Sequence record: OQ992561.1
DNA: 64,000 nucleotides
Reading direction: 5' to 3' (one strand)
Shown here: piece after piece, positions 1 to 64,000 of the stretch
Numbering within the stretch: position 1 is the stretch's first letter
Layout: every line of letters begins with the position of its first letter
Position numbers and translations under genes: made by a program
Notes under the pieces: generated by a model
The model's database searches: none
What the model was told of the DNA's origin: nothing
Seen by the model: only the letters and a program-made list of their open reading frames with translations

Positions 1-1
1 T

Positions 2-1513
2 ACCGGTAGATTTCCTTTGGTTGACATTTCTGTTAACGGTGATCCATCTGGTAAACTTACTGATCTCTCAGATCGTTGGATCAAACTTCTCACTACATTT
101 CCTAATAATGAGAATGGTTACTTAAGTAAAGAAACTGCTATTAAAAATGCAGAAAGGCTAAAAGAATTAAAAAGTAAATACTCAACCATGGAAGGCATGT
201 ATTTACAAATTAATCAACGCCTAAATTCATTTAAGGAATGCGCATCTATTACTTGCCCATCATGCACTCATTCATTTAAACCTGGTGTTAGTGAACAAGA
301 TATCACAATAGCAGAAGAGCGCAAAGCTAAGTTAGATGAAGCGATGGATAGCTGTTCAAATGAGATCAAGGTTCTTGAACAGTACATGACTGACTTCAAT
401 GAATATGTAAGTTATGTACATGGCTACGTTCAATTAACGAAAGAGTATAACGAATTTGATACATTATGGAACTATGTAGCTGAACATGTCGTAATGTATC
501 GCACACCAGCAAAATATATAAATGATGCATTAGACTGGCGAGATGCAATGCAGCAACTCATTGTCTCTAAGCAAGCTCATGCGGAAGCTACTTTATTAGC
601 TCAACGACTACGTGTTATTGCTGAGATGGATCAAGATGCATTAGGATTCATTAAGGCACGTACAACTGCACTAGAAACTGAAATTAATAATAAAACACAT
701 GTAGCAACTGACTTACAAAGAAAAGCAGCTCATTTCAATAAAGCTGGTAATGCTATTCGTGAATGGGAAGATAAGTATCATTCTTTTATTGAACGGTGGG
801 AGCAGTTTATTAAAAAGATAGTGGATACAGCTGACAACTTTGTAGATAAGGCATACCAAGCGGAGATTGATGCTGTTAACTTAGAACTATCTAGTGTACA
901 TAGCCGTTTAAGTGAAATGGAACGTCATGAAGAACGTATTAAAGTTTTAGAATCAGAAGTTAACCATGCACAACAAATGGCTACTGATTTAGCTATTCTT
1001 GAAAAAGCACTATCGCCAAAAAGTGGTATTCTTGGTCGTTATTTATTAGGTTTCTTACAAGGAGTAGTTAAACTAGTAAATGCATACATCAATGAGATTT
1101 GGACTTATAGGTTAGAAGTATTACCTTCTAATGTTGACAAAGATGGCATGGATTATAAGTTCCCAATGCATATTGCAGGTGGCGATGTTCAGCCACCGGA
1201 CATTGAATACGGGTCTGACTCACAATTAGAGATTGTTGATTTTGCTTTTAGAATGGCTATCTTGAAATTTTTACATCTAGATGACATGCCCCTTTTCTTA
1301 GATGAATTTAGCAGGACTTTTGATGAACAACATCGAGCCAATGCTATTCCATTCATTAACAGGTTAATTGAAAATGGCATTGTTAATCAAGTGTTCTTCA
1401 TCAGCCACTTTGAATCAACACACGGTGCATTTAACCAAGCTGAATTTATTGTACTTGATCCAGCTAATATTAGTACTCCAGAAGTATTTAATAAAAATCT
1501 AGTATTAAAATAA
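2..1513 (+). CDS. sbcC: SbcC/Rad50-like ABC ATPase, C-terminal part (5'-truncated by window edge)
   Basis: Frame open from base 2; CPSC zinc-hook-like motif, long coiled coil, degenerate signature YGSDSQ, Walker B PLFLDE, H-loop FISH. Confidence 0.85.
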   Translation, partial: TGRFPLVDISVNGDPSGKLTDLSDRWIKLLTTFPNNENGYLSKETAIKNAERLKELKSKYSTMEGMYLQINQRLNSFKECASITCPSCTHSFKPGVSEQDITIAEERKAKLDEAMDSCSNEIKVLEQYMTDFNEYVSYVHGYVQLTKEYNEFDTLWNYVAEHVVMYRTPAKYINDALDWRDAMQQLIVSKQAHAEATLLAQRLRVIAEMDQDALGFIKARTTALETEINNKTHVATDLQRKAAHFNKAGNAIREWEDKYHSFIERWEQFIKKIVDTADNFVDKAYQAEIDAVNLELSSVHSRLSEMERHEERIKVLESEVNHAQQMATDLAILEKALSPKSGILGRYLLGFLQGVVKLVNAYINEIWTYRLEVLPSNVDKDGMDYKFPMHIAGGDVQPPDIEYGSDSQLEIVDFAFRMAILKFLHLDDMPLFLDEFSRTFDEQHRANAIPFINRLIENGIVNQVFFISHFESTHGAFNQAEFIVLDPANISTPEVFNKNLVLK

Positions 1514-1523
1514 TTATAAGCAA

Positions 1524-1554
1524 CATAAGCCCTCCCGCAATGGGAGGGCATTAT
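1524..1554. terminator. Bidirectional intrinsic terminator (CCCTCCC family)
   Basis: gccctccc-gcaat-gggagggc (one mismatch) with cataa/ttat flanks, between convergent genes. Confidence 0.8.
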
Positions 1555-1555
1555 A

Positions 1556-1732
1556 TTAGTAACTATCTTTATAAGTGCTATTAAGTGAAACACTTTCAAA
1601 ACTCTTTTTATTTTTATCAGCCTCAACAAAGTCTTTACCAACTGATTGTGGTACACCAACTTTCTTAGCAAACTTCTTATCATTGGCTACAGCAGCCATG
1701 AAGTTATGTTGTTTTTTACTTTTACTAGGCAT
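1556..1732 (-). CDS. Small basic conserved phage protein, 58 aa (MPSKSKKQHNFMAAVANDKKFAKKVGVPQSVGKDFVEADK...), absent from ORF track
   Basis: Hand translation; GAGGA Shine-Dalgarno 7 nt upstream; stop lies just before the terminator; the motif is recalled from widespread small phage proteins. Confidence 0.8.
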   Translation of the reverse strand: MPSKSKKQHNFMAAVANDKKFAKKVGVPQSVGKDFVEADKNKKSFESVSLNSTYKDSY

Positions 1733-1763
1733 CGTATATTCCTCTAAGTTTTCACAACTACAC

Positions 1764-1789
1764 TAAAAAATAATTAAGATATATATTAC
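1764..1789 (+). promoter_or_regulatory. phiKZ-type early promoter
   Basis: A-tract then AAGATATATATTAC (core TATATTAC 1782-1789) 35 nt upstream of the ORF at 1824. Confidence 0.7.
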
Positions 1790-1823
1790 TACTATGCATA
1801 CAATATCTTAAGAGGTTAATGAC

Positions 1824-2219
1824 ATGTTTAATCAACAATATAATCCAAATAGTTCAGCTAAGGTAATGGAGACATTACATGCCTGTGCTAAACTTATTAA
1901 GGAAATGTTTTATTATAATGATCAATATGTTCAAGTAGAATCGGCTTATACAGATGATCCAATCCAAGCATCCATTGAAACAGTAAATGATGGGTATTAC
2001 AGATTAGTTATTCAAGACACCACACCAGATAGTACGTGGCCAGTGTGGGCAGTTGTTTTTATCAGACAACGTGGTGGAGATATTAAGTGTCTCCATATTA
2101 TCAATCGTATTACTGGAGTATCTGCAAATATAGATACGCAATTCAACTGTGATTCTTTTTACTCTGTTATTGATTTACTATTAGATCATTATCGAGTATT
2201 AACTTCGATGGAATACTGA
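1824..2219 (+). CDS. Hypothetical early protein
   Basis: ORF with GAGG SD, between promoter and terminator. Confidence 0.8.
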   Translation: MFNQQYNPNSSAKVMETLHACAKLIKEMFYYNDQYVQVESAYTDDPIQASIETVNDGYYRLVIQDTTPDSTWPVWAVVFIRQRGGDIKCLHIINRITGVSANIDTQFNCDSFYSVIDLLLDHYRVLTSMEY

Positions 2220-2230
2220 TATACATATTA

Positions 2231-2255
2231 CCCTCTCCTTCGGGAGGGGGTTTAT
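2231..2255 (+). terminator. Intrinsic terminator, UUCG loop
   Basis: ccctctcc-ttcg-ggaggggg then ttt. Confidence 0.8.
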
Positions 2256-2278
2256 ATCGCATTAATTTTTTTATTACA

Positions 2279-2305
2279 CTAAAAAAAGTTTAAGATCTAT
2301 ATTAC
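2279..2305 (+). promoter_or_regulatory. phiKZ-type early promoter
   Basis: TAAAAAAAGTTTAAGATCTATATTAC, core 2298-2305. Confidence 0.7.
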
Positions 2306-2360
2306 AGACATGTATCTATATTGGATACTTATTAAAACTTAATGATTAGGAAAATAGAAA

Positions 2361-2567
2361 ATGAAAGTACTAAAGATCGCAGCTGCAATTATCTCAACTG
2401 GTGCCCTCGCTGTTGCCGCTATTAATCTATATAAGGCCGTTTCTAAATCAACCGTTATTGATGACACCGTAGCTGATGATGATACGGTACTAGACAGTGA
2501 AGTAGATATTCTAACTGATGAGCTAGATAAAATCGATATTGATGATAGTGCTCAACAAGTCGATTAA
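2361..2567 (+). CDS. Small early protein, N-terminal hydrophobic helix and acidic tail
   Basis: ORF; IAAAIISTGALAVAAINLY followed by an Asp-rich C-terminus. Confidence 0.75.
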   Translation: MKVLKIAAAIISTGALAVAAINLYKAVSKSTVIDDTVADDDTVLDSEVDILTDELDKIDIDDSAQQVD

Positions 2568-2585
2568 ATAATAGGGTTATCGCTA

Positions 2586-3014
2586 ATGGCGGCATTCACT
2601 TTAGCAAACTTAATGGGTGAGCTAAAGAAGAGTTCCGTCATTGACTTATTCAACGATGGAAAGGTCAAGGCAGAACTCTATCCAGCTCATATGACATATA
2701 TGGGTAGTGTGGTTGACTTACATCGTGTAGGCGATACATTCAGCTTCTATGTTGCAGATGGACATGGAGGCGTCACACGCTATCCATGTAGTAATCAGAT
2801 TCTTGAATCGATAACATTAGAACCAGATGTTTATTATAAGTTAACTGGTAAAAAAGTTATTGAGAAAAGAATTGAATTACCAGCTGTTACAGTACCAATT
2901 GAAGAACCCGCTAAGCGCATGCCGCTGGAAACAATCACATCAGTTGCTGTTATTGGCGGGTTTATTTTGTACGTTGGTACACGGTTTTATAAAGCATGTA
3001 AAAAATTAAAATAA
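2586..3014 (+). CDS. Hypothetical early protein with C-terminal hydrophobic helix
   Basis: ORF; ITSVAVIGGFILYVGTRFY. Confidence 0.75.
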   Translation: MAAFTLANLMGELKKSSVIDLFNDGKVKAELYPAHMTYMGSVVDLHRVGDTFSFYVADGHGGVTRYPCSNQILESITLEPDVYYKLTGKKVIEKRIELPAVTVPIEEPAKRMPLETITSVAVIGGFILYVGTRFYKACKKLK

Positions 3015-3021
3015 TACGGTC

Positions 3022-3720
3022 ATGCAGTATACTTTAGGTACAATAACCCTAGAGGAAACTGCAATGGCCGTATTAGACCGTCAATTTAATATTCGTTTAA
3101 ATGGTGCTGATTTAGATAAACAAAAGCGAATTATTAAAGAAATTTATACCAGGATTGCAAATGTGAATAACACAGTAATCAATGGTACTACTGTAAGACT
3201 GATTTTATTTGTTAAAGCTAATGGCCAAGTGGCTACTGGAAGCGATGCTATTAAACTAATCAACGATGCAGAAACTAATCTACAGGCGTGGGTTCTTTCT
3301 AATCGCTTTATCTTTAAATGGATGTTTAGCCATGCTAGTGATTTTGGTGCAATCTCTTCCAATTTTGAAGAAGTTTCACCAGGTGTTTATGATTGGAGTA
3401 AACGCCGTAGCTTTAATAAAGAATTTGATGATGAGCTAGCTAAAGCAAAAGAACGAAAACTAATTCGTCAAAATAAACCTACTCTATTTAAAACTATTAA
3501 GAAAGTAGGTAAAGCTGCATATGAAACTATTTCAGATAACTCAACTGCAATCGTAAGTTTAACTGCTATTGGACTATTAGCTCTTAAAGTAACATCTGAT
3601 CATAATCAAGTTATTAACCAAATGAATGTTATTAAGAAATCAATTGGTAATATTGAGCTACCACCTGTTGAAGTAATCGTAAATACAGTTGGTGATGTAT
3701 TAGATATCGATTTGTATTAA
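3022..3720 (+). CDS. Hypothetical early protein with hydrophobic helix near C-terminus
   Basis: ORF; TAIVSLTAIGLLAL. Confidence 0.8.
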   Translation: MQYTLGTITLEETAMAVLDRQFNIRLNGADLDKQKRIIKEIYTRIANVNNTVINGTTVRLILFVKANGQVATGSDAIKLINDAETNLQAWVLSNRFIFKWMFSHASDFGAISSNFEEVSPGVYDWSKRRSFNKEFDDELAKAKERKLIRQNKPTLFKTIKKVGKAAYETISDNSTAIVSLTAIGLLALKVTSDHNQVINQMNVIKKSIGNIELPPVEVIVNTVGDVLDIDLY

Positions 3721-3729
3721 GTGCATAAC

Positions 3730-3750
3730 GCCCTCCCATTACGGGAGGGC
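3730..3750. terminator. Bidirectional terminator (CCCTCCC family)
   Basis: gccctccc-attac-gggagggc between convergent genes. Confidence 0.85.
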
Positions 3751-3765
3751 TATATGTCGTTAATA

Positions 3766-4311
3766 TCAATCGTTTTCTAATTCTTTTTCTCGTGCAGCAT
3801 CCATCCGCTCCATAAATGCATTGGATTCCTCCATGATGATACCGATTTCAGTTTCACCTTCTTCAATAGTGTAATTCTCAAATTCCTCATCAGGAATATC
3901 TGGAATCTCACGTGGTGTTGCAGGGACATCATTCGGATCACGTATTAATGGATTACGGTTCATTTGCATCTTAACGAATTCAGCAAAGCCTTCAGCAAGT
4001 TCACGGTTAGAGCGTGCACCCTCAGAATCAACTTGAATACGACGGTTAGCAATTGTTGTCTTATCCATTGAATCTGTTAATTTAAGAATCATATCAACTG
4101 ATTCTTTATCAGTAGGTACTTTACCAGTTGTATTTTCTAATACAGCTTTTAGTACTTTCTCTTTAACTGATTGTGTATACCGTATCTGCTGCTCATATTC
4201 TAGATCAGCATATACCTTTTCTTCTGTAGTTGATGATTTCTTTTCTAAAGGCTCATCAGATAAATCTGCACCATGGAACATTTTATTATCCTCTAATAAC
4301 ATACTTACCAT
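3766..4311 (-). CDS. Hypothetical acidic protein
   Basis: 181-aa ORF ending at a shared terminator; start uncertain. Confidence 0.75.
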   Translation of the reverse strand: MVSMLLEDNKMFHGADLSDEPLEKKSSTTEEKVYADLEYEQQIRYTQSVKEKVLKAVLENTTGKVPTDKESVDMILKLTDSMDKTTIANRRIQVDSEGARSNRELAEGFAEFVKMQMNRNPLIRDPNDVPATPREIPDIPDEEFENYTIEEGETEIGIIMEESNAFMERMDAAREKELEND

Positions 4312-4343
4312 ATGCTAAGTATCTGAAAAATAGGTCCTATATC

Positions 4344-4868
4344 ATGTTTAAGAAACTTATTCAATATTTCCGGGGCTTCCAAAAGGAAGTTGGTAAAGAA
4401 CAACTTCTAACTGAATTAGAACGGATAGATAAAGATATTATTTCAGGTGAAGAACGATTAAAAGCTATTAATAATTTCTGGCAATTAATTAATCTGGATG
4501 AATTAAAAACTCTGACCATCAGGAAGATGATAGGTGTTCCTGTCTATCTAAGACATTACAGTATTGGTTATTTATTAGATGCTCTAACTAGGTTAAATGA
4601 TCATATTGCAAATGAAGATGATCTAAAGATTAGTGAAATGTGTCGTACTGAGTTTATCGACAGGAAATCAATTGACCTTGATGAATATTTTATAAACAGT
4701 AATGATAGTTTTATTGATGTATGTAAATCTATTGAAACTATGCGTGACTTAATTTGGCAACAAACTGAATATCTTGAACAGATTAACCATCAAGCATATC
4801 AGCGCCAGATGGATAGAATGTACTATGATATTATTGAACTATCAAGAGCAATTATTAAGTTACTATGA
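4344..4868 (+). CDS. Hypothetical helical protein (start revised to ATG 4344)
   Basis: In-frame ATG with AGG upstream avoids overlap with the divergent gene. Confidence 0.7.
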   Translation: MFKKLIQYFRGFQKEVGKEQLLTELERIDKDIISGEERLKAINNFWQLINLDELKTLTIRKMIGVPVYLRHYSIGYLLDALTRLNDHIANEDDLKISEMCRTEFIDRKSIDLDEYFINSNDSFIDVCKSIETMRDLIWQQTEYLEQINHQAYQRQMDRMYYDIIELSRAIIKLL

Positions 4869-4938
4869 GGTGCAGACTATACAAGTATAAATTAATATAA
4901 AGTGTGTTTATTATCAATTCACCGTAGGTGTAAAAAAG

Positions 4939-5700
4939 ATGGAATCTGTAAAAGACTTATTAAGCGATCCTCAAAAAGGATTAAGGCAGGCAGAAGGGGT
5001 TTTGTGTTATGTTTTCCGGGAAGTACTACTGTGGCGTAATATGACACAGTTTGCTTGGGATAAACGTTTGAATGCATACTTTCAAAAACCACATAACAAG
5101 AATAACCCAGATAAAGGTAATCTTAATAAAGCACTTAAAGCTGATACAATGAGTTGGGATGGCTTTAAGAAAGCTATTGATTTCTTATCACCTGTTAAAG
5201 CAACATTAGAGGTACGTCTGATTTGGGGTACATCAAAACCTGATTCAGTTTATACGATCAATATCGATCCAACTGAAGATGAGGTAACTTGCTCTGCAAA
5301 TGATTTCCCCTATGAAGAATGTGAAATTTTTAAGAATCAAAAACCAGCTACAACTACAATGGCCCATCTGTATAGGCATATTCTCTGGAAAGAAGGAATT
5401 AACCAGGAGAAGTGGGATAAGCTATGGGAAGAGTTTTTAAATAATCCAGTCAACCTTGTAGGATTGGATAAAAAGAAACTTACCTCATTGGCTAATACAC
5501 AAAGGCGTGGTTTACTATCGCCCAATATGTCTTGGAATACATTAAGACGTGGATTCCTACTACTACGGCCTAAAGAGGAGAGATACACTCTTTCTCTACA
5601 ATGGACTGATGATCCTAATCTTCGAGATAAACTAGAGGACAGTGTGCATATTGTTCCTGTACCTGATCCTCATTGGGTGGAGCCTAATTCAAATGAATAA
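4939..5700 (+). CDS. Hypothetical protein with two tandem internal repeats
   Basis: Two ~100-aa units share the pattern (F/Y)R..L....I/M....WDK......MSW......L.P. Confidence 0.8.
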   Translation: MESVKDLLSDPQKGLRQAEGVLCYVFREVLLWRNMTQFAWDKRLNAYFQKPHNKNNPDKGNLNKALKADTMSWDGFKKAIDFLSPVKATLEVRLIWGTSKPDSVYTINIDPTEDEVTCSANDFPYEECEIFKNQKPATTTMAHLYRHILWKEGINQEKWDKLWEEFLNNPVNLVGLDKKKLTSLANTQRRGLLSPNMSWNTLRRGFLLLRPKEERYTLSLQWTDDPNLRDKLEDSVHIVPVPDPHWVEPNSNE

Positions 5701-6133
5701 TCCAGAAACCCCATGGGTACAAAATAATTATCCTGTAGATAGCATCATTGTAGATCAGAGCGGTAATACACCGCTCCCTGATCTATTTCAGTTTAATGGA
5801 AAAGAGAAGAAGACCACACTTGATAATGAGAATTTCTTTTCATTCAAAGGTCTTCGGATGTATCTCATCACTGGTAAAAAAGAAAAGGCTTTTCTTCAAC
5901 CAGAGGTTAATTCCCATTATAAATTAGACTATGGTTTAAAGTATCAATACGTAGATGGACTTACCAATATCCTTCGTGATACCCTATTATTAAATCTTAA
6001 TAGTCGACCATTCGTTTTATTTAAAGCAAAAAGTTTTGGTCCATTAGTTTTATCAGGAGCAAACCTAACCATTCAAGAAAAAGAATGGTTTGAAATTGTT
6101 TGTGATGTTATTAAATCAATCAAACAGAGATAA
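5693..6133 (+). CDS. Hypothetical protein (start revised to ATG 5693)
   Basis: Start overlaps the upstream stop (ATGAATAA). Confidence 0.7.
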   Translation: MNNPETPWVQNNYPVDSIIVDQSGNTPLPDLFQFNGKEKKTTLDNENFFSFKGLRMYLITGKKEKAFLQPEVNSHYKLDYGLKYQYVDGLTNILRDTLLLNLNSRPFVLFKAKSFGPLVLSGANLTIQEKEWFEIVCDVIKSIKQR

Positions 6134-6137
6134 CTTA

Positions 6138-7064
6138 ATGCATACTGAACATAGCCTTAAAATCAGTAAAAAGATTAACTTCCTTGTGCAAGTAGAAGCA
6201 CGTATTAATGAACTATATCAGCAAAGACAAAATATGTCAATTGATCAATTCTCAAAAGAATTTTTCAATGAATCACCTGATGTAGTTAAACAAGCTATCA
6301 CTGAGCTATATACAACATATCCATTCCAAGATGAAACTAATCCAAAACGGCAAAACCTTCGTTTAGCTATATTTATCCACGATAATGATGTTAGTTGGAT
6401 TAGTTCAATTCTAGGCGTAGATGAATTTAATAATGTTTTAAGGCACGCAGATATTTTTTATAATTATGTTAGTAGTTGCGAGACTGTTGTTCAGCGTAAT
6501 TATTATGCGTCTTTACCAGATTACCGTGGCTACATGTATGCTATCTATGAAGAGGCATTCAACCGCGTTGCCCCACTAGTCAATAAGTATTTAGATATTG
6601 ATGCACATGACAGTGTTTCATTTTTAGAAACACCCCATGTTCTACCAAAAAAGAGTGTATCTATTAAAGATATTATTGATCCATTTGGTCCATATAAACC
6701 TAATTACTGTATTAGTGATATTTATAGTGCACAAGCTACACAAGTAACAGAAAATACATATATCGCAGTTAATACATTTATCCGTACTGAGGTATATGAA
6801 AGACTATGTGCTGAAGGCGATACTGTAGATAAGATTGTTATTTCAGATAAACAAAGTATTATTAATGATGAGGATTATATTAAACTAGTCCAAGATAAGA
6901 TTAATGCATTCCATAAAGAAATGGTAGATAATGATTTTATACTTTATGCGCCGTTTAATATGTCCAGGTTAATTTATGTAATGAAGGCTAAATATCCGAT
7001 TAAAGTTACTATTAGTTGTAAGGGATTCAAGCATATTGGAAAATTTATTGCTTATAAAAAATAG
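6138..7064 (+). CDS. Hypothetical protein
   Basis: Long ORF; ATG 6138 follows the previous stop. Confidence 0.75.
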   Translation: MHTEHSLKISKKINFLVQVEARINELYQQRQNMSIDQFSKEFFNESPDVVKQAITELYTTYPFQDETNPKRQNLRLAIFIHDNDVSWISSILGVDEFNNVLRHADIFYNYVSSCETVVQRNYYASLPDYRGYMYAIYEEAFNRVAPLVNKYLDIDAHDSVSFLETPHVLPKKSVSIKDIIDPFGPYKPNYCISDIYSAQATQVTENTYIAVNTFIRTEVYERLCAEGDTVDKIVISDKQSIINDEDYIKLVQDKINAFHKEMVDNDFILYAPFNMSRLIYVMKAKYPIKVTISCKGFKHIGKFIAYKK

Positions 7065-7077
7065 TAGTTTTTAATAT

Positions 7078-8212
<1,135 letters not shown>

Positions 8213-8220
8213 CAGCATAA

Positions 8221-8241
8221 GCCCTCCCATTACGGGAGGGC
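8221..8241. terminator. Bidirectional terminator (CCCTCCC family)
   Basis: gccctccc-attac-gggagggc, identical core to 3730-3750. Confidence 0.85.
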
Positions 8242-8261
8242 ATTATGTCTTTTTTTTATTT

Positions 8262-9074
8262 TTAACGCATGAAGCCAGGGCGCCTATGTTTAACTGGTGA
8301 AATATCCCAGCCAAGACTTTTCGCTAGATCTGTCACATTGGTGATATCAGAACATTCAAAACCCATGTTAATTTGACGTTCACGTTCACGCTGTACCTGA
8401 TATAGAGTATCAGGCGTGATAACCATTAATTGATCTTCATAGTTCTCTAATGCAGGGGAATTCCATTTATTAGCACCGTAAATACCACCTTCCCCAACCA
8501 TATCCCAAGTTGAAATCTCACGGGTATATTTGATACCGCGCATAGGATCATCTTGAGTTATTGACCTTACCGAGCAATAAGTATTCTGAGAAGGATTGGT
8601 AATAGATGCTTCGAAGTACTTACCAAAAGGACCGTATGGTTTGCATTTGCCAAGTACTAGTTTAATAGGAAGACCTTTCTCATCTGTAGAATCAACCAGA
8701 ATAAGTTCCTTAATATGCGCACACACACGATCATCATCGATTTGACGAATTCGCATTAGGTACTCATGTTCATTCATCCGTGTGCCATCTTTACGATAGG
8801 GTTCAGGGTGTTTGTATTCCATGAATAGAACACCCTTTTTAACACGGCGCATTAAAGGTGAGTCTGGATTAAACATAGATACGCCGGATGCCATTTCATA
8901 GAACATACCAGCTGAATTTCGGGTACCATAAGCTCCTAGTGGAGTTAGATAGTAACCATCCGCATCAGGTACTAATACACCTTTTTTATTAGTACCGGCT
9001 AACATATCACTGCCGATAACTACTTGGTTATTAGTACGCTGTTGCAAACCAGAAAAATTAGAATATGGTTGCAT
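8262..9074 (-). CDS. Head maturation protease (phiKZ gp175-like)
   Basis: 270 aa; EYKHP His motif, CSVRS Ser motif, TWDMV; C-terminal ALE/GFE possible autocleavage sites; synteny upstream of vRNAP genes. Confidence 0.75.
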   Translation of the reverse strand: MQPYSNFSGLQQRTNNQVVIGSDMLAGTNKKGVLVPDADGYYLTPLGAYGTRNSAGMFYEMASGVSMFNPDSPLMRRVKKGVLFMEYKHPEPYRKDGTRMNEHEYLMRIRQIDDDRVCAHIKELILVDSTDEKGLPIKLVLGKCKPYGPFGKYFEASITNPSQNTYCSVRSITQDDPMRGIKYTREISTWDMVGEGGIYGANKWNSPALENYEDQLMVITPDTLYQVQRERERQINMGFECSDITNVTDLAKSLGWDISPVKHRRPGFMR

Positions 9075-9085
9075 AACGCAACTCC

Positions 9086-9814
9086 TTAGGTCCTGAGGAG
9101 TTCTTCAATAAGCTCTACTGACTCAGATGGGTTAACAAGTGCTGATGTGATACCTTGATCAAAATAAGCCCCATTGAGTTTTGATGTTGTGTCTGAAGTA
9201 TTCCAGATAACTGAACGGAATGGTACGTCGACTGGTGGATTATCCACGATATCACTGTGTCTAGTTAACACATGTCGATATAGTTGTGATATATCATCCG
9301 AGGCACGCTGAGTGGTTGAAATAATAAGTTGTAATGTAGGCCATCCACCAAGGTTAACACCAGCGTGTAAATTAGCTGTCTCAAATAATTTGGCTTTGTC
9401 ATAATAGTTAATATACCAAGGGAAGTTTCCTTTGTTAATTAACTCATCATAGACATAGTAAGTTAATGTATCATTAACAACTAAGTAAGTATTCTGGAAA
9501 ATCTTACTACCTTTATCAAAATGAAATTCTAGATAAACTTCACCATTGATGTGGACGCGTTCAGTAGAGATTGGATTTATCCGCATCATTGCAATGGTAT
9601 TATTTACTGCGTAATATTCATCATTAAAAATAATAGGAAATATACCAATAGTGAATACTTCACTACCAATAACAGCTAGATGTCTTCCTGTAAATCTTTC
9701 TGGAATCTGTATTTTACATGGGGCATTAGTTACTACTGAATTATCTTCTAAATCAGTTAGATGACTGTGGACCCGTTCTGGATCCCGTCGAAGAGAACGT
9801 ACGTCCATTATCAT
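9086..9814 (-). CDS. Conserved virion-block protein (gp176-like)
   Basis: 242-aa ORF; synteny. Confidence 0.6.
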   Translation of the reverse strand: MIMDVRSLRRDPERVHSHLTDLEDNSVVTNAPCKIQIPERFTGRHLAVIGSEVFTIGIFPIIFNDEYYAVNNTIAMMRINPISTERVHINGEVYLEFHFDKGSKIFQNTYLVVNDTLTYYVYDELINKGNFPWYINYYDKAKLFETANLHAGVNLGGWPTLQLIISTTQRASDDISQLYRHVLTRHSDIVDNPPVDVPFRSVIWNTSDTTSKLNGAYFDQGITSALVNPSESVELIEELLRT

Positions 9815-9887
9815 GTCCTAATTGTTCATTTATGTAAAGATTAAAATACTTAATCAAAATCATGCACCTTTAAATATTCGCTGTATT

Positions 9888-9915
9888 ACTCCGGTATCCT
9901 TCCAAATACCGGAGT
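9888..9915 (-). terminator. Hairpin/terminator
   Basis: Perfect 10-bp stem actccggtat/ataccggagt downstream of 9962-11521. Confidence 0.6.
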
Positions 9916-9961
9916 TTATCATCGATTGCATGTTTTAATGATTATTAACCATTAAGATAAT

Positions 9962-11521
9962 TTAATTAGAAACTTCTTCTTCGATTTCAACATCATCTAA
10001 AGTTTCAGTGCTATCATCTTCTACAGTTTCAATAACTTCTTTTACTGGTAGTTTTGCATAAGGATCAACAACACCAGTGAACCGCTCAACTTTAATCTGT
10101 TGAGACAGCCATGCTGCCATTAGTGAAATTAGTGATTGTGTATTGAGTTCACGTAGAGTGGCCTCAGGATACATTTGACTAAATTCATCAACTGCTAGCA
10201 GATATTGCCAGTAAACATTTTCTGTAAAGAATGTTTTACAGATAAGTTTACCAAAGGTGATATAAGGATTCTTAAGATCTTCAGTCGTCATCGTACTCAT
10301 TGCTTCTTTAATACGATATTCGAGTTCATTAACATGGCGATCTTTAAGTTCAGTATTAATGACACCATCCATAAATGATTCATGAATGTCATTGCGTAGT
10401 TTACGTAAACCTTTATCCATAGCCGATTGTTTAATCAGCGGATATACTGATAGCCAACGTTGAATAAACTGTTCTGAGTTATTAAGAATCTGTTCTAGGT
10501 AAATGTTATTACTACCTGCTACAGCTGCACCAAGGATAGCTTGGATGTCACCACCGGCTAATTCAAATTGAGGTGCAACATCACCATTAATGATTACTTT
10601 GCAACGAGAATTAGCAACTACATTATTAGCTTCTGAGGCTAGGATGAGTAGACCTGCATCACGATCAGCTTGACGACGTTCATAAGCACGCTTGAGATAG
10701 AATCCAAACATCTCATGTAGTTTACGAATAGTTAGTGACCATGTTTCTAGGTCAACATCACTCTCGCCAATAACTTCAACCGGGTTATCGATGTAGTGAC
10801 CGCAAATCATGTAAGCCAGAGCTAGTGAATCAACAGTGAATGGGAAGGACCTACCCACAACATATTCAAGTTCACCTGGAATGAGAAGACGACCATCATT
10901 GAAGATAGAATTCCACACACCTTCAATAACAGCGGCACTATTAGGAATAGATAGTAGCCATTCTTCAACTTCAGTTTGATCTAGATGCGGATTACCCATT
11001 GACACTAACCGAATAATTTCATTAGCATCAATTGATTCTAGAATAAAGGTACGATACTCAGGTAGCGGCTGTAAATTATTGTATCGTGTACTAACGTGTG
11101 CAGTTAAGCGGGGATCACTATGAACTGCATTATAGTGGTAGAATGTAGCGCTTACATCTGGTTGACAACTAATGCTTTGACGCTCATTAAAAACACGTAC
11201 CATATATTCAATTGCAGGGCAAATAACATTCTGCGTATTGAATTGGATCTTTTGTAATGATGAGCAGACATGTGCAATCAGAGCTTCTTGCTCTTCTTCC
11301 ACACTAACAGGTTGCTCTTGGTTAGCTTCCTCGAAGAACTCTTCTACAGATGCTTCCAGCTCTTCAGAGAGGGCAACTTTATTAGAGTTGCCATCTACAC
11401 TGAAACCATCTGCAAAGACCGCAAGGGGATATGTTTCATTAGGGATAACTAGAACAAGGTTATCCTCAGTTAGACTACGTGCTGAGCCAACAATCGCAGC
11501 TTGGGTTTCTTTACAGAACAT
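9962..11521 (-). CDS. Conserved virion-block protein (gp177-like)
   Basis: 519-aa ORF, AAGGAG SD, synteny. Confidence 0.65.
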   Translation of the reverse strand: MFCKETQAAIVGSARSLTEDNLVLVIPNETYPLAVFADGFSVDGNSNKVALSEELEASVEEFFEEANQEQPVSVEEEQEALIAHVCSSLQKIQFNTQNVICPAIEYMVRVFNERQSISCQPDVSATFYHYNAVHSDPRLTAHVSTRYNNLQPLPEYRTFILESIDANEIIRLVSMGNPHLDQTEVEEWLLSIPNSAAVIEGVWNSIFNDGRLLIPGELEYVVGRSFPFTVDSLALAYMICGHYIDNPVEVIGESDVDLETWSLTIRKLHEMFGFYLKRAYERRQADRDAGLLILASEANNVVANSRCKVIINGDVAPQFELAGGDIQAILGAAVAGSNNIYLEQILNNSEQFIQRWLSVYPLIKQSAMDKGLRKLRNDIHESFMDGVINTELKDRHVNELEYRIKEAMSTMTTEDLKNPYITFGKLICKTFFTENVYWQYLLAVDEFSQMYPEATLRELNTQSLISLMAAWLSQQIKVERFTGVVDPYAKLPVKEVIETVEDDSTETLDDVEIEEEVSN

Positions 11522-11532
11522 TTTAACACTCC

Positions 11533-11730
11533 TTAGATATTGAGGTTCTTCATTAAGCGAGCGTTTAAAGCTGCTGCAATATCAGCCTCAGTTAAAAACT
11601 CCCCATTCAGAGATGGGGAGCTGGTGGTGCCACCAAGCGATTGTAGAATTGCTTGAGTACCTAGTTTAACAGCAGCATGAAGAACAGCAATGTTCTGACC
11701 ATGTGCTACATTATTACTTAGCTTTTGCAT
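11533..11730 (-). CDS. Small 65-aa protein coupled to the vRNAP beta gene
   Basis: AGAGGA SD inside the end of the beta gene; 17-nt overlap. Confidence 0.65.
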   Translation of the reverse strand: MQKLSNNVAHGQNIAVLHAAVKLGTQAILQSLGGTTSSPSLNGEFLTEADIAAALNARLMKNLNI

Positions 11731-14700
11731 TAGTGTTTCCTCTATATACAGCTACAAGATGTTTTCCAGCTGCCCACAAGATACCAGTTGTTGTAGCAAT
11801 GATTTTAGGAGATAGAACCATTCGTTCTTCTACCGATGTATTACCGAATAGTAGATCAATATTACGGCCATCTTCAGTTTCATTACGTCCAGTCATTACA
11901 CGGGAGAATACCGTTTTCATCTGGTTAGCTACTACGCCTTTATCTCCAACACCACATGGGATATCATGATCGATATACACTCGAATAATCATGTGGTCAT
12001 ATTCTAAGGCTCGTCCTTTCACTCGATAGTTAGCATCTACTTGTCCAGTGAAAGTAGGTTCTTTCAATGATTTAGCTCGTTCAGCGCGTTGTTTATCTGA
12101 CGTATTAGCTAATGCTTGTAAACTTGGTGTCATATCGTCTATTTCACCATGATAGAAGCATTCAATCTTTGATACTGTACCTACGAGCTTAGCACGTGGC
12201 GAATATGCTGATAGTTTGCGTAATGTCTCAATAGATGCCTCGTCATATAGTGAGTGAGCAGCTGTTTCAGGATCTTCAATTATACATAGAATTGAATTTA
12301 AGTCGACGTGATCCCCAACTTTCACCATATCTCGAATAGTCTGATCAAACCTAACATCGATATTCTTGATTGCAGTTGTTTGAGTATTTAACCTTTTAGC
12401 TAGGTCTTCAGAAATAACTGAACCGTCTTCTAAAGTGTCAAGGTTATCATCAAATGCTACAACAGCCATACAACCGGCTTTCCATAATACTTGCCCAGGC
12501 GTATACCTATCTTCAGAGAAATAACGTTTGTTATATGTGATAGTATCTCCACGTTTAAACTTATCACCTTTCTTTAATGAGGTAACAAGAATGTGTGGAT
12601 AGTTAACACCAGCTGCTGTGCCATGAACTGTACCTAATTGATATCCAAATACATTACCATCGGCATATTTAACTTGGATACCATATTCATCAATAGCTAC
12701 AACCTCACCATCTTGTTCTGCTGCTACAGCAAAGATAGAACTAGTCCTTTGGGCTATGATTTGTTCATAGCCTGTACGAACTGGTGTAACTGTATACCCA
12801 TCAGCATAAATACCTTGCTGCTGCTGAATTGAGATAAAGTTAATTCGCTTAGGGTCATCATGTTCGGTTGCAACACCAAGCAGTGCACTAGTTGAGAGTA
12901 GTCTAGCTGGCCCATCTGTCTTTGGATCAAACATACGCGTAACACCACGCATGTTTACAAAGTTAGCATCAGGTACTAAGTAAGCAATAACACCAACGTC
13001 ACCTGAGTCCACAGTTGATTCACTGACCACACCAACATCCGCTTCACCGTAAATACGTGTACGTGCAACCATTGAAGTTGGACCGCGTCCACCATCTCCA
13101 CGATAAGTCATCGCTTCTTGTTCACGGATATTTGCAATGGGGTTAGAATCTTCAATAGTGGCTACTGTCGGATCTTGTACAATCTTGCACCAGATCACGT
13201 GTGGATCTAACTCGACAGTTTGCACTGACCCACCATTACGCATATTAAATACACGTACCGCTCTATTGAGTTCATTAAAAATAGCCCCTGCCATGCGCTC
13301 ATAACCACGATAGCGCATATATGCACCATCTACTTCTGCTGGACTCCAGTCGTTCGTTAATAACTCGACAGACCGATAAAGCAATCCTTCAAAAGTAGTT
13401 GGTTCACCCATCTCCTTGAGTAGACCCTCAGTGATTGGATCGACCCATGCTGAGAAGAGTGTATCAATATCACGTGTAAATCTATTACTTAATCCAGCTT
13501 CTTCAAGAACCCTGAAGTAAACATCTCGTTTATTGAAATCATAAACAGAATAACGCCGCAGTGATTTATGATAACGTTTGAGTCCACTTAATACAAGCAT
13601 TGCTTTATAATCAGCTCGATCAAATACTAGGATCTCATCAGCGAACGCTAATGTATAATCCGTACTATTGACAACAATCCTGGTACCACGCTGATGACGC
13701 TGATAATTAACATTCAACTTCTTAAGTAGATTGTTTAAGCCATGGTGATATGCTAAAATGAAACCTAATGGTAGCTCTTTACCACCAATTGACATTAGAA
13801 TAGCTTCTAACGGCGCTTTGGTTAGATCTAAGCCAAGTATATCTGTAATGGTACCAATAGGTTCTAGCTCATTACCTGTTTTCATGTAAAAGATGGAATT
13901 CTTATCTAACAAGATAGCATCAGTGCCATTGAACCCAACCATTATCAAATCATCAGTTTCATAATCTTCGATATGTAATCCTTGTTTTGCAAAGAATTCA
14001 TTACGATCTTTGAAATTAAAATAGAACACATTACGGTGATTATGGAAGCCTTTAAAAGCTGTTCCTAAAGTAGTGTACACCCTTGGTAGAACATAGTTGG
14101 ATTGATCTAATTCAGCATAGGTAACTGAATGTACAGACATATCACTTCCATCTAATGCACGGTTGGTAATCGCTCTGATTAACCAATTATCAAAGTTGTT
14201 TTCAGCACGTTCAGATCTGGTCACAAAGGTCTTATTATAATAAGAGGTCAATGCAACTTTACGTGGATTAACTTTACGAATTGGAATATCAGCACGTTGT
14301 AAACGTTGGCGATATGTTACCCCATTAGACATGAACCTACCGTCATTATCAATGACAGGGATACGGAACATTACTTGTGAACTTCTACCACGAATAGGCT
14401 TTAATGTAACTTTGTGGATTTGGTAATGGTTACCAGAATCGCGTACAGTTTCAATTTTGTAATTAGTTACTGATACGCCTTGTTTCTGAACAGATAACAC
14501 ACTGTTTAAAATATCTTTCTTTAATAAGACCTTGTTGTATTTGCGTTGGATGGCTTTTAACTTACTACCCAACATTGATTTATCAACAATGGTTGGCTTA
14601 TCTTCAAAAGTGGTGTCTTCTGGAATCTTAAGATCATCTGGATGATATTCCATCGCCTCAGCGATCGTCATAGGTTCTACTGATTCATCATTAGGATCGG

Positions 14701-16072
14701 TAAATGGATCAGGTAGACGACGATACATAATCGAATCTTCTTGAGCTTGCTCGAATGTATTCGCAGAAATCATATTCACGCGATACATGTCGTATGCTTT
14801 AGCTCTAATGGCATCGATTAGTTTATCTTCTTCATCAACTTCAGTATTGATGAATAACTCATCTTCTGGTACATCTGTTACAATGAGTTCCTTCTCTTCT
14901 TTAATTTGGCGAGAAGGTGAAGATTCCAGTGGATCTTTTTCAATGATAAGCTTTGTTACCTCAAGATCACTTTCTGGTGGTGGGGTATATGTTACCTCAA
15001 TTGCGCCAATATCAATTAAGTTAGTTAAGTTGGTTGGGTCAAATTGAACATCATCAATAACATCAACTTCAGTTACTTCTTCTTCTTCAACGTTATTAGA
15101 CTCAACATCCTCAACCTCTTCTGCTTCACCTTCTTCATAACTAACCGGAGTTTCTTCATCAACAATAATATCTTCATTAAAGATAGGCGTATCTTCTTTA
15201 ATTAATGAAGTATTACCTTGGTTATATTCAACCATCGCTGATACTAGTGAAATAAGGCGCCTAGCTATTTGCTGGGTATCATAACCTTTATCATCTTTAA
15301 TTTCTGGATCACGACGCCATTGATCAAGCATCCCTAAGTTAATAACAAAGAATGAACTTTGTACACGGAATAAAAGATTAATGTTACCGTAATACTTAGC
15401 ATCGATGACATTCATGAAAGAACTTTCACGATCATCAGAAACCCAGCGAACTAAATCAAATATATTTAGAATATCAGGTGTATTGAATTGATTAGCTAGA
15501 TCTTGAGTTAAACCCCCTCGTAGTTTATTAAAAGAAGAAGGAGGTGGAACTAACTCAGGTAAGTGTACATCAATGAACTGGTTCCAACCAGGAAAACGTT
15601 CACATGCAGCCGCTACGCCACTCCAGAATGTACGCATGTCATTTGACCAACGGAACCATGTAGCTTTATAAGAAGCCATATAATTCCATTGAGGGTTAAT
15701 TAAATTATAATTCATTACCAGAATGTTCTGGTTTGATAATTTAAAACCGGTATCACTGCGTAAAGGTTTAAAGAAACGGTTCTGGCGGCGAAACTCTTGA
15801 ATCATTGTTGCTGGGATATTTGAAGTCCTACGTGGATTACCTTCAAATGTAAGCATATCAGTAACATGCTCAATATATACTTTACCTTGATGTTTGGAGA
15901 ATAATGGGTCTGTTTGACTAGGACCCATTACTGCATTATTACCATCGAAGAACTGATAAATGGATTCGAAAGGTAGATCAAGTTTATTTAGAGCATGCAA
16001 CTTAGGTGACTGAAGTTTAGCATATTCGCGTACACTATAATTTTTCAGAAACTGTGTAATATTTAAGCGCAT
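11714..16072 (-). CDS. rpoB: Virion RNA polymerase beta subunit, N-terminal/main part (phiKZ gp178-like)
   Basis: 1452 aa; beta motifs GVVSESTVDSGDVG (cf. CPIETPEG region), EHDDPKR, EDGSVIS, GDKGVVANQMK, IDLLFG. Confidence 0.9.
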   Translation of the reverse strand: MRLNITQFLKNYSVREYAKLQSPKLHALNKLDLPFESIYQFFDGNNAVMGPSQTDPLFSKHQGKVYIEHVTDMLTFEGNPRRTSNIPATMIQEFRRQNRFFKPLRSDTGFKLSNQNILVMNYNLINPQWNYMASYKATWFRWSNDMRTFWSGVAAACERFPGWNQFIDVHLPELVPPPSSFNKLRGGLTQDLANQFNTPDILNIFDLVRWVSDDRESSFMNVIDAKYYGNINLLFRVQSSFFVINLGMLDQWRRDPEIKDDKGYDTQQIARRLISLVSAMVEYNQGNTSLIKEDTPIFNEDIIVDEETPVSYEEGEAEEVEDVESNNVEEEEVTEVDVIDDVQFDPTNLTNLIDIGAIEVTYTPPPESDLEVTKLIIEKDPLESSPSRQIKEEKELIVTDVPEDELFINTEVDEEDKLIDAIRAKAYDMYRVNMISANTFEQAQEDSIMYRRLPDPFTDPNDESVEPMTIAEAMEYHPDDLKIPEDTTFEDKPTIVDKSMLGSKLKAIQRKYNKVLLKKDILNSVLSVQKQGVSVTNYKIETVRDSGNHYQIHKVTLKPIRGRSSQVMFRIPVIDNDGRFMSNGVTYRQRLQRADIPIRKVNPRKVALTSYYNKTFVTRSERAENNFDNWLIRAITNRALDGSDMSVHSVTYAELDQSNYVLPRVYTTLGTAFKGFHNHRNVFYFNFKDRNEFFAKQGLHIEDYETDDLIMVGFNGTDAILLDKNSIFYMKTGNELEPIGTITDILGLDLTKAPLEAILMSIGGKELPLGFILAYHHGLNNLLKKLNVNYQRHQRGTRIVVNSTDYTLAFADEILVFDRADYKAMLVLSGLKRYHKSLRRYSVYDFNKRDVYFRVLEEAGLSNRFTRDIDTLFSAWVDPITEGLLKEMGEPTTFEGLLYRSVELLTNDWSPAEVDGAYMRYRGYERMAGAIFNELNRAVRVFNMRNGGSVQTVELDPHVIWCKIVQDPTVATIEDSNPIANIREQEAMTYRGDGGRGPTSMVARTRIYGEADVGVVSESTVDSGDVGVIAYLVPDANFVNMRGVTRMFDPKTDGPARLLSTSALLGVATEHDDPKRINFISIQQQQGIYADGYTVTPVRTGYEQIIAQRTSSIFAVAAEQDGEVVAIDEYGIQVKYADGNVFGYQLGTVHGTAAGVNYPHILVTSLKKGDKFKRGDTITYNKRYFSEDRYTPGQVLWKAGCMAVVAFDDNLDTLEDGSVISEDLAKRLNTQTTAIKNIDVRFDQTIRDMVKVGDHVDLNSILCIIEDPETAAHSLYDEASIETLRKLSAYSPRAKLVGTVSKIECFYHGEIDDMTPSLQALANTSDKQRAERAKSLKEPTFTGQVDANYRVKGRALEYDHMIIRVYIDHDIPCGVGDKGVVANQMKTVFSRVMTGRNETEDGRNIDLLFGNTSVEERMVLSPKIIATTTGILWAAGKHLVAVYRGNTNAKAK
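12999..13031 (-). repeat. 33-nt dispersed repeat, copy 1 (in vRNAP beta, encodes VVSESTVDSGD)
   Basis: 31/33 identical to 58443-58475; inverted orientation on the genome. Confidence 0.9.
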
Positions 16073-16074
16073 GA

Positions 16075-17727
16075 TTAATCCCTTTGTTTGGGTTCCCCAG
16101 TCATGTACCGAAGAGTTAAATTGAGTGTATGGACACCAACACTAAATGCCAGTCGACCATCGGCATGTATATATGCAATACGTTTCTTAAAGAAAGCGTC
16201 TGTTTCAGCGATAGCTTCCTCTGAATAAACTGCGTTAAATGATACAGTGTCCCCGTCGAAATCCGCCCCCAATGGCGCGAGAATAGAAGGAGAGATGGAT
16301 ACTGAGTCATGCCACTGGGCTGGTTTATTTAATTCAAACACAGGGAATTCTAAGGCTGGTTCCAACGTATCATCACGTTCCCATTGATCATTTAACGGAT
16401 AACGTAATTCACCCACTACGGTTGTTTTAACATACATCTTACAGGGGATAGAGCTATTGTAGTTTTCTACAGGATATCGTGTAACAAACGCTGAGTTTGT
16501 TCGCCACATACTTAATCCACTAAGGTAAACTAATTCGGCATAAGTAATAGGTCTAACAAATTTCTTATTTAGATTAGTAGGTAACTCATCGATGTTGCGG
16601 AATATTTTAAAATTCTGTTTATCATCAACGTAAATAAGGGCTAGATAATGATCAGCAATTTCAATTGCACGTGAACGTTTTTCAATGACATCTAACTCAT
16701 TGATGATTTGTTCTTGCCCTTCAGGAGTTCCCCATAGATCCATATCTTCGTTAGAGATATCAACCCATTCTAAACGTAGTGTTTTCTTATTGATGAGCTG
16801 TACAGTGTTAGTAACTGTATCAAACACTTCACCAACTACACCTTGCCTTAGTGCAAAGATTGTACGTGGTGCAACAGAACGAGCTGCTTGATGTAAGCCA
16901 ACTACGGCATCTTTGAATGTTGGTCGATTAGGTGAATCAAGATCAGCAGCATTAGTATCTAGCGAACTAATGACGTTACGTGTACCATTGGCAATACGAC
17001 GGGATGCCCATTTAGATTGAATGTATCCACGTTTACCGGATAGCAGTCGTTCATAATGTTCATAAATAGCTAATACGGTGTTTTGCATTGCTACTCGTTT
17101 GCGATCATAGATACTCAAGTCATCATTTGGTCCAAAGCTATCAGGTACACCAAACGACTGATTTAATAGATACCTATAGTGTTCATTGATCTCATCCATC
17201 TCAACACGATTATTCTCATCAATCTCTGCATCACGATAAGCGGCTGGTGTTACAAGCATGTCTTTAAAAATACAGTTATCTTTATATTTTTCGATTAATT
17301 GTAACCTTGATAGCCGAACCCCTGACTTAGTGGACCCAAAGTCAATTCGTTTCCAGTTATCAAAAAAGAATGTATAACCAGTTTTACCAGTTAGTTCATC
17401 GGCGCGGATAAAATCTTTAATAGATTCGTCAAATACTGCAAATGCCTTACCAAGAATAATTTCTTCATAGAAAGCTTTTAATTTAATTAAGTTTCGATAT
17501 ACAGCTGGATGGATAAGTTCTAAACCTAAATGAATATATCCAAATAAACTCTCACGATCAGTTGATCCAACTCTTCCAAAAATGGAAACAGAGAACAAAC
17601 CATCTTCATGAAAGTTACCACCTAAACCTTCAAATATCTCATGACTCTTTACTTGACCTAAGAACTTTAATTGTTCTTTAGTAGGAATAAGTAAAGAAAT
17701 ATTAAAAGGAACTAATGCCTTCTTCAT
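16075..17727 (-). CDS. rpoC: Virion RNA polymerase beta' subunit part with catalytic motif (phiKZ gp180-like)
   Basis: GADFDGD catalytic triad; DGLFSVSIFG, GKRG..RR, RYP motifs. Confidence 0.92.
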   Translation of the reverse strand: MKKALVPFNISLLIPTKEQLKFLGQVKSHEIFEGLGGNFHEDGLFSVSIFGRVGSTDRESLFGYIHLGLELIHPAVYRNLIKLKAFYEEIILGKAFAVFDESIKDFIRADELTGKTGYTFFFDNWKRIDFGSTKSGVRLSRLQLIEKYKDNCIFKDMLVTPAAYRDAEIDENNRVEMDEINEHYRYLLNQSFGVPDSFGPNDDLSIYDRKRVAMQNTVLAIYEHYERLLSGKRGYIQSKWASRRIANGTRNVISSLDTNAADLDSPNRPTFKDAVVGLHQAARSVAPRTIFALRQGVVGEVFDTVTNTVQLINKKTLRLEWVDISNEDMDLWGTPEGQEQIINELDVIEKRSRAIEIADHYLALIYVDDKQNFKIFRNIDELPTNLNKKFVRPITYAELVYLSGLSMWRTNSAFVTRYPVENYNSSIPCKMYVKTTVVGELRYPLNDQWERDDTLEPALEFPVFELNKPAQWHDSVSISPSILAPLGADFDGDTVSFNAVYSEEAIAETDAFFKKRIAYIHADGRLAFSVGVHTLNLTLRYMTGEPKQRD

Positions 17728-17802
17728 TTTCTATTTTCCTATTTTGGTAATACTAAGTTAAACAACGATATGATACTTTACTAATCGTCAATGGAGTTTA
17801 AT

Positions 17803-26566
<8,764 letters not shown>

Positions 26567-26624
26567 ATACTTGGAATAGTTATTTATTGTAACCATTCTT
26601 AAACCAATGTAATAGGTAATTAAC

Positions 26625-26930
26625 ATGTCTCTACTTAAAAAGATCGGTCTAGCTTTAATTGGATCAGAAGGACGTAAGGAAGTTTTTGAACAAGAATTAA
26701 CTAAACTATCAAATTCTAATGCAGTTATTGATCAAATGGTGATTAATTTACTGGGTAGTAAGAAGAAGTTAGATGACTTCCTAATTAAAGCTGAAGAAAT
26801 TGATAATAAGAAACTAGGCTTCATTAAAAATCGAGCCGAACTTATTAAACTAGTCAAATCTAAATATTCACAAGACCCTCGGGTTGCCGATGTAGTAGTG
26901 TCACTTTACATTGGTGGTTTCATTTATTGA
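26625..26930 (+). CDS. Hypothetical basic protein
   Basis: ORF with AGGT SD. Confidence 0.7.
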   Translation: MSLLKKIGLALIGSEGRKEVFEQELTKLSNSNAVIDQMVINLLGSKKKLDDFLIKAEEIDNKKLGFIKNRAELIKLVKSKYSQDPRVADVVVSLYIGGFIY

Positions 26931-26937
26931 GGTAAGT

Positions 26938-27630
26938 ATGTCTAAACCTAATCTTGAGTGGTTAGCTTCCTTAGAAAGTAAAGAAGCTAAAAGTACAGTA
27001 GATTCTTCCGATATGGATAATGATCAAAAGGAAGGTAGCGATAAGTCTCAACAAGATGAAGCTACTGAACCTGAGAAGAAAATTACTGCAACTGATGTAC
27101 AAATTGCAATTGAAGAATATGCGCGTATCCGTGCATTAACCACTACTAAAGATCTTCCAACTGACCCTGAACCAGGTGATACTTATCATGTAAATGGGGT
27201 AGATTGGATTTATCAAGAAGATGGTGGATGGGTAACTATGCAAGGTATTTATGGCCATGAACATTTTGATGAAAATGGTCTAAATATTGAAGCAAGTGGC
27301 ATTGACCAGAAATCAGGTGCAACTAAACGTTATGTGGTAACTGGTTATAATGCTCAGACTAACCCAGCTGCTATGCCTGGTGATAACCTGACTGAATGTG
27401 TTATCCTAATGCAGAATGGACTTGTTCCAGAAGTTGGTGTAAATGGCCTAACTGCTGACTGTCTAATTAAAATCGTTAAAGATTTATTTGAAGGTTACCA
27501 AACAGGCCCATTTGCATGTGAAGAGAATCAGGTAGTGATTAATTCAATGGACCGTGCTCTTAGTGCAATTCATCAACGCTTAGTACGGCGTAAAGAACAA
27601 GGTACTGAAGGTACCTATAGTGGTAATTAA
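26938..27630 (+). CDS. Protein with acidic N-terminal leader and C-terminal Tad1-like (Thoeris anti-defence sponge) domain
   Basis: GAGGT SD, ATG 26938; C-terminus MQNGLVPEVGVNG...YQTGPFACEEN...RRKEQGTEGT matches the recalled Tad1 pattern FQxGPxxExGxNG...FQxxxF/YxCREN...RxxxGxEGT. Confidence 0.7.
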   Translation: MSKPNLEWLASLESKEAKSTVDSSDMDNDQKEGSDKSQQDEATEPEKKITATDVQIAIEEYARIRALTTTKDLPTDPEPGDTYHVNGVDWIYQEDGGWVTMQGIYGHEHFDENGLNIEASGIDQKSGATKRYVVTGYNAQTNPAAMPGDNLTECVILMQNGLVPEVGVNGLTADCLIKIVKDLFEGYQTGPFACEENQVVINSMDRALSAIHQRLVRRKEQGTEGTYSGN

Positions 27631-27636
27631 CATATT

Positions 27637-27657
27637 GCCTCCCTTCGGGGAGGCTTT
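27637..27657 (+). terminator. Intrinsic terminator (CCTCCC family, UUCG loop)
   Basis: gcctccc-ttcg-gggaggc-ttt. Confidence 0.85.
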
Positions 27658-27666
27658 ATATCGTAT

Positions 27667-27692
27667 TAAAAAAAATTTGAGATTTATATTAC
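27667..27692 (+). promoter_or_regulatory. phiKZ-type early promoter
   Basis: A-tract TTTGAGATTTATATTAC, core 27685-27692. Confidence 0.7.
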
Positions 27693-27737
27693 TAATGTGT
27701 AATTAGGAAAATAACTATCTAGTAAAGAGGAATCATA

Positions 27738-28232
27738 ATGAACGTTGTAATCTTCACTGCCCGACCTATTGGTTATAAAGTTCCTGGTCCTAACTCCGCT
27801 GTAAATAAGTTTGAACTACATACAGCTAATGCACCTAGTGTATATAGTTCTTCACCAGGATTACCAATTACCACTCAAGAAAGTAGTTGTATCTATACAC
27901 TCACTTCGAATCATGAGCTAGTCGCTGGCATCACCGATAATGATAACTCCCTCATGGTTTTTAGACTAGTACTTGCGTATAATAATGATACAGCTAACTA
28001 TCTAATTAGTACCCAGGTTATTGATAGTAGCGCTGAACTAAAAGGAGTGGAAATCATTAGTGAACTCAGTTTCAGTGTAATTGATACTGGTGCTCATGCG
28101 ATTCGTCGAGTGAATTCGATCGGTGTATGTGAGGCTGTTGCCGCTCGATGGTCGCCAGTTGCAATTGTAGCTGATACTAGTGGTGAAGACTTTGGCGATG
28201 TATGTACCTCATATATCAAATCGAGTAACTAG
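27738..28232 (+). CDS. Hypothetical early protein
   Basis: GAGGA SD; ORF. Confidence 0.75.
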   Translation: MNVVIFTARPIGYKVPGPNSAVNKFELHTANAPSVYSSSPGLPITTQESSCIYTLTSNHELVAGITDNDNSLMVFRLVLAYNNDTANYLISTQVIDSSAELKGVEIISELSFSVIDTGAHAIRRVNSIGVCEAVAARWSPVAIVADTSGEDFGDVCTSYIKSSN

Positions 28233-28476
28233 CATGGTAGATAAAGACAAAACAATGGTAGATTTGGTTAAGTCAGCACATGAGCTGATTTCACATCTTG
28301 ACACACTAAATAAAGTAGCAGCTACCATTAATCTAATTGGTATGCCAGATGCTTTAAAAGAAGTAGTTAAACTCCCCGATGTAAAATGTGTTGTATATAA
28401 ACGACCATTAACTGACAATCTAATTAAGATTGTCTTTAATGATGGTAGTTGCTTTGTAATGAAAGATGTAAATTAA
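28180..28476 (+). CDS. Hypothetical small protein (true start possibly 28235)
   Basis: ORF in operon. Confidence 0.6.
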   Translation: MVKTLAMYVPHISNRVTSMVDKDKTMVDLVKSAHELISHLDTLNKVAATINLIGMPDALKEVVKLPDVKCVVYKRPLTDNLIKIVFNDGSCFVMKDVN

Positions 28477-28506
28477 ACCACCACCCTAAATAGAGAGAGT
28501 ACTAAA

Positions 28507-28911
28507 ATGTCCATCGAAACCACCAAGAAGTTTATCGAAACTCACAACCTAAATGAAAAAGTAAGCATGTCCGATGCCGGGGTATTCGAAATCCCGGATG
28601 GCCTATTTGAAGAAGTTGTTCTACAACCGGCAGGCGTGACCGCCGAGCAGTATGCTCAGGTACATGAAGGTGCAGGGCAACTGGCAGCAGCTGTAAGTTA
28701 TGTATTTGCTGAAAAAGCTGCACCGTACATGAAAGAAAATGAAAACATTGCTGAACTGGGTTATTCCTATAATGCAGGTGGTGCAACTGTTTCTGGTATT
28801 ATCGATCGTAAAGGCGAGCTTGTTACGGTGGTAGATACCAAATATAAGAGCAGCGCTATGAATGATGTTGTTGAAAGTGTAGCCAGCTTCTTTGAAGATG
28901 TCAATAGCTAA
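28507..28911 (+). CDS. Hypothetical acidic protein, probably highly expressed
   Basis: GAGAG SD; C-ending codons (ATC, ACC, AAC, GGC) unusual for this genome. Confidence 0.8.
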   Translation: MSIETTKKFIETHNLNEKVSMSDAGVFEIPDGLFEEVVLQPAGVTAEQYAQVHEGAGQLAAAVSYVFAEKAAPYMKENENIAELGYSYNAGGATVSGIIDRKGELVTVVDTKYKSSAMNDVVESVASFFEDVNS

Positions 28912-28938
28912 TATATACTAGCTATGTCAATATAATAA

Positions 28939-28965
28939 GATCAGTGGGTGCATTACCCACTGGTC
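28939..28965 (+). terminator. Intrinsic terminator
   Basis: gatcagtgggt-gcatt-acccactggtc then atttt. Confidence 0.7.
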
Positions 28966-29019
28966 ATTTTATATTAAAAAGTTTAATGGTTAAATAATAC
29001 ATTTTAATAATTTAAGGAA

Positions 29020-29361
29020 TTGGGTATCATGGCGGATCAGAATTTATTTAAAGAAGTTTATGGTGATAATAAAAAATCACATTCTAACGATATCAAATCT
29101 AATCTAGTTATTGTAATTGTACAAACTGTTCGACAAAAAGCCATTTCTCAAAAAGTATTGATTGACGATGTTTTCACTAAACTAGGTATCTCTGATGAAC
29201 TTAGTGAAAATATTAAAATGTGTAATTTACCAGCTCTAAGCATTGATGCATTAGTTGACGTTCTATATAGCTTAGGTTATAGGGCTTCATTAAAATTATC
29301 GCAACAAGATTTAAAAGATAACGTTGAAGCAATAATTGAATTTAAGATGAAGGATCAGTAA
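29020..29361 (+). CDS. XRE-family helix-turn-helix protein
   Basis: ISQKVLIDDVFTKLGIS...LSIDALVDVLYSLGY is XRE-like. Confidence 0.55.
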   Translation: MGIMADQNLFKEVYGDNKKSHSNDIKSNLVIVIVQTVRQKAISQKVLIDDVFTKLGISDELSENIKMCNLPALSIDALVDVLYSLGYRASLKLSQQDLKDNVEAIIEFKMKDQ

Positions 29362-30422
29362 TGAATGGTTTATTTGTAAGTATTGAAGGGAATGAAGGTG
29401 TCGGTAAAACGACCGTTACAAAAATGGTTGTTGCGGAGCTTCTTAAACGTGGATATGATGTCGTAACACTACGTGAACCTGGCGGTACAAATACATCAGA
29501 AGAAATCCGACAAATGCTGATTTGGCCTAAACACAATGATGTTCGACCACCGGAATTTGATGTACTGATGCATAGTGCATATAGAGTGATGAATGTAGAG
29601 AATATCATCTTACCTGCTCTTAAAGAAGATAAGATTGTTATTACCGAGCGATTCATTGCATCGACATATGCTCTAAATGTGTATCCTTTCGAAGAAACTA
29701 ATCCATATCTATCAAAATTGTTTATGGATATCCTTCAAGGAACCTTACACTCTATCCCAGAGCCAGCTACCTTCTTCCTGACTGCACCTAAAGAAGTACG
29801 TGAAGAACGAATTAAGAAAAGTAATAGGCGCCTTGATTATTATGAATCTAAAGGATCCGATTACTTCGATAAGGTTGATAAAGGTTTTGAACGACTTATC
29901 AATCAACCTAGTTCTATTACGGTCGATGCTAATCGTGGTCTAGATGTCATTGTTAATGAAATTGTTGAATCGATTATCTTCTTGCGTGAAAAACAAAAGA
30001 ATAAACAGTCATCTTTTGATGAGCAGCTATCTAACACATCCTCAAGTAATAGCGAATTTGATAGTGAAAGTGAAAGTTCGGACATTCCATGGAATGATAC
30101 GCAGCAGGAAAATCCTGTAGAAGTATCTGACAGCGATTTACATTTTGATCTGGATGCTGAGATTAATAAATATCTAGATGAAAATATCGTTCCTCAACTA
30201 TTTACAGGGGATGAACGTTTTCTTGCATCAGGTAAGGTAGTAGCTAAAAAGTATTGCCAACTTGTCTATGATAAATTACCGGATGAAGAAAAGCATAAGA
30301 TGTTCCTAGGGTCAAATAAAGAACGTCTAAATCAACAAATTCATAGTCTACTTTACTATGGACATCAATTAGATAGTTTCATCACAGAAAATGATCTAAT
30401 TGGTAAAACACTCTGGAAATAA
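29361..30422 (+). CDS. tmk: Thymidylate kinase with ~140-aa C-terminal extension
   Basis: IEGNEGVGKTT P-loop, REPGGT, ERFIASTYA. Confidence 0.92.
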   Translation: MNGLFVSIEGNEGVGKTTVTKMVVAELLKRGYDVVTLREPGGTNTSEEIRQMLIWPKHNDVRPPEFDVLMHSAYRVMNVENIILPALKEDKIVITERFIASTYALNVYPFEETNPYLSKLFMDILQGTLHSIPEPATFFLTAPKEVREERIKKSNRRLDYYESKGSDYFDKVDKGFERLINQPSSITVDANRGLDVIVNEIVESIIFLREKQKNKQSSFDEQLSNTSSSNSEFDSESESSDIPWNDTQQENPVEVSDSDLHFDLDAEINKYLDENIVPQLFTGDERFLASGKVVAKKYCQLVYDKLPDEEKHKMFLGSNKERLNQQIHSLLYYGHQLDSFITENDLIGKTLWK

Positions 30423-30458
30423 ATCAATTTATTACTTCGTAACTGGTGACGAAATTAA

Positions 30459-30710
30459 ATGAGCACTACCCTGACTCTGAAAGAATCTAAATATATTCCT
30501 GCAACTGAGCTTGATAATCTAGAAGCTTATATTGGTCGAACTTTTCTAGTTGAGCGCAATGGTGTATCAACTGCACATAAGCTAATTAAACTATCTCGAC
30601 GTGATGTTTATCTCGGTTATCCAGATGGTAGGGAAGATTCATTTACATTGTCTATTAATAAGTTCCGGAAGTTCTATAAGCTAGCTCCATCTAGTCGCGA
30701 TAAAAAATAA
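30459..30710 (+). CDS. Hypothetical small protein
   Basis: ORF. Confidence 0.7.
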   Translation: MSTTLTLKESKYIPATELDNLEAYIGRTFLVERNGVSTAHKLIKLSRRDVYLGYPDGREDSFTLSINKFRKFYKLAPSSRDKK

Positions 30711-30724
30711 AGCACGATATAATA

Positions 30725-30750
30725 GAGTCCCCATTATGGGGACTCTTCTT
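30725..30750 (+). terminator. Intrinsic terminator
   Basis: gagtcccc-attat-ggggactc-ttctt. Confidence 0.75.
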
Positions 30751-30779
30751 TATAATTTTTTTGTTAAAAGGTATATCAA

Positions 30780-31220
30780 ATGTTTAATAGGATTGTTAGA
30801 GCTTTCCATATTGTTGATAAAGACCAATCTAAACATGGTGAACTAGATTTACCACAATGGCCAGCCTATATATCGGTTACTCCTAAAGTTATCGACATTA
30901 GGGATAAAGAATTTAATTATCATGGTTTTATTTCACATATTAGTGCCCCTTTAAAAGTTATAAAACCAGATGAATATATTAAAGCCAGATATACATTATC
31001 TTCACACTTTATTTATCAGCATGAAGGTGATAATGACCCAGTCGATGCACCTGGCTTTAGTATTGACATTGAATACAGACTAGTTACTCAAAATACTAAA
31101 ACGTGGTATTTAGATATCAACATCATCACTGATAAATCAATTAGTTACAATATTGAAAGTATTCTAAATGCGGAATTCATGTGTCAATGTCCATTTAATC
31201 TTTATATAAACGGTAAATAA
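30780..31220 (+). CDS. Hypothetical protein
   Basis: ORF with AAGG SD. Confidence 0.7.
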   Translation: MFNRIVRAFHIVDKDQSKHGELDLPQWPAYISVTPKVIDIRDKEFNYHGFISHISAPLKVIKPDEYIKARYTLSSHFIYQHEGDNDPVDAPGFSIDIEYRLVTQNTKTWYLDINIITDKSISYNIESILNAEFMCQCPFNLYINGK

Positions 31221-31247
31221 CTAATCATTTATAATAGAGGAAAGAGT

Positions 31248-32039
31248 ATGTTTAAATCCTTGAACTTTAACTATACTACTCAACCTTCTACAGAAGGTAT
31301 CTGTTTGTATATCGGTCATGGCGATGTTGGACTACTTGAGGGTAACAAATCTTCAACTGGTATTGCTGATAAATTAGAACAATGCCCTTATTACTTACAT
31401 GTTACTGTTGGTAAATCAAACACAGCTAACCAATTGACCATCACTGGTTATACTAATAATCAACCTAACCTCCGTAGTTGGCATGGTCAAGAAGCTATGG
31501 ACATTCTTCTGAATAATATCAACATTGATAACAATGTGGTACAACGAGAACTCAACTTTAAAGTACTCATTGAATCAGTTGAGCGTAAAGATCCGCGTGT
31601 TATTATACTAATGGCACTAGGTGCACTTCCATCTCAAGATTATCCTGGTCATTTTAATGATTTAACATCCGATAAGCAACTATTCAAACGGGAAGGCACT
31701 TTCATTGATTATAATGAAAAAGAATATAGTGATACATGCAATACCATTACACGCAAATTATTAAACCTGTGTGGTTGTGGCCATCCAGAAGCAGAATTGC
31801 AGTATATTGATGATGTATTGGATATATATCGCCAAGGGTGGAATATTTCTAAACGTAATGAATGTGATAAGAAATATGGATTTGGTCCGACTACATTCAT
31901 GCTACATTATTTAGATAGTCTTGGATTTGCCGAGCATGGCACGGGTGCAGCTGGTTGGCTACTCGATGAAGGCGCATGGGTAAGTGTATTAGTAAAATTA
32001 GCAATTAAGGAAACCGAGGGTGGATGCACTGATGTTTAA
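31248..32039 (+). CDS. Hypothetical two-domain protein; C-terminal LCGCGxPE...EHG..W domain
   Basis: GAGGA SD; LCGCGHPE and LDSLGFAEHGTGAAGWL recalled as a recurrent small phage domain. Confidence 0.7.
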   Translation: MFKSLNFNYTTQPSTEGICLYIGHGDVGLLEGNKSSTGIADKLEQCPYYLHVTVGKSNTANQLTITGYTNNQPNLRSWHGQEAMDILLNNINIDNNVVQRELNFKVLIESVERKDPRVIILMALGALPSQDYPGHFNDLTSDKQLFKREGTFIDYNEKEYSDTCNTITRKLLNLCGCGHPEAELQYIDDVLDIYRQGWNISKRNECDKKYGFGPTTFMLHYLDSLGFAEHGTGAAGWLLDEGAWVSVLVKLAIKETEGGCTDV

Positions 32040-32757
32040 ATTATCGATGCGTATATTCTGTGCAGTATTTCTGATTAGTATTGGCATGTATACTAAAGCT
32101 AGTGTTAATTACGAACCACTTGCTTTTTATGGAGTACCATTATTCTACTCTAATCATACTCCGCGAATTGCTCCATGTAATTTCAATAAGCAGTCCAAAC
32201 TGGGTAGTTGCGGTTGGACCAGTTATCCAGAAAATTCAATAATATTGGTGGTTCACCCTAGTGATCCAACTAAACAACTACCTGTTGAATACTCGATGTA
32301 TCAAGAGGTTATTTGTGAGAATGATCAGTGCTATACATCTGATTATCATGAACCATATGGGTATCTATTGGGATTTAAAGGAACTACTTATTGGTCAGTA
32401 CCAACTGGATACTATTTACTAAATGGGCCTAATGGGGTACATGGTGTCAAATTTGGCAATGGTCCCTTAAAAGACACTTATCCTATTCGTGATGTATACA
32501 TGGTAAATAATGATAGAGTGATTGATGGTGAGTATCTTACACTACAAAATACTAGGGGCTTTTATAATGTAGTGTGTAGTCAACTTACACAAATGTGTAA
32601 ATACTTTGGTAAAGAATATACTTTACTAGAACTCAATCAAATTATCCCATTTGTAAAGACCACCACTTGCGATGAATTCCTTTGTTACATCAATAATGAT
32701 AAAGGTAAGGTTGCAGGCATCAATCCAAAACGAAAGGATATTTACGAGGGGCTGTAA
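32020..32757 (+). CDS. Cys-rich exported protein with signal peptide
   Basis: N-terminal hydrophobic RIFCAVFLISIGMYTKA; many Cys. Confidence 0.65.
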   Translation: MDALMFKLSMRIFCAVFLISIGMYTKASVNYEPLAFYGVPLFYSNHTPRIAPCNFNKQSKLGSCGWTSYPENSIILVVHPSDPTKQLPVEYSMYQEVICENDQCYTSDYHEPYGYLLGFKGTTYWSVPTGYYLLNGPNGVHGVKFGNGPLKDTYPIRDVYMVNNDRVIDGEYLTLQNTRGFYNVVCSQLTQMCKYFGKEYTLLELNQIIPFVKTTTCDEFLCYINNDKGKVAGINPKRKDIYEGL

Positions 32758-33119
32758 TGAACATTACCAATATAAAGCTCATCCAAACTATGGATGCTGT
32801 ATTAGAGGAACTCACGAAATATCACGATAACCTCAAGCCTTGTGTAGGTATTAAAATAGAGGTTTCACCATGTGACGCTAAGTGTATACTCTTATCTGAG
32901 GATATGGTTCGTAAGGTAGTTATTGAGATCAATGTAGTTAAACCACTGAATATGCGTGTAACCTATCTCTTTGATGAGAAGATGGTTACTAAGATCAACA
33001 AATATAATTCACATTACTACACTGAATTAGCCAAACAAATAAATACGTTCTTTTCGGATACAAGTATCCCAACACGCACATTCGATTACCATGGATTCTT
33101 TGATTATCTTGGATTCTAA
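32757..33119 (+). CDS. Hypothetical protein
   Basis: TAATG-coupled ORF. Confidence 0.75.
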   Translation: MNITNIKLIQTMDAVLEELTKYHDNLKPCVGIKIEVSPCDAKCILLSEDMVRKVVIEINVVKPLNMRVTYLFDEKMVTKINKYNSHYYTELAKQINTFFSDTSIPTRTFDYHGFFDYLGF

Positions 33120-33131
33120 AAGGAGATTATA

Positions 33132-33488
33132 ATGGGTTCTCTAACTCTTGAAACAGGGCGACAGATTGAGCATCATTTGCTGAATGCAATTAGCATTCAT
33201 ATTAATGCATCCCGGATTGACGCTACATTGCGTGAAACAGTTAATGTCATCGATAACCCTGTAACAAAACGATCTATTGCATATGTGGTTGAGAGAGGCA
33301 AGGATATCCGCATTGCAGTTTATGATACCAGCAATGATCATCTTGGCATGATATCTCATATTGAGTCTGGTGATAGTGAATTTAAAGTTCTTAATATGGC
33401 ACAGGCTGTTCGGATAACCAAATTCTCATTGAATCAATTTGATGAGGCAGCAATATGTGCAGTAAGCTGGCTTGCCGGAAATCCATAA
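33132..33488 (+). CDS. Hypothetical protein
   Basis: AGGAG SD. Confidence 0.75.
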   Translation: MGSLTLETGRQIEHHLLNAISIHINASRIDATLRETVNVIDNPVTKRSIAYVVERGKDIRIAVYDTSNDHLGMISHIESGDSEFKVLNMAQAVRITKFSLNQFDEAAICAVSWLAGNP

Positions 33489-33643
33489 TACATCATTGAT
33501 TAAAGTACCACTACAGCTTAATATTCAATCTCAGTCTAAACACTGATCCAATTAGGCTGAGATTGAAGACTACTGGGTCAGCTCATTATTGCCTACTTCT
33601 AATTTGATATAGGTAAATTATAAATACAAAGTCAGGTAATGTC

Positions 33644-34018
33644 ATGGATTCATTAAAAATACAAAATATTCTCTTATGCAATAAAGCATTCAAGGCGATT
33701 GTTGAGCATCCACTTCAGATTAAATCTAATAGATCTACTAGTATTCAAGTATTAAATAATGAGTTGAATTATGGGTTGACTTATATCTTTCATGATACCG
33801 ACTCTACTCGTACAGTTAAATTAACAGTACGTTACGGTAATGTAGTAATCTCATTAGTGGATAGTAATAATAGATTAGAAAAAGAATTTACCTTTGATAA
33901 TGAAGCTAACTATCAATTAATGGGTAAAATAGTTTATTGTTATTTACGTAAAAATAAAGATGATTATTATCGTGGATTAAGTGATAGTGGTTATCTACAA
34001 TGGTTAGGGATAACTTAA
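33644..34018 (+). CDS. Hypothetical protein
   Basis: AGGT SD. Confidence 0.7.
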   Translation: MDSLKIQNILLCNKAFKAIVEHPLQIKSNRSTSIQVLNNELNYGLTYIFHDTDSTRTVKLTVRYGNVVISLVDSNNRLEKEFTFDNEANYQLMGKIVYCYLRKNKDDYYRGLSDSGYLQWLGIT

Positions 34019-34019
34019 T

Positions 34020-34382
34020 ATGATATTTAATAAAATCACTCGATCTATAAAAAGAAGGCGATGTAATAAGTCTGAATTAATTGAAATTAATGAACTTATC
34101 TTAAAAGCAGCTCGTCGTCAAAACTATGATTTATGTCATCTGATTAGTTATCTTGGTGATGGTAATGATCCAGTAGTTATTGATATTTTAAAGAAAGAAT
34201 ATTCTGAAATATATGCCTATTATAAATCTGTATTTGACCCTGCTGATTTTGGTAAGAATTATAAAAATAAATTACATAATGATTTATTAGAGGCTATGAC
34301 CAAAATAGATAAATTTAAAGAATTATGTGAAAAACATAATATCGACTATTCACACATTGTTGAAGATGAAATACCTTTCTAG
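34020..34382 (+). CDS. Hypothetical protein
   Basis: Coupled ORF. Confidence 0.65.
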   Translation: MIFNKITRSIKRRRCNKSELIEINELILKAARRQNYDLCHLISYLGDGNDPVVIDILKKEYSEIYAYYKSVFDPADFGKNYKNKLHNDLLEAMTKIDKFKELCEKHNIDYSHIVEDEIPF

Positions 34383-34393
34383 GCGGAAATAAA

Positions 34394-34756
34394 ATGGAAT
34401 TAATCAGTGTCAACTCAATGGCATTATTCTTTGGTTTAATTGTAGCGCACTTCATCTTTGATTTTTCATTGCAAAATGATTTCATTGCAAAGGCTAAAAA
34501 TCATACTACTGAACTAGGTTCACTATATTGGAAATGGGTATTACCTGCACACAGCTTCATGCATGGTGGCGCAGTTTATTTCATTACTGGTTCATTAGTT
34601 TTAGGACTTATTGAAACAATTTCTCACTGCATTATTGATTATTTAAAATGTGATAATAAAATTACATTTAATCAAGATCAGTGGTTACACATTGGTTTTA
34701 AACTGATGTATACTTATCTAATTGTTTATGAAGTACCTTTTGTAATGTACGGCTAA
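34394..34756 (+). CDS. DUF3307-family membrane protein
   Basis: AHFIFDFSLQ...HSFMHG...SHCIIDYLK...DQWLH His/Asp pattern within TM helices. Confidence 0.75.
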   Translation: MELISVNSMALFFGLIVAHFIFDFSLQNDFIAKAKNHTTELGSLYWKWVLPAHSFMHGGAVYFITGSLVLGLIETISHCIIDYLKCDNKITFNQDQWLHIGFKLMYTYLIVYEVPFVMYG

Positions 34757-34767
34757 AGTTATATATT

Positions 34768-34792
34768 ACCCTCTCCTTCGGGAGAGGGTTTA
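34768..34792 (+). terminator. Intrinsic terminator, UUCG loop
   Basis: accctctcc-ttcg-ggagagggt-tt; near copy of 2231-2255. Confidence 0.85.
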
Positions 34793-34897
34793 TGTTTAAT
34801 ATTTTTTTTTGTTAAGTTTTATTACCCAATCTGATAGGGCTATAATGGAGTTTAGTCTTGTGGAAGTTTATAAAACCCTATTGGGAAGAGAACTACA

Positions 34898-35386
34898 ATG
34901 GTTATTACACATCAAACTGTAGACCAGATAGATACACAAGTGAGTTTAGGTTTACCTATTGGTTACTATGGTGCTAATGATGATCTATCTACATTAATTA
35001 GGATGATTGGTGATTGGAACATCAGACCCATTGAAGAGCGTAGGACACTAGGTACAGGTTATATTGTAGCTGTCCCATCGAATACTCGTACACGAGTGAT
35101 TTACACTGCTGGTCGTAAGAAATGGCTAGAAGCATTAGATTTTAGCCCCGAATTAGCCGAGAAGTATATTCGTGCTTGTAGTGCAATAAAACGATGCTGG
35201 GACCACGATGTCGCAACCTTTGTCCTGACACATAATAAAATTAGCGACGAATTACTTAAAGAATTGATGAGTGTTGAGAATCCTAAAGCTGTACTCAATC
35301 ACTATAAAATTCCTGTAAAGATTTCTAGAAATAGAATAATTGCAGCTTGTCAAATAATCTTCAATATTCGTGGACTAAAAGTCTAA
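34898..35386 (+). CDS. Hypothetical protein
   Basis: ORF. Confidence 0.75.
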   Translation: MVITHQTVDQIDTQVSLGLPIGYYGANDDLSTLIRMIGDWNIRPIEERRTLGTGYIVAVPSNTRTRVIYTAGRKKWLEALDFSPELAEKYIRACSAIKRCWDHDVATFVLTHNKISDELLKELMSVENPKAVLNHYKIPVKISRNRIIAACQIIFNIRGLKV

Positions 35387-35397
35387 TACTTTTATAG

Positions 35398-35425
35398 GAG
35401 AGAACCGCCATGGTTCTCTCTTTTT
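35398..35425 (+). terminator. Intrinsic terminator
   Basis: gagagaacc-gccat-ggttctctc-ttttt. Confidence 0.85.
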
Positions 35426-35476
35426 GACGTAAGTGCATTATTGTTATGATAAGACTTTCGTATAAGGAAAACTACT

Positions 35477-35908
35477 ATGTTACTTTTTGTTGATACAGAA
35501 TTTGATACGCCTACTGGTACTCTTATTTCACTCGGTATTGTTAGTGAAGATCGACGTTGTGAATTCTACGAAGTTCTACCATATGACAATATTGAAGATG
35601 AATGGGTTAAAGAAAACGTTATTCCTATTCTTCAAAAAGAACCAATCTCTTTAGAAGAATTCCATGATAGACTAGCCAAGTTTCTTGGTCAGTTTGCTCG
35701 ATTACATTTTATAGCTAATCATGTTAACGATATGGTTTACACTGGTAAAGCTATGGATATGGGTAAAGGTAAACAAGTTGTTGAGTTACCAACTATATTT
35801 GAATTAAATCATGAGCTAAGTGGAAAAGGTTCTAAAATGCTTCACAACGCACTATTTGATGCTCGTGCAACCCTAGATGACTGGGAGCGTTTAAATGGTG
35901 TGAACTAA
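35477..35908 (+). CDS. DEDDh 3'-5' exo(ribo)nuclease, RNase AS/DUF5051-like
   Basis: FVDTEF, LISLGIVSED, HNALFDAR. Confidence 0.8.
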   Translation: MLLFVDTEFDTPTGTLISLGIVSEDRRCEFYEVLPYDNIEDEWVKENVIPILQKEPISLEEFHDRLAKFLGQFARLHFIANHVNDMVYTGKAMDMGKGKQVVELPTIFELNHELSGKGSKMLHNALFDARATLDDWERLNGVN

Positions 35909-35927
35909 CCTTTTTGGGATAGCCATC

Positions 35928-36587
35928 ATGACTAATACCTTTGAGAAGATGTCAGGCGACAAAGATAGAAAAAGTCGTCCAGAAATCGTACTGCGTTTGC
36001 TGATCGCAACCAGTTTTCCTCAATCCGTTTTAGCCGATTTGACTTTTGATATTACTAAGCAAGTTGGTATTACTGATAACGATGAATTAGAGAAGATTGC
36101 TAATGACATGCGTGATGTTGAACGTAAGTTTGATATGACTGATTTCATTAGATGTATTGATCTACGTCGTAATGGTAATGACGTAAATATAACTGTTAAT
36201 TGTTGGGATTTTGATCCACGTGCTAAAACCATCGAGGATCGTGCGGAGAACCATGAATTCCTGGCAAACAGTAATATTACCTTACATTCACCAGAAACAG
36301 ATTTTAATGATCCACGTGAACTAGCTAGTAAATTAGTTGGACTATTTTTTCGTAGCAAGATAGGTCAAAAGCCGTCAGCTAGTAATTTTACTAAGGGATG
36401 GAAAATTCTTAGTAAACCAATTAGTAAATCTAAAAATACAGGTGATATAGAATCAATCGATCTAGTTGATGCTATTGAACTAGTAGCTCAGAGTCTAGCT
36501 AAGCGTAGATTTAACATTAAAATTACCACAAGTGCTATTTTATTACTTGATCAGAAAAGACGGTTATTTAATATAACGCGTGGTTAA
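35928..36587 (+). CDS. Hypothetical protein
   Basis: 219-aa ORF ending at a bidirectional terminator. Confidence 0.8.
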   Translation: MTNTFEKMSGDKDRKSRPEIVLRLLIATSFPQSVLADLTFDITKQVGITDNDELEKIANDMRDVERKFDMTDFIRCIDLRRNGNDVNITVNCWDFDPRAKTIEDRAENHEFLANSNITLHSPETDFNDPRELASKLVGLFFRSKIGQKPSASNFTKGWKILSKPISKSKNTGDIESIDLVDAIELVAQSLAKRRFNIKITTSAILLLDQKRRLFNITRG

Positions 36588-36598
36588 AACAACATAAT

Positions 36599-36619
36599 GC
36601 CCTCCCATTGTGGGAGGGC
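36599..36619. terminator. Bidirectional terminator (CCCTCCC family)
   Basis: gccctccc-attgt-gggagggc with cataa/ttatg flanks. Confidence 0.85.
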
Positions 36620-36627
36620 TTATGCCG

Positions 36628-38577
36628 TTAAACTTTTACAAGTTTATCATTTTCTATTTTCCAATTAGCATGGAAAGAAATTGGTTGACCAGTGGTCTCA
36701 TCAAGAATGTCACCAGTCTTTAACCTATTTTTAATAGCTCGATTATTTCCAAAGAATGGAACTAGTTTAGCTACTGTTACATCAGCTAATCCTGGATCTT
36801 TCATTACATACCAGCCAGGCGTTGAAGCCAGTTCATCATACTGGACAACTTTAGAAGTATCTGCAAAGATAACAATATCACCATGTCGTCCGTTCTGGAC
36901 ACGTTGTGATAGTTTACCCCATGTGGAGTTATTATCATAAACATATACATTAGCTGTATTCAATGTCTCACCAAGGAATGTACGACGTAATGCAGTCAAT
37001 ACTATTGGTTTTATATTAATGTTATTCTTATATGCATTCGTTACACGATACATATACTTGGTCATGCTAAGATTAATATATTCATAAATTTTAGCTTTAC
37101 TTATCCCTTTATAATCATCCCATGCCATTGTACCTATAAGGGATGCTTCATTATAAAGAGAAGCAGGTTTTGAACTAAGTACCACTTGATGCTGCATTGT
37201 GTAAGTATAAGGTACACGTACGTTAATACGTATCTGATCATTATCATGGATTAAAAGAGTTGATCCATGAGTTATCAGATCCCACTGAGTAATGCCCTGA
37301 CTAAATAAGAATGATCCAACTAAATAGCCATTTATTTGAATATCGCCTAGATAATCCTGATGGTCAGTGCCATTTGAGTAACCTAGATTAAGATCAAAAT
37401 AACGCTTAGCTGTTAATATCTGAGTAGTATCAATAGCTTGGCCATTATCACGTGCAACAAAGATACCATCATCTACACCAACTTGGAATCTAAATGAAAT
37501 AGCATACGGTTTATTAGGATTTTCAGATGTCGTACACAGAAAATTGTAAATGTACTCGCCAGTATGATCGAAGGTAAATTCAGGAATATCTTCTTTGTTA
37601 TACGCTGGGAAAGTAACAAGCTTAATCTCACTTTCACTTGAATCACCTTTGATAACAAAGTCAGTTACTTGACCATTACCAATAGATTTATTCATACCTG
37701 TAAACAAACCAGATGATGCAGCTTTTGGTGACCAGCTTAGCATCTGATTTACAGTATATTGAACATCTGACCTATCAACAACACCAGAGAAATAAGAACC
37801 AAAATTAAAGGCTAGTCTATTAGCGGTAAATGCAAAACTACCATTATTTTCTTTAGCATCTTCAATATTAGTGTAATCTCTTGAAGCAGAATCAGTTATA
37901 ACAAAGATACCATTACCCGATTTACGCCAAGTAGCTAGATTATCAATAGTCGCCTGACTCACTCTTTCAGGAGTTAATGCACCAGTATTATGATCTTTAG
38001 TAGAGAATAGAATACATGCATAATACTTATTAAGATCTGTTAAAGTAAGGTCTACTGTGCCACCCATCATTTCTGGGTAATAAACATCATAGGTAGAATC
38101 TTGTACACGAGCAGCCGTATCTAGTATCTTTTTAAAACCATTACCTGACGTATTGAGGACTGAATAAGGTTCACTAGGATTACTATCTGTGATTACTAAG
38201 AATTTCTTTCCAGTTGATTCGTACTTACTACCATTCCTAATAAACCCAATAGCATTATAAAAATATCTTACCCATCCCCATAGATCTTGAGGGTTTGTTG
38301 TATTAGCCGGAATTTGGTAAGTATCATAGTTTAAATTATAGAATTTTGGAAAACTACAATCATAAAGAACATTACCAGTGCCATCTTGCACAACAGCAAT
38401 AAATGGACTACCACCTGTTGCAGGGTCACCATCATAAGCAATGTATTCAGAGAGCACCGGAGGTAACTCCGGGCTCACTGTATAATACACCTTCTGAATA
38501 TCTGAACTAAAGTTAAATTTAACTTTAGAGTTTAGTGCCACAGGACCCGGCACTTGCGACGGGACAATAGAAGGCAT
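36628..38577 (-). CDS. Putative virion/tail-associated protein with a GATase-like alpha/beta domain
   Basis: 649 aa; AGGAG SD; QATIDNLATWRKSGNGIFVITD resembles class-I GATase-like domains; late orientation. Confidence 0.55.
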   Translation of the reverse strand: MPSIVPSQVPGPVALNSKVKFNFSSDIQKVYYTVSPELPPVLSEYIAYDGDPATGGSPFIAVVQDGTGNVLYDCSFPKFYNLNYDTYQIPANTTNPQDLWGWVRYFYNAIGFIRNGSKYESTGKKFLVITDSNPSEPYSVLNTSGNGFKKILDTAARVQDSTYDVYYPEMMGGTVDLTLTDLNKYYACILFSTKDHNTGALTPERVSQATIDNLATWRKSGNGIFVITDSASRDYTNIEDAKENNGSFAFTANRLAFNFGSYFSGVVDRSDVQYTVNQMLSWSPKAASSGLFTGMNKSIGNGQVTDFVIKGDSSESEIKLVTFPAYNKEDIPEFTFDHTGEYIYNFLCTTSENPNKPYAISFRFQVGVDDGIFVARDNGQAIDTTQILTAKRYFDLNLGYSNGTDHQDYLGDIQINGYLVGSFLFSQGITQWDLITHGSTLLIHDNDQIRINVRVPYTYTMQHQVVLSSKPASLYNEASLIGTMAWDDYKGISKAKIYEYINLSMTKYMYRVTNAYKNNINIKPIVLTALRRTFLGETLNTANVYVYDNNSTWGKLSQRVQNGRHGDIVIFADTSKVVQYDELASTPGWYVMKDPGLADVTVAKLVPFFGNNRAIKNRLKTGDILDETTGQPISFHANWKIENDKLVKV

Positions 38578-38587
38578 TTCTCACTCC

Positions 38588-39058
38588 TTACGGGGTATAC
38601 ACGGGAATATCAGCCGTCTTAATAGGTGAGTCAACTCGAATATAATAAGTGATTGGTACAGACAGGCTATACCCACGGATATTTAAAATCCCTGTAGATG
38701 AATCGAGATCCCAACCAATACTAGCAGAAGCGCTAATAAGCTTACCACTAGTAGGACTAGTAGTTTCAGGGTCGATAATCTTGAGATCAACGATGGCTGT
38801 AGCCAGAGTATAATCACCCATAGAAGTAATAACTTTGGAAAGATCATAAGTAACTACATCTCCTGGGTTTAATGTACCAGTTTGAAATAGAATTGGTTTT
38901 AAACCAGTACTAGGACCTGGACCAGGGCCACCACCAGATTCTAGGATGGTTGTTACTTTGTCAACCCACCTTAAAATCGCATTATACATTTCTTCACTGG
39001 TGGCTTCAGGCCCAAGAATAAGATCTTCACCAGTATTAGATGAATGTGGATCAGACAT
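38588..39058 (-). CDS. Putative virion/tail accessory protein
   Basis: AGGAG SD; GGGPGPGP linker then beta-rich domain. Confidence 0.6.
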   Translation of the reverse strand: MSDPHSSNTGEDLILGPEATSEEMYNAILRWVDKVTTILESGGGPGPGPSTGLKPILFQTGTLNPGDVVTYDLSKVITSMGDYTLATAIVDLKIIDPETTSPTSGKLISASASIGWDLDSSTGILNIRGYSLSVPITYYIRVDSPIKTADIPVYTP

Positions 39059-39069
39059 TTCTGTCTCCT

Positions 39070-41181
39070 TTAAAACCGCATATATGCGGGCTGATATGGT
39101 TTATACATACGTGTATCAAAGTCATTAAAATCAATTGCGATATCATACTTCTCAAATGATTCTTTTAGCATCTGATAAATGATTTTATTTTCATCAAAAT
39201 TATTATTTTTATCAACATAACTTTCTAATGACTCTGTGATCTCAAATGGAGATTTAATACCCATAATAGCTTCAACCATTGCCTGACTCCATTTTAGAAT
39301 GTCATCTGACCTTGTTGAGATATTCGGTTCATCTTCTGTATCGAGAGTACATTGATATACGACTGTTTGTGAATCCTGACCTTTACGGTAAATTCGAGCA
39401 ATAGCTTGTTCTAGAATGTAATGCCTAAACGGTGAATTAATTGTCACCATAGTATCAGCCATCGTCATACGGACCGCTGTTGAAAGGGAAGCATATGTAG
39501 CTACCAATGGATTTAATTTAGGGTCTTTCTCAAATCTACTGATTATTTGAGGTAAATTGTCATTGGTTTTACCATACACCACCGCCGGATGCATACCTAA
39601 TTTATTGGTGTACTTATCAACAGTATCAACAACCTCAACAAACGATGTAAATGCAATCGTTTTCTTCATAGTTGATTCAGTGATACCAACCCAGTCAATA
39701 TACGGTACCATGTCCACATGGCACTGAATGCGTTTAGCACCTAAAACCCTTCCCAAACATTCACCTTGTATCTTTAGCATAACGTATTTTATAACTGATT
39801 TAATATCTCTAAAAGCAGCTATTTCATTACGAGGTAAAGTTGGCTCTATAAACATTTTTTCATATTGGTTAGATTCTTTAATTTCTTCACCAATGTATCG
39901 CGGGTCTTGATTCTTCTGAATTATTTTAATCAAATTCTTATAGCGAGCGAAACCATCTTTCTGCGCCTGGGTCTTAAGAGAGTTCTCGTGTATCGCCATT
40001 AGTTTAGCCCAATACTTCTCATCTTCTGGTCGGCGCGCAGCATAGAACTTTACACGTTCTCTAATAAAAGCTTCACAATCACGTTTAATGGCATTAAGAG
40101 TATACTGTGATCCATTTGGTATCTTGATACGATACGCTTTTATCCTCGGTGGTAAAACCTCAGTATCTTTCTTTTCAATGACGTACGCAATTAACCCAAA
40201 GCGATGTTGGACAATATCTAATCCTTTCTGTGTCTCTTTTCCAAATGCTTTCTTAAAACGTTCTTCAACCTCATTGGTGAAGAGATCGTCTAATACTCTT
40301 AATGCACTTACTAATTCAGAACCAAGTGCTTTAACAGGGGTACCTGACGCTAATAATCTGTTATTAGAGTTAGACATAAAACATATTTGCTGGAACTTAA
40401 GAGATTGTGCAGAATTAGGATCGTTCATATTGTGTGATTCATCCAGAATCACCGTAATGTTCTTACCTTTGAATATACCGCTTCTTAATAGATCAATTAT
40501 TTTATCTTGCGCCTGGTAATGGGATATAAGTATTCTTTGACCGTTGTAGGCTTTATCATCAATGGTCGACCATACTTTTTGTCTTTCCTTATACATCTCA
40601 ATAATAGATGGCTTCCATATTAGATCAATAGACTTCTTTTCACAAACAACTATAATGATATCCGACTCAACCATTTCAGCAATAGCCATCGTCATGAATG
40701 TCTTACCAGTACCAGGTTTACCTGCAACAATATCACCACGTAAACCATACTGGTCAATTCGATAATTATAATTTTCAAAATAAGCTTTTTGAGACTCATC
40801 TGGTGTAAATGTCAATTTGTCTAACATCTTGAAATTGAGTCTACCTGGTACAGAGTTGGTATCTACAGGACGAGTATTTTTTAACCAGGTATATTGAAGC
40901 ATTGCTTCACGGATGGCATTAACAGTTTTAATAGAGATGTATCTACTTCTATAATTCTTTACTGCTTCTAGCATGTAATATATTTCAGGAGCAAAGAATT
41001 TATAAAATGAAATACTACGACGACTAACCGTGTTAAATAACTGCGTAGCTAATTTAGTGGTTCGCCAATACTTGTTAATATCTCTAATGAATGCAGCACC
41101 ATCAAAACCACTGATGATAATTTCTTGATCAGTTTCAGTAATTGATAGCGAGCCCATTAGCTTCCTAAATGAGTCTATCAT
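39070..41181 (-). CDS. SF2 (SNF2/DEAD-like) helicase (phiKZ gp203-like)
   Basis: GKPGTGKT, DESH, SGT, QAIARIYRKGQ. Confidence 0.9.
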   Translation of the reverse strand: MIDSFRKLMGSLSITETDQEIIISGFDGAAFIRDINKYWRTTKLATQLFNTVSRRSISFYKFFAPEIYYMLEAVKNYRSRYISIKTVNAIREAMLQYTWLKNTRPVDTNSVPGRLNFKMLDKLTFTPDESQKAYFENYNYRIDQYGLRGDIVAGKPGTGKTFMTMAIAEMVESDIIIVVCEKKSIDLIWKPSIIEMYKERQKVWSTIDDKAYNGQRILISHYQAQDKIIDLLRSGIFKGKNITVILDESHNMNDPNSAQSLKFQQICFMSNSNNRLLASGTPVKALGSELVSALRVLDDLFTNEVEERFKKAFGKETQKGLDIVQHRFGLIAYVIEKKDTEVLPPRIKAYRIKIPNGSQYTLNAIKRDCEAFIRERVKFYAARRPEDEKYWAKLMAIHENSLKTQAQKDGFARYKNLIKIIQKNQDPRYIGEEIKESNQYEKMFIEPTLPRNEIAAFRDIKSVIKYVMLKIQGECLGRVLGAKRIQCHVDMVPYIDWVGITESTMKKTIAFTSFVEVVDTVDKYTNKLGMHPAVVYGKTNDNLPQIISRFEKDPKLNPLVATYASLSTAVRMTMADTMVTINSPFRHYILEQAIARIYRKGQDSQTVVYQCTLDTEDEPNISTRSDDILKWSQAMVEAIMGIKSPFEITESLESYVDKNNNFDENKIIYQMLKESFEKYDIAIDFNDFDTRMYKPYQPAYMRF

Positions 41182-41267
41182 TGCATTTTTCCTTAAGGGG
41201 TATGTAAATATAACTCTAAGTCATAAGATTAGCTAACGAATAAAAATACGCACAGTGCAATGATATA

Positions 41268-41449
41268 GAGCAAGGCAGTTTGCGTAAAACGCACTGCACT
41301 TTAAGGGGGTGATCCAGTCGTAAATAAACCGGGGTACTAAAGTATCGTCAGGAACGACACGAACCCCAACTACGGTGCCTTGCTACTCACCGACCTCTAG
41401 ATAGGGGTCGGACCTATTACATTAAAGGAGCCCACCAGGGGCTCCTTTA
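41268..41449 (+). ncRNA. Candidate structured small RNA
   Basis: GC-rich intergenic island without ORF; closing helix agcaaggca/tgccttgct, several internal hairpins, 9-bp hairpin with G-U, own terminator. Confidence 0.6.
41423..41449 (+). terminator. Intrinsic terminator
   Basis: taaaggagccc-acca-g-gggctccttta. Confidence 0.8.
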
Positions 41450-41461
41450 TGCCATTCATTA

Positions 41462-41485
41462 TAAATTAATTTAAATCTATATTAC
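41462..41485 (+). promoter_or_regulatory. phiKZ-type early promoter
   Basis: TAAATTAATTTAAATCTATATTAC, core 41478-41485. Confidence 0.7.
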
Positions 41486-41531
41486 AGGATTACCATAAAG
41501 ATATTTATCCTTTTATAATGAGGAAAAGATT

Positions 41532-41927
41532 ATGTCCGATATTAATAGCACCAGTGTAACAGATGAACTAGTACCTTATTTTCCATCGGCGGATGCCATT
41601 ATTAGTTCTACTATTAGGGATGAAGTAATTCCTAATATTTTGTTATTCCACAAGAATGCTTTTAGTGACTTCCAACACGTTAGTAATATCACAGGTACTA
41701 ATCAGATTGCATCAGGTTATTTACCAGGCGTAGGTTATTATCTTGAGTATAGTGTCACCGGTAATGCTAACCTCATTCCACCTGAAGCAATTAAAGTATT
41801 ACGTAATGTAATCACTAAAAATGGATATAAAGATGACATTACCATCACACCAAAAGGTTTTGGCCTAATCAATTGGTTCATTGTAAGAGTATACGTAGAT
41901 GAGCAAATTAAGAAGACTACTCAATAA
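41532..41927 (+). CDS. Hypothetical early protein
   Basis: GAGGA SD. Confidence 0.75.
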   Translation: MSDINSTSVTDELVPYFPSADAIISSTIRDEVIPNILLFHKNAFSDFQHVSNITGTNQIASGYLPGVGYYLEYSVTGNANLIPPEAIKVLRNVITKNGYKDDITITPKGFGLINWFIVRVYVDEQIKKTTQ

Positions 41928-42075
41928 AGAATTAGAAAAAGAGTTAGTTAAAAAACTAGATTTTCTAGAACGTGATTTTAGAGCTATAAAAGAAGTTATC
42001 AAAACTGGAAAATATCCTGATCCTGTTAATCCGAATCGCAGACAAAGTGATTATGATTTATCTTTTAATAATTAA
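41899..42075 (+). CDS. Small 58-aa protein (MSKLRRLLNKELEKELVKKLDFLERDF...), absent from ORF track
   Basis: Hand translation; fills the gap between two co-oriented genes. Confidence 0.6.
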   Translation: MSKLRRLLNKELEKELVKKLDFLERDFRAIKEVIKTGKYPDPVNPNRRQSDYDLSFNN

Positions 42076-42091
42076 CCTATAAGAGGATGCT

Positions 42092-42493
42092 ATGGAAATC
42101 ACATTTCCATCTGTAAAAGAAGTAATGACAACTGATCCAGCATTTATTGATTTGGTTCTGAAAAGTAAATTACTTACTATCCGTAAAGCAATGATTGATG
42201 TTATTCGAAACATTGAGAATACATCATTAGCATCTAGTAGGCTTGTTAAACAGAAAAGCTATCCATATCAAACTACTTTCGAACTTGTATTTAACCCAAA
42301 GGTTTTTAAATGGTTTGATAAAACAGATGCTATCAATATTAAAAATATTCTTCATGCTGAAGTAGTTAACCAGGATTGGGAGAGTATTGATATTTCTTAT
42401 AATGGTAGGGATATACATGGTTTTGAAAAAGTGACTATTGTATTAACTCCTATGAAAGATGAAGCTATTAAATATGATCTTTCAAAAGCATGA
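42092..42493 (+). CDS. Hypothetical early protein
   Basis: GAGGA SD. Confidence 0.75.
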   Translation: MEITFPSVKEVMTTDPAFIDLVLKSKLLTIRKAMIDVIRNIENTSLASSRLVKQKSYPYQTTFELVFNPKVFKWFDKTDAINIKNILHAEVVNQDWESIDISYNGRDIHGFEKVTIVLTPMKDEAIKYDLSKA

Positions 42494-42509
42494 ATTAAGA
42501 TAACATATA

Positions 42510-42531
42510 CCCTCCCCTTTATTGGGGAGGG
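42510..42531 (+). terminator. Intrinsic terminator (CCCTCCC family)
   Basis: ccctcccc-tttatt-ggggaggg. Confidence 0.75.
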
Positions 42532-42735
42532 ATTATTTACTTATATGTTTAATAGAATAAGGACTCTACCTTGGAATAATGCTAATGCTCTTCACCAGAG
42601 AAAAGAGATATATAGATAGACGTATTACACATTATCAGGTTGAGTAGTAAATTAAAACAACCAATAATACGTTATTCAATATTGAAATAGTTGTTATAAA
42701 ACATTTATATTAATCTAATACAGGAAATAAAGAAA

Positions 42736-43446
42736 ATGGGTGATTATGTATATTTAGAAACTCAAGCTAAAGTAAATAATGAATGGATTGGTATCGAAGA
42801 TATTGAACTAACACAGAATTATGATCTTTATGCATATCTACTTGATATTCGCAATTATTGGGATGTAAAACCATTTGCTTACCATAATGGTGTTCCTGAT
42901 GATCTGAAAAAGAAACCAGAATGGTGGAGTAGTTATGATGATGATCCACGCTGTGATGCATGGATTAGTGGTGAAGCTATTCTAAAAGGTATGAGTGAGC
43001 TTAAACCAGTTACTAAAACAGTATATATGAGTCTATATACTTATATGTCCTGGGATCGTATGTCAGAACCAGATTGCTATTCACGGTATAGCCCACGTCT
43101 TGTAACAGATGAACCAAAAATTAATAAAATCTCTCAAAAACAATTACAGTATTATAAGAATTTAACTGAAAGTTTTTATTCTCTAAACCTTAAAGCTAAT
43201 TATGATTGGAAGGTTATCGACGGTCGGTTACAACGAGTCGGGCCTAAATGTGGTAAGAATCACCTACGTAATCTACGTCGAGTATCGCGTTATCTATCTT
43301 TCTGCAATGTTCCTAATGAACCTATCAAAGTAACTTATACACTCACGGCTGATCAACAGCGAAAAGAATTTAAACCTTTTATTTATCAAGTCCGAAATGC
43401 CGTTCTTAAGTACGGTGATATCCGTCTTCTAATGAGGGTTAGATAA
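42736..43446 (+). CDS. Hypothetical phage protein (MGxD...NYxLF/Y family)
   Basis: MGDYVYLE...QNYDLYAYLLDIRN...GVPDD. Confidence 0.75.
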   Translation: MGDYVYLETQAKVNNEWIGIEDIELTQNYDLYAYLLDIRNYWDVKPFAYHNGVPDDLKKKPEWWSSYDDDPRCDAWISGEAILKGMSELKPVTKTVYMSLYTYMSWDRMSEPDCYSRYSPRLVTDEPKINKISQKQLQYYKNLTESFYSLNLKANYDWKVIDGRLQRVGPKCGKNHLRNLRRVSRYLSFCNVPNEPIKVTYTLTADQQRKEFKPFIYQVRNAVLKYGDIRLLMRVR

Positions 43447-44099
43447 TGGCAATGACAGCTATTGTCGGTAGTCGCTATGCCCCTACATGGGCCCTAGAAT
43501 TAATGATACGCGCAGGAAGAACATTTGTTGATCTAGGTATAGGTATTTCATCAGGCGATGCATATGGATCAGATAGAGCTGGTTGGTATGGTGCAATTCA
43601 GTCTGATAAATGGGATACAGTAGAAAGTCGTATTTACATTATTCGAAATGGATTTCTTGGAAGACGAATTGAGAATCTAGCGTGGTTTCATGATGCCTCC
43701 GTATATACTGATACCATTCCCACAGCTATGGCAATGGCCTGTGCAGCTCGGGGAAGTTTCAATGGTTTAGGTAGAACAGGTATTGAACTACATACTCGTA
43801 ATGTATTTCAAATTCATGGCCATACTTTACGTGAACCTGTTTCAACTATTATTGCATACGGTGAACAAAAGACACCAACCTCTGTAATTAGTGGTGGTAC
43901 TAATACAGCGTGGCAGTTGGCATTAGATGCAAATGTGCCAACTATGTATAACCTATACTGGTCCGATGATGTAAAGAGACTAGAAGAATGGTTAAATAAA
44001 AATGAATCTGATGAGCCATATATGCCAATTGATTGGTCTGAAATCTTAGATCCTAGAGATAGCCGTCTACCTGAATTGATGGATGAATATAATAATTAA
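43446..44099 (+). CDS. SLOG/DprA-like Rossmann protein
   Basis: AIVGSR, SSGDAYGSD, HTRNVFQIHG, SGGTNTAWQLA...VPTMYNL. Confidence 0.7.
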   Translation: MAMTAIVGSRYAPTWALELMIRAGRTFVDLGIGISSGDAYGSDRAGWYGAIQSDKWDTVESRIYIIRNGFLGRRIENLAWFHDASVYTDTIPTAMAMACAARGSFNGLGRTGIELHTRNVFQIHGHTLREPVSTIIAYGEQKTPTSVISGGTNTAWQLALDANVPTMYNLYWSDDVKRLEEWLNKNESDEPYMPIDWSEILDPRDSRLPELMDEYNN

Positions 44100-44133
44100 T
44101 TTTCTCAAATGAATTAGTTATAATAGCCAAAAT

Positions 44134-44160
44134 AAACCCTCCTCTTAGTAGGAGGGTTTA
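44134..44160 (+). terminator. Intrinsic terminator
   Basis: aaaccctcct-cttagt-aggagggttt. Confidence 0.75.
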
Positions 44161-44202
44161 TATCGTCTCAAATTAGATTATCAATTAGAAAAGGAACATC
44201 AA

Positions 44203-45303
44203 ATGAATTATCGTAATAGCAAACTTACGTTAGTCCAGCAGAAGTGGATTGATCGTTTTATCTCCATTGCTATGGAGGTTGATAATGGCCGTGCAATTTC
44301 CAATGCATATCGCTATACTCTTAATGAACAGGGAATTAGTTCAGATAGTGAAGATCTACGTATTCACTATCCTTTTGGAGTTGATAGAAAAGAATTCATC
44401 AAAGAACAAATTTACAAACTATGTGATGAAGTTATAAGCCCTTTAAATCTGAAAGCATTCAGAATTAGTGGTGGTTTTGCATTACTAGATGATGAAGGAA
44501 TCATTGGTTTCCTAATGAATGGAATGGAAGGTACCACTAGTCAGAACTTTAGATTATACTCCAATGAAGAACTGATCAAAGTATTTAAATTACGTTTTGA
44601 AGAAGTATTTGATCAGACTCGTCCACCTAGTATTAAAAGAATTCGGGTTAACTATCAAAATAATGAACTATATAGCTTTAGTGAAGTTATTTCTGTTCGT
44701 AACTACAATCCAAATATGATGGAAATGTATCCATTCCTAGATCGATCTCCAGCTGAAATCTGGACTGAATTCGCTGCATCTGAATCTAATGTTCTACTAT
44801 TGATTGGTCCTCCTGGTACTGGTAAGTCTAATTATATCAATGAGATTATTCGGGCTCGTGGTTATAATGATCGTAATGTGTATCTAGCTGATCAAGATGA
44901 TGTACTTGGCCACGCCGGTTTGACTAATTTTATTCGTGGTGTTGAGGATAATTCACTCATTATTACAGAAGACTCTGATAAAATGGTGGCTAAACGTGTA
45001 GATGGTAATAGTAATATGTCAGGGCTATTAAATGCTACAGCTGGTCTAGTATCTACTAAGACCAAGATTATCATTTCTACTAATCTTCCGACTCTTCGTG
45101 ATGTTGATGAAGCTTTAGTTCGACCTGGCCGTGCTTTCGATATTCTTACCTTCAAAACACTTACTGCTGAACAAGCGAATGCAGCTCGTTTAGCTAATGG
45201 TCTAGATCCAATTGAGTTTGTCGGTAATAATCTTACTTTAGCTGAAGCATTGAATACTAGTTCTTGCAGTAGCCCACGCAAAGCAAGTCGTGTATGTTTC
45301 TAA
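44203..45303 (+). CDS. AAA+ ATPase
   Basis: GPPGTGKS, ITEDSD, ISTN, VRPGR. Confidence 0.88.
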   Translation: MNYRNSKLTLVQQKWIDRFISIAMEVDNGRAISNAYRYTLNEQGISSDSEDLRIHYPFGVDRKEFIKEQIYKLCDEVISPLNLKAFRISGGFALLDDEGIIGFLMNGMEGTTSQNFRLYSNEELIKVFKLRFEEVFDQTRPPSIKRIRVNYQNNELYSFSEVISVRNYNPNMMEMYPFLDRSPAEIWTEFAASESNVLLLIGPPGTGKSNYINEIIRARGYNDRNVYLADQDDVLGHAGLTNFIRGVEDNSLIITEDSDKMVAKRVDGNSNMSGLLNATAGLVSTKTKIIISTNLPTLRDVDEALVRPGRAFDILTFKTLTAEQANAARLANGLDPIEFVGNNLTLAEALNTSSCSSPRKASRVCF

Positions 45304-45410
45304 GGAAAAGTAAGCTGCTTTTAAACTAGCGAAGAAACATGAATTCCAACGTGTTATTTATAATCCTGATGACCTTAAAGTAAAGCATTATTTCACATAC
45401 GGAGATCAGC

Positions 45411-46013
45411 ATGCAGCGCAATAATGACCCGCAGCAAGTAATCATGTCGATTGAGATGTACAATAGCCTACTGGCTATGGCTAATGATTCACCTCATTAC
45501 ACGACAAAACTTATCCAACGTCACGTGCGAAAGATGAATCCTTTTTTACAACCTGCACATCTAAAGAATGTCAGAACTAAGGAAGCTATTCGGTCCCAAC
45601 GTATTCGTGAAGCTCGGGCTTTCTTCGAAGCCAATCATAGAAAAATTCTGTACGCAAAGGTTGATATGGGTAACTGTAAAAAAGGAGATGATCCGGTTTA
45701 CTTCCCATGCATATCTGAACGTATTGCCAAGAATAGACAACTAATCCAAGTTCGTCATGCCAATGAAGTTGGTTATGGACGGTGCATCCGGTTGGTAGAG
45801 GCTAAATATCTCACAACCATTATTCCTGATGGATATATCCAAGGAACTGGGCCGTATAAAAAATATCTTGTTAAAGAGAATGGTCCTTACGATATCCGTG
45901 AACAAGAAGAAAAACGTAAACAAGCTTTTTCGAGTGAGATAGCTAAGAAGTTTGAGTTCAAACATGATTCTTACGATATGGATAATCTCAAAAAGAATTA
46001 TTATACACAATGA
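45411..46013 (+). CDS. Hypothetical basic protein
   Basis: GGAG SD. Confidence 0.75.
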   Translation: MQRNNDPQQVIMSIEMYNSLLAMANDSPHYTTKLIQRHVRKMNPFLQPAHLKNVRTKEAIRSQRIREARAFFEANHRKILYAKVDMGNCKKGDDPVYFPCISERIAKNRQLIQVRHANEVGYGRCIRLVEAKYLTTIIPDGYIQGTGPYKKYLVKENGPYDIREQEEKRKQAFSSEIAKKFEFKHDSYDMDNLKKNYYTQ

Positions 46014-46104
46014 GATTAGTATAAATGGACATTAGTTTATCTCCAGTATGAGTATTCCAATTTCTTAAATATTACTAAAGAGCAGACTATGAATATATCA
46101 GTGT

Positions 46105-46473
46105 TTGCTCTTTGGAGGTAATTACTCTGGAGCATCTAATATGTGTGCAATTCCTGTAATACCTGTATCAAATGACATCACTGTTATTAAGCCAGGTGAT
46201 ACAGTTTGGTCAACAGGTGTTCTCGGTATGAAAGCATCCTGTGAGCATCCACCAGCGCTATTCTGTATACGGGGTGATGAACTTGAAGTTCTAGAAATTA
46301 GCCCTCCCACGGAATATGAGAAAAAAGAAATGTATAAGTGCCGCTTAAAAAGAGGCACTGGTCATTTCTGGATTTATCGTAGTGGGTTTACTAAAACAAA
46401 GCCATTTAATCACAATATGACTGGTTATGAGTTTTGGGATGGTGAGAAAATTAGAGAATATGGTGGGTATTAG
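46105..46473 (+). CDS. Hypothetical protein (start possibly 46140)
   Basis: ORF; GGAGG upstream of 46140. Confidence 0.6.
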   Translation: MLFGGNYSGASNMCAIPVIPVSNDITVIKPGDTVWSTGVLGMKASCEHPPALFCIRGDELEVLEISPPTEYEKKEMYKCRLKRGTGHFWIYRSGFTKTKPFNHNMTGYEFWDGEKIREYGGY

Positions 46474-46484
46474 AGTAAAAGAAA

Positions 46485-46610
46485 ATGACTAGCGAAAATA
46501 ATAAATCAGACATACAACATGAACAAGAAGAACCACCCATATTCAAGATGCTTTTTCTAAGTGCAGTTATAGGTGGATCATTATGGGAAATAATTAGACA
46601 GTGGTTTTAG
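46485..46610 (+). CDS. 41-aa single-pass membrane peptide, absent from ORF track
   Basis: MTSENNKSDIQHEQEEPPIFKMLFLSAVIGGSLWEIIRQWF; ends in the hairpin at 46596-46619. Confidence 0.55.
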   Translation: MTSENNKSDIQHEQEEPPIFKMLFLSAVIGGSLWEIIRQWF

Positions 46611-46644
46611 CCACTGTCTTTATAATGTATTTTGAGTTATAAAA

Positions 46645-46809
46645 ATGTCCATAGAAAAAGCCTATTCCAATTTAATAGCTTCAATTAAAACAGTTAGAAA
46701 ACATTTTCCTAAATTAATTCAAGAGAAGAATTTAGATGAGGAATTACGACGGGAGTTTACGACTCCTATTCAATTCGACCCGACTAAGAAATCGGGAAAC
46801 TCCTTTTGA
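46645..46809 (+). CDS. 54-aa ORF ending TCC-TTT-TGA (candidate +1 frameshift 5' part)
   Basis: Hand translation MSIEKAYSNLIASIKTVRKHFPKLIQEKNLDEELRREFTTPIQFDPTKKSGNSF. Confidence 0.55.
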   Translation: MSIEKAYSNLIASIKTVRKHFPKLIQEKNLDEELRREFTTPIQFDPTKKSGNSF

Positions 46810-46993
46810 TAACGAACAGTCAGAAATGGATAAGTTAAAACCAATCGATGACTTTTGGAAAACTAAAACAATTAAACCATCAGATGCTTATTTAGAAAGA
46901 AAGAATGAGCAACTAAAGATGATTAATCCGCATAAAGTTTATAATCCATTCAATGAAAAAGATACGGTATTAAAACCTATTTCTAAATTATAA
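46736..46993 (+). CDS. Hypothetical protein in the +1 frame relative to 46645-46809
   Basis: ORF track; start uncertain. Confidence 0.55.
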   Translation: MRNYDGSLRLLFNSTRLRNRETPFDNEQSEMDKLKPIDDFWKTKTIKPSDAYLERKNEQLKMINPHKVYNPFNEKDTVLKPISKL

Positions 46994-47005
46994 AAAGGAT
47001 TTACT

Positions 47006-47425
47006 ATGAAACAAGATCATCAATTCTGGCATGATAAACCATTTTCAGAAAATGAAGTTAGGAAGAAACTTGGCGGATCTTCATTATCCAAACTAAGTAC
47101 AGAACAGATTTTAGAAGAGTGGCGAACAGAACATATTGAACGTAACACTCCTTTAAGTAAAAGGCTATATGACATTCGTAATAAAGCCATCAATGATTAC
47201 TCACTTACTGATAATAAGCAAGTTAATAATCTGTTGCAATGTGCAGTGGATCAAGTCTTAGCAGATGTGATCATTATGTTAGATGGTTCAGTGCCACATA
47301 AGCAATTTCAAATTTATGAATATGAAATTGAAATGGACAGTAAGGAATTATCGATTAAAGAACATACTCGTCCAATAACTGAAGATCTACTAAAAAATTA
47401 TTTTGAATTGGTGAATGGCAAATGA
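47006..47425 (+). CDS. Hypothetical protein
   Basis: AAGGA SD. Confidence 0.75.
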   Translation: MKQDHQFWHDKPFSENEVRKKLGGSSLSKLSTEQILEEWRTEHIERNTPLSKRLYDIRNKAINDYSLTDNKQVNNLLQCAVDQVLADVIIMLDGSVPHKQFQIYEYEIEMDSKELSIKEHTRPITEDLLKNYFELVNGK

Positions 47426-47766
47426 CTGAACGTATTCATTACTCAGATCGTAAGTTACCGCTGTGTTTTAAAGGTGTTTATGACATTCCAGTTGTAACCA
47501 TCGAAAACTATTGTAAGTGGTATGGTCTTAATATTGTCTATCCAGATGGGCGTGTTGAATGGGTTGACACTGATTTACTTGCTGAAATAGAACGGGAAAG
47601 CAAGTTCTCAGTAATGGGTGATCACAACTATCATCCAATTCTGCTGGACAAAGTAGCTGAGAAGATTGGCGGGGTGGCATGTGAGGTTGCACGTGAGTTG
47701 ATGACTGGTCGTTGGGTACTAGAGGTTATGGACGGTAAAATCCCTGGTCAAGAAAAATTCTGTTAA
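47422..47766 (+). CDS. Hypothetical protein
   Basis: ATGA-coupled. Confidence 0.75.
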   Translation: MTERIHYSDRKLPLCFKGVYDIPVVTIENYCKWYGLNIVYPDGRVEWVDTDLLAEIERESKFSVMGDHNYHPILLDKVAEKIGGVACEVARELMTGRWVLEVMDGKIPGQEKFC

Positions 47767-47770
47767 ATGG

Positions 47771-48319
47771 ATGATTAAAATGGGTATTGATGTTTTCCCT
47801 GTAGTTACCAAACGTTCCACACGTTCTTCAGATGGTGCACGTGTACTTAAATTCATTGACATGCATACATGCGAGGCTCTTAACTTTAGCCGTTGCTATT
47901 ATCTTTGGGATTGGTTAACCGATAATAATGAGTATACCAACCGATTCTGTCGACCGACTCTTAAAGGCTGTGGATTTGGTACACTCGTCAGTGATGACTC
48001 GCATCCAGTATGGAACAACTTTGAAGGTCGCCTTTCACAAATTGTCAATTCCAAACAGGACAATCTAACACCGTACGCCTATTATAGTGAAGATGGTTGG
48101 TACCCACTTACAATGATCTTCAATATGGAAGACCTCTGGAACTTCGATTATGATCAGAAGCCAACGATGTTCGATCAAGATGTTAATGGTGAAGTCATTT
48201 CGGAAAAAACCTATCGCCAGCTATTTTTGAGCAATGGTGTGGATGATGGTTATTTCAAGTTCCTGGAAGAAACTAAAAAGATGGAGTGTGTTCACTTCAT
48301 CGCCCGATTCTGGGGATGA
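47771..48319 (+). CDS. Hypothetical phage protein (MGxD family)
   Basis: MGIDVFPVV...NFSRCYYLWDWL. Confidence 0.75.
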   Translation: MIKMGIDVFPVVTKRSTRSSDGARVLKFIDMHTCEALNFSRCYYLWDWLTDNNEYTNRFCRPTLKGCGFGTLVSDDSHPVWNNFEGRLSQIVNSKQDNLTPYAYYSEDGWYPLTMIFNMEDLWNFDYDQKPTMFDQDVNGEVISEKTYRQLFLSNGVDDGYFKFLEETKKMECVHFIARFWG

Positions 48320-48342
48320 TTACTTAACAGGAAAAGTTAAAA

Positions 48343-48912
48343 ATGGCTATTCTATCTGATAAAACAATCACTGACTTATCTAAAGGTCGTGAACCAATGA
48401 TTACGGATTTCATTGGTCACCAGGTCCGTGAAAAAGATGGTAAAAAGATTATTAGTTATGGGCTTAGTTCATATGGGTACGATGTAAGGCTAGCCCGTAA
48501 TTTTAAGATCTTTTCTAATGTAACAAGTGCAGTTATTGACCCATTAGACCCTAGTGATGGATTCTTAGTAGATTGGACTGGTGATTATTGTATTATTCCA
48601 CCTAACAGTTATATTCTTGGTCATACTGTAGAATCGTTTAATATTCCAGATGATGTCCTAGCTATTTGCACAGGTAAATCAACCTATGCACGACTAGGTG
48701 CAATTGTTAATGTCACTCCTATTGAACCAGGTTTCAAAGGACAAGTCGTTATTGAGATTGCAAACTGCACTACACTACCTCTAAAAATTTATGCTGATAT
48801 GGGTATTGCTCAGTTTATGTTCTTTAGAGGTGATGCCCCATGTGAAGTTAGTTATGCAAAACGTAATGGTAAATATCAAAATCAAATTGGTATCACAACA
48901 GCGAGACTTTAA
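48343..48912 (+). CDS. dcd: dCTP deaminase
   Basis: ISYGLSSYGYDVRL, GKSTYARLG, NVTPIEPGFKGQVVIE, YQNQ. Confidence 0.95.
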   Translation: MAILSDKTITDLSKGREPMITDFIGHQVREKDGKKIISYGLSSYGYDVRLARNFKIFSNVTSAVIDPLDPSDGFLVDWTGDYCIIPPNSYILGHTVESFNIPDDVLAICTGKSTYARLGAIVNVTPIEPGFKGQVVIEIANCTTLPLKIYADMGIAQFMFFRGDAPCEVSYAKRNGKYQNQIGITTARL

Positions 48913-48914
48913 TA

Positions 48915-49151
48915 ATGCTTAGTCCTAACCAAGAAAAGTTTGTCAGTCGGCTAACTGAAATTACAAAGGCATCTGATTCAGAACTTTGTGCAGTTAATGA
49001 TACAATCTCATTTGATATTTCAACTGATAACATGCATGCTGAATTCTTTAATTTGGTTGCTGAACTGCATTTTAAGATTGTTCATATGTTTCCAATTAAC
49101 CAATATAACACTCGTTATCGGGTTGTTATTCATGAACCATTCTATCTATGA
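48915..49151 (+). CDS. Hypothetical small protein
   Basis: Coupled ORF. Confidence 0.65.
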   Translation: MLSPNQEKFVSRLTEITKASDSELCAVNDTISFDISTDNMHAEFFNLVAELHFKIVHMFPINQYNTRYRVVIHEPFYL

Positions 49152-49241
49152 TTGACCAACATAGTGGTTTATACATTTAAAGCATTTTAAACAGTATATC
49201 ACAAATGTGATATAATCAACATATATAGGAGATTCTAATAC

Positions 49242-49718
49242 ATGTCACGCAATACTATTTCTTCCTGGAGTGAACTTGGTTCAATGCTGGGTGTACAGCC
49301 GAAGCCGGTTCAGAAGAAACAGAAAAATCGAGCTAAAAAGAATCATGAAGCTGCGGTTCGTAAAAATTCTAGGGAAACCTTTATGGACATTGCTGCAAAA
49401 CAAACTAAATCAAGTCCTAACTTCCGTAAGAACAAACAAAAAGATGTTCGTCATTGCAGTGTATGTGATAATATTAAACTAAAAGAAAATGGTATCGAAG
49501 AAGGGCGGGCCAAACCAATTGGTATGACCGAATTAGCTAAGTTCAAAGTTGAGCTAGCAAAAAATGGTCTTGAGCTATTCGGTTGTGAAGTACGTAAGCA
49601 AGAATCTTTTGCAGATGCATTTTATGGTAATAATACCATTTGTGAAGAAACTGCAAAGCTGATTAAAGCATACCAGGAAGAGTTTGATTCAGTCTTCCGC
49701 CGCGCTATTACTGCCTAA
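49242..49718 (+). CDS. Basic protein with CxxC motif
   Basis: AGGAG SD; Lys/Arg-rich N-half, CSVC. Confidence 0.8.
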   Translation: MSRNTISSWSELGSMLGVQPKPVQKKQKNRAKKNHEAAVRKNSRETFMDIAAKQTKSSPNFRKNKQKDVRHCSVCDNIKLKENGIEEGRAKPIGMTELAKFKVELAKNGLELFGCEVRKQESFADAFYGNNTICEETAKLIKAYQEEFDSVFRRAITA

Positions 49719-49775
49719 CGATATAGGGGACCTTCTGGTCCCCTTAGTCATTATTATTTTTTTTGGATTTTAGCT

Positions 49776-49967
49776 ATGGATGATATTGAAAAGAAAATAG
49801 CCAAAATGGAAGCTCTATTTAGGTACCATGGTATTACCGTTGATATTAACCATAAGTTGAAACCTAATGCTAAGACAAAATTAACTCGTGCGGAAATTAA
49901 CCGATTACAAATACAATATGATAAGCTTTTAGCTGAACGCGAAGAAGCTTTAAAAGCAATTCCTTAA
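49776..49967 (+). CDS. Hypothetical small protein
   Basis: ORF. Confidence 0.6.
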   Translation: MDDIEKKIAKMEALFRYHGITVDINHKLKPNAKTKLTRAEINRLQIQYDKLLAEREEALKAIP

Positions 49968-49971
49968 ATTA

Positions 49972-50202
49972 TTGAGGATTTATAAAATGTTCAAGCGCGT
50001 TATGAGATATATTCGTGTTTTGAAATTAATTGTTATTTTCTATGTTAGGCGACAACTGGGTTTACACGATTATTGTACACGAAAAAATACAATTGCATTA
50101 GATCGTGAAAATAATAAACGTGTTCAAATAAATGCTATTTCTCGTAAAGTCGAAGAAGCATTATTTAAAGTTGAACTAGTTGCGATAATGAGTAAGCGGT
50201 AA
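49972..50202 (+). CDS. Hypothetical small basic protein
   Basis: ORF (start uncertain). Confidence 0.5.
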   Translation: MRIYKMFKRVMRYIRVLKLIVIFYVRRQLGLHDYCTRKNTIALDRENNKRVQINAISRKVEEALFKVELVAIMSKR

Positions 50203-50213
50203 TGTTGCCATAA

Positions 50214-50235
50214 AGCCCTCCCTTCGGGGAGGGCT
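50214..50235 (+). terminator. Intrinsic terminator (CCCTCCC family, UUCG loop)
   Basis: agccctccc-ttcg-gggagggct. Confidence 0.85.
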
Positions 50236-50241
50236 ATTGCA

Positions 50242-50268
50242 CTAAATTTTATTTGAGATCTACATTAT
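50242..50268 (+). promoter_or_regulatory. Variant early promoter
   Basis: CTAAATTTTATTTGAGATCTACATTAT, same upstream context as the TATATTAC promoters. Confidence 0.5.
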
Positions 50269-50312
50269 AGATTAGCATATACTAATGGAAACATCTACAT
50301 GAGGTAATTATC

Positions 50313-50612
50313 GTGAACGAAGCTATTATTTCACTGGACCGCAGAGGAGCCCATCATTTAGGATCTCGCGGTTATCCAATTAGATCAATTGGAGATGTTA
50401 CAGTATTTGATTTGAATCATAATCAACTATATCCCAAAATCCATTCTCTTAAAGATCAAAATCATGATGGATGGCACTCCATTAGTGTTGATGATGAAAA
50501 TGGAGTAACAGCGTATACGTTTGTTTTGAATATGGATCTTAATCTAGGATGGCTAAGACCTAAGCAGCCTAATGTTGGTGGTGGATATATCAAAATCAAA
50601 TTTGAACAATAA
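50313..50612 (+). CDS. Hypothetical early protein
   Basis: GAGGT SD, GTG start. Confidence 0.7.
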   Translation: MNEAIISLDRRGAHHLGSRGYPIRSIGDVTVFDLNHNQLYPKIHSLKDQNHDGWHSISVDDENGVTAYTFVLNMDLNLGWLRPKQPNVGGGYIKIKFEQ

Positions 50613-50661
50613 GCGGTGTGTACACCGCTTTTATTCCGTGTTTATACTCAAAAGGTAATTT

Positions 50662-51795
50662 ATGATTATGTTTAAGTACTTAAAAAATGTTATTGATAGT
50701 TTTAACAAACCAAAAAAGGTAGATACATTAGAACAAAAGATAGCTGATCTAAATGATAAATACATCAGAGAAAATGTAGATGTTGATAAAATTGATATTT
50801 TGTCAGGTTACTTCACAGGAATGCTATCTGGTAAATTACATGATCGAAGTTTAGCATGGGGTTATTATACCAAAGAAACTAAGACATGGATGATTTATTT
50901 TGTTGAACAAAATTTTGATTCATTCATGTATAAAGTAACTAATAATTCATTAGATATTATTAATCTAACTGATATAGAAGATCTTAAATTATTCTATTTT
51001 TCTAATGAACAATACTTACCTTTAAATACACCAATCAATAGTGATCTAAATGTGGCTGTAATTTTCACATCAAAATCACTCACTAAGGATTTCATTGATC
51101 CATCTTTAATAGATCAAGTTAAATCAGTTAATAGTAATTACAAGATTGTGATGGATGGGTTATCTGATAATTCCAAATTTGATAGTAACCCAATAACTCT
51201 AATTGTAGAGTCTTATGAAGCAGATGGTGATATCGTCGTAGTTGAACTAACTAATGGTACAACTGTGGCCATCAATAGAAAACTACTTAATATGTTTATG
51301 TATCAGTCAAGAATAGTTGATACATGTAATAACTCAAAAGTGCTTATAGATTTCAATGGACGGCTAAAGTTCACACCTATGGAGAATCATCTAGGTGGCA
51401 TCAATAGTGCAATGCATTATTGGTCAAGTAATGGAATTATCAAAATTAGGTGTGACTATAGCATCACATTAAATCTAGATAAGTTTCCAGAGATTGTTAA
51501 TCATATTGGAAACTGGATACATATTGAAGCTAAAACAATTGCAAAAGTAATTGACTCGGTTGTGGTACCATACTTAACAAATGGGGAGCTTAGTACGCTC
51601 ATTGTTGATTTAGATAATATCGATATTCAGTATCGTGGTTTAACATTATCTGGTAATATCAGCTTGCGTGATCGTTTAGATAAATGCAAAATCAAACTGA
51701 TAAATCCATCAACTGATCCATATGAAATACCTAGTCTAAATGGTAAACGTGATGTCCATGGTTTTTATAGGGTAGATGGAAGTTTATTAAAATGA
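50662..51795 (+). CDS. Hypothetical protein (AT-rich)
   Basis: 377-aa ORF, AAGGT SD. Confidence 0.75.
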   Translation: MIMFKYLKNVIDSFNKPKKVDTLEQKIADLNDKYIRENVDVDKIDILSGYFTGMLSGKLHDRSLAWGYYTKETKTWMIYFVEQNFDSFMYKVTNNSLDIINLTDIEDLKLFYFSNEQYLPLNTPINSDLNVAVIFTSKSLTKDFIDPSLIDQVKSVNSNYKIVMDGLSDNSKFDSNPITLIVESYEADGDIVVVELTNGTTVAINRKLLNMFMYQSRIVDTCNNSKVLIDFNGRLKFTPMENHLGGINSAMHYWSSNGIIKIRCDYSITLNLDKFPEIVNHIGNWIHIEAKTIAKVIDSVVVPYLTNGELSTLIVDLDNIDIQYRGLTLSGNISLRDRLDKCKIKLINPSTDPYEIPSLNGKRDVHGFYRVDGSLLK

Positions 51796-52262
51796 TTAAA
51801 TTAGTGATTAGTCTTTTTTATAAAATAGTTAATGAAAAGATGTCACCCACATATAAGAAATTAGTTACATTAGATAGAAATGGGTACATTTTCAATAATA
51901 AACAAGACCTGTATTCAATTAATCTTTCACTCTATCTTGAACTCATTCATTCAGTGACGAATGACTATATTGTTCAAGAAATTATAATGTGTCTAAGTTC
52001 TAAGCCACAAGCAGTGAAAGAACTATTCCTTGAAGATCTAAGTACTAATAATCAACTACACTACTCATTATTAGCTTGTAAAATAATGAATGAGAGAAAA
52101 ATCATTAATAAGAATATTAATAAAGCGTGTGCTAAAAATATGGCTACTTTTTTAAAGGGCTATTTCCCAAGAGACTACTTCACTTGGTATAGTTGTCTCT
52201 ATTTAGCGCTATCGGCTAAAAGTAAAGCTGAGAATAACAAAGTATCTGTTATTAATGAGTAA
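51792..52262 (+). CDS. Hypothetical protein
   Basis: ATGA-coupled. Confidence 0.65.
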   Translation: MIKLVISLFYKIVNEKMSPTYKKLVTLDRNGYIFNNKQDLYSINLSLYLELIHSVTNDYIVQEIIMCLSSKPQAVKELFLEDLSTNNQLHYSLLACKIMNERKIINKNINKACAKNMATFLKGYFPRDYFTWYSCLYLALSAKSKAENNKVSVINE

Positions 52263-52364
52263 ATACAATACTATGTAGTAGTATTTCTATTACGTACCTT
52301 TCGAGGCATATACTCCATGACTTATGTTGTGGGGTATATGTGTTATAATGTTTAAGAGGTTAAA

Positions 52365-52712
52365 ATGCAAAAGCAACTAAATTCTGATGATCTAGATGTT
52401 CTTGACTCCTTTAATGCAGCATGGGAAATTGTTAAGGAAGAACATACTGATCTATTCTCACGTATAGCAATGATGGTTATTAATAAGTTAACTGATGATG
52501 ATATCTCAGTCAATGATACTAAAGTAAGTATTCAGCAAGTAGTTAATTTCCATGAGCGAATTCGAGATATCATTCCTAGCTCTGAGATTGTTAATCTTAC
52601 GATTGTTAAAACTATCTTAGGTGAAATGAATGGTTGGTTAGAATTTGATGAACTTAATGAAGAACTATTTACAGCTTTAGGTAAAGCTTATAGCACTGTT
52701 AACTTTAATTGA
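52365..52712 (+). CDS. Hypothetical acidic protein
   Basis: GAGGT SD. Confidence 0.8.
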   Translation: MQKQLNSDDLDVLDSFNAAWEIVKEEHTDLFSRIAMMVINKLTDDDISVNDTKVSIQQVVNFHERIRDIIPSSEIVNLTIVKTILGEMNGWLEFDELNEELFTALGKAYSTVNFN

Positions 52713-52780
52713 TCATTAATATGAAAATTAAAACAATATAAGTGAGGCATGTGCCTCACTACATAGTAGAGGACTAACAC

Positions 52781-53113
52781 ATGCAGATTCAATTAGATCC
52801 ATTAATGGTTTACCATGGTAGCACTAGATCTTTATTCGATGAAGATTCTAGTTTAAATGTTGTTGATGTAAGGGGCATTCAATTAAATGCTGAAGGGATA
52901 GCTGATAACAAAAATTACTATTTTGATTATGGACGTAAGAAAGATGATGATGGTGAAATACTCACTATTTACATACATGATCGAAATGCAGCTAAAGATT
53001 TTATTGTACTATACGTTGAATTCCATTTAGGTACACATAAATTTCATACGTATGTACATCCACAATATCGGCATAAATTTCCAGTATTAGTACTGGAATT
53101 ATTATTTGTTTAA
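52781..53113 (+). CDS. Hypothetical protein
   Basis: GAGGA SD. Confidence 0.75.
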   Translation: MQIQLDPLMVYHGSTRSLFDEDSSLNVVDVRGIQLNAEGIADNKNYYFDYGRKKDDDGEILTIYIHDRNAAKDFIVLYVEFHLGTHKFHTYVHPQYRHKFPVLVLELLFV

Positions 53114-53118
53114 CATTA

Positions 53119-53141
53119 AGGGACTCTCATTAAGAGTCCCT
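53119..53141 (+). terminator. Intrinsic terminator
   Basis: agggactct-catta-agagtccct. Confidence 0.75.
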
Positions 53142-53301
53142 ATTTATTTTGCGTAAATACATGTATGAAAAAGAAAGCATTTATTGAAACTAGCCTAAAA
53201 TATTCAAACACCAAATATAACAAAGCGATTATCTGTAATGAAATAAAATTCAAACAGTACTAAACATACTAACCCTATGAATTAAAACGCATGGTGGTTG
53301 T

Positions 53302-53700
53302 ATGAAAATTTATGGTTCTTCTTTTCATGAAGTCACACTAGAATATGGAAAACCCTTTATACGCAATGGGGTTTTAAAACATTTACCTGATCTAGGTACA
53401 CCAGACTTAGGATGGACTGATTTTAATATCCTTGAAATTATTCCAGGACCAGGTTATATCGATAAGAATACTCTAAACTTTTATAAAGAAAGAGATTGCT
53501 TATTTCCAGCAATCGTCAGGTTTACTGTATTTGAAGAAGAGCGTAATCGTATTATATCAACAATTAATGTTGATCTGGCGAAAAAGGAATTAGAGTGGAA
53601 TAAGACTGATCGTTTTTGGGAAATCGAAAACTTTGCAATTAGATTCCAATTAACTCAAAATCCTTATTCAGTTTTATGGGCATCCAATGGATCACTATAG
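53302..53700 (+). CDS. Hypothetical protein
   Basis: ORF. Confidence 0.75.
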   Translation: MKIYGSSFHEVTLEYGKPFIRNGVLKHLPDLGTPDLGWTDFNILEIIPGPGYIDKNTLNFYKERDCLFPAIVRFTVFEEERNRIISTINVDLAKKELEWNKTDRFWEIENFAIRFQLTQNPYSVLWASNGSL

Positions 53701-54121
53701 GTGTCATATGCTTACAATGGTTCCGTTATACCCTGGTGTGAGAGGATATCTTGAAGACTCGGTATTTTCAAAGAATGGGATTAATGATATTGGTTATCAT
53801 AAATGGCTATCCCCTAAACGAGTGGTAGGTCCAGATGGGCTAATCATTAGTGAGGTAAAGATAACTCCACGTATAGCCAGAATGGAAGGCGAAGTAATTC
53901 TTAAAGTATGGGATAAATGGCGAAGAGCCCAGCCTAAGCTAGTTGCTACTGTGTATATTGATCCTAAAGATAATTCATACAGGGTAGAAGTAGAGCCTTT
54001 TTATGCATGTCGTCGGATATTACTTGAAGTGGATTTATGGGCTCAAGTAATACCTGGTGACCGTGCACCATTTGTAAATGACTCTGTAGATGGTACATGG
54101 GCATCAAGAGATATTATTTAA
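53687..54121 (+). CDS. Hypothetical protein
   Basis: Overlapping ORF. Confidence 0.7.
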   Translation: MDHYRCHMLTMVPLYPGVRGYLEDSVFSKNGINDIGYHKWLSPKRVVGPDGLIISEVKITPRIARMEGEVILKVWDKWRRAQPKLVATVYIDPKDNSYRVEVEPFYACRRILLEVDLWAQVIPGDRAPFVNDSVDGTWASRDII

Positions 54122-54420
54122 TGCTTATACCAATTAAACTTCGTAAGACATTTAAAAGACTGGGCAAAAGACATTCTAAAAGAGTGTTGGCTGCCCAGTC
54201 ATCTTTTCTGCCGTTTGGTGAATTAACGTTGAGGAAGCAAAGAATGCCTAAGAAAAATAAAGAATATATTCTTGATGTTATTGATACTAATACTAAAGAA
54301 CTACAGGCACAGATTAATACGTTAAGTGAACTTGTATGTGAACAACAGAAACAAATTAGTTTATTAAACAGAACACTAGTTGAGTTACAAGATAATTTGA
54401 AAAAAAAAGATAGGGATTAA
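54097..54420 (+). CDS. Hypothetical protein with C-terminal coiled coil
   Basis: ORF; heptad-like C-terminus. Confidence 0.6.
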   Translation: MGIKRYYLMLIPIKLRKTFKRLGKRHSKRVLAAQSSFLPFGELTLRKQRMPKKNKEYILDVIDTNTKELQAQINTLSELVCEQQKQISLLNRTLVELQDNLKKKDRD

Positions 54421-54422
54421 AA

Positions 54423-54752
54423 ATGAATGTAGTTGATGAGTACCTACTTTTGACCTTATTCTGGATAGTTGTTTTATTTTCATTTATCCATGTATCGCAA
54501 CGTTATAAACGAATTAAAGAAAAACGAAGAGTTGATTTTCTAGTTAAAAGAGAATTAGTATATAATTATTTCAAAGTAACAGATCCTTCTGAATTAACTA
54601 ATGATTCTATAGAAAGTATTATACTTAAATTAATTGGTGATAATTATAGAAAATTAACAGATATGCAGAAATTAGTAATTAGGGCAGCAGCAGGTCGTGG
54701 TTATATGTATAACCCTAACAGACCAATTGGCAAACATTTGAAATATATGTGA
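54423..54752 (+). CDS. Single-pass membrane protein
   Basis: YLLLTLFWIVVLFSFIHV followed by basic residues. Confidence 0.7.
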   Translation: MNVVDEYLLLTLFWIVVLFSFIHVSQRYKRIKEKRRVDFLVKRELVYNYFKVTDPSELTNDSIESIILKLIGDNYRKLTDMQKLVIRAAAGRGYMYNPNRPIGKHLKYM

Positions 54753-54761
54753 GTTATAAAA

Positions 54762-55277
54762 ATGTCAGAAAACCGCCCGTTATATATAGCTGCTATTAAA
54801 AAAGATCTTTTAAAAACAACAGGTTTGTATAAACCTTATAATGATTCACCAATAGCTGTGGTTAGTAATGAAACCAGTAAGTGGCATGTAATGCTAAATA
54901 TATTACGACATGGTTGGGAATGGATTGAAATACCTGAAGGTGAGATTAAACAACCGGAAAGTTACCATGACTATGTTATTCTAGCATTAACCACTGTATT
55001 AACTGATACTTTAGATTATAAAAATGATCCAAACTCTGATAAATATATCAAGCAAATAATCTGTACTGATATAGCACTAAAAGTTGAATATGATAAATTA
55101 ATCAATGTGCTAGAGACAAGTAACGAGTTAGATTTAGCTGATGAATACACCTTTACTAAACAAGGTAATCTCAGAGGATATTTCCATTATGATGAGTATT
55201 ATGGTTTAGATGTACTGGCATGTGCATCTTATGTGATCTGTTCACATATCGAACTAACACCTAGAAATGTTAAATAA
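54762..55277 (+). CDS. Hypothetical protein
   Basis: ORF. Confidence 0.7.
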   Translation: MSENRPLYIAAIKKDLLKTTGLYKPYNDSPIAVVSNETSKWHVMLNILRHGWEWIEIPEGEIKQPESYHDYVILALTTVLTDTLDYKNDPNSDKYIKQIICTDIALKVEYDKLINVLETSNELDLADEYTFTKQGNLRGYFHYDEYYGLDVLACASYVICSHIELTPRNVK

Positions 55278-55289
55278 TAGGAACTACTG

Positions 55290-55889
55290 ATGAAAAAACG
55301 TACCGCTTATATCGATCGTGCTAAATTCCGAGATTTTCTAGCCGAGAAAAAAATTAGCGTAAGTAGCCGACAGTGGATTGAAAAGAGCCACCCAGATCAT
55401 AAAGAATATTACAAGGCAATCCTAGATTACGTCGTATCTAATGTAAAATTCAAAGAAGAACGTTATATTGAAAAGGCAAATGAGGTTATTATTAATGGGT
55501 GTATTCGATATCATCTACCCATTCACGCTCAACGTGCACTAACTGTAGTTGAAGAAGAATTCATTAATAATGCTAGTCTTCAATTTACTTATCTGAATGA
55601 TAATGATACTAATATTGCCAATATTAACTTTGAAGAAGTTCTTGATGCACAAGTAACTGAGAATGAAACTGAACTAAGACAAAGTTGGGAATATGTCAAT
55701 TGTGATATCAACCCATCAGAATACTTTATTGATGTTGTTGATGTACCAGAAGAACTAATTCTTCGTCTATCTGTATTCCGTTTTGTACACAGTATCAAGA
55801 AACTGGAAGTAAAAGATAAGTTAGATCTTGCCGATGTTGTAGGTAAAGATCTAGTTATTGAAGATGGTAACGTTAAGGTTGTAGAATGA
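55290..55889 (+). CDS. Hypothetical protein
   Basis: AGGA SD. Confidence 0.8.
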   Translation: MKKRTAYIDRAKFRDFLAEKKISVSSRQWIEKSHPDHKEYYKAILDYVVSNVKFKEERYIEKANEVIINGCIRYHLPIHAQRALTVVEEEFINNASLQFTYLNDNDTNIANINFEEVLDAQVTENETELRQSWEYVNCDINPSEYFIDVVDVPEELILRLSVFRFVHSIKKLEVKDKLDLADVVGKDLVIEDGNVKVVE

Positions 55890-55942
55890 TTTAAGGCTAT
55901 TTTAGTAGCTTTATATTCTGATCTTAGCAACCTAGGTACAAC

Positions 55943-56311
55943 GTGATGCAATGTTTAACACACGTAATGAAGTTAGTGGCCGTATTAAGTACGTTGTTAT
56001 ACGTATCAAACCCACTAGCTGCATCGTTGGTAGTTGACGAGAATTACTGTAATGGTGTTGCACTTATAGCACATGCCACAGCAGAAGCACGTCAGCGTAA
56101 AACACCCATTTTACAATGGGAAGAAAACCTACGATCCCTAAAAGGGTACGGCGTGAAGAACAAAGATAACGTTCTTTACAATGTTCTCCCAGCAGCAATT
56201 AAAGAGGTGCACGTTGTGTATTCACGTAGACAAAGCCCACGTGATGCATACGTTACATCATTTAAAACCTGTATGGATAACAACTACGGTAAAGCTGTGG
56301 TTGTAAAATAA
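55943..56311 (+). CDS. Exported protein with signal peptide
   Basis: MKLVAVLSTLLYVSNPLAA; Cys pair. Confidence 0.7.
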   Translation: MMQCLTHVMKLVAVLSTLLYVSNPLAASLVVDENYCNGVALIAHATAEARQRKTPILQWEENLRSLKGYGVKNKDNVLYNVLPAAIKEVHVVYSRRQSPRDAYVTSFKTCMDNNYGKAVVVK

Positions 56312-56313
56312 AT

Positions 56314-56339
56314 ACCAGCCCTTCGGGGCTGGTTTATTT
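56314..56339 (+). terminator. Intrinsic terminator, UUCG loop
   Basis: accagccc-ttcg-gggctggt-ttattt. Confidence 0.85.
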
Positions 56340-56346
56340 CATCTAG

Positions 56347-56664
56347 ATGAGAATCTGTGGGTTGCAAATGTATAAAGTATTTGTTATATCAATGATAACA
56401 CTAACGGCTATATCAACATGTGTAACTTTCATTATTAATATAAAAAATCATTATATTCACTGGATGGGTGTTTATAAGGTTAGATATGTATTAGATAAAA
56501 TGCCCAATGGCATAAGTTATTTTTTCTATCAAAATGCTGTCCAAGACATTATAGATAAAGAATCATCTAAAATAACAAATCAACATATTTTTACATCTTT
56601 TATTTACGATATCAACTCATTGATTATATTAAAATGTAATAATAGGGAAACAGCAAATGAATGA
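56347..56664 (+). CDS. Putative membrane protein
   Basis: VFVISMITLTAISTCVTFIINI. Confidence 0.55.
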   Translation: MRICGLQMYKVFVISMITLTAISTCVTFIINIKNHYIHWMGVYKVRYVLDKMPNGISYFFYQNAVQDIIDKESSKITNQHIFTSFIYDINSLIILKCNNRETANE

Positions 56665-56947
56665 TATCATGACAGTAATTATAGGTATTTTGTTTCTGAT
56701 TATAATGATGGCTTTAATTAACTGGGGTTATTATGCCATCAAACACACGATAAAGTGTAACAGGCTTTATAAAGAAGCACTATCAATTATTGACAATATG
56801 AGTGATGGTTTATCTGAATACCAGTATACAGTAGCTATTGGACGTTTACGTAAAAAGGCATACTCTATCGACCATTTAACTGCTGTTAAAATGTTTGAAG
56901 CATTAGACTTAGTTATTAAAGATAAGTCAAGAAAGAAAAATAAATAA
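56657..56947 (+). CDS. Single-pass membrane protein
   Basis: IMTVIIGILFLIIMMALINWGYY. Confidence 0.7.
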   Translation: MNDIMTVIIGILFLIIMMALINWGYYAIKHTIKCNRLYKEALSIIDNMSDGLSEYQYTVAIGRLRKKAYSIDHLTAVKMFEALDLVIKDKSRKKNK

Positions 56948-56955
56948 GCATAAAT

Positions 56956-56980
56956 AGGAGAGCTATTTAGCTCTCCTTTA
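56956..56980 (+). terminator. Intrinsic terminator
   Basis: aggagagct-attt-agctctcct-tta. Confidence 0.8.
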
Positions 56981-56988
56981 TTGCATTA

Positions 56989-57012
56989 AATTTTTTTTGA
57001 AATCTATATTAC
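56989..57012 (+). promoter_or_regulatory. phiKZ-type early promoter
   Basis: T-tract GAAATCTATATTAC, core 57005-57012. Confidence 0.65.
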
Positions 57013-57048
57013 ATATTTGGTCAAGTCATATCAAAATAGGTAGTTATA

Positions 57049-57222
57049 ATGCTAGCATTACATTCACTACTATTATTAGTTATAGTGATTTGTTATATAA
57101 TTCATAAGTGGTTGTGGTATACTTTCAATATGTTTAAACTAAAAGACATTATTAAAAATAAAGACAATTTAACTAATGATGAACTATTAAAATTACTCAT
57201 TGATAAAATAAAGGCAACCTAA
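57049..57222 (+). CDS. 57-aa membrane peptide, absent from ORF track
   Basis: MLALHSLLLLVIVICYIIHKWLWY...; AGGT SD; TAATG-coupled to the next gene. Confidence 0.65.
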   Translation: MLALHSLLLLVIVICYIIHKWLWYTFNMFKLKDIIKNKDNLTNDELLKLLIDKIKAT

Positions 57223-57689
57223 TGTATCCATTCTTTACAGGTAATGAGAAAGTTACTGTAGATGTTCTTGATGATAAACATAATCTACATAGAAGTTGGA
57301 CTGATTATAAACATCCCATCACGACGCGTGTGGACGGTAAACTAACCAATGTGTGGTATAAAGTTGAACCACCGATGAGTGCTAAGGATATTGAAAATAA
57401 CTTTACAATTGACAAAGATAAAGTTAAATTATCTAATCGTTTGCACCAAGCTTTAGATGCAACGTTGATTAAAAATGAATTAGAAGAGTTTAACAAATTA
57501 ATTGATCTATGCGTAAAACATGTTAATTCAGTTAGTATTCATCTAGGTCTTACTATTTGGAAATTAGCAGATACTGTAAAATATGAAAAAGCAGATTTAA
57601 AGAAACTATTTAATGCACATTATACCAAATCTACTGAACTTGTAAAAGAAAAGAATATAGTGCCCTCAGTAGAAGATATCTTCCTATAA
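57222..57689 (+). CDS. Hypothetical early protein
   Basis: ORF. Confidence 0.75.
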   Translation: MYPFFTGNEKVTVDVLDDKHNLHRSWTDYKHPITTRVDGKLTNVWYKVEPPMSAKDIENNFTIDKDKVKLSNRLHQALDATLIKNELEEFNKLIDLCVKHVNSVSIHLGLTIWKLADTVKYEKADLKKLFNAHYTKSTELVKEKNIVPSVEDIFL

Positions 57690-57711
57690 TTTATTTAAAG
57701 GTAATACAAAT

Positions 57712-58620
57712 ATGCTAAAGGTAAAATCATTACTCACTGGCCATATTCTTCGAGCTACCTATGATTGGTTTCTTGAGAATAACTTCAGAGATATTCTAAT
57801 TGTAGCACATACTCAATTAGTACCTGATTTATCTGAGGTAGCTCTAAAGCATGCGAAAGAAGATCACACTATCACTTTCAATATCCATCCACGCTGTGCA
57901 AAGAATTTTTATATCAGTGACGAATATATCTCTTTCAATGTAACAGTAAATGGAGTTGGGGTCAGTATTAAACTTCCTCTTTATGCAGTATTGGGTGTAG
58001 TTACACCTATTGATGATAATTCTAACGCATTCTTTGAAATGCCACTAGTAGATAGATATCTCAATGCAGATACTATTCGTGCAACATTAGAAGGAACTGT
58101 TAATAATGTAGTTGACAAAAACCCAGTATTAACTACCGTAGGTAATGTCACTGAGGTTAATTTTAAAAATAAAGCCGATACCACTAATGGTAAGTTAGTT
58201 GTAAGGAATACATCTGAGAATGAGCATGATCAGATGATTGAAAGCGCCATTAACAGAGTAACTGAATTTAGTAATCCAGAATTAGATGCACATATTAGAG
58301 TAGCGGTAACTGTAATTAAACAGAATGCACCAGAATTAATTATGGATTGGTGTGAGCGGGTTATTAATTGTACACGTAATGAAAACTATCAGGATAACAT
58401 CAATGTACTTATGATGGAACTCCTCAGTTACCCTATTTCAAATGTGGTTAGTGAATCAACTGTGGACTCGGGTGATAATACATCTAATTCATTTGACAAT
58501 GATGTAAATAAGATGGTTGAGGATTTCAATAATTCTTCCAATTCGCAGGTTATTATTAATAAACCTTCTCGTCCTACCGGTACACCAAAACTCACTGTTA
58601 TTAAAGGTGGTAAGAAATGA
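57712..58620 (+). CDS. sspB: SspB-like ClpXP adaptor with long insertion
   Basis: ILRATYDWFLEN...ITFNIHPRC...ISFNVTVNG...LPLYAVLG matches the SspB fold; C-terminal RPTGTPKLTVIK resembles the ClpX-binding tail. Confidence 0.82.
   Translation: MLKVKSLLTGHILRATYDWFLENNFRDILIVAHTQLVPDLSEVALKHAKEDHTITFNIHPRCAKNFYISDEYISFNVTVNGVGVSIKLPLYAVLGVVTPIDDNSNAFFEMPLVDRYLNADTIRATLEGTVNNVVDKNPVLTTVGNVTEVNFKNKADTTNGKLVVRNTSENEHDQMIESAINRVTEFSNPELDAHIRVAVTVIKQNAPELIMDWCERVINCTRNENYQDNINVLMMELLSYPISNVVSESTVDSGDNTSNSFDNDVNKMVEDFNNSSNSQVIINKPSRPTGTPKLTVIKGGKK
58443..58475 (+). repeat. 33-nt dispersed repeat, copy 2 (in SspB-like gene, encodes VVSESTVDSGD)
   Basis: 31/33 identical to the reverse complement of 12999-13031. 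Confidence 0.9.
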
Positions 58621-58874
58621 ATGCAACTTTAGCAATTCTTTTTAGTAGTATCAGTATCGCTGGTTATCAAGCCAATGGTGCATCGCAGTCAACCGCTGAG
58701 TTCTCTGACATGGCTACTTGTTTTAGCGCGATTGAGCGCATTCAAAAACTAGCTAAAGCAAGTGCTATTCGTAATAATGTAGAGACTGTAAAAATCAGTG
58801 ATGGTGTTCTATTACGTTATTTTTCTTCTAGTACTAGTAAAGTAGAACATACTCTAATCTGTGTAAATAAATAG
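58617..58874 (+). CDS. Small hypothetical (possibly exported) protein
   Basis: ATGA-coupled; hydrophobic N-terminus; Cys pair. Confidence 0.7.
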   Translation: MNATLAILFSSISIAGYQANGASQSTAEFSDMATCFSAIERIQKLAKASAIRNNVETVKISDGVLLRYFSSSTSKVEHTLICVNK

Positions 58875-58882
58875 GTACGGAT

Positions 58883-59590
58883 ATGTCTGAGAAAATGTAT
58901 TTATCTTTTTCTGGAATTGGACACAATGACGTAATCAAACAAGATCTTAATGGATTCGTTCCAATGGATGTATCAACTATTGATAATGAAGTGGCTGATC
59001 GATTATTTTATACTCCATTCAATAGTTCTGAACCAGGTACCTCATTACCTAATGTTGCTAATGTGGTATTCAAGGTATTACCTATCCATATCGAGGATAA
59101 CACTATCTGTGTTTTAGATAGTTGTTCTAGTACCGAATACTCATTGAATGACTTAGTTGATACCAGTGTCTCATCATTAGAAACATATGGTCCATTAATA
59201 GATTTACGTAGTAGTGATCCAATTGAGACATATGCTAATCAGGCAGTGTATACTTGGTTAAATAAGAATATCTGTGATATCGAATTTGAAGTACATGGCG
59301 GGCTGCAAGTGCAACTAACTGCTGACCAAGTGCGTTCCAATGTTAATGCATTTGTAGCAGGTATTGATCTTGACATCGACGATAAATTGATGGTATATGT
59401 GGTGATTAAAATCAATGATCGTTTATACGATGCTTGGTCTAGTCAACATGTGGTGGAACCATTAACAATGTATCATGTGCAAGGTGGTCATGAGCCTATT
59501 GTCTATAGTGAGACCCATATTGAAAATAGCCTATTGCGATATGCTAAAGAGAAAGGTTGGGCTGAAATTTTGACACGTATTGGTCTGTAA
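58883..59590 (+). CDS. Hypothetical acidic protein
   Basis: ORF. Confidence 0.8.
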   Translation: MSEKMYLSFSGIGHNDVIKQDLNGFVPMDVSTIDNEVADRLFYTPFNSSEPGTSLPNVANVVFKVLPIHIEDNTICVLDSCSSTEYSLNDLVDTSVSSLETYGPLIDLRSSDPIETYANQAVYTWLNKNICDIEFEVHGGLQVQLTADQVRSNVNAFVAGIDLDIDDKLMVYVVIKINDRLYDAWSSQHVVEPLTMYHVQGGHEPIVYSETHIENSLLRYAKEKGWAEILTRIGL

Positions 59591-59654
59591 TAAAAATACT
59601 TTTAATAGATTAATATTATAGGCAAGATACTAGCCGATTGGTTAGTTGCGCTTA

Positions 59655-59674
59655 GGGAGTCCTTCGGGACTCCC
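59655..59674 (+). terminator. Hairpin/terminator, UUCG loop
   Basis: gggagtcc-ttcg-ggactccc; weak U-tract. Confidence 0.6.
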
Positions 59675-59695
59675 GTATACCGTCTAGGAGGTTTT

Positions 59696-59989
59696 ATGTA
59701 TACAGTTACACTTGAACAAGTAGGACACCGTATACAGTCTAGTTTAAGTGCTTTTGTAATTAGACCGTTTGAAAATACCATTACGCATAATGATACGTCT
59801 TATTACTTGATTATGGGTAAAGATGATTTCGATAACATGCACATGGAATGGCGAGATGTAGTTGTAGCTGATAGTCAAGCAGTTATAGTCGCTACATACA
59901 CTCCATCGAAAAACTCATTTAATCTTGTAAAAAATGAATTAGGTATTCCAGTTAATATCAAATACAAACGGATAGAGGTTGATCTATGA
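59696..59989 (+). CDS. Hypothetical protein
   Basis: AGGAGG SD. Confidence 0.8.
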   Translation: MYTVTLEQVGHRIQSSLSAFVIRPFENTITHNDTSYYLIMGKDDFDNMHMEWRDVVVADSQAVIVATYTPSKNSFNLVKNELGIPVNIKYKRIEVDL

Positions 59990-60016
59990 TTACCAGTAAG
60001 GTTAGAGGAATGAAGT

Positions 60017-60217
60017 ATGGATCGTCTTGATGAAAGAATCGCATTCAGTGTAAAGTCGTACAAAATTTTCAATGCTCTCTCCCATGGCCGAGTTCGGGCA
60101 TTGATTATTAACTTTAAAGATGGTAAGGGTACGATCGTATCTATTAGTGATGATCGCCGCCATGATAAACATCTCTGGTTCAACTGTGGACTAGTAGACA
60201 ATCCGAGGATCAAGTAA
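60017..60217 (+). CDS. Hypothetical small protein
   Basis: GAGGA upstream; TAATG-coupled to thyA. Confidence 0.65.
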   Translation: MDRLDERIAFSVKSYKIFNALSHGRVRALIINFKDGKGTIVSISDDRRHDKHLWFNCGLVDNPRIK

Positions 60218-61683
60218 TGGAACAATATCTTAATTCAATCCGTTTAGTTAAAGAACACGGTGTACATAAAGGTGACCGTACTGGTACTGGTACTCAGAGC
60301 ATGTTTGGTCAACAAGAACGTTATAGTCTGCGTAATAATCGGCTACCAGTTGTAACCACCAAGAAGATTCATCTAGCTTCTGTAATTCATGAATTGTTCT
60401 GGATGCTGTCAGGTGATACTAAGGTGGATTACCTGATCGCTAATGGTGTACGCATCTGGAACGAGTGGGTTAAACCTGAAACCGCAGTATATGAGCCGAT
60501 GACCGATGAGGCCGTTCTTAAAGCAGTAACTGCCCTCATTGGTGCCCCATTCGTAATGTACTTACATTGTATGAACGATGACTCTACTCCATTCATTGAG
60601 ACTGTAGCGGAATTCGAGTCGGGTATGACTCCAGAGACTATTCAGGCCTTCTGGGATGAATATCCAGTTAACCGTGAGGAAATCCAATACATCATTGGAG
60701 TTAGCGTAACGTCGTGGAATAGGTTCGCTACTGAAGGGTTCGATGAAGCCAAAAATCCTGAAGGTATTCGTGCTGAATATAACAAGCGACTGTATCGTGC
60801 TTTGATGCATAAAGAACCAGAGCGTCTGGTCGGCGGCGATCTAGGTGCTGTTTACGGTAAGACATGGCGTAATCTTGAAGACACTCGTGTAATCCCTAAA
60901 TATGAGTGGTTTGATTATGAGAAGCGTGGTTTTGACTTCGTGGCGGATATCCCAGGTACAACCATGGAAACCGATCGATGCGTGGTTACTCGACGTATCG
61001 ACCAAATCCAAGACATCATCGATCAACTTCGCACCAACCCGGATTCTCGTCGGATCATTGTTTGTGCATGGGCGCCACATCTTATTGATGAGCAGGCACT
61101 CCCACCTTGCCACGCATTTATTCAGTTCTGGACCCGTGAACTGACCGTAGATGAACGAGTGCAAGCTCTAGACCAAACCCAGTTCGAAGCTGATGCTTAT
61201 CATGATAAGATTAGTGGTGAGATTACTCGTGGTCAACCTCCATTCGATAGTGCTGAGCAGGTTAAAGCACTTCTGCGTGTCTGTCGTGGTTATGAAAAGG
61301 CTACAGATGAAGCAGTAGTAGAATGGCTGGATCAACATGGTGTTCCTAAACGTGCATTGAGTTGCCAACTCTATCAAAGATCTTGTGATACTTTCTTAGG
61401 AAAACCCTTTAATATCACGTTCTACAGTCTGCTGACCCATATGTTAGCTAACCAAATGAATATGGTAGCTGAAGAGTTTATCTGGACTGGTGGTGATGTA
61501 CATATTTACTCTAACCACCAAGAACAAACCGATCTTCAATTAACTCGTGAACCGAAGGTTCTACCTACCATTCGTTTCAAACAAGAAGCTATTGGTAAAG
61601 ATATTCGGGAAATTGGTGTAGATGATTTTGTTATCGAGAACTACGAATATCATCCACACATTGCTGGTAAAGTTGCTGTCTAA
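60217..61683 (+). CDS. thyA: Thymidylate synthase with large insertions
   Basis: DRTGTGT, VTTKKIH, SRRIIV, LPPCH, QRSCD..LG.PFN, GDVHIY.NH. Confidence 0.96.
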   Translation: MEQYLNSIRLVKEHGVHKGDRTGTGTQSMFGQQERYSLRNNRLPVVTTKKIHLASVIHELFWMLSGDTKVDYLIANGVRIWNEWVKPETAVYEPMTDEAVLKAVTALIGAPFVMYLHCMNDDSTPFIETVAEFESGMTPETIQAFWDEYPVNREEIQYIIGVSVTSWNRFATEGFDEAKNPEGIRAEYNKRLYRALMHKEPERLVGGDLGAVYGKTWRNLEDTRVIPKYEWFDYEKRGFDFVADIPGTTMETDRCVVTRRIDQIQDIIDQLRTNPDSRRIIVCAWAPHLIDEQALPPCHAFIQFWTRELTVDERVQALDQTQFEADAYHDKISGEITRGQPPFDSAEQVKALLRVCRGYEKATDEAVVEWLDQHGVPKRALSCQLYQRSCDTFLGKPFNITFYSLLTHMLANQMNMVAEEFIWTGGDVHIYSNHQEQTDLQLTREPKVLPTIRFKQEAIGKDIREIGVDDFVIENYEYHPHIAGKVAV

Positions 61684-61690
61684 CATAAAT

Positions 61691-61714
61691 GCCTCCCTTC
61701 GGGGAGGCTTTATT
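61691..61714 (+). terminator. Intrinsic terminator (CCTCCC family, UUCG loop)
   Basis: gcctccc-ttcg-gggaggc-tttattt. Confidence 0.85.
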
Positions 61715-61816
61715 TCCCTATAGTTCATTTGGGATATTCAGCGAATACTACTATGCACAGACTCCTACCTAGTGGACCGATGTAGTACGTAAATACAATA
61801 CAAAGGAATTTGTCCT

Positions 61817-62224
61817 ATGAACAACATTGAACTGAAGCGTCAACTTGAAATGGTTATTGAATTGATGGGGGTCTTTCCTGATCCTCTCACGATCGGTATC
61901 GCCGGTAATAGAGTAACCAAAGAAACTCGCTGTAGCCTTTTTAACGGAAAAGATCCAGGTGAAGAGTTTAGTATTGGTCTTGGTATCAGTAGTCGCAAGC
62001 AATGGTTGAAGCTTGCAGATCATGCACTGATTCTTACTAAGCCCGAGAAAGAGCCTATTGTCATCCCGTACGAGGCTATATGCGAACTATCGACACCACT
62101 GAAATTCGAAGAGGAACTTGTGAGCAAAGGTTGGTTTGTATACAATTTGCTGGGTACATCGATGTTCATGTATCTGGACACAGGTAAAGAAGAAAAACTC
62201 AAATTTGAAAAGGTTGGTGGATAA
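61817..62224 (+). CDS. Hypothetical protein
   Basis: AAGGA SD; TAATG-coupled to next gene. Confidence 0.75.
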   Translation: MNNIELKRQLEMVIELMGVFPDPLTIGIAGNRVTKETRCSLFNGKDPGEEFSIGLGISSRKQWLKLADHALILTKPEKEPIVIPYEAICELSTPLKFEEELVSKGWFVYNLLGTSMFMYLDTGKEEKLKFEKVGG

Positions 62225-63042
62225 TGGATCCACGGCATCCAGTTAGCGACGAAATGCGCGCAATCATCGATACTGAACTTAATCGCATCGAGAAGAAGTA
62301 TGGTGTAAAAGTCATCTATGCCTGTGAATCAGGTAGTCGTGGGTGGGGCTTTGCTTCAACCAATAGTGACTATGACGTTCGTTTCATTTACGTTAACCAT
62401 CCGAGTCATTATGTTCGTGTGGATAATGAAGCACGTGATACTATTGAAGAGATGGTGTCTAAAGAACTAGACCTAGCTGGTTGGAGTATCACTAAGACTC
62501 TTCAGCTTGCTTACAAGTCTAACCCCACTCTCTTGGAATGGCTAAACTCCCCAATCGTTTACCGTAAGGTTGATCGGGACTACAAGTTAATCCGTGATGC
62601 TGCGCTAAAGCACTTCATCCCTGAATCGAGTTACATGCACTATATCTCGATGGCCAAACAAACCAAAATGCGTTGGTTGTCAGATGAGAAGATCCGGATG
62701 AAGAAATACTTCTACTCTCTTCGTCCTCTGTTGGCTGCAATGTGGGTCCGTGAAAGTCTGGAACATCCGCCGATGGTATTCCATGACCTACTGCCTCTTC
62801 TGTCAGATCCTATCCTTTATAAACGTATCCAAGAACTGGTTAATGATAAGGTTGGGTCTATTGAACAGGATCTGATAGATCGTTGCCCTATATTAGATCA
62901 GTTCATCGATTTTCAATTGAGTCGTGAGAAACCAGACTTCGGTAAATATGAACGTCCGGACATCTATGCACTTACCGATCTAGCCTGGCATTTTGTTGAC
63001 AAGTACAAGCTCGACACATTCTCGAAACTACAGTGTATATAA
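62224..63042 (+). CDS. Pol-beta superfamily nucleotidyltransferase, RlaP/YcgL-like
   Basis: YACESGSRGWGFASTNSDYDVRFIY, DLAGW, SNPTLLEWL.SP..Y, KKYFY.LRP. Confidence 0.88.
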   Translation: MDPRHPVSDEMRAIIDTELNRIEKKYGVKVIYACESGSRGWGFASTNSDYDVRFIYVNHPSHYVRVDNEARDTIEEMVSKELDLAGWSITKTLQLAYKSNPTLLEWLNSPIVYRKVDRDYKLIRDAALKHFIPESSYMHYISMAKQTKMRWLSDEKIRMKKYFYSLRPLLAAMWVRESLEHPPMVFHDLLPLLSDPILYKRIQELVNDKVGSIEQDLIDRCPILDQFIDFQLSREKPDFGKYERPDIYALTDLAWHFVDKYKLDTFSKLQCI

Positions 63043-63106
63043 CAAAGAAAATATTAGTAAATAAAGAAAAAAGTTTAATACTATCTTATTAAAAGGAAAA
63101 TATTTT

Positions 63107-63607
63107 ATGCTATTTAAAGATGAACTATGTATCGAAAATATCTTAGTAAAAGAAAAACTATACCTAGTTAGAAATATTGGTAGGAATCGTGAGGTATATC
63201 CTAATCCAAAAGTAACATATAAAGATATTAAGGAATTCGCTAAAATGTATGGTGTGATTCCAATGCAATTCTTAGGGCCGCTACTTCATGAAATCGTTGA
63301 ACGAGAAGATTTCGCCTTAAAAGGAAAAGAAGCACAGAAATTCATTGATGATAATCCTTATACTTTAATTGAATATGGTAGCAGTTTTCATATTTACTAC
63401 ATTATTCGTAATTATATTATCCCAACTACTACTGATCCAGATTGTAATAAATTCACTATTAATCTTTATAAGTATAAAGAATTTCTAGAAGAGGTTACTA
63501 ATAGGTTAAACATGCCACCTTTTTTGGACACCAGTGAACCTTATCGTAATTTCTTACTGACAATGCAAGAAAGTCTACGTACCATCCAGGATATTGTGGA
63601 AAATTAA
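63107..63607 (+). CDS. Hypothetical protein
   Basis: AAGGA SD. Confidence 0.7.
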   Translation: MLFKDELCIENILVKEKLYLVRNIGRNREVYPNPKVTYKDIKEFAKMYGVIPMQFLGPLLHEIVEREDFALKGKEAQKFIDDNPYTLIEYGSSFHIYYIIRNYIIPTTTDPDCNKFTINLYKYKEFLEEVTNRLNMPPFLDTSEPYRNFLLTMQESLRTIQDIVEN

Positions 63608-63660
63608 TGAAGTTTAGAATGTTAAAAGTTAATGTATTAAATTTACTCTACTACATACTT

Positions 63661-63688
63661 TACCCTACTCCATATTGGGGTAGGGGTA
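63661..63688 (+). terminator. Hairpin/terminator
   Basis: taccctactcc-atatt-ggggtaggggta with G-U pair. Confidence 0.6.
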
Positions 63689-63706
63689 TTAAGGTGGAGT
63701 ATAAAT

Positions 63707-64000
63707 ATGTCAAGCAACAAACTATCTGCACAACTTAATCGTCATCACAATACTCGTATAGTTAATTATTATGTTTCACTAGCCGAGAGTCGTTATAATG
63801 ACACTAATCCTTCAGCAAAGGCTAAAGGTAAATGGCGTAAACATAATCCGTTTAACTGCGGTAGGTCTCGTTGTATGCTATGTGGTAATCCGCGTAAACA
63901 TTGGAATAGGATTACTCTTAATGAATTAAAAATAAATATTTCATTAAAAGAGCAACTCAATGATCTTTATGTAGATTATACTACGCTGACTGAGGATTAA
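63707..64000 (+). CDS. Small basic protein with Cys cluster (CGRSRCMLCGNPRK)
   Basis: GGAG SD; Cys motif suggests metal binding. Confidence 0.75.
   Translation: MSSNKLSAQLNRHHNTRIVNYYVSLAESRYNDTNPSAKAKGKWRKHNPFNCGRSRCMLCGNPRKHWNRITLNELKINISLKEQLNDLYVDYTTLTED

Follow-up and report, generated by a model that had tools for sequence, protein, structure and literature searches.

The gp184 orthologue of the phiKZ-like jumbo phage ANB1: a probable virion-borne Tad1 sponge with a capsid-anchoring leader

Introduction

Tad1 sponges sequester gcADPR, the signal of the Thoeris system, in a pocket made of an aromatic residue, an asparagine and two arginines. Some cyclic dinucleotides are probably bound by these sponges as well. 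Structures have been solved for CbTad1 (PDB 7uav, 7uaw, 8smd and 8kbe-8kbh) and CmTad1 (8kbb-8kbd), which are stand-alone sponges expressed after phage entry; their fold starts with an antiparallel beta-sheet and ends with two long helices (Feng and Bondy-Denomy preprint). The pocket common to gcADPR and 2',3'-cGAMP is formed in CbTad1 by F82, N92, R109 and R113, and a second pair of residues, R90 and T97 (R88 and T95 in CmTad1), holds the phosphates of cyclic trinucleotides at the trimer interface; changing either R90 or T97 to alanine leaves binding of cA3 markedly lower (Feng and Bondy-Denomy preprint). CmTad1 is a hexamer, a trimer of dimers, with R88, T95, K96, Q98, E99, M102, W103 and K106 at the interface (Feng and Bondy-Denomy preprint).

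The closest described protein to the one reported here is gp184 of phage phiKZ, a minor capsid protein that belongs to the inner vertex-binding complex and is cleaved by the head protease gp175 (PMC11297242). The modelled part consists mainly of beta-strands and is wedged between gp86 and hexamer 1; each of the five vertex-binding complexes at a vertex holds a single gp184. Most of gp184 could not be resolved, and the piece that was has one end near a verified gp175 site (PMC11297242). Verification of the gp184 cleavage sites is credited in that paper to Thomas et al., Mol Microbiol 2012. Fossati et al. (PMC10449902) showed by western blot that gp184 is injected, and found that it interacts with the inner body and co-fractionates with inner-body proteins. 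More recently, Chan et al. (bioRxiv 2025, 10.1101/2025.11.23.690004) named orf184 'tad1' and reported it to be non-essential, many transposon insertions being tolerated with a competitive index of about 0.35-2.0. The N-terminus of gp184 is described as wedged in the capsid, with the C-terminus liberated by the head protease and injected (10.1101/2025.11.23.690004, PMC13282480). According to Chan et al., who cite Li et al., Nature 2024, no anti-defence gene other than tad1 had been known in phiKZ before (10.1101/2025.11.23.690004), and a 2026 review likewise states that phiKZ Tad1 is injected and adds that it counters both CBASS and Thoeris (PMC13282480). Binding of gcADPR and relief of Thoeris by phiKZ Tad1 are given here as stated in secondary sources that cite Li et al., Nature 2024. 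AntiDefenseFinder also detects Tad1 in phiKZ. The Li et al. 2023 preprint predates the phiKZ work and makes no mention of this phage, and a preprint on sponge diversity contains nothing about phiKZ.

Two other phiKZ head proteins are instructive for the delivery part of gp184. The injected protein gp93, which has been grouped with gp184 (10.1101/2025.11.23.690004), is cut at Glu13/Ser14, and gp162 is cut at both Glu17/Arg18 and Glu137/Asp138. [quoted passage not shown] They differ from gp184 in that their C-terminal parts are helix-rich and of inner-body type, with no sponge, and in that they are anchored by fibre-like, S-shaped segments lying beneath hexamers, whereas the beta module of gp184 sits at the vertex. 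Here we describe the orthologue of gp184 in Pseudomonas phage ANB1, which is very probably a two-part virion protein, with a Tad1 sponge of about 122 residues at the C-terminus and a delivery leader of about 108 residues at the N-terminus.

Results

The ANB1 gene and its surroundings

The stretch of DNA analysed (the window; 64,000 nucleotides) is from Pseudomonas phage ANB1 (OQ992561.1), a phiKZ-like jumbo phage, and the 3.7 kb round the gene are 100% identical to the ANB1 record and 97% identical to phiKZ. The gene itself is an ATG-started open reading frame at 26938..27630 on the + strand, with 230 codons followed by a stop codon at 27628-27630 as read from the translation. A GAGG ribosome-binding site (Shine-Dalgarno sequence) can be read from the sequence at 26929..26932 (+ strand), 5 nt 5' of the ATG, and shares bases with the stop codon of the gene before it. 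An alternative TTG start at 26911 was rejected, as it overlaps that gene's stop and is unnecessary. Three orthologues of phiKZ genes lie upstream on the same strand, supported by the ORFs, the phiKZ annotation and PHROG matches: gp181 (17791-24516; 2241 aa), gp182 (24572-26566; 664 aa) and gp183 (26625-26930; 101 aa). The same order is found in phiKZ, where PHIKZ181 ('tail-associated endolysin'), PHIKZ182 and PHIKZ183 precede PHIKZ184, the counterpart CDS, annotated 'structural protein'. Immediately downstream, the gp182-gp184 gene run ends at a terminator-like GC-rich hairpin, found by a hairpin scan at 27637..27654 (+ strand; 7 pairs, of which 6 are G-C) and with a T-rich tail behind it. The placement given in the initial annotation, after gp181/gp182-like genes and ahead of a terminator, thus agrees with the local gene map. 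From its position among virion genes, the gp184 orthologue is presumably expressed late.

Several features of the neighbourhood may be recorded alongside. A stronger terminator-like hairpin, of 12 pairs, lies at 24524-24551 between the gp181 and gp182 orthologues, and gp182-gp184 may therefore be a transcription unit apart from gp181. The orthologue of phiKZ gp185 (window positions 27738-28476) has 164 aa versus the 184 aa annotated in phiKZ and matches its own PHROG over residues 1-145 only; the DNA alignment to phiKZ splits into two pieces, phiKZ having 61 additional bases over the 3.7 kb compared. No tRNA genes, and no Rfam families at the gathering threshold, were found in window positions 1-64000.

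Comparison of the protein with PDB chain sequences by phmmer shows that 228 of its 230 residues are identical to phiKZ gp184 (PDB 8y6v chain I). The two proteins are of equal length and are placed alike after gp181-gp183, and they differ by two conservative substitutions in the ANB1 protein, at residues 177 and 189. The experiments on gp184 cited above were all done with phiKZ and none with ANB1, and at 99% identity their results should carry over. The feature is therefore already known as phiKZ gp184/Tad1, and every part of the hypothesis in the initial annotation has been published for the 99%-identical protein; the suspicion in the initial annotation that it might already have been noticed in phiKZ proved right. 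Under the match, the gene is nonetheless a 'hypothetical protein' in the ANB1 record, as are the corresponding genes in nearly all phage records among the matches listed.

A Tad1-family domain at the C-terminus

Residues 109-230 (27262..27627, + strand) form the Tad1 domain, a beta-sheet with two long helices that is delimited by sequence matches, a structural model and Foldseek. The C-terminal residues on which the initial annotation had based its proposal of a Tad1-like sponge are present in the translation. When the whole protein was compared with PDB chains using phmmer, the significant matches beyond 8y6v chain I were exclusively Tad1 chains: 8kbb at an E-value of 8.6e-7, and 8kbh, 8kbg, 7uav and 8kbe at 2e-5 to 2.7e-5. 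Identity to CbTad1 and CmTad1 is only 20-25%. A word-indexed homologue search with the C-terminal domain as query returned 2 matches only, and an exhaustive profile search was needed to recover the family, which comprises 4,389 representatives at E ≤ 0.001. From this search an alignment of 91 sequences was assembled, consisting of the window protein and relatives, and the profile built from it matches CbTad1 at an E-value of ∼7e-25, covering residues 8-124 of 125, and CmTad1 at 4.9e-22. By these measures the likeness of the gp184 orthologue to Tad1 is far beyond chance.

The predicted structure points in the same direction. An AlphaFold model from the single sequence had a mean pLDDT of 41 and was discarded; AlphaFold2 with the 91-sequence alignment gave a mean pLDDT of 80.7, with block means of about 84-98 over the Tad1 domain (residues 111-230). 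Within the domain, the strands of this model span residues 115-122, 129-135 and 153-158, and its helices span 173-189 and 195-220. Searched against the PDB with Foldseek, its best 20 matches are all Tad1 structures (TM on target 0.70-0.76, E-values 2.8e-8 to 2.7e-6, probability 1.00), after which comes 8y6v chain I and nothing further that is significant. The BFVD fold matches include phage proteins named 'Acb2/Tad1 hairpin domain-containing'. The profile and Foldseek comparison with Tad1 structures, which the initial annotation had proposed as its check, thus came out in its favour.

Domain databases are less informative. Neither the whole protein nor the domain matched Pfam PF24729 (Acb2/Tad1 hairpin domain) in a direct scan at E-values up to 10, and a precomputed table assigns PF24729.3 to a 96%-identical protein (P0001) and to most relatives, some of the entries being marked 'weak'. 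PF24729 is a short model, with which just 2 of 48 family members attain an E-value of 0.001. An NCBIfam scan of the protein gave no informative match, and its PHROG matches are to families of 'unknown function' only. Taken together, the sequence matches, the predicted fold and the pocket residues described below agree in placing residues ∼109-230 in the Tad1 family, and the naming of gp184 as 'Tad1' in the literature accords with this assignment.

Ligand sites of the predicted sponge

The ligand sites of the solved sponges were mapped by phmmer pairwise alignments, after reconciling the chain and paper numbering for CbTad1 and CmTad1. The four residues of the gcADPR/dinucleotide pocket, F82, N92, R109 and R113 of CbTad1, align with Y187, N197, R214 and R218 of the ANB1 protein, so that all four are shared with CbTad1 and CmTad1, as are the fold and the homology. 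These columns are strongly conserved in the 91 relatives, with an aromatic residue in 90, asparagine in 91, the first arginine in 91 and the second in 86. By contrast, the arginine and threonine that contact cyclic trinucleotides (R90 and T97 of CbTad1) align with a glutamate and an asparagine, E195 (codon 27520-27522) and N202 (27541-27543), and in the 91 relatives the two columns hold arginine in just 8 and threonine in 7. Residues aligned with the CmTad1 hexamer interface also differ in the ANB1 protein, which is suggestive as regards hexamer formation.

The alignment therefore predicts a working gcADPR/dinucleotide pocket without the canonical trinucleotide site, and we infer a ligand range of gcADPR with or without cyclic dinucleotides, excluding trinucleotides. 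Since R90 and T97 are replaced by E195 and N202 and the aligned interface residues differ, the ANB1 protein may not work by the complete mechanism of the solved Tad1 proteins, with its two sites and hexameric assembly. The trinucleotide site was described later and varies within the family, and so it bears on ligand range and not on membership.

It had been suggested at the outset that three kinds of substitution might shift specificity. For the change from CREN to CEEN this idea is sharpened, as the residue replaced is the arginine that holds the trinucleotide phosphates, giving a specific predicted loss. The other two positions are at variable columns: that of K130 holds histidine in 46 and lysine in 22 of the 91 relatives, and that of M158 holds phenylalanine in 71 and methionine in 10.

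Anatomy of the leader

CbTad1 and CmTad1 lack any counterpart of the N-terminal leader of 108 residues that precedes the sponge domain in the ANB1 protein. The leader begins with a short helix leading to the motif S-L-E13, and residues 1-13 (26938..26976, + strand) are, from the motif and the model, a candidate N-terminal propeptide. The S-L-E at residues 11-13 had been singled out in the initial annotation, together with an acidic tract and the stretch P.DP.PGDTY.VNG..W.Y, and all three are there. The acidic tract belongs to residues 14-70 (26977..27147, + strand), which by composition and model are mostly disordered, with one helix at about 51-61; there are 11 D/E versus 6 K/R in residues 14-50, and the block-mean pLDDT of the AlphaFold2 model is about 46-64 over residues 11-60. 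Next comes a small three-stranded beta module at residues 71-105 (27148..27252, + strand; block-mean pLDDT 85-91), the probable capsid anchor. Its motif, P.DP.PGDTY.VNG..W.Y, occurs once, and no second copy was found in the six-frame translation of the window. The module is followed by G-H-E at residues 106-108 (27253..27261, + strand), a candidate head-protease site by its motif; it stands in a low-confidence linker, the pLDDT falling below 50 at residues 105-107.

The two motifs stand at conserved positions: among 20 relatives, 17 have an S/G-x-E motif at the N-terminal column and all 20 have an S/A/G-x-E motif at the junction columns. The capsid structure of phiKZ bears on the same boundaries: in 8y6v chain I no more than 34 residues are modelled. 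Foldseek superposes these on the AlphaFold2 model with 100% identity, a TM of 0.82 and an rmsd of 1.4 Å, and they are probably the beta module at residues 71-105. The verified gp175 site near the resolved piece would then correspond to G-H-E108. Cleavage of gp184 at S-L-E13 as well is probable by analogy to gp93 and gp162, and release of the sponge is probably by a second cut at G-H-E108, besides or in place of the one at S-L-E13. The description of the leader as propeptide-like falls short, as its role goes beyond that of a propeptide to be discarded: it contains the probable capsid-anchoring module, which would stay behind as a minor capsid protein.

The BFVD matches of the model extend to jumbo-phage proteins named 'virion structural proteins', among them one of 321 aa from PhiPA3 and one of 91 aa from Psa21, with identities of 23-30%. 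These matches possibly run through the N-terminal beta module, and the module could be a common capsid-anchoring element.

Leaders of the relatives

The gene order recurs on phiKZ-like contigs 74-310 kb in length (L006 and L007), where positional orthologues with 42-47% identity are encoded. On both of these, a giant SLT-domain protein is followed by a protein of ∼660 aa, small ORFs and the Tad1-domain protein, with thymidylate kinase further on. The orthologues themselves, P0012 (L007:10001-10609) and P0003 (L006:10001-10675), keep the Tad1 domain and the gene order, and their leaders differ from that encoded at window positions 26938-27261. The largest group of relatives, with proteins of about 200 aa, is without the beta module of residues ∼71-105 and keeps both motif positions, near residue 13 and at the junction.

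Among 167 relatives, 44 besides the close ones have N-terminal extensions of at least 45 residues and 20 have C-terminal ones. Six of 48 extended forms (P0079, P0116, P0107, P0072, P0103 and P0044) start with a fragment matching Pfam PhiKZ_MCP, and these Tad1-domain proteins are 346-591 aa long; examples are P0079 (L002:10001-11455) and P0116 (L005:165-1940). The fragment in P0079 corresponds to residues ∼250-332 of gp120, the phiKZ major capsid protein, at the start of the insertion domain. We considered that such N-terminal parts might be copies of the N-terminal arm or propeptide of the capsid protein, and rejected this because of the match to gp120 residues ∼250-332 instead. The contig with the P0079 gene is 252 kb long, and the gene has small ORFs and not a virion module around it.

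Discussion

A simple scheme would account for the features of the protein. The beta module of the leader would wedge beneath the capsid vertex, within the inner vertex-binding complex, and as the head matures its protease (the prohead protease, gp175 in phiKZ) would cut after the glutamate in S/A/G-x-E motifs, likely at E13 and E108. The exact positions E13 and E108 are what we infer from the motifs. The anchor would stay on the capsid wall, and the sponge of 122 residues would be set free inside the head, from which it would pass into the cell together with the DNA and the rest of the ejected head proteins and be present ahead of any phage gene expression. Delivery in a pre-made form in the virion would set ANB1-type proteins apart from CbTad1 and CmTad1, which are made after entry. 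Homology, predicted fold, pocket conservation, leader anatomy and conserved protease motifs were obtained here for the ANB1 gene, and capsid location, cleavage by gp175, injection, non-essentiality and the Tad1 assignment were obtained by others on phiKZ. The initial annotation had envisaged a protein that is packaged in the head, matured by the head protease and injected, and these points are borne out in phiKZ by the presence of gp184 in the 8y6v capsid, its listing among the proteins cleaved by gp175, and the western blot (PMC10449902).

It could be argued that the protein serves chiefly to cement the structure of the capsid vertex and that its Tad1-like domain is a relic or filler without sponge activity, and the fact that only 34 residues are resolved in the capsid could be read this way. 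We regard this as highly improbable. The part seen at the capsid wall is not the Tad1 domain, the gene is non-essential, with many transposon insertions and a competitive index in the range given above, injection has been demonstrated for phiKZ gp184, and the invariance or near-invariance of the pocket residues over 91 relatives argues for selection on ligand binding. A different possibility is that the sponge acts mainly late, as newly made and uncleaved precursor, with the packaged fraction too small to matter. One ordered copy per asymmetric unit would amount to about 55-60 copies of gp184 per head, and at five complexes per vertex, each with a single gp184, a virion offers few binding sites; the position of the gene with virion genes, and thus presumably late expression, would also fit. 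Nonetheless, signalling by Thoeris and CBASS needs to be blocked early, the injected protein is what is said to block immunity (10.1101/2025.11.23.690004, PMC13282480), and the packaged copies may exceed the ordered ones, as gp184 co-fractionates with inner-body proteins. A mainly late role therefore seems unlikely to us, albeit less so than that of a cement, and delivery of a ready-made sponge in the virion is the reading we prefer.

The breadth of ligands bound by such a sponge is a finer matter, and a restricted range would refine the main explanation without displacing it. That the protein binds only gcADPR-type signals, and perhaps cyclic dinucleotides, with a narrower anti-CBASS reach than CbTad1 and CmTad1, strikes us as evenly balanced between being right and wrong. 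In its favour, the residues needed for cA3 binding by CbTad1 align with E195 and N202, arginine is present in few of the relatives, and the aligned hexamer-interface residues differ. Against this, phiKZ Tad1 is given in review literature as countering CBASS as well as Thoeris (PMC13282480), and other residues could build a trinucleotide site.

The predicted lack of the trinucleotide site and the variable leaders of the relatives are what the ANB1 gene adds to the published picture of gp184. We put forward tentatively, as somewhat the less probable outcome, that the phiKZ-type Tad1 is a narrowed sponge, with no trinucleotide site and perhaps no hexamer, and that its leader is an exchangeable cassette for anchoring, cutting and release. 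The cassette is suggested by the positional orthologues, which retain the two protease motifs and swap the anchor module, and by jumbo-phage-sized contigs that fuse the sponge domain to other N-terminal parts, including fragments resembling the insertion domain of the phiKZ major capsid protein.

A sponge that is ready-made in the virion can act before Thoeris or CBASS signalling fires, and pre-loading of this kind is a notable counter-defence for nucleus-forming jumbo phages, which are used both as models and in therapy, although it has already been described for gp184. The practical gain is the annotation of the ANB1 gene and of the matching genes in other phage records. If the leader is indeed an exchangeable cassette, loading virions with signal sponges in advance would be a modular strategy that recurs among phages and not a peculiarity of phiKZ.

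Follow-up and report, generated by a model that had tools for sequence, protein, structure and literature searches.

A conserved structured RNA of Pseudomonas chimalliviruses that probably docks on the mRNA-recruiting tail of the ribosome

A structured element of about 180 nucleotides, conserved among phiKZ-like phages, carries a block complementary to the 3' end of Pseudomonas 16S rRNA and to the anti-Shine-Dalgarno (anti-SD) sequence within it, and its RNA probably docks on the mRNA-recruiting tail of the ribosome, judging by the sequences of its homologues. On balance, we think it somewhat probable that the element is a + strand gene for a structured RNA that acts as a non-translatable decoy or adaptor by pairing with the 16S tail of the 30S subunit. 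In nucleus-forming jumbo phages, transcription and translation are kept apart, and the host's ribosomes still have to be won; the mRNAs of phiKZ are preferentially ribosome-associated, and a ribosome-binding phage protein has been described. To our knowledge, no described phage RNA addresses the ribosome or the 16S tail directly.

Locus, homologues and transcription signals

The window, i.e., the whole stretch of 64,000 nucleotides of record OQ992561.1 that was analyzed, is 99.8-100% identical to phiKZ/ANB1. The element sits in a 350-nt gap (41182-41531) that extends from the SNF2 helicase gene gp203 (minus strand) to gp204 and contains no ORF of 30 amino acids or more. The GC-rich island that the first-pass annotation had pointed out in this ORF-less gap is real: GC content is 0.51 across 41268-41449, whereas the two flanks have 0.30 and 0.21 and the whole window has 0.36. 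The neighbors give no functional clue: no Pfam domain was found in gp204, gp205 or the ORF after them, and their only PHROG families are of unknown function.

Sixteen distinct homologues, scoring 54-130 bits with covariance model R1, were collected from metagenomic jumbo-phage contigs and from Pseudomonas chimalliviruses belonging to six genera (Phikzvirus, Pawinskivirus, Miltoncavirus, Serwervirus, Phabiovirus and Tepukevirus). The covariance model was what sorted true members from loose DNA-pattern matches; the first loose pattern, used as a homologue finder, had returned mostly chance matches in coding sequence, and the helicase protein was also abandoned as a route to relatives, its single-protein scan having returned the same phage only. 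With the model, as with a scan for anti-tail runs of at least 11 nt, no homologue was found within 20 kb of the helicase gene in RTH11, RP12, OBP and EL, or within 7 kb of it in Goslar and Moabite. In Viktualia and HPP-Temi, automatic annotation has set short CDSs over the element.

The predicted transcript (41268..41449, + strand, about 180 nt; 159-186 nt among the homologues) is delimited by a promoter motif and a terminator. In phiKZ (AF399011/NC_004629) it corresponds to 212,854-213,035 on the + strand, and in 201phi2-1 to about 229,016-229,200. The motif AAAAATACG (41242..41250, +) fits the phiKZ middle-promoter consensus, 5'-AAanTTACc-3', which is centered at about -24 (PMC4666361). An A-rich stretch and TAC lie 15 or 17 nt 5' of ATAG in 15 of the 16 homologues, L176 having GAC; ATAG itself (41265..41268, +) is invariant in all 16 and is the predicted start of transcription, which would fall within 41265-41271. 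The distance from the TAC motif to ATAG agrees with the -24 rule and equally with a -22 rule. The sequence TGATATAG, reported just upstream in the first-pass annotation, was located at 41261-41268. The 9-mer ATGATATAG was tried as a general promoter motif and discarded, as its 28 one-mismatch matches in the window, versus 40 expected, indicate no enrichment; the conserved portions of the upstream signal are the TAC motif and ATAG, and the full 9-mer ATGATATAG does not recur in the window.

At the other end, the separate terminator that had been proposed is the GC-rich hairpin AAAGGAGCCC-ACCAG-GGGCUCCUUU (41424..41448, +), which is followed on the + strand by a U-rich tail, U(U)UAUG, and has a counterpart in all 16 homologues. 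Directly 3' of it stands an invariant TATG (41448..41451, +; 16 of 16), a sequence known as the phiKZ late-promoter motif with G as +1 (PMC4666361); here it may serve gp204 as a late promoter or belong to an extended terminator stem. A scan for sigma-70 and intrinsic-terminator consensus sequences found no terminator under its strict U-run rule; such a scan is inapplicable to the polymerase of this phage and thus uninformative, because the phage uses its own polymerases.

Fold and covariation

Folding of the + strand yields -71.4 kcal/mol (z = -4.89), a stability matched by none of 200 shuffles. The fold supported by covariation is a three-way junction plus 3' hairpins, and the comparison of 16 homologues, together with the genomic context in PS119XW, lends support to the earlier proposal of an independently transcribed, multi-helix + strand RNA of about 180 nt with a multi-way junction. 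In the model helices, 89.8% of the cells are paired, versus 31-43% when the partners are slid, and compensatory changes are found in 16 of the 21 pairs, values that were reached by none of 500 shuffles; it is to be noted that the pairs were counted in an alignment fitted to the model, and that the 16 sequences represent two related groups. The check for covariation among chimallivirus homologues that the first-pass annotation had suggested thus came out in favor of conserved pairing, with strong compensatory covariation across P1, P2, P3 and P4. RNAalifold recovered P1, inner P2 and P3 de novo from a plain MAFFT alignment, and separate folds of each sequence concur for P2 and for P3/P4. The element therefore has what is expected of an independent structured ncRNA of the generic kind, namely a conserved structure with compensatory changes.

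P1, the 9-bp closing helix that had been recognized from the single sequence, pairs 41269..41277 with 41376..41384 (both +); 90% of its cells are paired and four of six modeled pairs show compensatory changes. P2 is a bipartite hairpin (41275..41297, +), with outer stem, bulge and inner stem in 16 of 16 folds. Its inner stem UGCGU/ACGCA (41281-41285 / 41289-41293, +; loop AAA) and the GCAG/CUGC extension (41275-41278 / 41294-41297, +) were both as previously described, and the latter covaries, the outer stems of the various copies being GCAG/CUGC, GGUC/GACC, GGUA/UAUC, AGUU/AGCU and GGU/ACC. The outer GCAG/CUGC and the three innermost base pairs of P1 are in competition, and an overlap of the P2 outer stem with the inner end of P1 exists in every lineage; these recurrent, mutually exclusive pairings could be a switch that is coupled to binding. 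P3 (GGGGU/ACCCC, 41331-41335 / 41363-41367, +) encloses P4 (UCGU/ACGA, 41345-41348 / 41354-41357, +; loop CAGGA). Both of these helices had been predicted, and compensatory changes have occurred in every pair of each (5 of 5 and 4 of 4, respectively); in P4, 95% of the cells are paired, and a GNRA tetraloop caps it in 14 of the 16 homologues. The junction strand J3/1 (41368..41375, +) is the conserved AACUACGG, with ACUACG in 14 of 16 homologues and deviations in Phabio and L035. Two smaller pairings of the first-pass annotation had to be given up. The UACU-AA-AGUA sub-hairpin has a 2-nt loop, is impossible in the PS119XW, PhiPA3 and 201phi2-1 copies, and is not conserved; nor is the competing or pseudoknot pairing GUCGU/ACGAC, since it would need the variable strand of P4 as its 3' half. 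In several copies, the GUCGU that directly follows the antisense block could pair with ACGR of J3/1; this helix lacks compensatory changes, and 201phi2-1, Phabio and L035 do not have it.

The 3' domain contains the P5 hairpin CCGACCUCU-AGAU-AGGGGUCGG (41390..41411, +), which is present as described earlier and holds one U-G pair that fits the + strand only; a hairpin of other sequence occupies this place in 10 homologues. An anti-SD-like GACCUCU lies within P5 at 41392-41398 and recurs in six group-B copies without a comparable hairpin, and in P5 of phiKZ, L035 and L164, an SD-like strand is paired to CCUCU or CUCC, which resemble the anti-SD.

No Rfam family accounts for this RNA. Rfam 15 gave no match at gathering thresholds in the whole window (6S, pRNA, SRP, riboswitches, ribozymes and C/D guides included), and ARAGORN found no tRNA or tmRNA gene there, in keeping with the earlier remark that no tRNA, tmRNA or small-ribozyme consensus could be recognized; these empty searches also give no specific support to the pRNA-like, protein-sponge, tRNA-mimic and RNAP-regulating roles that had been entertained. 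At E values up to 10 in 41100-41600, only SraG and RefA9 (minus strand) overlap the RNA, covering just the terminator at 16-18 bits versus gathering scores of 49-50, and the other three matches fall outside 41268-41449. Identity with 6S RNA was rejected, since 6S requires a long irregular hairpin with a central bubble, whereas the present RNA is a three-way junction and has no Rfam 6S match.

The same features bear on what kind of element this is. Were the minus strand the functional one, it would carry a mimic of the 16S 3' tail (CUGGAUCACCCCCUUA) that could soak up SD sequences or tail-recognizing factors, and it indeed folds comparably (-72.8 kcal/mol, z = -4.62), the terminator hairpin of phiKZ also being nearly symmetric. 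However, the helix pairs comprise 31 GU/UG versus 11 AC/CA, the promoter motif, ATAG and terminator are kept on the + strand only in the 16 homologues, and the minus strand of PS119XW has no U-rich tail after the terminator hairpin. The + strand is therefore fixed by the promoter motif, ATAG, the terminator and the G-U pairs, and we give a functional minus strand hardly any credence. The least credence of all goes to a role for the DNA itself, be it as an origin, as a packaging site or as a site bound by a protein. Such a role would suit an intergenic GC-rich island that lies between divergent genes and contains inverted repeats, but compensatory changes made by way of G-U pairs are specific to one strand, the homologues keep the GNRA class of loop, and the element carries a conserved promoter motif and a predicted terminator. 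A cis-acting 5' leader or attenuator, in which middle-promoter transcripts either stop at the terminator or read into gp204, has better precedent, as 17 short phiKZ RNAs derived from 5'UTRs by premature termination have been reported (Putzeys et al.), and in most genomes the element is upstream of the next gene and co-oriented with it. In PS119XW, however, it lies between two genes that are both on the opposite strand, the next one converging on it, and because both neighbors face the other way, the element would be its own transcription unit. Elsewhere, TATG and, in 8 of the 16 genomes (10 with one mismatch allowed), an early-promoter motif separate the terminator from the next gene, which would thus have promoters of its own. 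These two observations led us to reject the leader/riboswitch class, and a leader would also leave the anti-16S block unexplained; we consider it improbable.

The block complementary to the 16S 3' end

The anti-16S block (41302..41322, +) forms 21 contiguous Watson-Crick and G-U pairs with the final 21 nt, about nt 1522-1542, of 16S rRNA from Pseudomonas. The reference was a 32-nt 16S end that was found in many Pseudomonas genomes and at which, in P. putida, the Rfam SSU match terminates. Within it, the 14-nt core AGGRGGUGAUCCAG (41304-41317, +) is invariant and is the most conserved segment of the RNA. All 16 copies possess 14-21 nt of contiguous complementarity to the tail, beginning 0-1 nt from the 16S 3' end, with duplex energies of -30 to -38 kcal/mol compared with shuffle means of -15 to -19. 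The block is unique within the 64-kb window, where the next best runs are 13-14 nt and pair elsewhere in the tail, and the longest other Watson-Crick anti-tail runs measure 9-10 nt. Thus, as expected of an antisense RNA aimed at rRNA, the complementarity to host rRNA is extended, conserved and exceptional in the window. It is very unlikely that a 14-nt core, extending to 19-21 nt and ending exactly at the 16S terminus, arose by chance in 16 of 16 copies. The universal 16S reverse primer AAGGAGGTGATCCAGCC is the same sequence, from which PS119XW is one A-to-G change away. In local alignments of eight homologues, the antisense match to the tail was the sole consistent similarity to 16S; a sense-strand likeness of AGUCGUAA and ACAAGGUAG to 16S nt 1493-1509 was inconsistent and was dropped. 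The region of pairing reaches past the anti-SD to the foot of helix 45, such that pairing beyond about 13 nt in mature subunits would have to open the base of that helix.

In the consensus structure, the block lies unpaired in the junction strand between P2 and P3, and its mean unpaired probability in the single-sequence energy model is 0.29-0.56. The net cofold gain amounts to -6 to -13 kcal/mol for a 13-nt tail and, when the tail is 20 nt long, to -16 to -26 kcal/mol, versus just 0 to -5 kcal/mol when the block is scrambled; since the energy model partly masks the block, its net affinity for the single-stranded 13-nt tail does not exceed that of a good SD of the ordinary kind. A mini-hairpin of 3 bp inside the block is proposed by RNAalifold, and GACCUCU of the 3' domain is a possible masking partner. 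The block being invariant, covariation cannot tell paired from free. The first-pass annotation, made from a single sequence, had overlooked this invariant, consensus-unpaired antisense to the 16S 3' end, which is the decisive feature of the element.

Two further explanations concern the block itself. It could be an ordinary, very strong SD for a tiny ORF or a start-stop ribosome trap, and a GUG that overlaps its end does open frames of 4-10 codons in several copies, just as the CDSs annotated automatically in Viktualia and HPP-Temi might suggest. This GUG, however, is only 0-1 nt from the SD core, and no AUG, GUG or UUG occurs 5-13 nt 3' of the block in the copies examined. The element has no conserved ORF, as the mini-frames vary among copies in length and frame, with indels that are not multiples of three. 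A true SD initiation site was accordingly rejected for its lack of a start codon at 5-10 nt spacing and of a conserved ORF, and an SD of ordinary length (about 4-9 nt) for the runs of 14-21 nt in 16 of 16 copies, genuine SD matches elsewhere in the window not exceeding 9-10 nt; we regard the tiny-ORF explanation as very improbable. Alternatively, the RNA may be a structured phage ncRNA with some other function, such as a protein sponge or scaffold or an mRNA regulator, the 16S match being a by-product, for example of a purine-rich protein-binding site. In favor of this, the covarying scaffold, the GNRA-capped P4, AACUACG and the P5 loops point to selection beyond the block, which is itself partly masked by thermodynamic folding. 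Nonetheless, a by-product would hardly be the most conserved segment of the RNA and, by a wide margin, the longest anti-16S match in 64 kb, nor would chance readily place an invariant core exactly at the 16S terminus in every copy. We therefore hold another function to be unlikely, while granting it a real chance.

Proposed role and comparison with known systems

From the observed conservation, structure, strand and complementarity, we infer transcription, binding and effect as follows. The phage's own RNA polymerase would transcribe the + strand from the middle-type promoter, starting at or near ATAG and ending at the intrinsic terminator. The RNA would then fold, with P1 closing the three-way junction, P2 as the bipartite hairpin, P3/P4 as the long arm, and P5 and the terminator at the 3' side. 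Following export from the phage nucleus, it would pair with the free 3' tail of 30S subunits, where the block would act as a non-translatable 'super Shine-Dalgarno' that occupies or caps the anti-SD, while the folded scaffold might rest on the platform of the subunit or retain a partner made by the phage. Such docking could compete with initiation at SD-led mRNAs, could shield the 3' end of 16S rRNA, or could tether 30S subunits. It is to be noted that the genes of the phage themselves use SD sequences, and thus a global anti-SD blocker would also harm phage translation.

More tentatively, and with considerable doubt on our part, the RNA may be the first natural trans-acting 'anti-anti-Shine-Dalgarno' RNA, i.e., a phage guide or adaptor that reprograms the 30S subunit through its P2, P3/P4 and P5 scaffold. 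Such reprogramming could bias initiation away from SD-dependent host mRNAs, or could bring a phage protein or the surface of the phage nucleus to the ribosome. It could also form a cap that shields the 3' end of 16S rRNA from RNase R and other 3'-to-5' exonucleases, which begin 30S decay at this very end (PMC10901742).

If true, rRNA-directed RNA control of translation initiation would be an added layer of host takeover. The prediction is a sharp one, with a defined 14-nt block, a defined partner and the possibility of compensatory mutations, and the RNA would provide a natural scaffold on which antisense sequences could be presented to ribosomes. It also constitutes a new family of RNA, of use in annotating therapeutic phages of the phiKZ type, in which gene callers now put spurious small ORFs at this place. 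Even if the mechanism is wrong, the family is among the best-supported structured RNAs of chimalliviruses.

The literature searched contained no description of this ncRNA, and the reviews of phage sRNAs and jumbo phages consulted listed no comparable case. Its nearest relative in mode of pairing is the SD of ordinary mRNAs, which pairs in the same polarity and likewise with the 3' tail of 16S rRNA. SD pairing, however, involves 4-9 pairs rather than 14-21 contiguous ones, whereas the ncRNA has no start codon and no ORF, is encoded in trans as its own gene, and has a complementarity that reaches the last 16S nucleotide and the helix 45 strand. Structured mRNA operators, e.g., the rpsO/S15 pseudoknot, trap the 30S subunit on its platform and resemble the ncRNA in that a folded RNA flanks an SD-like element.

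In OLE RNA, P6 is a mimic of the SD/anti-SD pair that is bound by ribosomal protein bS21 (PMC12054373). Both RNAs are structured and have sequences derived from the SD/anti-SD pair, but OLE carries the anti-SD itself, internally paired, and binds a protein, whereas the main element of the ncRNA is an unpaired antisense to the tail; size, fold and host range also differ, and the ncRNA has no Rfam match. An archaeal Val-tRNA fragment binds the 30S subunit and blocks initiation (PMC11009984), and is thus, like the ncRNA as predicted here, a small RNA affecting initiation in trans on the small subunit. The fragment, however, binds the decoding site without pairing to the rRNA tail, and is a processing product of a cellular tRNA rather than of a dedicated phage gene.

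Bacterial and phage sRNAs and sponges share with the ncRNA a short exposed antisense 'seed', a folded RNA and an intrinsic terminator; the predicted target here is nevertheless rRNA instead of an mRNA or sRNA, and the seed is far longer and invariant. Closest in origin are the ncRNA candidates reported for phiKZ and 201phi2-1, namely 3'UTR_PHIKZ298, 5'UTR_p40 and an sRNA upstream of gp182/gp277, which are likewise short structured chimallivirus transcripts, made by phage RNAP and conserved between genera, but come from other loci, and none has been described as complementary to rRNA. The main texts on these candidates do not name the present locus, which the supplementary tables may list. Synthetic oligonucleotides and PNAs directed against the 16S 3' end inhibit initiation. 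They have the same target as the ncRNA, yet they are artificial, whereas the RNA predicted here would be a natural, structured and conserved gene product.

Intergenic setting and transcription signals

Across the region, the window matches Pseudomonas phage ANB1 at 100% identity and phiKZ at 99.8%; phiKZ coordinates are obtained by adding 171,586 to those of the window. The element (41268-41449, plus strand; phiKZ 212,854-213,035) lies inside a 350-nt gap that is bordered by the start of gp203, an SNF2/DEAD helicase gene on the minus strand (39070-41181; Pfam SNF2-rel, ResIII and Helicase_C), and by gp204 on the plus strand (41532-41927), assigned to a PHROG of unknown function. No ORF of at least 30 amino acids was found in this gap, and the element stands out as an island of 51% G+C, against 30% and 21% in its flanks and 36% in the window.

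The published middle-promoter consensus of phiKZ is 5'-AAanTTACc-3', centred near -24 (Yakunina et al., PMC4666361), and Wicke et al. placed a TACT motif, with an A-rich run before it, 22 nt ahead of middle-type starts. The sequence AAAAATACG at 41242-41250 (plus strand) fits this consensus, so that a start is predicted within about 41265-41271, at the foot of the closing helix P1; the start at 41268 proposed by the first-pass annotation falls within this range. An A-rich stretch ending in TAC is found 15 or 17 nt 5' of an invariant ATAG in all copies but one of the 16, the exception being contig L176 with GAC, while ATGATATAG as a whole was not a recurrent motif in the window. Directly 3' of the terminator and abutting its stem, all 16 copies carry TATG (41448-41451, plus strand), the late-promoter motif of phiKZ in which G is the +1 position (Yakunina et al., PMC4666361). 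Farther 3' on the same strand lies the early-promoter core TATATTAC (41478-41485); the core CTATATTAC is exact in eight homologues and has one mismatch in two more. Judged by these motifs, gp204 seems to be served by two promoters beyond the terminator of the RNA, one late and one early. The locus is not named in the main texts of the relevant phiKZ and 201phi2-1 transcriptome papers; from its sequence signals we infer that the element is transcribed.

The helicase side of the gap offers two observations of its own. The sequence AAGTCATAAGATTAGC (41218-41233) is kept in phiKZ, Psa21 and contigs L164, L181, L167 and L189, i.e., in copies where helicase gene and element are divergently arranged; its minus-strand reading is ...CTTATGAC..., with a TATG late-promoter motif (complement of 41222-41225) that is probably the promoter of this virion-associated helicase gene. 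In SL2 (MF805716, 74235-77165), PhiPA3 (216447-219608), PA1C and PS119XW (208783-211929), the gp203-type helicase is matched in two pieces over about 2.9-3.2 kb rather than 2.1 kb, and PA1C is annotated with two helicase CDSs. In these phages the gene seems to be split by about 1 kb of inserted DNA (an intron, an intein or a homing element?).

Homologues and conserved fold

Sixteen distinct sequences, forming two groups, score 54-130 bits with R1, the covariance model built here. Core matches were retrieved by blastn from the Pawinskivirus phages PS119XW, PA1C and HPP-Temi and from PhiPA3, 201phi2-1, Viktualia and Phabio, and each blastn homologue outside the genus of phiKZ sits in a 260-320-nt intergenic gap close to the helicase gene. 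The Psa21 copy was located by inspecting the DNA beside its helicase gene, and pattern scans of IMG/VR and metagenomes, filtered with R1, added eight copies (L035, L164, L167, L176, L181, L205, L232 and L189), of which six lie on contigs 211-317 kb long. The element is divergent from the helicase gene in phiKZ and Psa21, upstream of it and co-oriented in PhiPA3, 0.3-1.5 kb from it with other small genes between in Phabio and 201phi2-1, and between two opposite-strand genes in PS119XW; since the gene surroundings vary among genera, the element travels as its own module. With three divergent blastn queries it was found only in Pseudomonas phages, and around the helicase gene neither the model nor a scan for anti-tail runs of at least 11 nt gave a match, over 20 kb to either side in EL, OBP, Xanthomonas RTH11 and Ralstonia RP12 and over 7 kb in Goslar and Moabite. 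A weak model match in OBP (L147, 29251-29377, minus strand; 13 bits, E = 0.32), containing AGGGGGUUAUCCAGUCGGUAA, was taken as chance because it spans the boundary of the abutting annotated CDSs OBP_254 and OBP_255. Public records also place short 'hypothetical protein' CDSs over the RNA in Viktualia (L143, 1498-1587) and HPP-Temi (L144, 1440-1535 and 1633-1722); these frames are not kept in other homologues, and the CDSs are probably gene-caller artefacts.

The first-pass observation was confirmed, every helix that it listed being found in place. Of the pair cells in the model-guided alignment A5, 89.8% are standard pairs, compared to 31-43% after shifting the 3' partners by 1-3 columns; both sides have changed in 16 of 21 pairs, and none of 500 shuffles attained any of five measures. 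Since A5 leans towards the model, RNAalifold was also run on a plain MAFFT alignment, which recovered P1 (41269-41277/41376-41384), the inner stem of P2 and P3 (41331-41335/41363-41367) with compensatory changes; folding of sub-segments sequence by sequence gave the same picture in 16 of 16. P2 (41275-41297) is a bipartite hairpin with covariation in its outer stem (GCAG/CUGC, GGUC/GACC, GGUA/UAUC, AGUU/AGCU, GGU/ACC), and P3 closes an arm ending in P4 (41345-41348/41354-41357), in which all four modelled pairs covary. Fourteen of the 16 copies have a GNRA loop on P4 (GGGA, GAGA, GCGA, GUGA), the exceptions being phiKZ (CAGGA) and Phabio (GGGAA). In every lineage, despite differing sequences, the outer P2 stem draws on the same purines as the innermost 1-3 pairs of P1 (41275-41278 versus 41275-41277/41376-41378 in the window), and these mutually exclusive pairings could be a conformational switch or mere breathing of the junction. 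A hairpin of differing sequence, P5 (41390-41411), follows P1 in 10 copies, and a GC-rich terminator hairpin (41424-41448) in all 16.

The plus strand folds at -71.4 kcal/mol (z = -4.9) and the minus strand about equally well (z = -4.6), so that the single-sequence fold does not decide the strand. It is fixed as plus by the helix pairs, in which GU/UG (31) exceed AC/CA (11), in agreement with the earlier assignment from a U-G pair in P5. No Rfam 15 family matched anywhere in the window at gathering thresholds, nothing relevant matched the region at E up to 10, and ARAGORN, like the first reading, found neither tRNA nor tmRNA. The element lies outside every Rfam family, and is not a tRNA, tmRNA, 6S RNA or pRNA. 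We regard it as very probably a genuine plus-strand gene for a conserved, structured RNA. The interpretation of the first-pass annotation is partly supported: its independent structured RNA stands, while the roles it suggested (packaging, protein sponge, tRNA mimicry, polymerase regulation) are not supported, and the antisense match to 16S rRNA had been missed.

An invariant block antisense to the 16S rRNA 3' end

The most conserved part of the RNA is a block at the P2-P3 junction, unpaired in the consensus structure, whose invariant core AGGRGGUGAUCCAG (41304-41317, plus strand) is the reverse complement of the bacterial 16S rRNA 3' end. Many Pseudomonas genomes contain a 32-mer that ends in ...CUGCGGCUGGAUCACCUCCUUA; among the matches listed are P. 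putida, P. fluorescens, P. viridiflava and P. avellanae but not P. aeruginosa. The Rfam SSU rRNA match of P. putida PSE7 closes with exactly these 32 nt. A universal reverse primer that fits the 16S 3' end, AAGGAGGTGATCCAGCC, occurs in 152 papers that mention P. aeruginosa, at least five of them on that species. Counting Watson-Crick and G-U pairs, all 16 RNAs pair contiguously with the tail over 14-21 nt, starting 0 or 1 nt off its last base (phiKZ 21 nt, 41302-41322; PS119XW 19; Phabio 14; group B 19-20), with duplex energies between -30 and -38 kcal/mol, where shuffles average about -15 to -19. The block is the sole long tail match in the 64-kb window: the next best runs (13-14 nt) are G-U-rich and pair elsewhere in the tail, and Watson-Crick-only runs elsewhere reach 9-10 nt at most, the size of a very good SD. 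In local alignments of eight homologues with the whole 16S rRNA in both orientations, this antisense match alone was consistent. The analysis shows a conserved, independently signalled, structured plus-strand element with an invariant antisense to the 16S 3' terminus.

RNAalifold draws a 3-bp mini-hairpin within the block (41305-41315, GGR/UCC, loop GGUGA), whose sole variation is G-U to A-U, which places it beyond a covariation test. On two IMG/VR contigs of 84 and 51 kb, L127 (about 12241-12331, minus strand) and L133 (about 4462-4551, minus strand), AAGGUGGUGAUCCAG matches the 16S tail except for one U-U mismatch; it lies just 3' of a tRNA-like sequence in L127, is followed in both by a GC-rich hairpin region, and is perhaps an analogous element or else a strong SD, neither contig having a covariance-model match.

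A GUG overlapping the block opens frames that vary in length and phase, and no AUG, GUG or UUG was found 5-13 nt 3' of the SD-like core among the copies examined; the block is therefore not the ribosome-binding site of a conserved ORF. A cis-acting leader of the downstream gene would fit the position before gp204, and is argued against by that gene's own promoters together with the arrangement in PS119XW. The element lacks the defining features of both an mRNA initiation region and a cis leader. We lean slightly towards a function exerted through pairing with the 16S tail.

Proposed action and relation to known systems

In such a mechanism, the RNA would be transcribed from mid-infection and reach the cytoplasm as mRNAs do, where the block, acting as a 'super-SD' that lacks a start codon, would pair with the single-stranded 3' tail of the 30S subunit, while the scaffold would sit on the 30S platform or hold a partner. 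SD-dependent initiation might be competed, the 30S subunit tethered, or the 16S 3' end, at which RNase R begins 30S decay (PMC10901742), capped, none of the three being favoured by the sequence alone. By single-sequence thermodynamics, the block is unpaired only 29-56% of the time, and with a 13-nt free tail the net gain after the cost of unfolding is -6 to -13 kcal/mol, about what a good SD attains (GGAG -8.7 and UAAGGAGGU -13.6 kcal/mol in the same calculation). If 20 nt pair, it is -16 to -26 kcal/mol, against 0 to -5 with the block scrambled. Pairs past about the first 13 nt can form only if the foot of helix 45 is opened. As a caveat, the phage's own genes carry SD sequences, e.g., AAGGA 5' of gp203 and GAGGA 5' of gp204. 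An anti-SD-like GACCUCU 3' of P1, present in phiKZ (41392-41398 in the window) and in the six group-B copies other than L164 (L142, L176, L181, L167, L189 and L232), could be an internal partner of the block, forming a pseudoknot across P1. In phiKZ, L035 and L164, the two strands of P5 themselves make up an SD/anti-SD-like duplex, recalling P6 of OLE RNA, which binds bS21 (PMC12054373).

No rRNA-directed phage RNA is described in the reviews of phage sRNAs and jumbo phages consulted here, or was found in the literature searched on phiKZ ncRNA, 30S, anti-SD and 16S. The 16S-tail prediction is unusual, as well as specific and immediately testable. Conceptually among the closest are synthetic oligonucleotides against the 16S 3' end, ribosome-associated ncRNAs such as the Val-tRNA fragment on the archaeal 30S subunit (PMC11009984), and OLE RNA with its SD/anti-SD mimic. 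The element would work most like an SD site, one detached from any gene.

Follow-up and report, generated by a model that had tools for sequence, protein, structure and literature searches.

How did a short piece of an RNA polymerase gene come to be repeated, in frame, within the gene for an SspB-like protein, and does the second copy have a function there? The question is raised by a 64,000-nt stretch of sequence record OQ992561.1 (here called the window), which corresponds to positions 124001-188000 in the 279-kb genome of Pseudomonas phage ANB1, a member of the phiKZ species; a 3-kb stretch of the window is 100% identical to ANB1 alone. An initial annotation of the window had reported that a patch of gp232 and a patch of gp178, the gene for virion RNA polymerase beta, are identical at 31 of 33 nt and share an exact run of 20 nt (Table 1), and this was upheld. 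The copies are in inverted orientation with 45.4 kb between them. It was also correct that the peptide VVSESTVDSGD is read in frame from both, at residues 245-255 of the plus-strand ORF and residues 1015-1025 of the minus-strand ORF, and that both mismatches are at synonymous third positions. Because ANB1 has one additional upstream Glu, the beta patch is 1014-1024 in phiKZ numbering.

Table 1. Coordinates, in the window, of the two patches and of the genes and protein regions in which they lie
Feature	Position	Strand	Remarks
gp232 (PHIKZ232), SspB-like, 302 aa	57712..58620	+	909-nt ORF, 100% identical to PHIKZ232
SspB-type substrate-binding domain of gp232, aa 8-128	57733..58095	+	pLDDT ~90; Foldseek
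Extra four-helix region of gp232, aa 169-238	58216..58425	+	pLDDT 84-93; absent from bacterial SspB
Recipient patch in gp232	58443..58475	+	codons 245-255 (58444-58476) = VVSESTVDSGD
KLTVIK, candidate ClpX-binding (XB) motif of gp232, aa 293-298	58588..58605	+	GGKK and the stop codon come next
gp178, virion RNA polymerase beta, 1452 aa	11714..16072	-	PHROG 3148, E 0
Donor patch in gp178, virion RNA polymerase beta	12999..13031	-	aa 1015-1025
EHDD motif of gp178	12854..12865	-	second Asp = phiKZ D1072; ~140 nt downstream of the patch

Could the match be due to chance similarity, to peptide convergence, or to an artefact of assembly? Apart from the shortness of the match, nothing speaks for such an origin, and its probability is practically nil. 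In the window, the patch is the longest intragenic exact repeat; the exact repeats that exceed it in length consist of hairpins resembling terminators, or of a palindrome. When the whole ANB1 genome was compared with itself, in six pieces and with a crude ORF filter, the patch ranked second among gene-to-gene matches (E = 2.6e-6), behind a paralogous pair of tail genes, and was the sole significant match in the 279 kb that joins unrelated genes. A collagen-like repeat within one tail-fibre gene has an equal score. With one exception, the remaining gene-to-gene matches are no longer than 26 nt and have E values of at least 0.003; the exception (26 nt, E = 8e-6) is a ribosome-binding-site/start-codon motif, taken for coding sequence by the crude ORF filter. 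The patch is also the only peptide of at least nine residues that is common to non-paralogous ANB1 proteins, one unrelated match of eight residues being found besides. Both the E value and the uniqueness of the peptide bear out the claim that an 11-residue identity lies above chance. No further captured fragments were found by this genome-wide search of ANB1. An 18-nt in-frame match (IREQE) between beta and the ORF at 45411-46013 was considered as a second captured fragment and rejected as being at chance level (E = 0.42).

The codons argue against convergence and for copying at the nucleotide level, as had been proposed. Independent encodings of the patch peptide are expected to have 4.6 of 11 codons in common, whereas the gp232 and beta patches have 8 of 11 identical codons in the window, 9 of 11 in phiKZ (P = 0.005), and 10 of 11 in phage 30-1 (P = 5e-4). 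Of the codons in common, GTG and GAC are indeed minor ones, accounting for 11% of Val and 18% of Asp codons. When 93-nt queries across each copy and its flanks were used, full-length matches were obtained in 47 of 47 phiKZ-species records; the gp232 patch and the gp178 patch are thus each present with their own flanks in all of these independently sequenced genomes. An assembly chimera is therefore excluded, and so is an insert restricted to one isolate, two of the outcomes that the initial annotation had named as counting against it.

Which gene was the donor? Across 24 diverse chimallivirus beta relatives the motif takes the form [VTI][VI]SE[SA]TxDS[GS]D, and conservation extends to every beta of chimalliviruses that was examined; all eleven residues of the patch are also found in the beta of PhiPA3, of D6, and of metagenomic fragments. 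Judged from these alignments, the motif is ancestral and conserved in beta. Its presence in all of these beta proteins and its absence from the more distant SspB-like proteins therefore indicate that copying proceeded from beta to gp232.

The position of the donor motif relative to the elements of cellular polymerases is less straightforward. The C-terminal 390 residues of gp178 (aa 1055-1447) match Thermus beta (phmmer, E = 5e-8), and hhalign relates the protein to E. coli RpoB across the EHDD region with 78% probability. The initial annotation had treated the alignment of the beta patch with the CPIETPEG region as established. However, phmmer, BLOSUM local alignment, and hhalign reach EHDD only, about 45 aa downstream of the patch. 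The patch was not aligned to cellular beta by Pfam or by phmmer against PDB (with the whole protein, 201 aa, or 53 aa as query), and Smith-Waterman alignment (BLOSUM) of the patch region with E. coli RpoB was no better than that of shuffles. The spacing to EHDD also differs, the patch being about 45 aa upstream of it in gp178 as against 110 aa in E. coli. On the pattern of residues it is plausible that the patch is the counterpart of CPIETPEG, the resemblance of SE.T.D.G to IE.TPEG being suggestive.

What kind of protein received the copy? The assignment of gp232 as SspB-like was borne out by sequence, NCBIfam, and structure matches. Residues 11-108 match SspB chains of the PDB (phmmer, E = 1.4e-8), and the protein matches the NCBIfam model for ClpXP specificity-enhancing factor (E = 4e-13) with 49.7 bits, below the cut-off of 202, and Pfam PF04386 with 23.5 bits, below the cut-off of 27. 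By these scores, gp232 is a distant relative of SspB and no equivalog. In an AlphaFold model based on an alignment with 19 homologues, the N-terminal domain resembles 1OU9, 1OX8, and chain Y of 8ET3 (TM-score 0.75-0.80, Foldseek E 6e-8 to 1e-6). Residues 132-166 are disordered and precede the four-helix region (helices 169-184, 189-205, 207-218, and 226-238), for which Foldseek gave no structural match. The patch begins six residues after the end of this region, in a stretch that has a pLDDT of <50-55 and no secondary structure, so that it probably lies in a disordered part of the linker. Beyond the patch segment the model has a short helix (262-273), then a tail of low confidence.

The tail connects gp232 with the ClpXP system. 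Bacterial SspB matches terminate in LRVVK, LTVVK, LTVIK, or LKIIK, and C-terminal motifs of the LRVVK kind tether SspB to ClpX. The C-terminus of gp232 is PKLTVIKGGKK; PSRYKGKPKLTVIKGGKK is common to its phage relatives, the distant ones having the conserved tail PLLDFG...KGKPKLT[VL]I[KQH]GGKK. With an SspB fold, a linker, and a ClpX-binding-like tail, gp232 therefore appears to have the anatomy of a ClpXP adaptor, albeit one with a longer and partly structured middle. It shares the N-terminal substrate-binding fold, the flexible linker, and a C-terminal L-x-V-[VI]-K motif with bacterial SspB (1OU9, 1OX9, 8ET3). Unlike bacterial SspB, gp232 is about twice as long, contains the extra helical region at aa 169-238, has GGKK after the motif and a beta-derived patch in the linker, and scores under the curated family cut-offs. 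The same N-terminal domain and conserved tail are found in RAY gp039, Psa21 gp299, the D6 homologue, and the metagenomic proteins P0004, P0005, P0021, P0033, and P0085, but in contrast to gp232 none of these has the VVSESTVDSGD patch.

Published data place these proteins in the host cytoplasm and show that phiKZ can do without gp232. Erwinia phage RAY gp039 has been noted as an 'SspB-like ClpXP adaptor' and its fusion is cytoplasmic (PMC10299810), while tagged PHIKZ232 is diffuse and cytoplasmic (PMC10449902). In transposon sequencing of phiKZ, 22-43 insertions were recovered in PHIKZ232 and zero in PHIKZ178 after selection (PMC12676376 supplement). The tolerance of insertions indicates that gp232 is dispensable in PAO1 in the laboratory in LB; gp232 may still have a conditional role, with which such dispensability is compatible.

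When was the patch acquired? Among 1.8 and 5.8 billion proteins searched, a single intermediate orthologue of gp232 came to light; this protein, P0001, has 318 aa, is 64% identical to gp232, and is encoded on a 1.8-kb Logan contig. A search of IMG/VR for intermediate orthologues returned phiKZ-like PA7 only, and the JGI metagenomes returned none. At the homologous position P0001 has VASEPTVDSDN, and the capture therefore predates the split between phiKZ and P0001. The P0001 codons (GTA GCT AGT GAA CCA ACT GTC GAT TCA GAT AAT) are identical to beta at 24 of 33 nt, a similarity far above that expected of unrelated sequences. The Ser codon AGT is common to phiKZ beta and both gp232 lineages, whereas other beta genes have TCG or TCC.

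Between the genes for gp232 and P0001, dS is about 1.0 and dN is 0.24. Conservation of P0001 relative to gp232 is 64% in the patch, which equals the protein average, as against 92% in the tail and 27% in the 11 residues after the patch. The substitutions A2, P5, D10, and N11 of P0001 are found in none of 17 beta motif variants, and thus the P0001 patch tracks no beta sequence. The beta of the P0001 phage itself was not recovered from sample SRR25779217 with fragments of 201 aa and 401 aa. Have other SspB-like genes captured pieces of their own beta? No such piece was found in those of D6 and Psa21: in the D6 genome nothing further matches the D6 linker, and the one second match of the Psa21 linker is outside the Psa21 beta gene.

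How have the two copies remained so similar in the phiKZ species? The gp232 and beta patches agree at 31 of 33 nt in ANB1, 32 of 33 in phiKZ, and 33 of 33 in phage 30-1; in the diverged 124.01-type and T2P-type haplotypes they differ at three sites or more. By comparison, the gp232 patches of phiKZ and P0001 differ at 8 of 33 nt, and 40% of the codons for conserved residues differ between the two gp232 genes. Within the species, the gp232 patch is a centre of variation. Five of the 47 polymorphic sites of the 1.7-kb locus fall within its 33 nt (0.9 expected, P = 0.002), two more variable sites directly follow it (58476 and 58477), and in both diverged haplotypes polymorphisms are denser in the patch than anywhere else in the locus. 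At five of these seven variable sites (58449, 58464, 58470, 58476, and 58477), one gp232 allele is the same as a beta allele. The beta patch is polymorphic at exactly two sites, both synonymous (V1016 GTC/GTT and V1021 GTG/GTT), both changes also being found as segregating variants in gp232 (V246 GTT/GTC and V251 GTG/GTT). Two sites in 33 nt, against 0.9 expected, represent no excess of variation in beta. Four of the five polymorphisms in the gp232 patch are synonymous, and the replacement, V246I, is found in four genomes (the T2P group).

The near-identity of the copies, the polymorphism cluster, and the shared alleles point to occasional exchange between gp232 and beta, and are thus suggestive of concerted evolution of the two patches. 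The 4:1 excess of synonymous changes is expected from imports of beta sequence as well as from selection on the peptide. The strains are related, the counts low, and the statistics modest: the case against an old copy with no exchange amounts to no more than about 0.01-0.1, and is weaker should purifying selection act on the peptide. The phiKZ-species haplotypes are mosaics, with no clean conversion tracts, and recurrent mutation could account for the G-to-T change that the copies share. A hairpin or quasi-palindrome was considered as the cause of recurrent G-to-T changes and rejected, the DNA folding energies being no better than those of shuffles. The codons for ESTVDS form a palindrome, in the arms of which 7/9 positions pair with GTG and 8/9 with GTT. 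In eight of eight genomes gp232-GTC goes together with beta-GTC, but this association was discarded as evidence because these genomes represent one or two related lineages.

The pattern as a whole resembles ectopic gene conversion, in which paralogous tracts are closer to each other than orthologous ones, polymorphisms are shared, and variation is locally in excess. Unlike the usual ectopic conversion or concerted evolution of dispersed repeats, the tract is of 33-36 nt and joins two unrelated genes, and the transfer itself is inferred. At 33 nt, the tract comes close to the shortest on which homologous exchange can act; conversion is inferred from the pattern of variation and not from an observed event.

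The explanation that we consider best, at somewhat better than even probability, is an ancient in-frame ectopic copy that is subject to occasional non-allelic gene conversion and is neutral or nearly so. In such a scenario, template switching or non-allelic gene conversion would have placed an ectopic copy of 33-36 nt of gp178 in the accessory gene gp232, where the linker is encoded, sense-oriented and with the donor frame kept, before phiKZ parted from the P0001 lineage. In the P0001 lineage the captured copy would have drifted at the pace of the whole protein. In phiKZ the copies would have stayed near-identical or have been made anew, most likely through gene conversion of short tracts, taking place now and then between the inverted 33-nt repeats of replicating, recombination-active phage DNA. 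The peptide would have survived by being tolerated: the linker that contains it, with the helical region on one side and the ClpX-binding-like tail on the other, is probably disordered, and a specific role is unlikely there. Tolerance is suggested by the low pLDDT, the V246I allele, the average identity of the P0001 patch, and the transposon insertions. A neutral scar of copying had been among the alternatives proposed initially, together with the caution that protein-level constraint is unproven. The caution holds, and of the alternatives the scar fits best, with the additions that the capture is old and that the copies look re-homogenised.

Might the peptide instead have been kept for what it does? 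A copy of the beta motif in the linker could act as a mimic, bait, or pseudo-substrate coupled to ClpXP, maintained by purifying selection with no conversion, although we regard this as rather unlikely. Its partner might be a factor by which unfolded or unassembled beta is recognised, or the peptide might fill the adaptor's own groove. The idea agrees with the ClpXP-adaptor parts of gp232 and with a cytoplasmic location like that of ClpXP (PMC10449902; RAY gp039). It also agrees with the long retention of the patch, including the core VxSExTVDS in P0001, in a linker that otherwise takes indels, with conservation that exceeds that of the following 11 residues (64% versus 27%), and with the synonymous nature of four of the five polymorphisms. 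However, purifying selection leaves both the synonymous excess and the near-identity at synonymous sites unexplained. The initial annotation had put mimicry forward, for which there is no positive evidence and which is weakened by the disordered site, by the V246I allele in four genomes, by the dispensability of the gene in the laboratory, and by P0001. There, 4 of 11 residues (A2, P5, D10, and N11) have states seen in none of the beta variants, and mimicry has therefore not been maintained in P0001. Other chimallivirus SspB-like proteins manage without such an insert, and the conservation of the motif and its proximity to EHDD suggest that it may be buried in folded beta. A variant, which we find distinctly unlikely, is that a beta peptide was deliberately copied into the adaptor linker, is kept in step by gene conversion, and serves as bait or pseudo-substrate. 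If true, the bait may tune how unassembled beta is handled by way of ClpXP, or divert a host factor by which this epitope is recognised, and would represent a new viral way to programme or steer a host protease adaptor.

Other proposals assign the role to the nucleic acid and not to the peptide. The second copy could be a decoy or second site for a homing endonuclease, a CRISPR system, or an RNA regulator, with the synonymous cluster representing escape mutations. Homing endonucleases are active nearby, the HNH intron in neighbouring gp179 being polymorphic; PhiPA3 gp210 nicks gp178, the EHDD site is where many beta genes from metagenomes are split, and the variable sites coincide in the gp232 and beta copies. 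The patch thus resembles the gp210 target in lying in gp178 and in the logic of a conserved catalytic motif as a DNA target. However, the target of the gp210 HNH endonuclease is D1072, in EHDD (PMC11620839), whereas the patch is about 140 nt upstream, where there is no known intron or endonuclease gene. When a 201-aa beta fragment was used in tblastn, in 265 of 290 phage records a single stretch spanned 80% or more of the query; among the 60 matches listed of these 290, none showed a break in beta at the patch (query aa 86-96), and the partial matches listed end at query aa 144-147, the EHDD site. Moreover, the beta patch has no excess of variation (2 sites versus 0.9 expected), a DNA decoy gives no obvious benefit against a nuclease, and the gp232 and beta mRNAs carry an identical sense sequence and therefore cannot pair with each other. 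A nucleic-acid target, suggested earlier in the form of a decoy for a homing endonuclease, a CRISPR system, or an intron, is thus highly improbable. The inverted 33-nt repeats had also been proposed as an inversion site, at which a 45-kb segment would be flipped in a programmed or recurrent manner. With both copies in the same frame, a crossover would create two in-frame chimeras, gp232(1-255)-beta(1026-1452) and beta(1-1025)-ClpX-binding-like tail, but would thereby split and destroy the essential beta gene. All 47 of 47 genomes have the parental strand and a spacing of about 45-47 kb, and no recombinase is linked to the site. An inversion site is extremely improbable, and inversion products should be expected only as rare dead ends.

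What does the locus mean for phiKZ and its relatives? PHIKZ232 is now documented as a member of a conserved phage family of SspB-like proteins with a ClpX-binding-type tail. The copying itself belongs to a kind of event already known, of which it is one more case. If the reading as a tolerated, occasionally converted copy is true, the patch would be a clean natural case of a 33-nt ectopic copy between unrelated genes of a jumbo phage, one that has persisted while apparently evolving in concert with its source. It would then bear on the minimal homology for recombination of the phiKZ type, and lethal in-frame chimeras of beta and the adaptor would be expected to arise at the patch at a measurable rate. 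The patch would thus provide a handy internal reporter of ectopic recombination in the phage nucleus.

The peptide VVSESTVDSGD is read from a 33-nt patch common to gp178, the virion RNA polymerase beta gene, and the linker of the SspB-like gene gp232. Within this patch, ESTVDS is encoded by a codon palindrome (GAnTCnACnGTnGAnTC, window 58450-58466), and an ORF on the opposite strand (58428-58595, minus) likewise reads ...PESTVDSLT. The DNA hairpins predicted at the palindrome are no stronger than those in shuffled sequence.

How does the patch compare with other repeats in Pseudomonas phage ANB1 (see table)? The only stronger repeat between genes anywhere in the genome is a 60-nt stretch shared by tail protein genes. 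The exact IREQE match, whose beta side lies 80 nt upstream of the patch, most likely arose by chance, since its genome-wide E value is 0.42. The repeated GC-rich hairpins look like one common family of intergenic intrinsic terminators.

Repeats and related features in ANB1 and other phages
Feature	Location	Strand	Description
IREQE match, beta side	window 13114-13131	-	18-nt exact in-frame match
IREQE match, other side	window 45892-45909	+	in ORF 45411-46013
Tail-gene stretch	ANB1 89340-89399 and 94707-94766		outside window; 60 nt, 92% identical (KLASHIKNFNNPHVVTADQV); two paralogous minor tail protein genes
GC-rich hairpins	window 27636/61690, 2225/34763, 3730/8221		21-24 nt, repeated (e.g., TGCCTCCCTTCGGGGAGGCTTTAT)
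Inverted segment	L016 about 1986-2036 (Logan SRR18341025)		~43 nt, coding TSMVARTRVYGQADV; beta gene ~80% identical
Psa21 SspB-like gene linker DNA	L032 1100-1491		second BLAST match within own genome
gp180 (beta-prime N-terminal gene)	window 16075-17727	-	uninterrupted, 550 aa

By BLAST, the linker DNA of the SspB-like gene of phage Psa21 has a second match within the phage's own genome; it has none in the Psa21 beta gene. Across the 50 kb compared, PSA21_292 gives the best match, an 18-mer read in frame as EDDTNT (L033 46970-46987). In the phage U5 record (MT995928.1, L023 800-1708 and 1971-2678), the label 'HNH homing endonuclease' is attached to the gp232 gene and 'recombination endonuclease subunit D12' to the gp233 gene. 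As gp232 shows no HNH signal, these labels are probably misplaced.

In the L016 beta gene, the ORF is disrupted by an inversion of ~43 nt, which is flanked by 7-nt inverted repeats (CAACTAC/GTAGTTG) and runs precisely up to the 5' edge of VVSESTVDSGD. Two explanations are possible: an artefact of the library or the assembly, or a genuine template-switch event at the patch edge. Two partial proteins labelled Klebsiella pneumoniae (P0091 and P0092) show 95-96% identity to gp178, and are phiKZ-like phage reads within bacterial assemblies.

An insert of ~1.45 kb with the gp179 HNH endonuclease gene lies at the place of gp180 in about a dozen of the 47 phiKZ-species strains compared, as well as in the phiKZ reference; this is a mobile element whose presence/absence polymorphism directly adjoins gp178. 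For many metagenomic chimallivirus beta genes (proteins P0101-P0144), gene calling yields two fragments whose break falls at the site of EHDD, the beta motif containing D1072. Judging from these gene calls, an intron or split at D1072 of the type known from PhiPA3 appears to be widespread.
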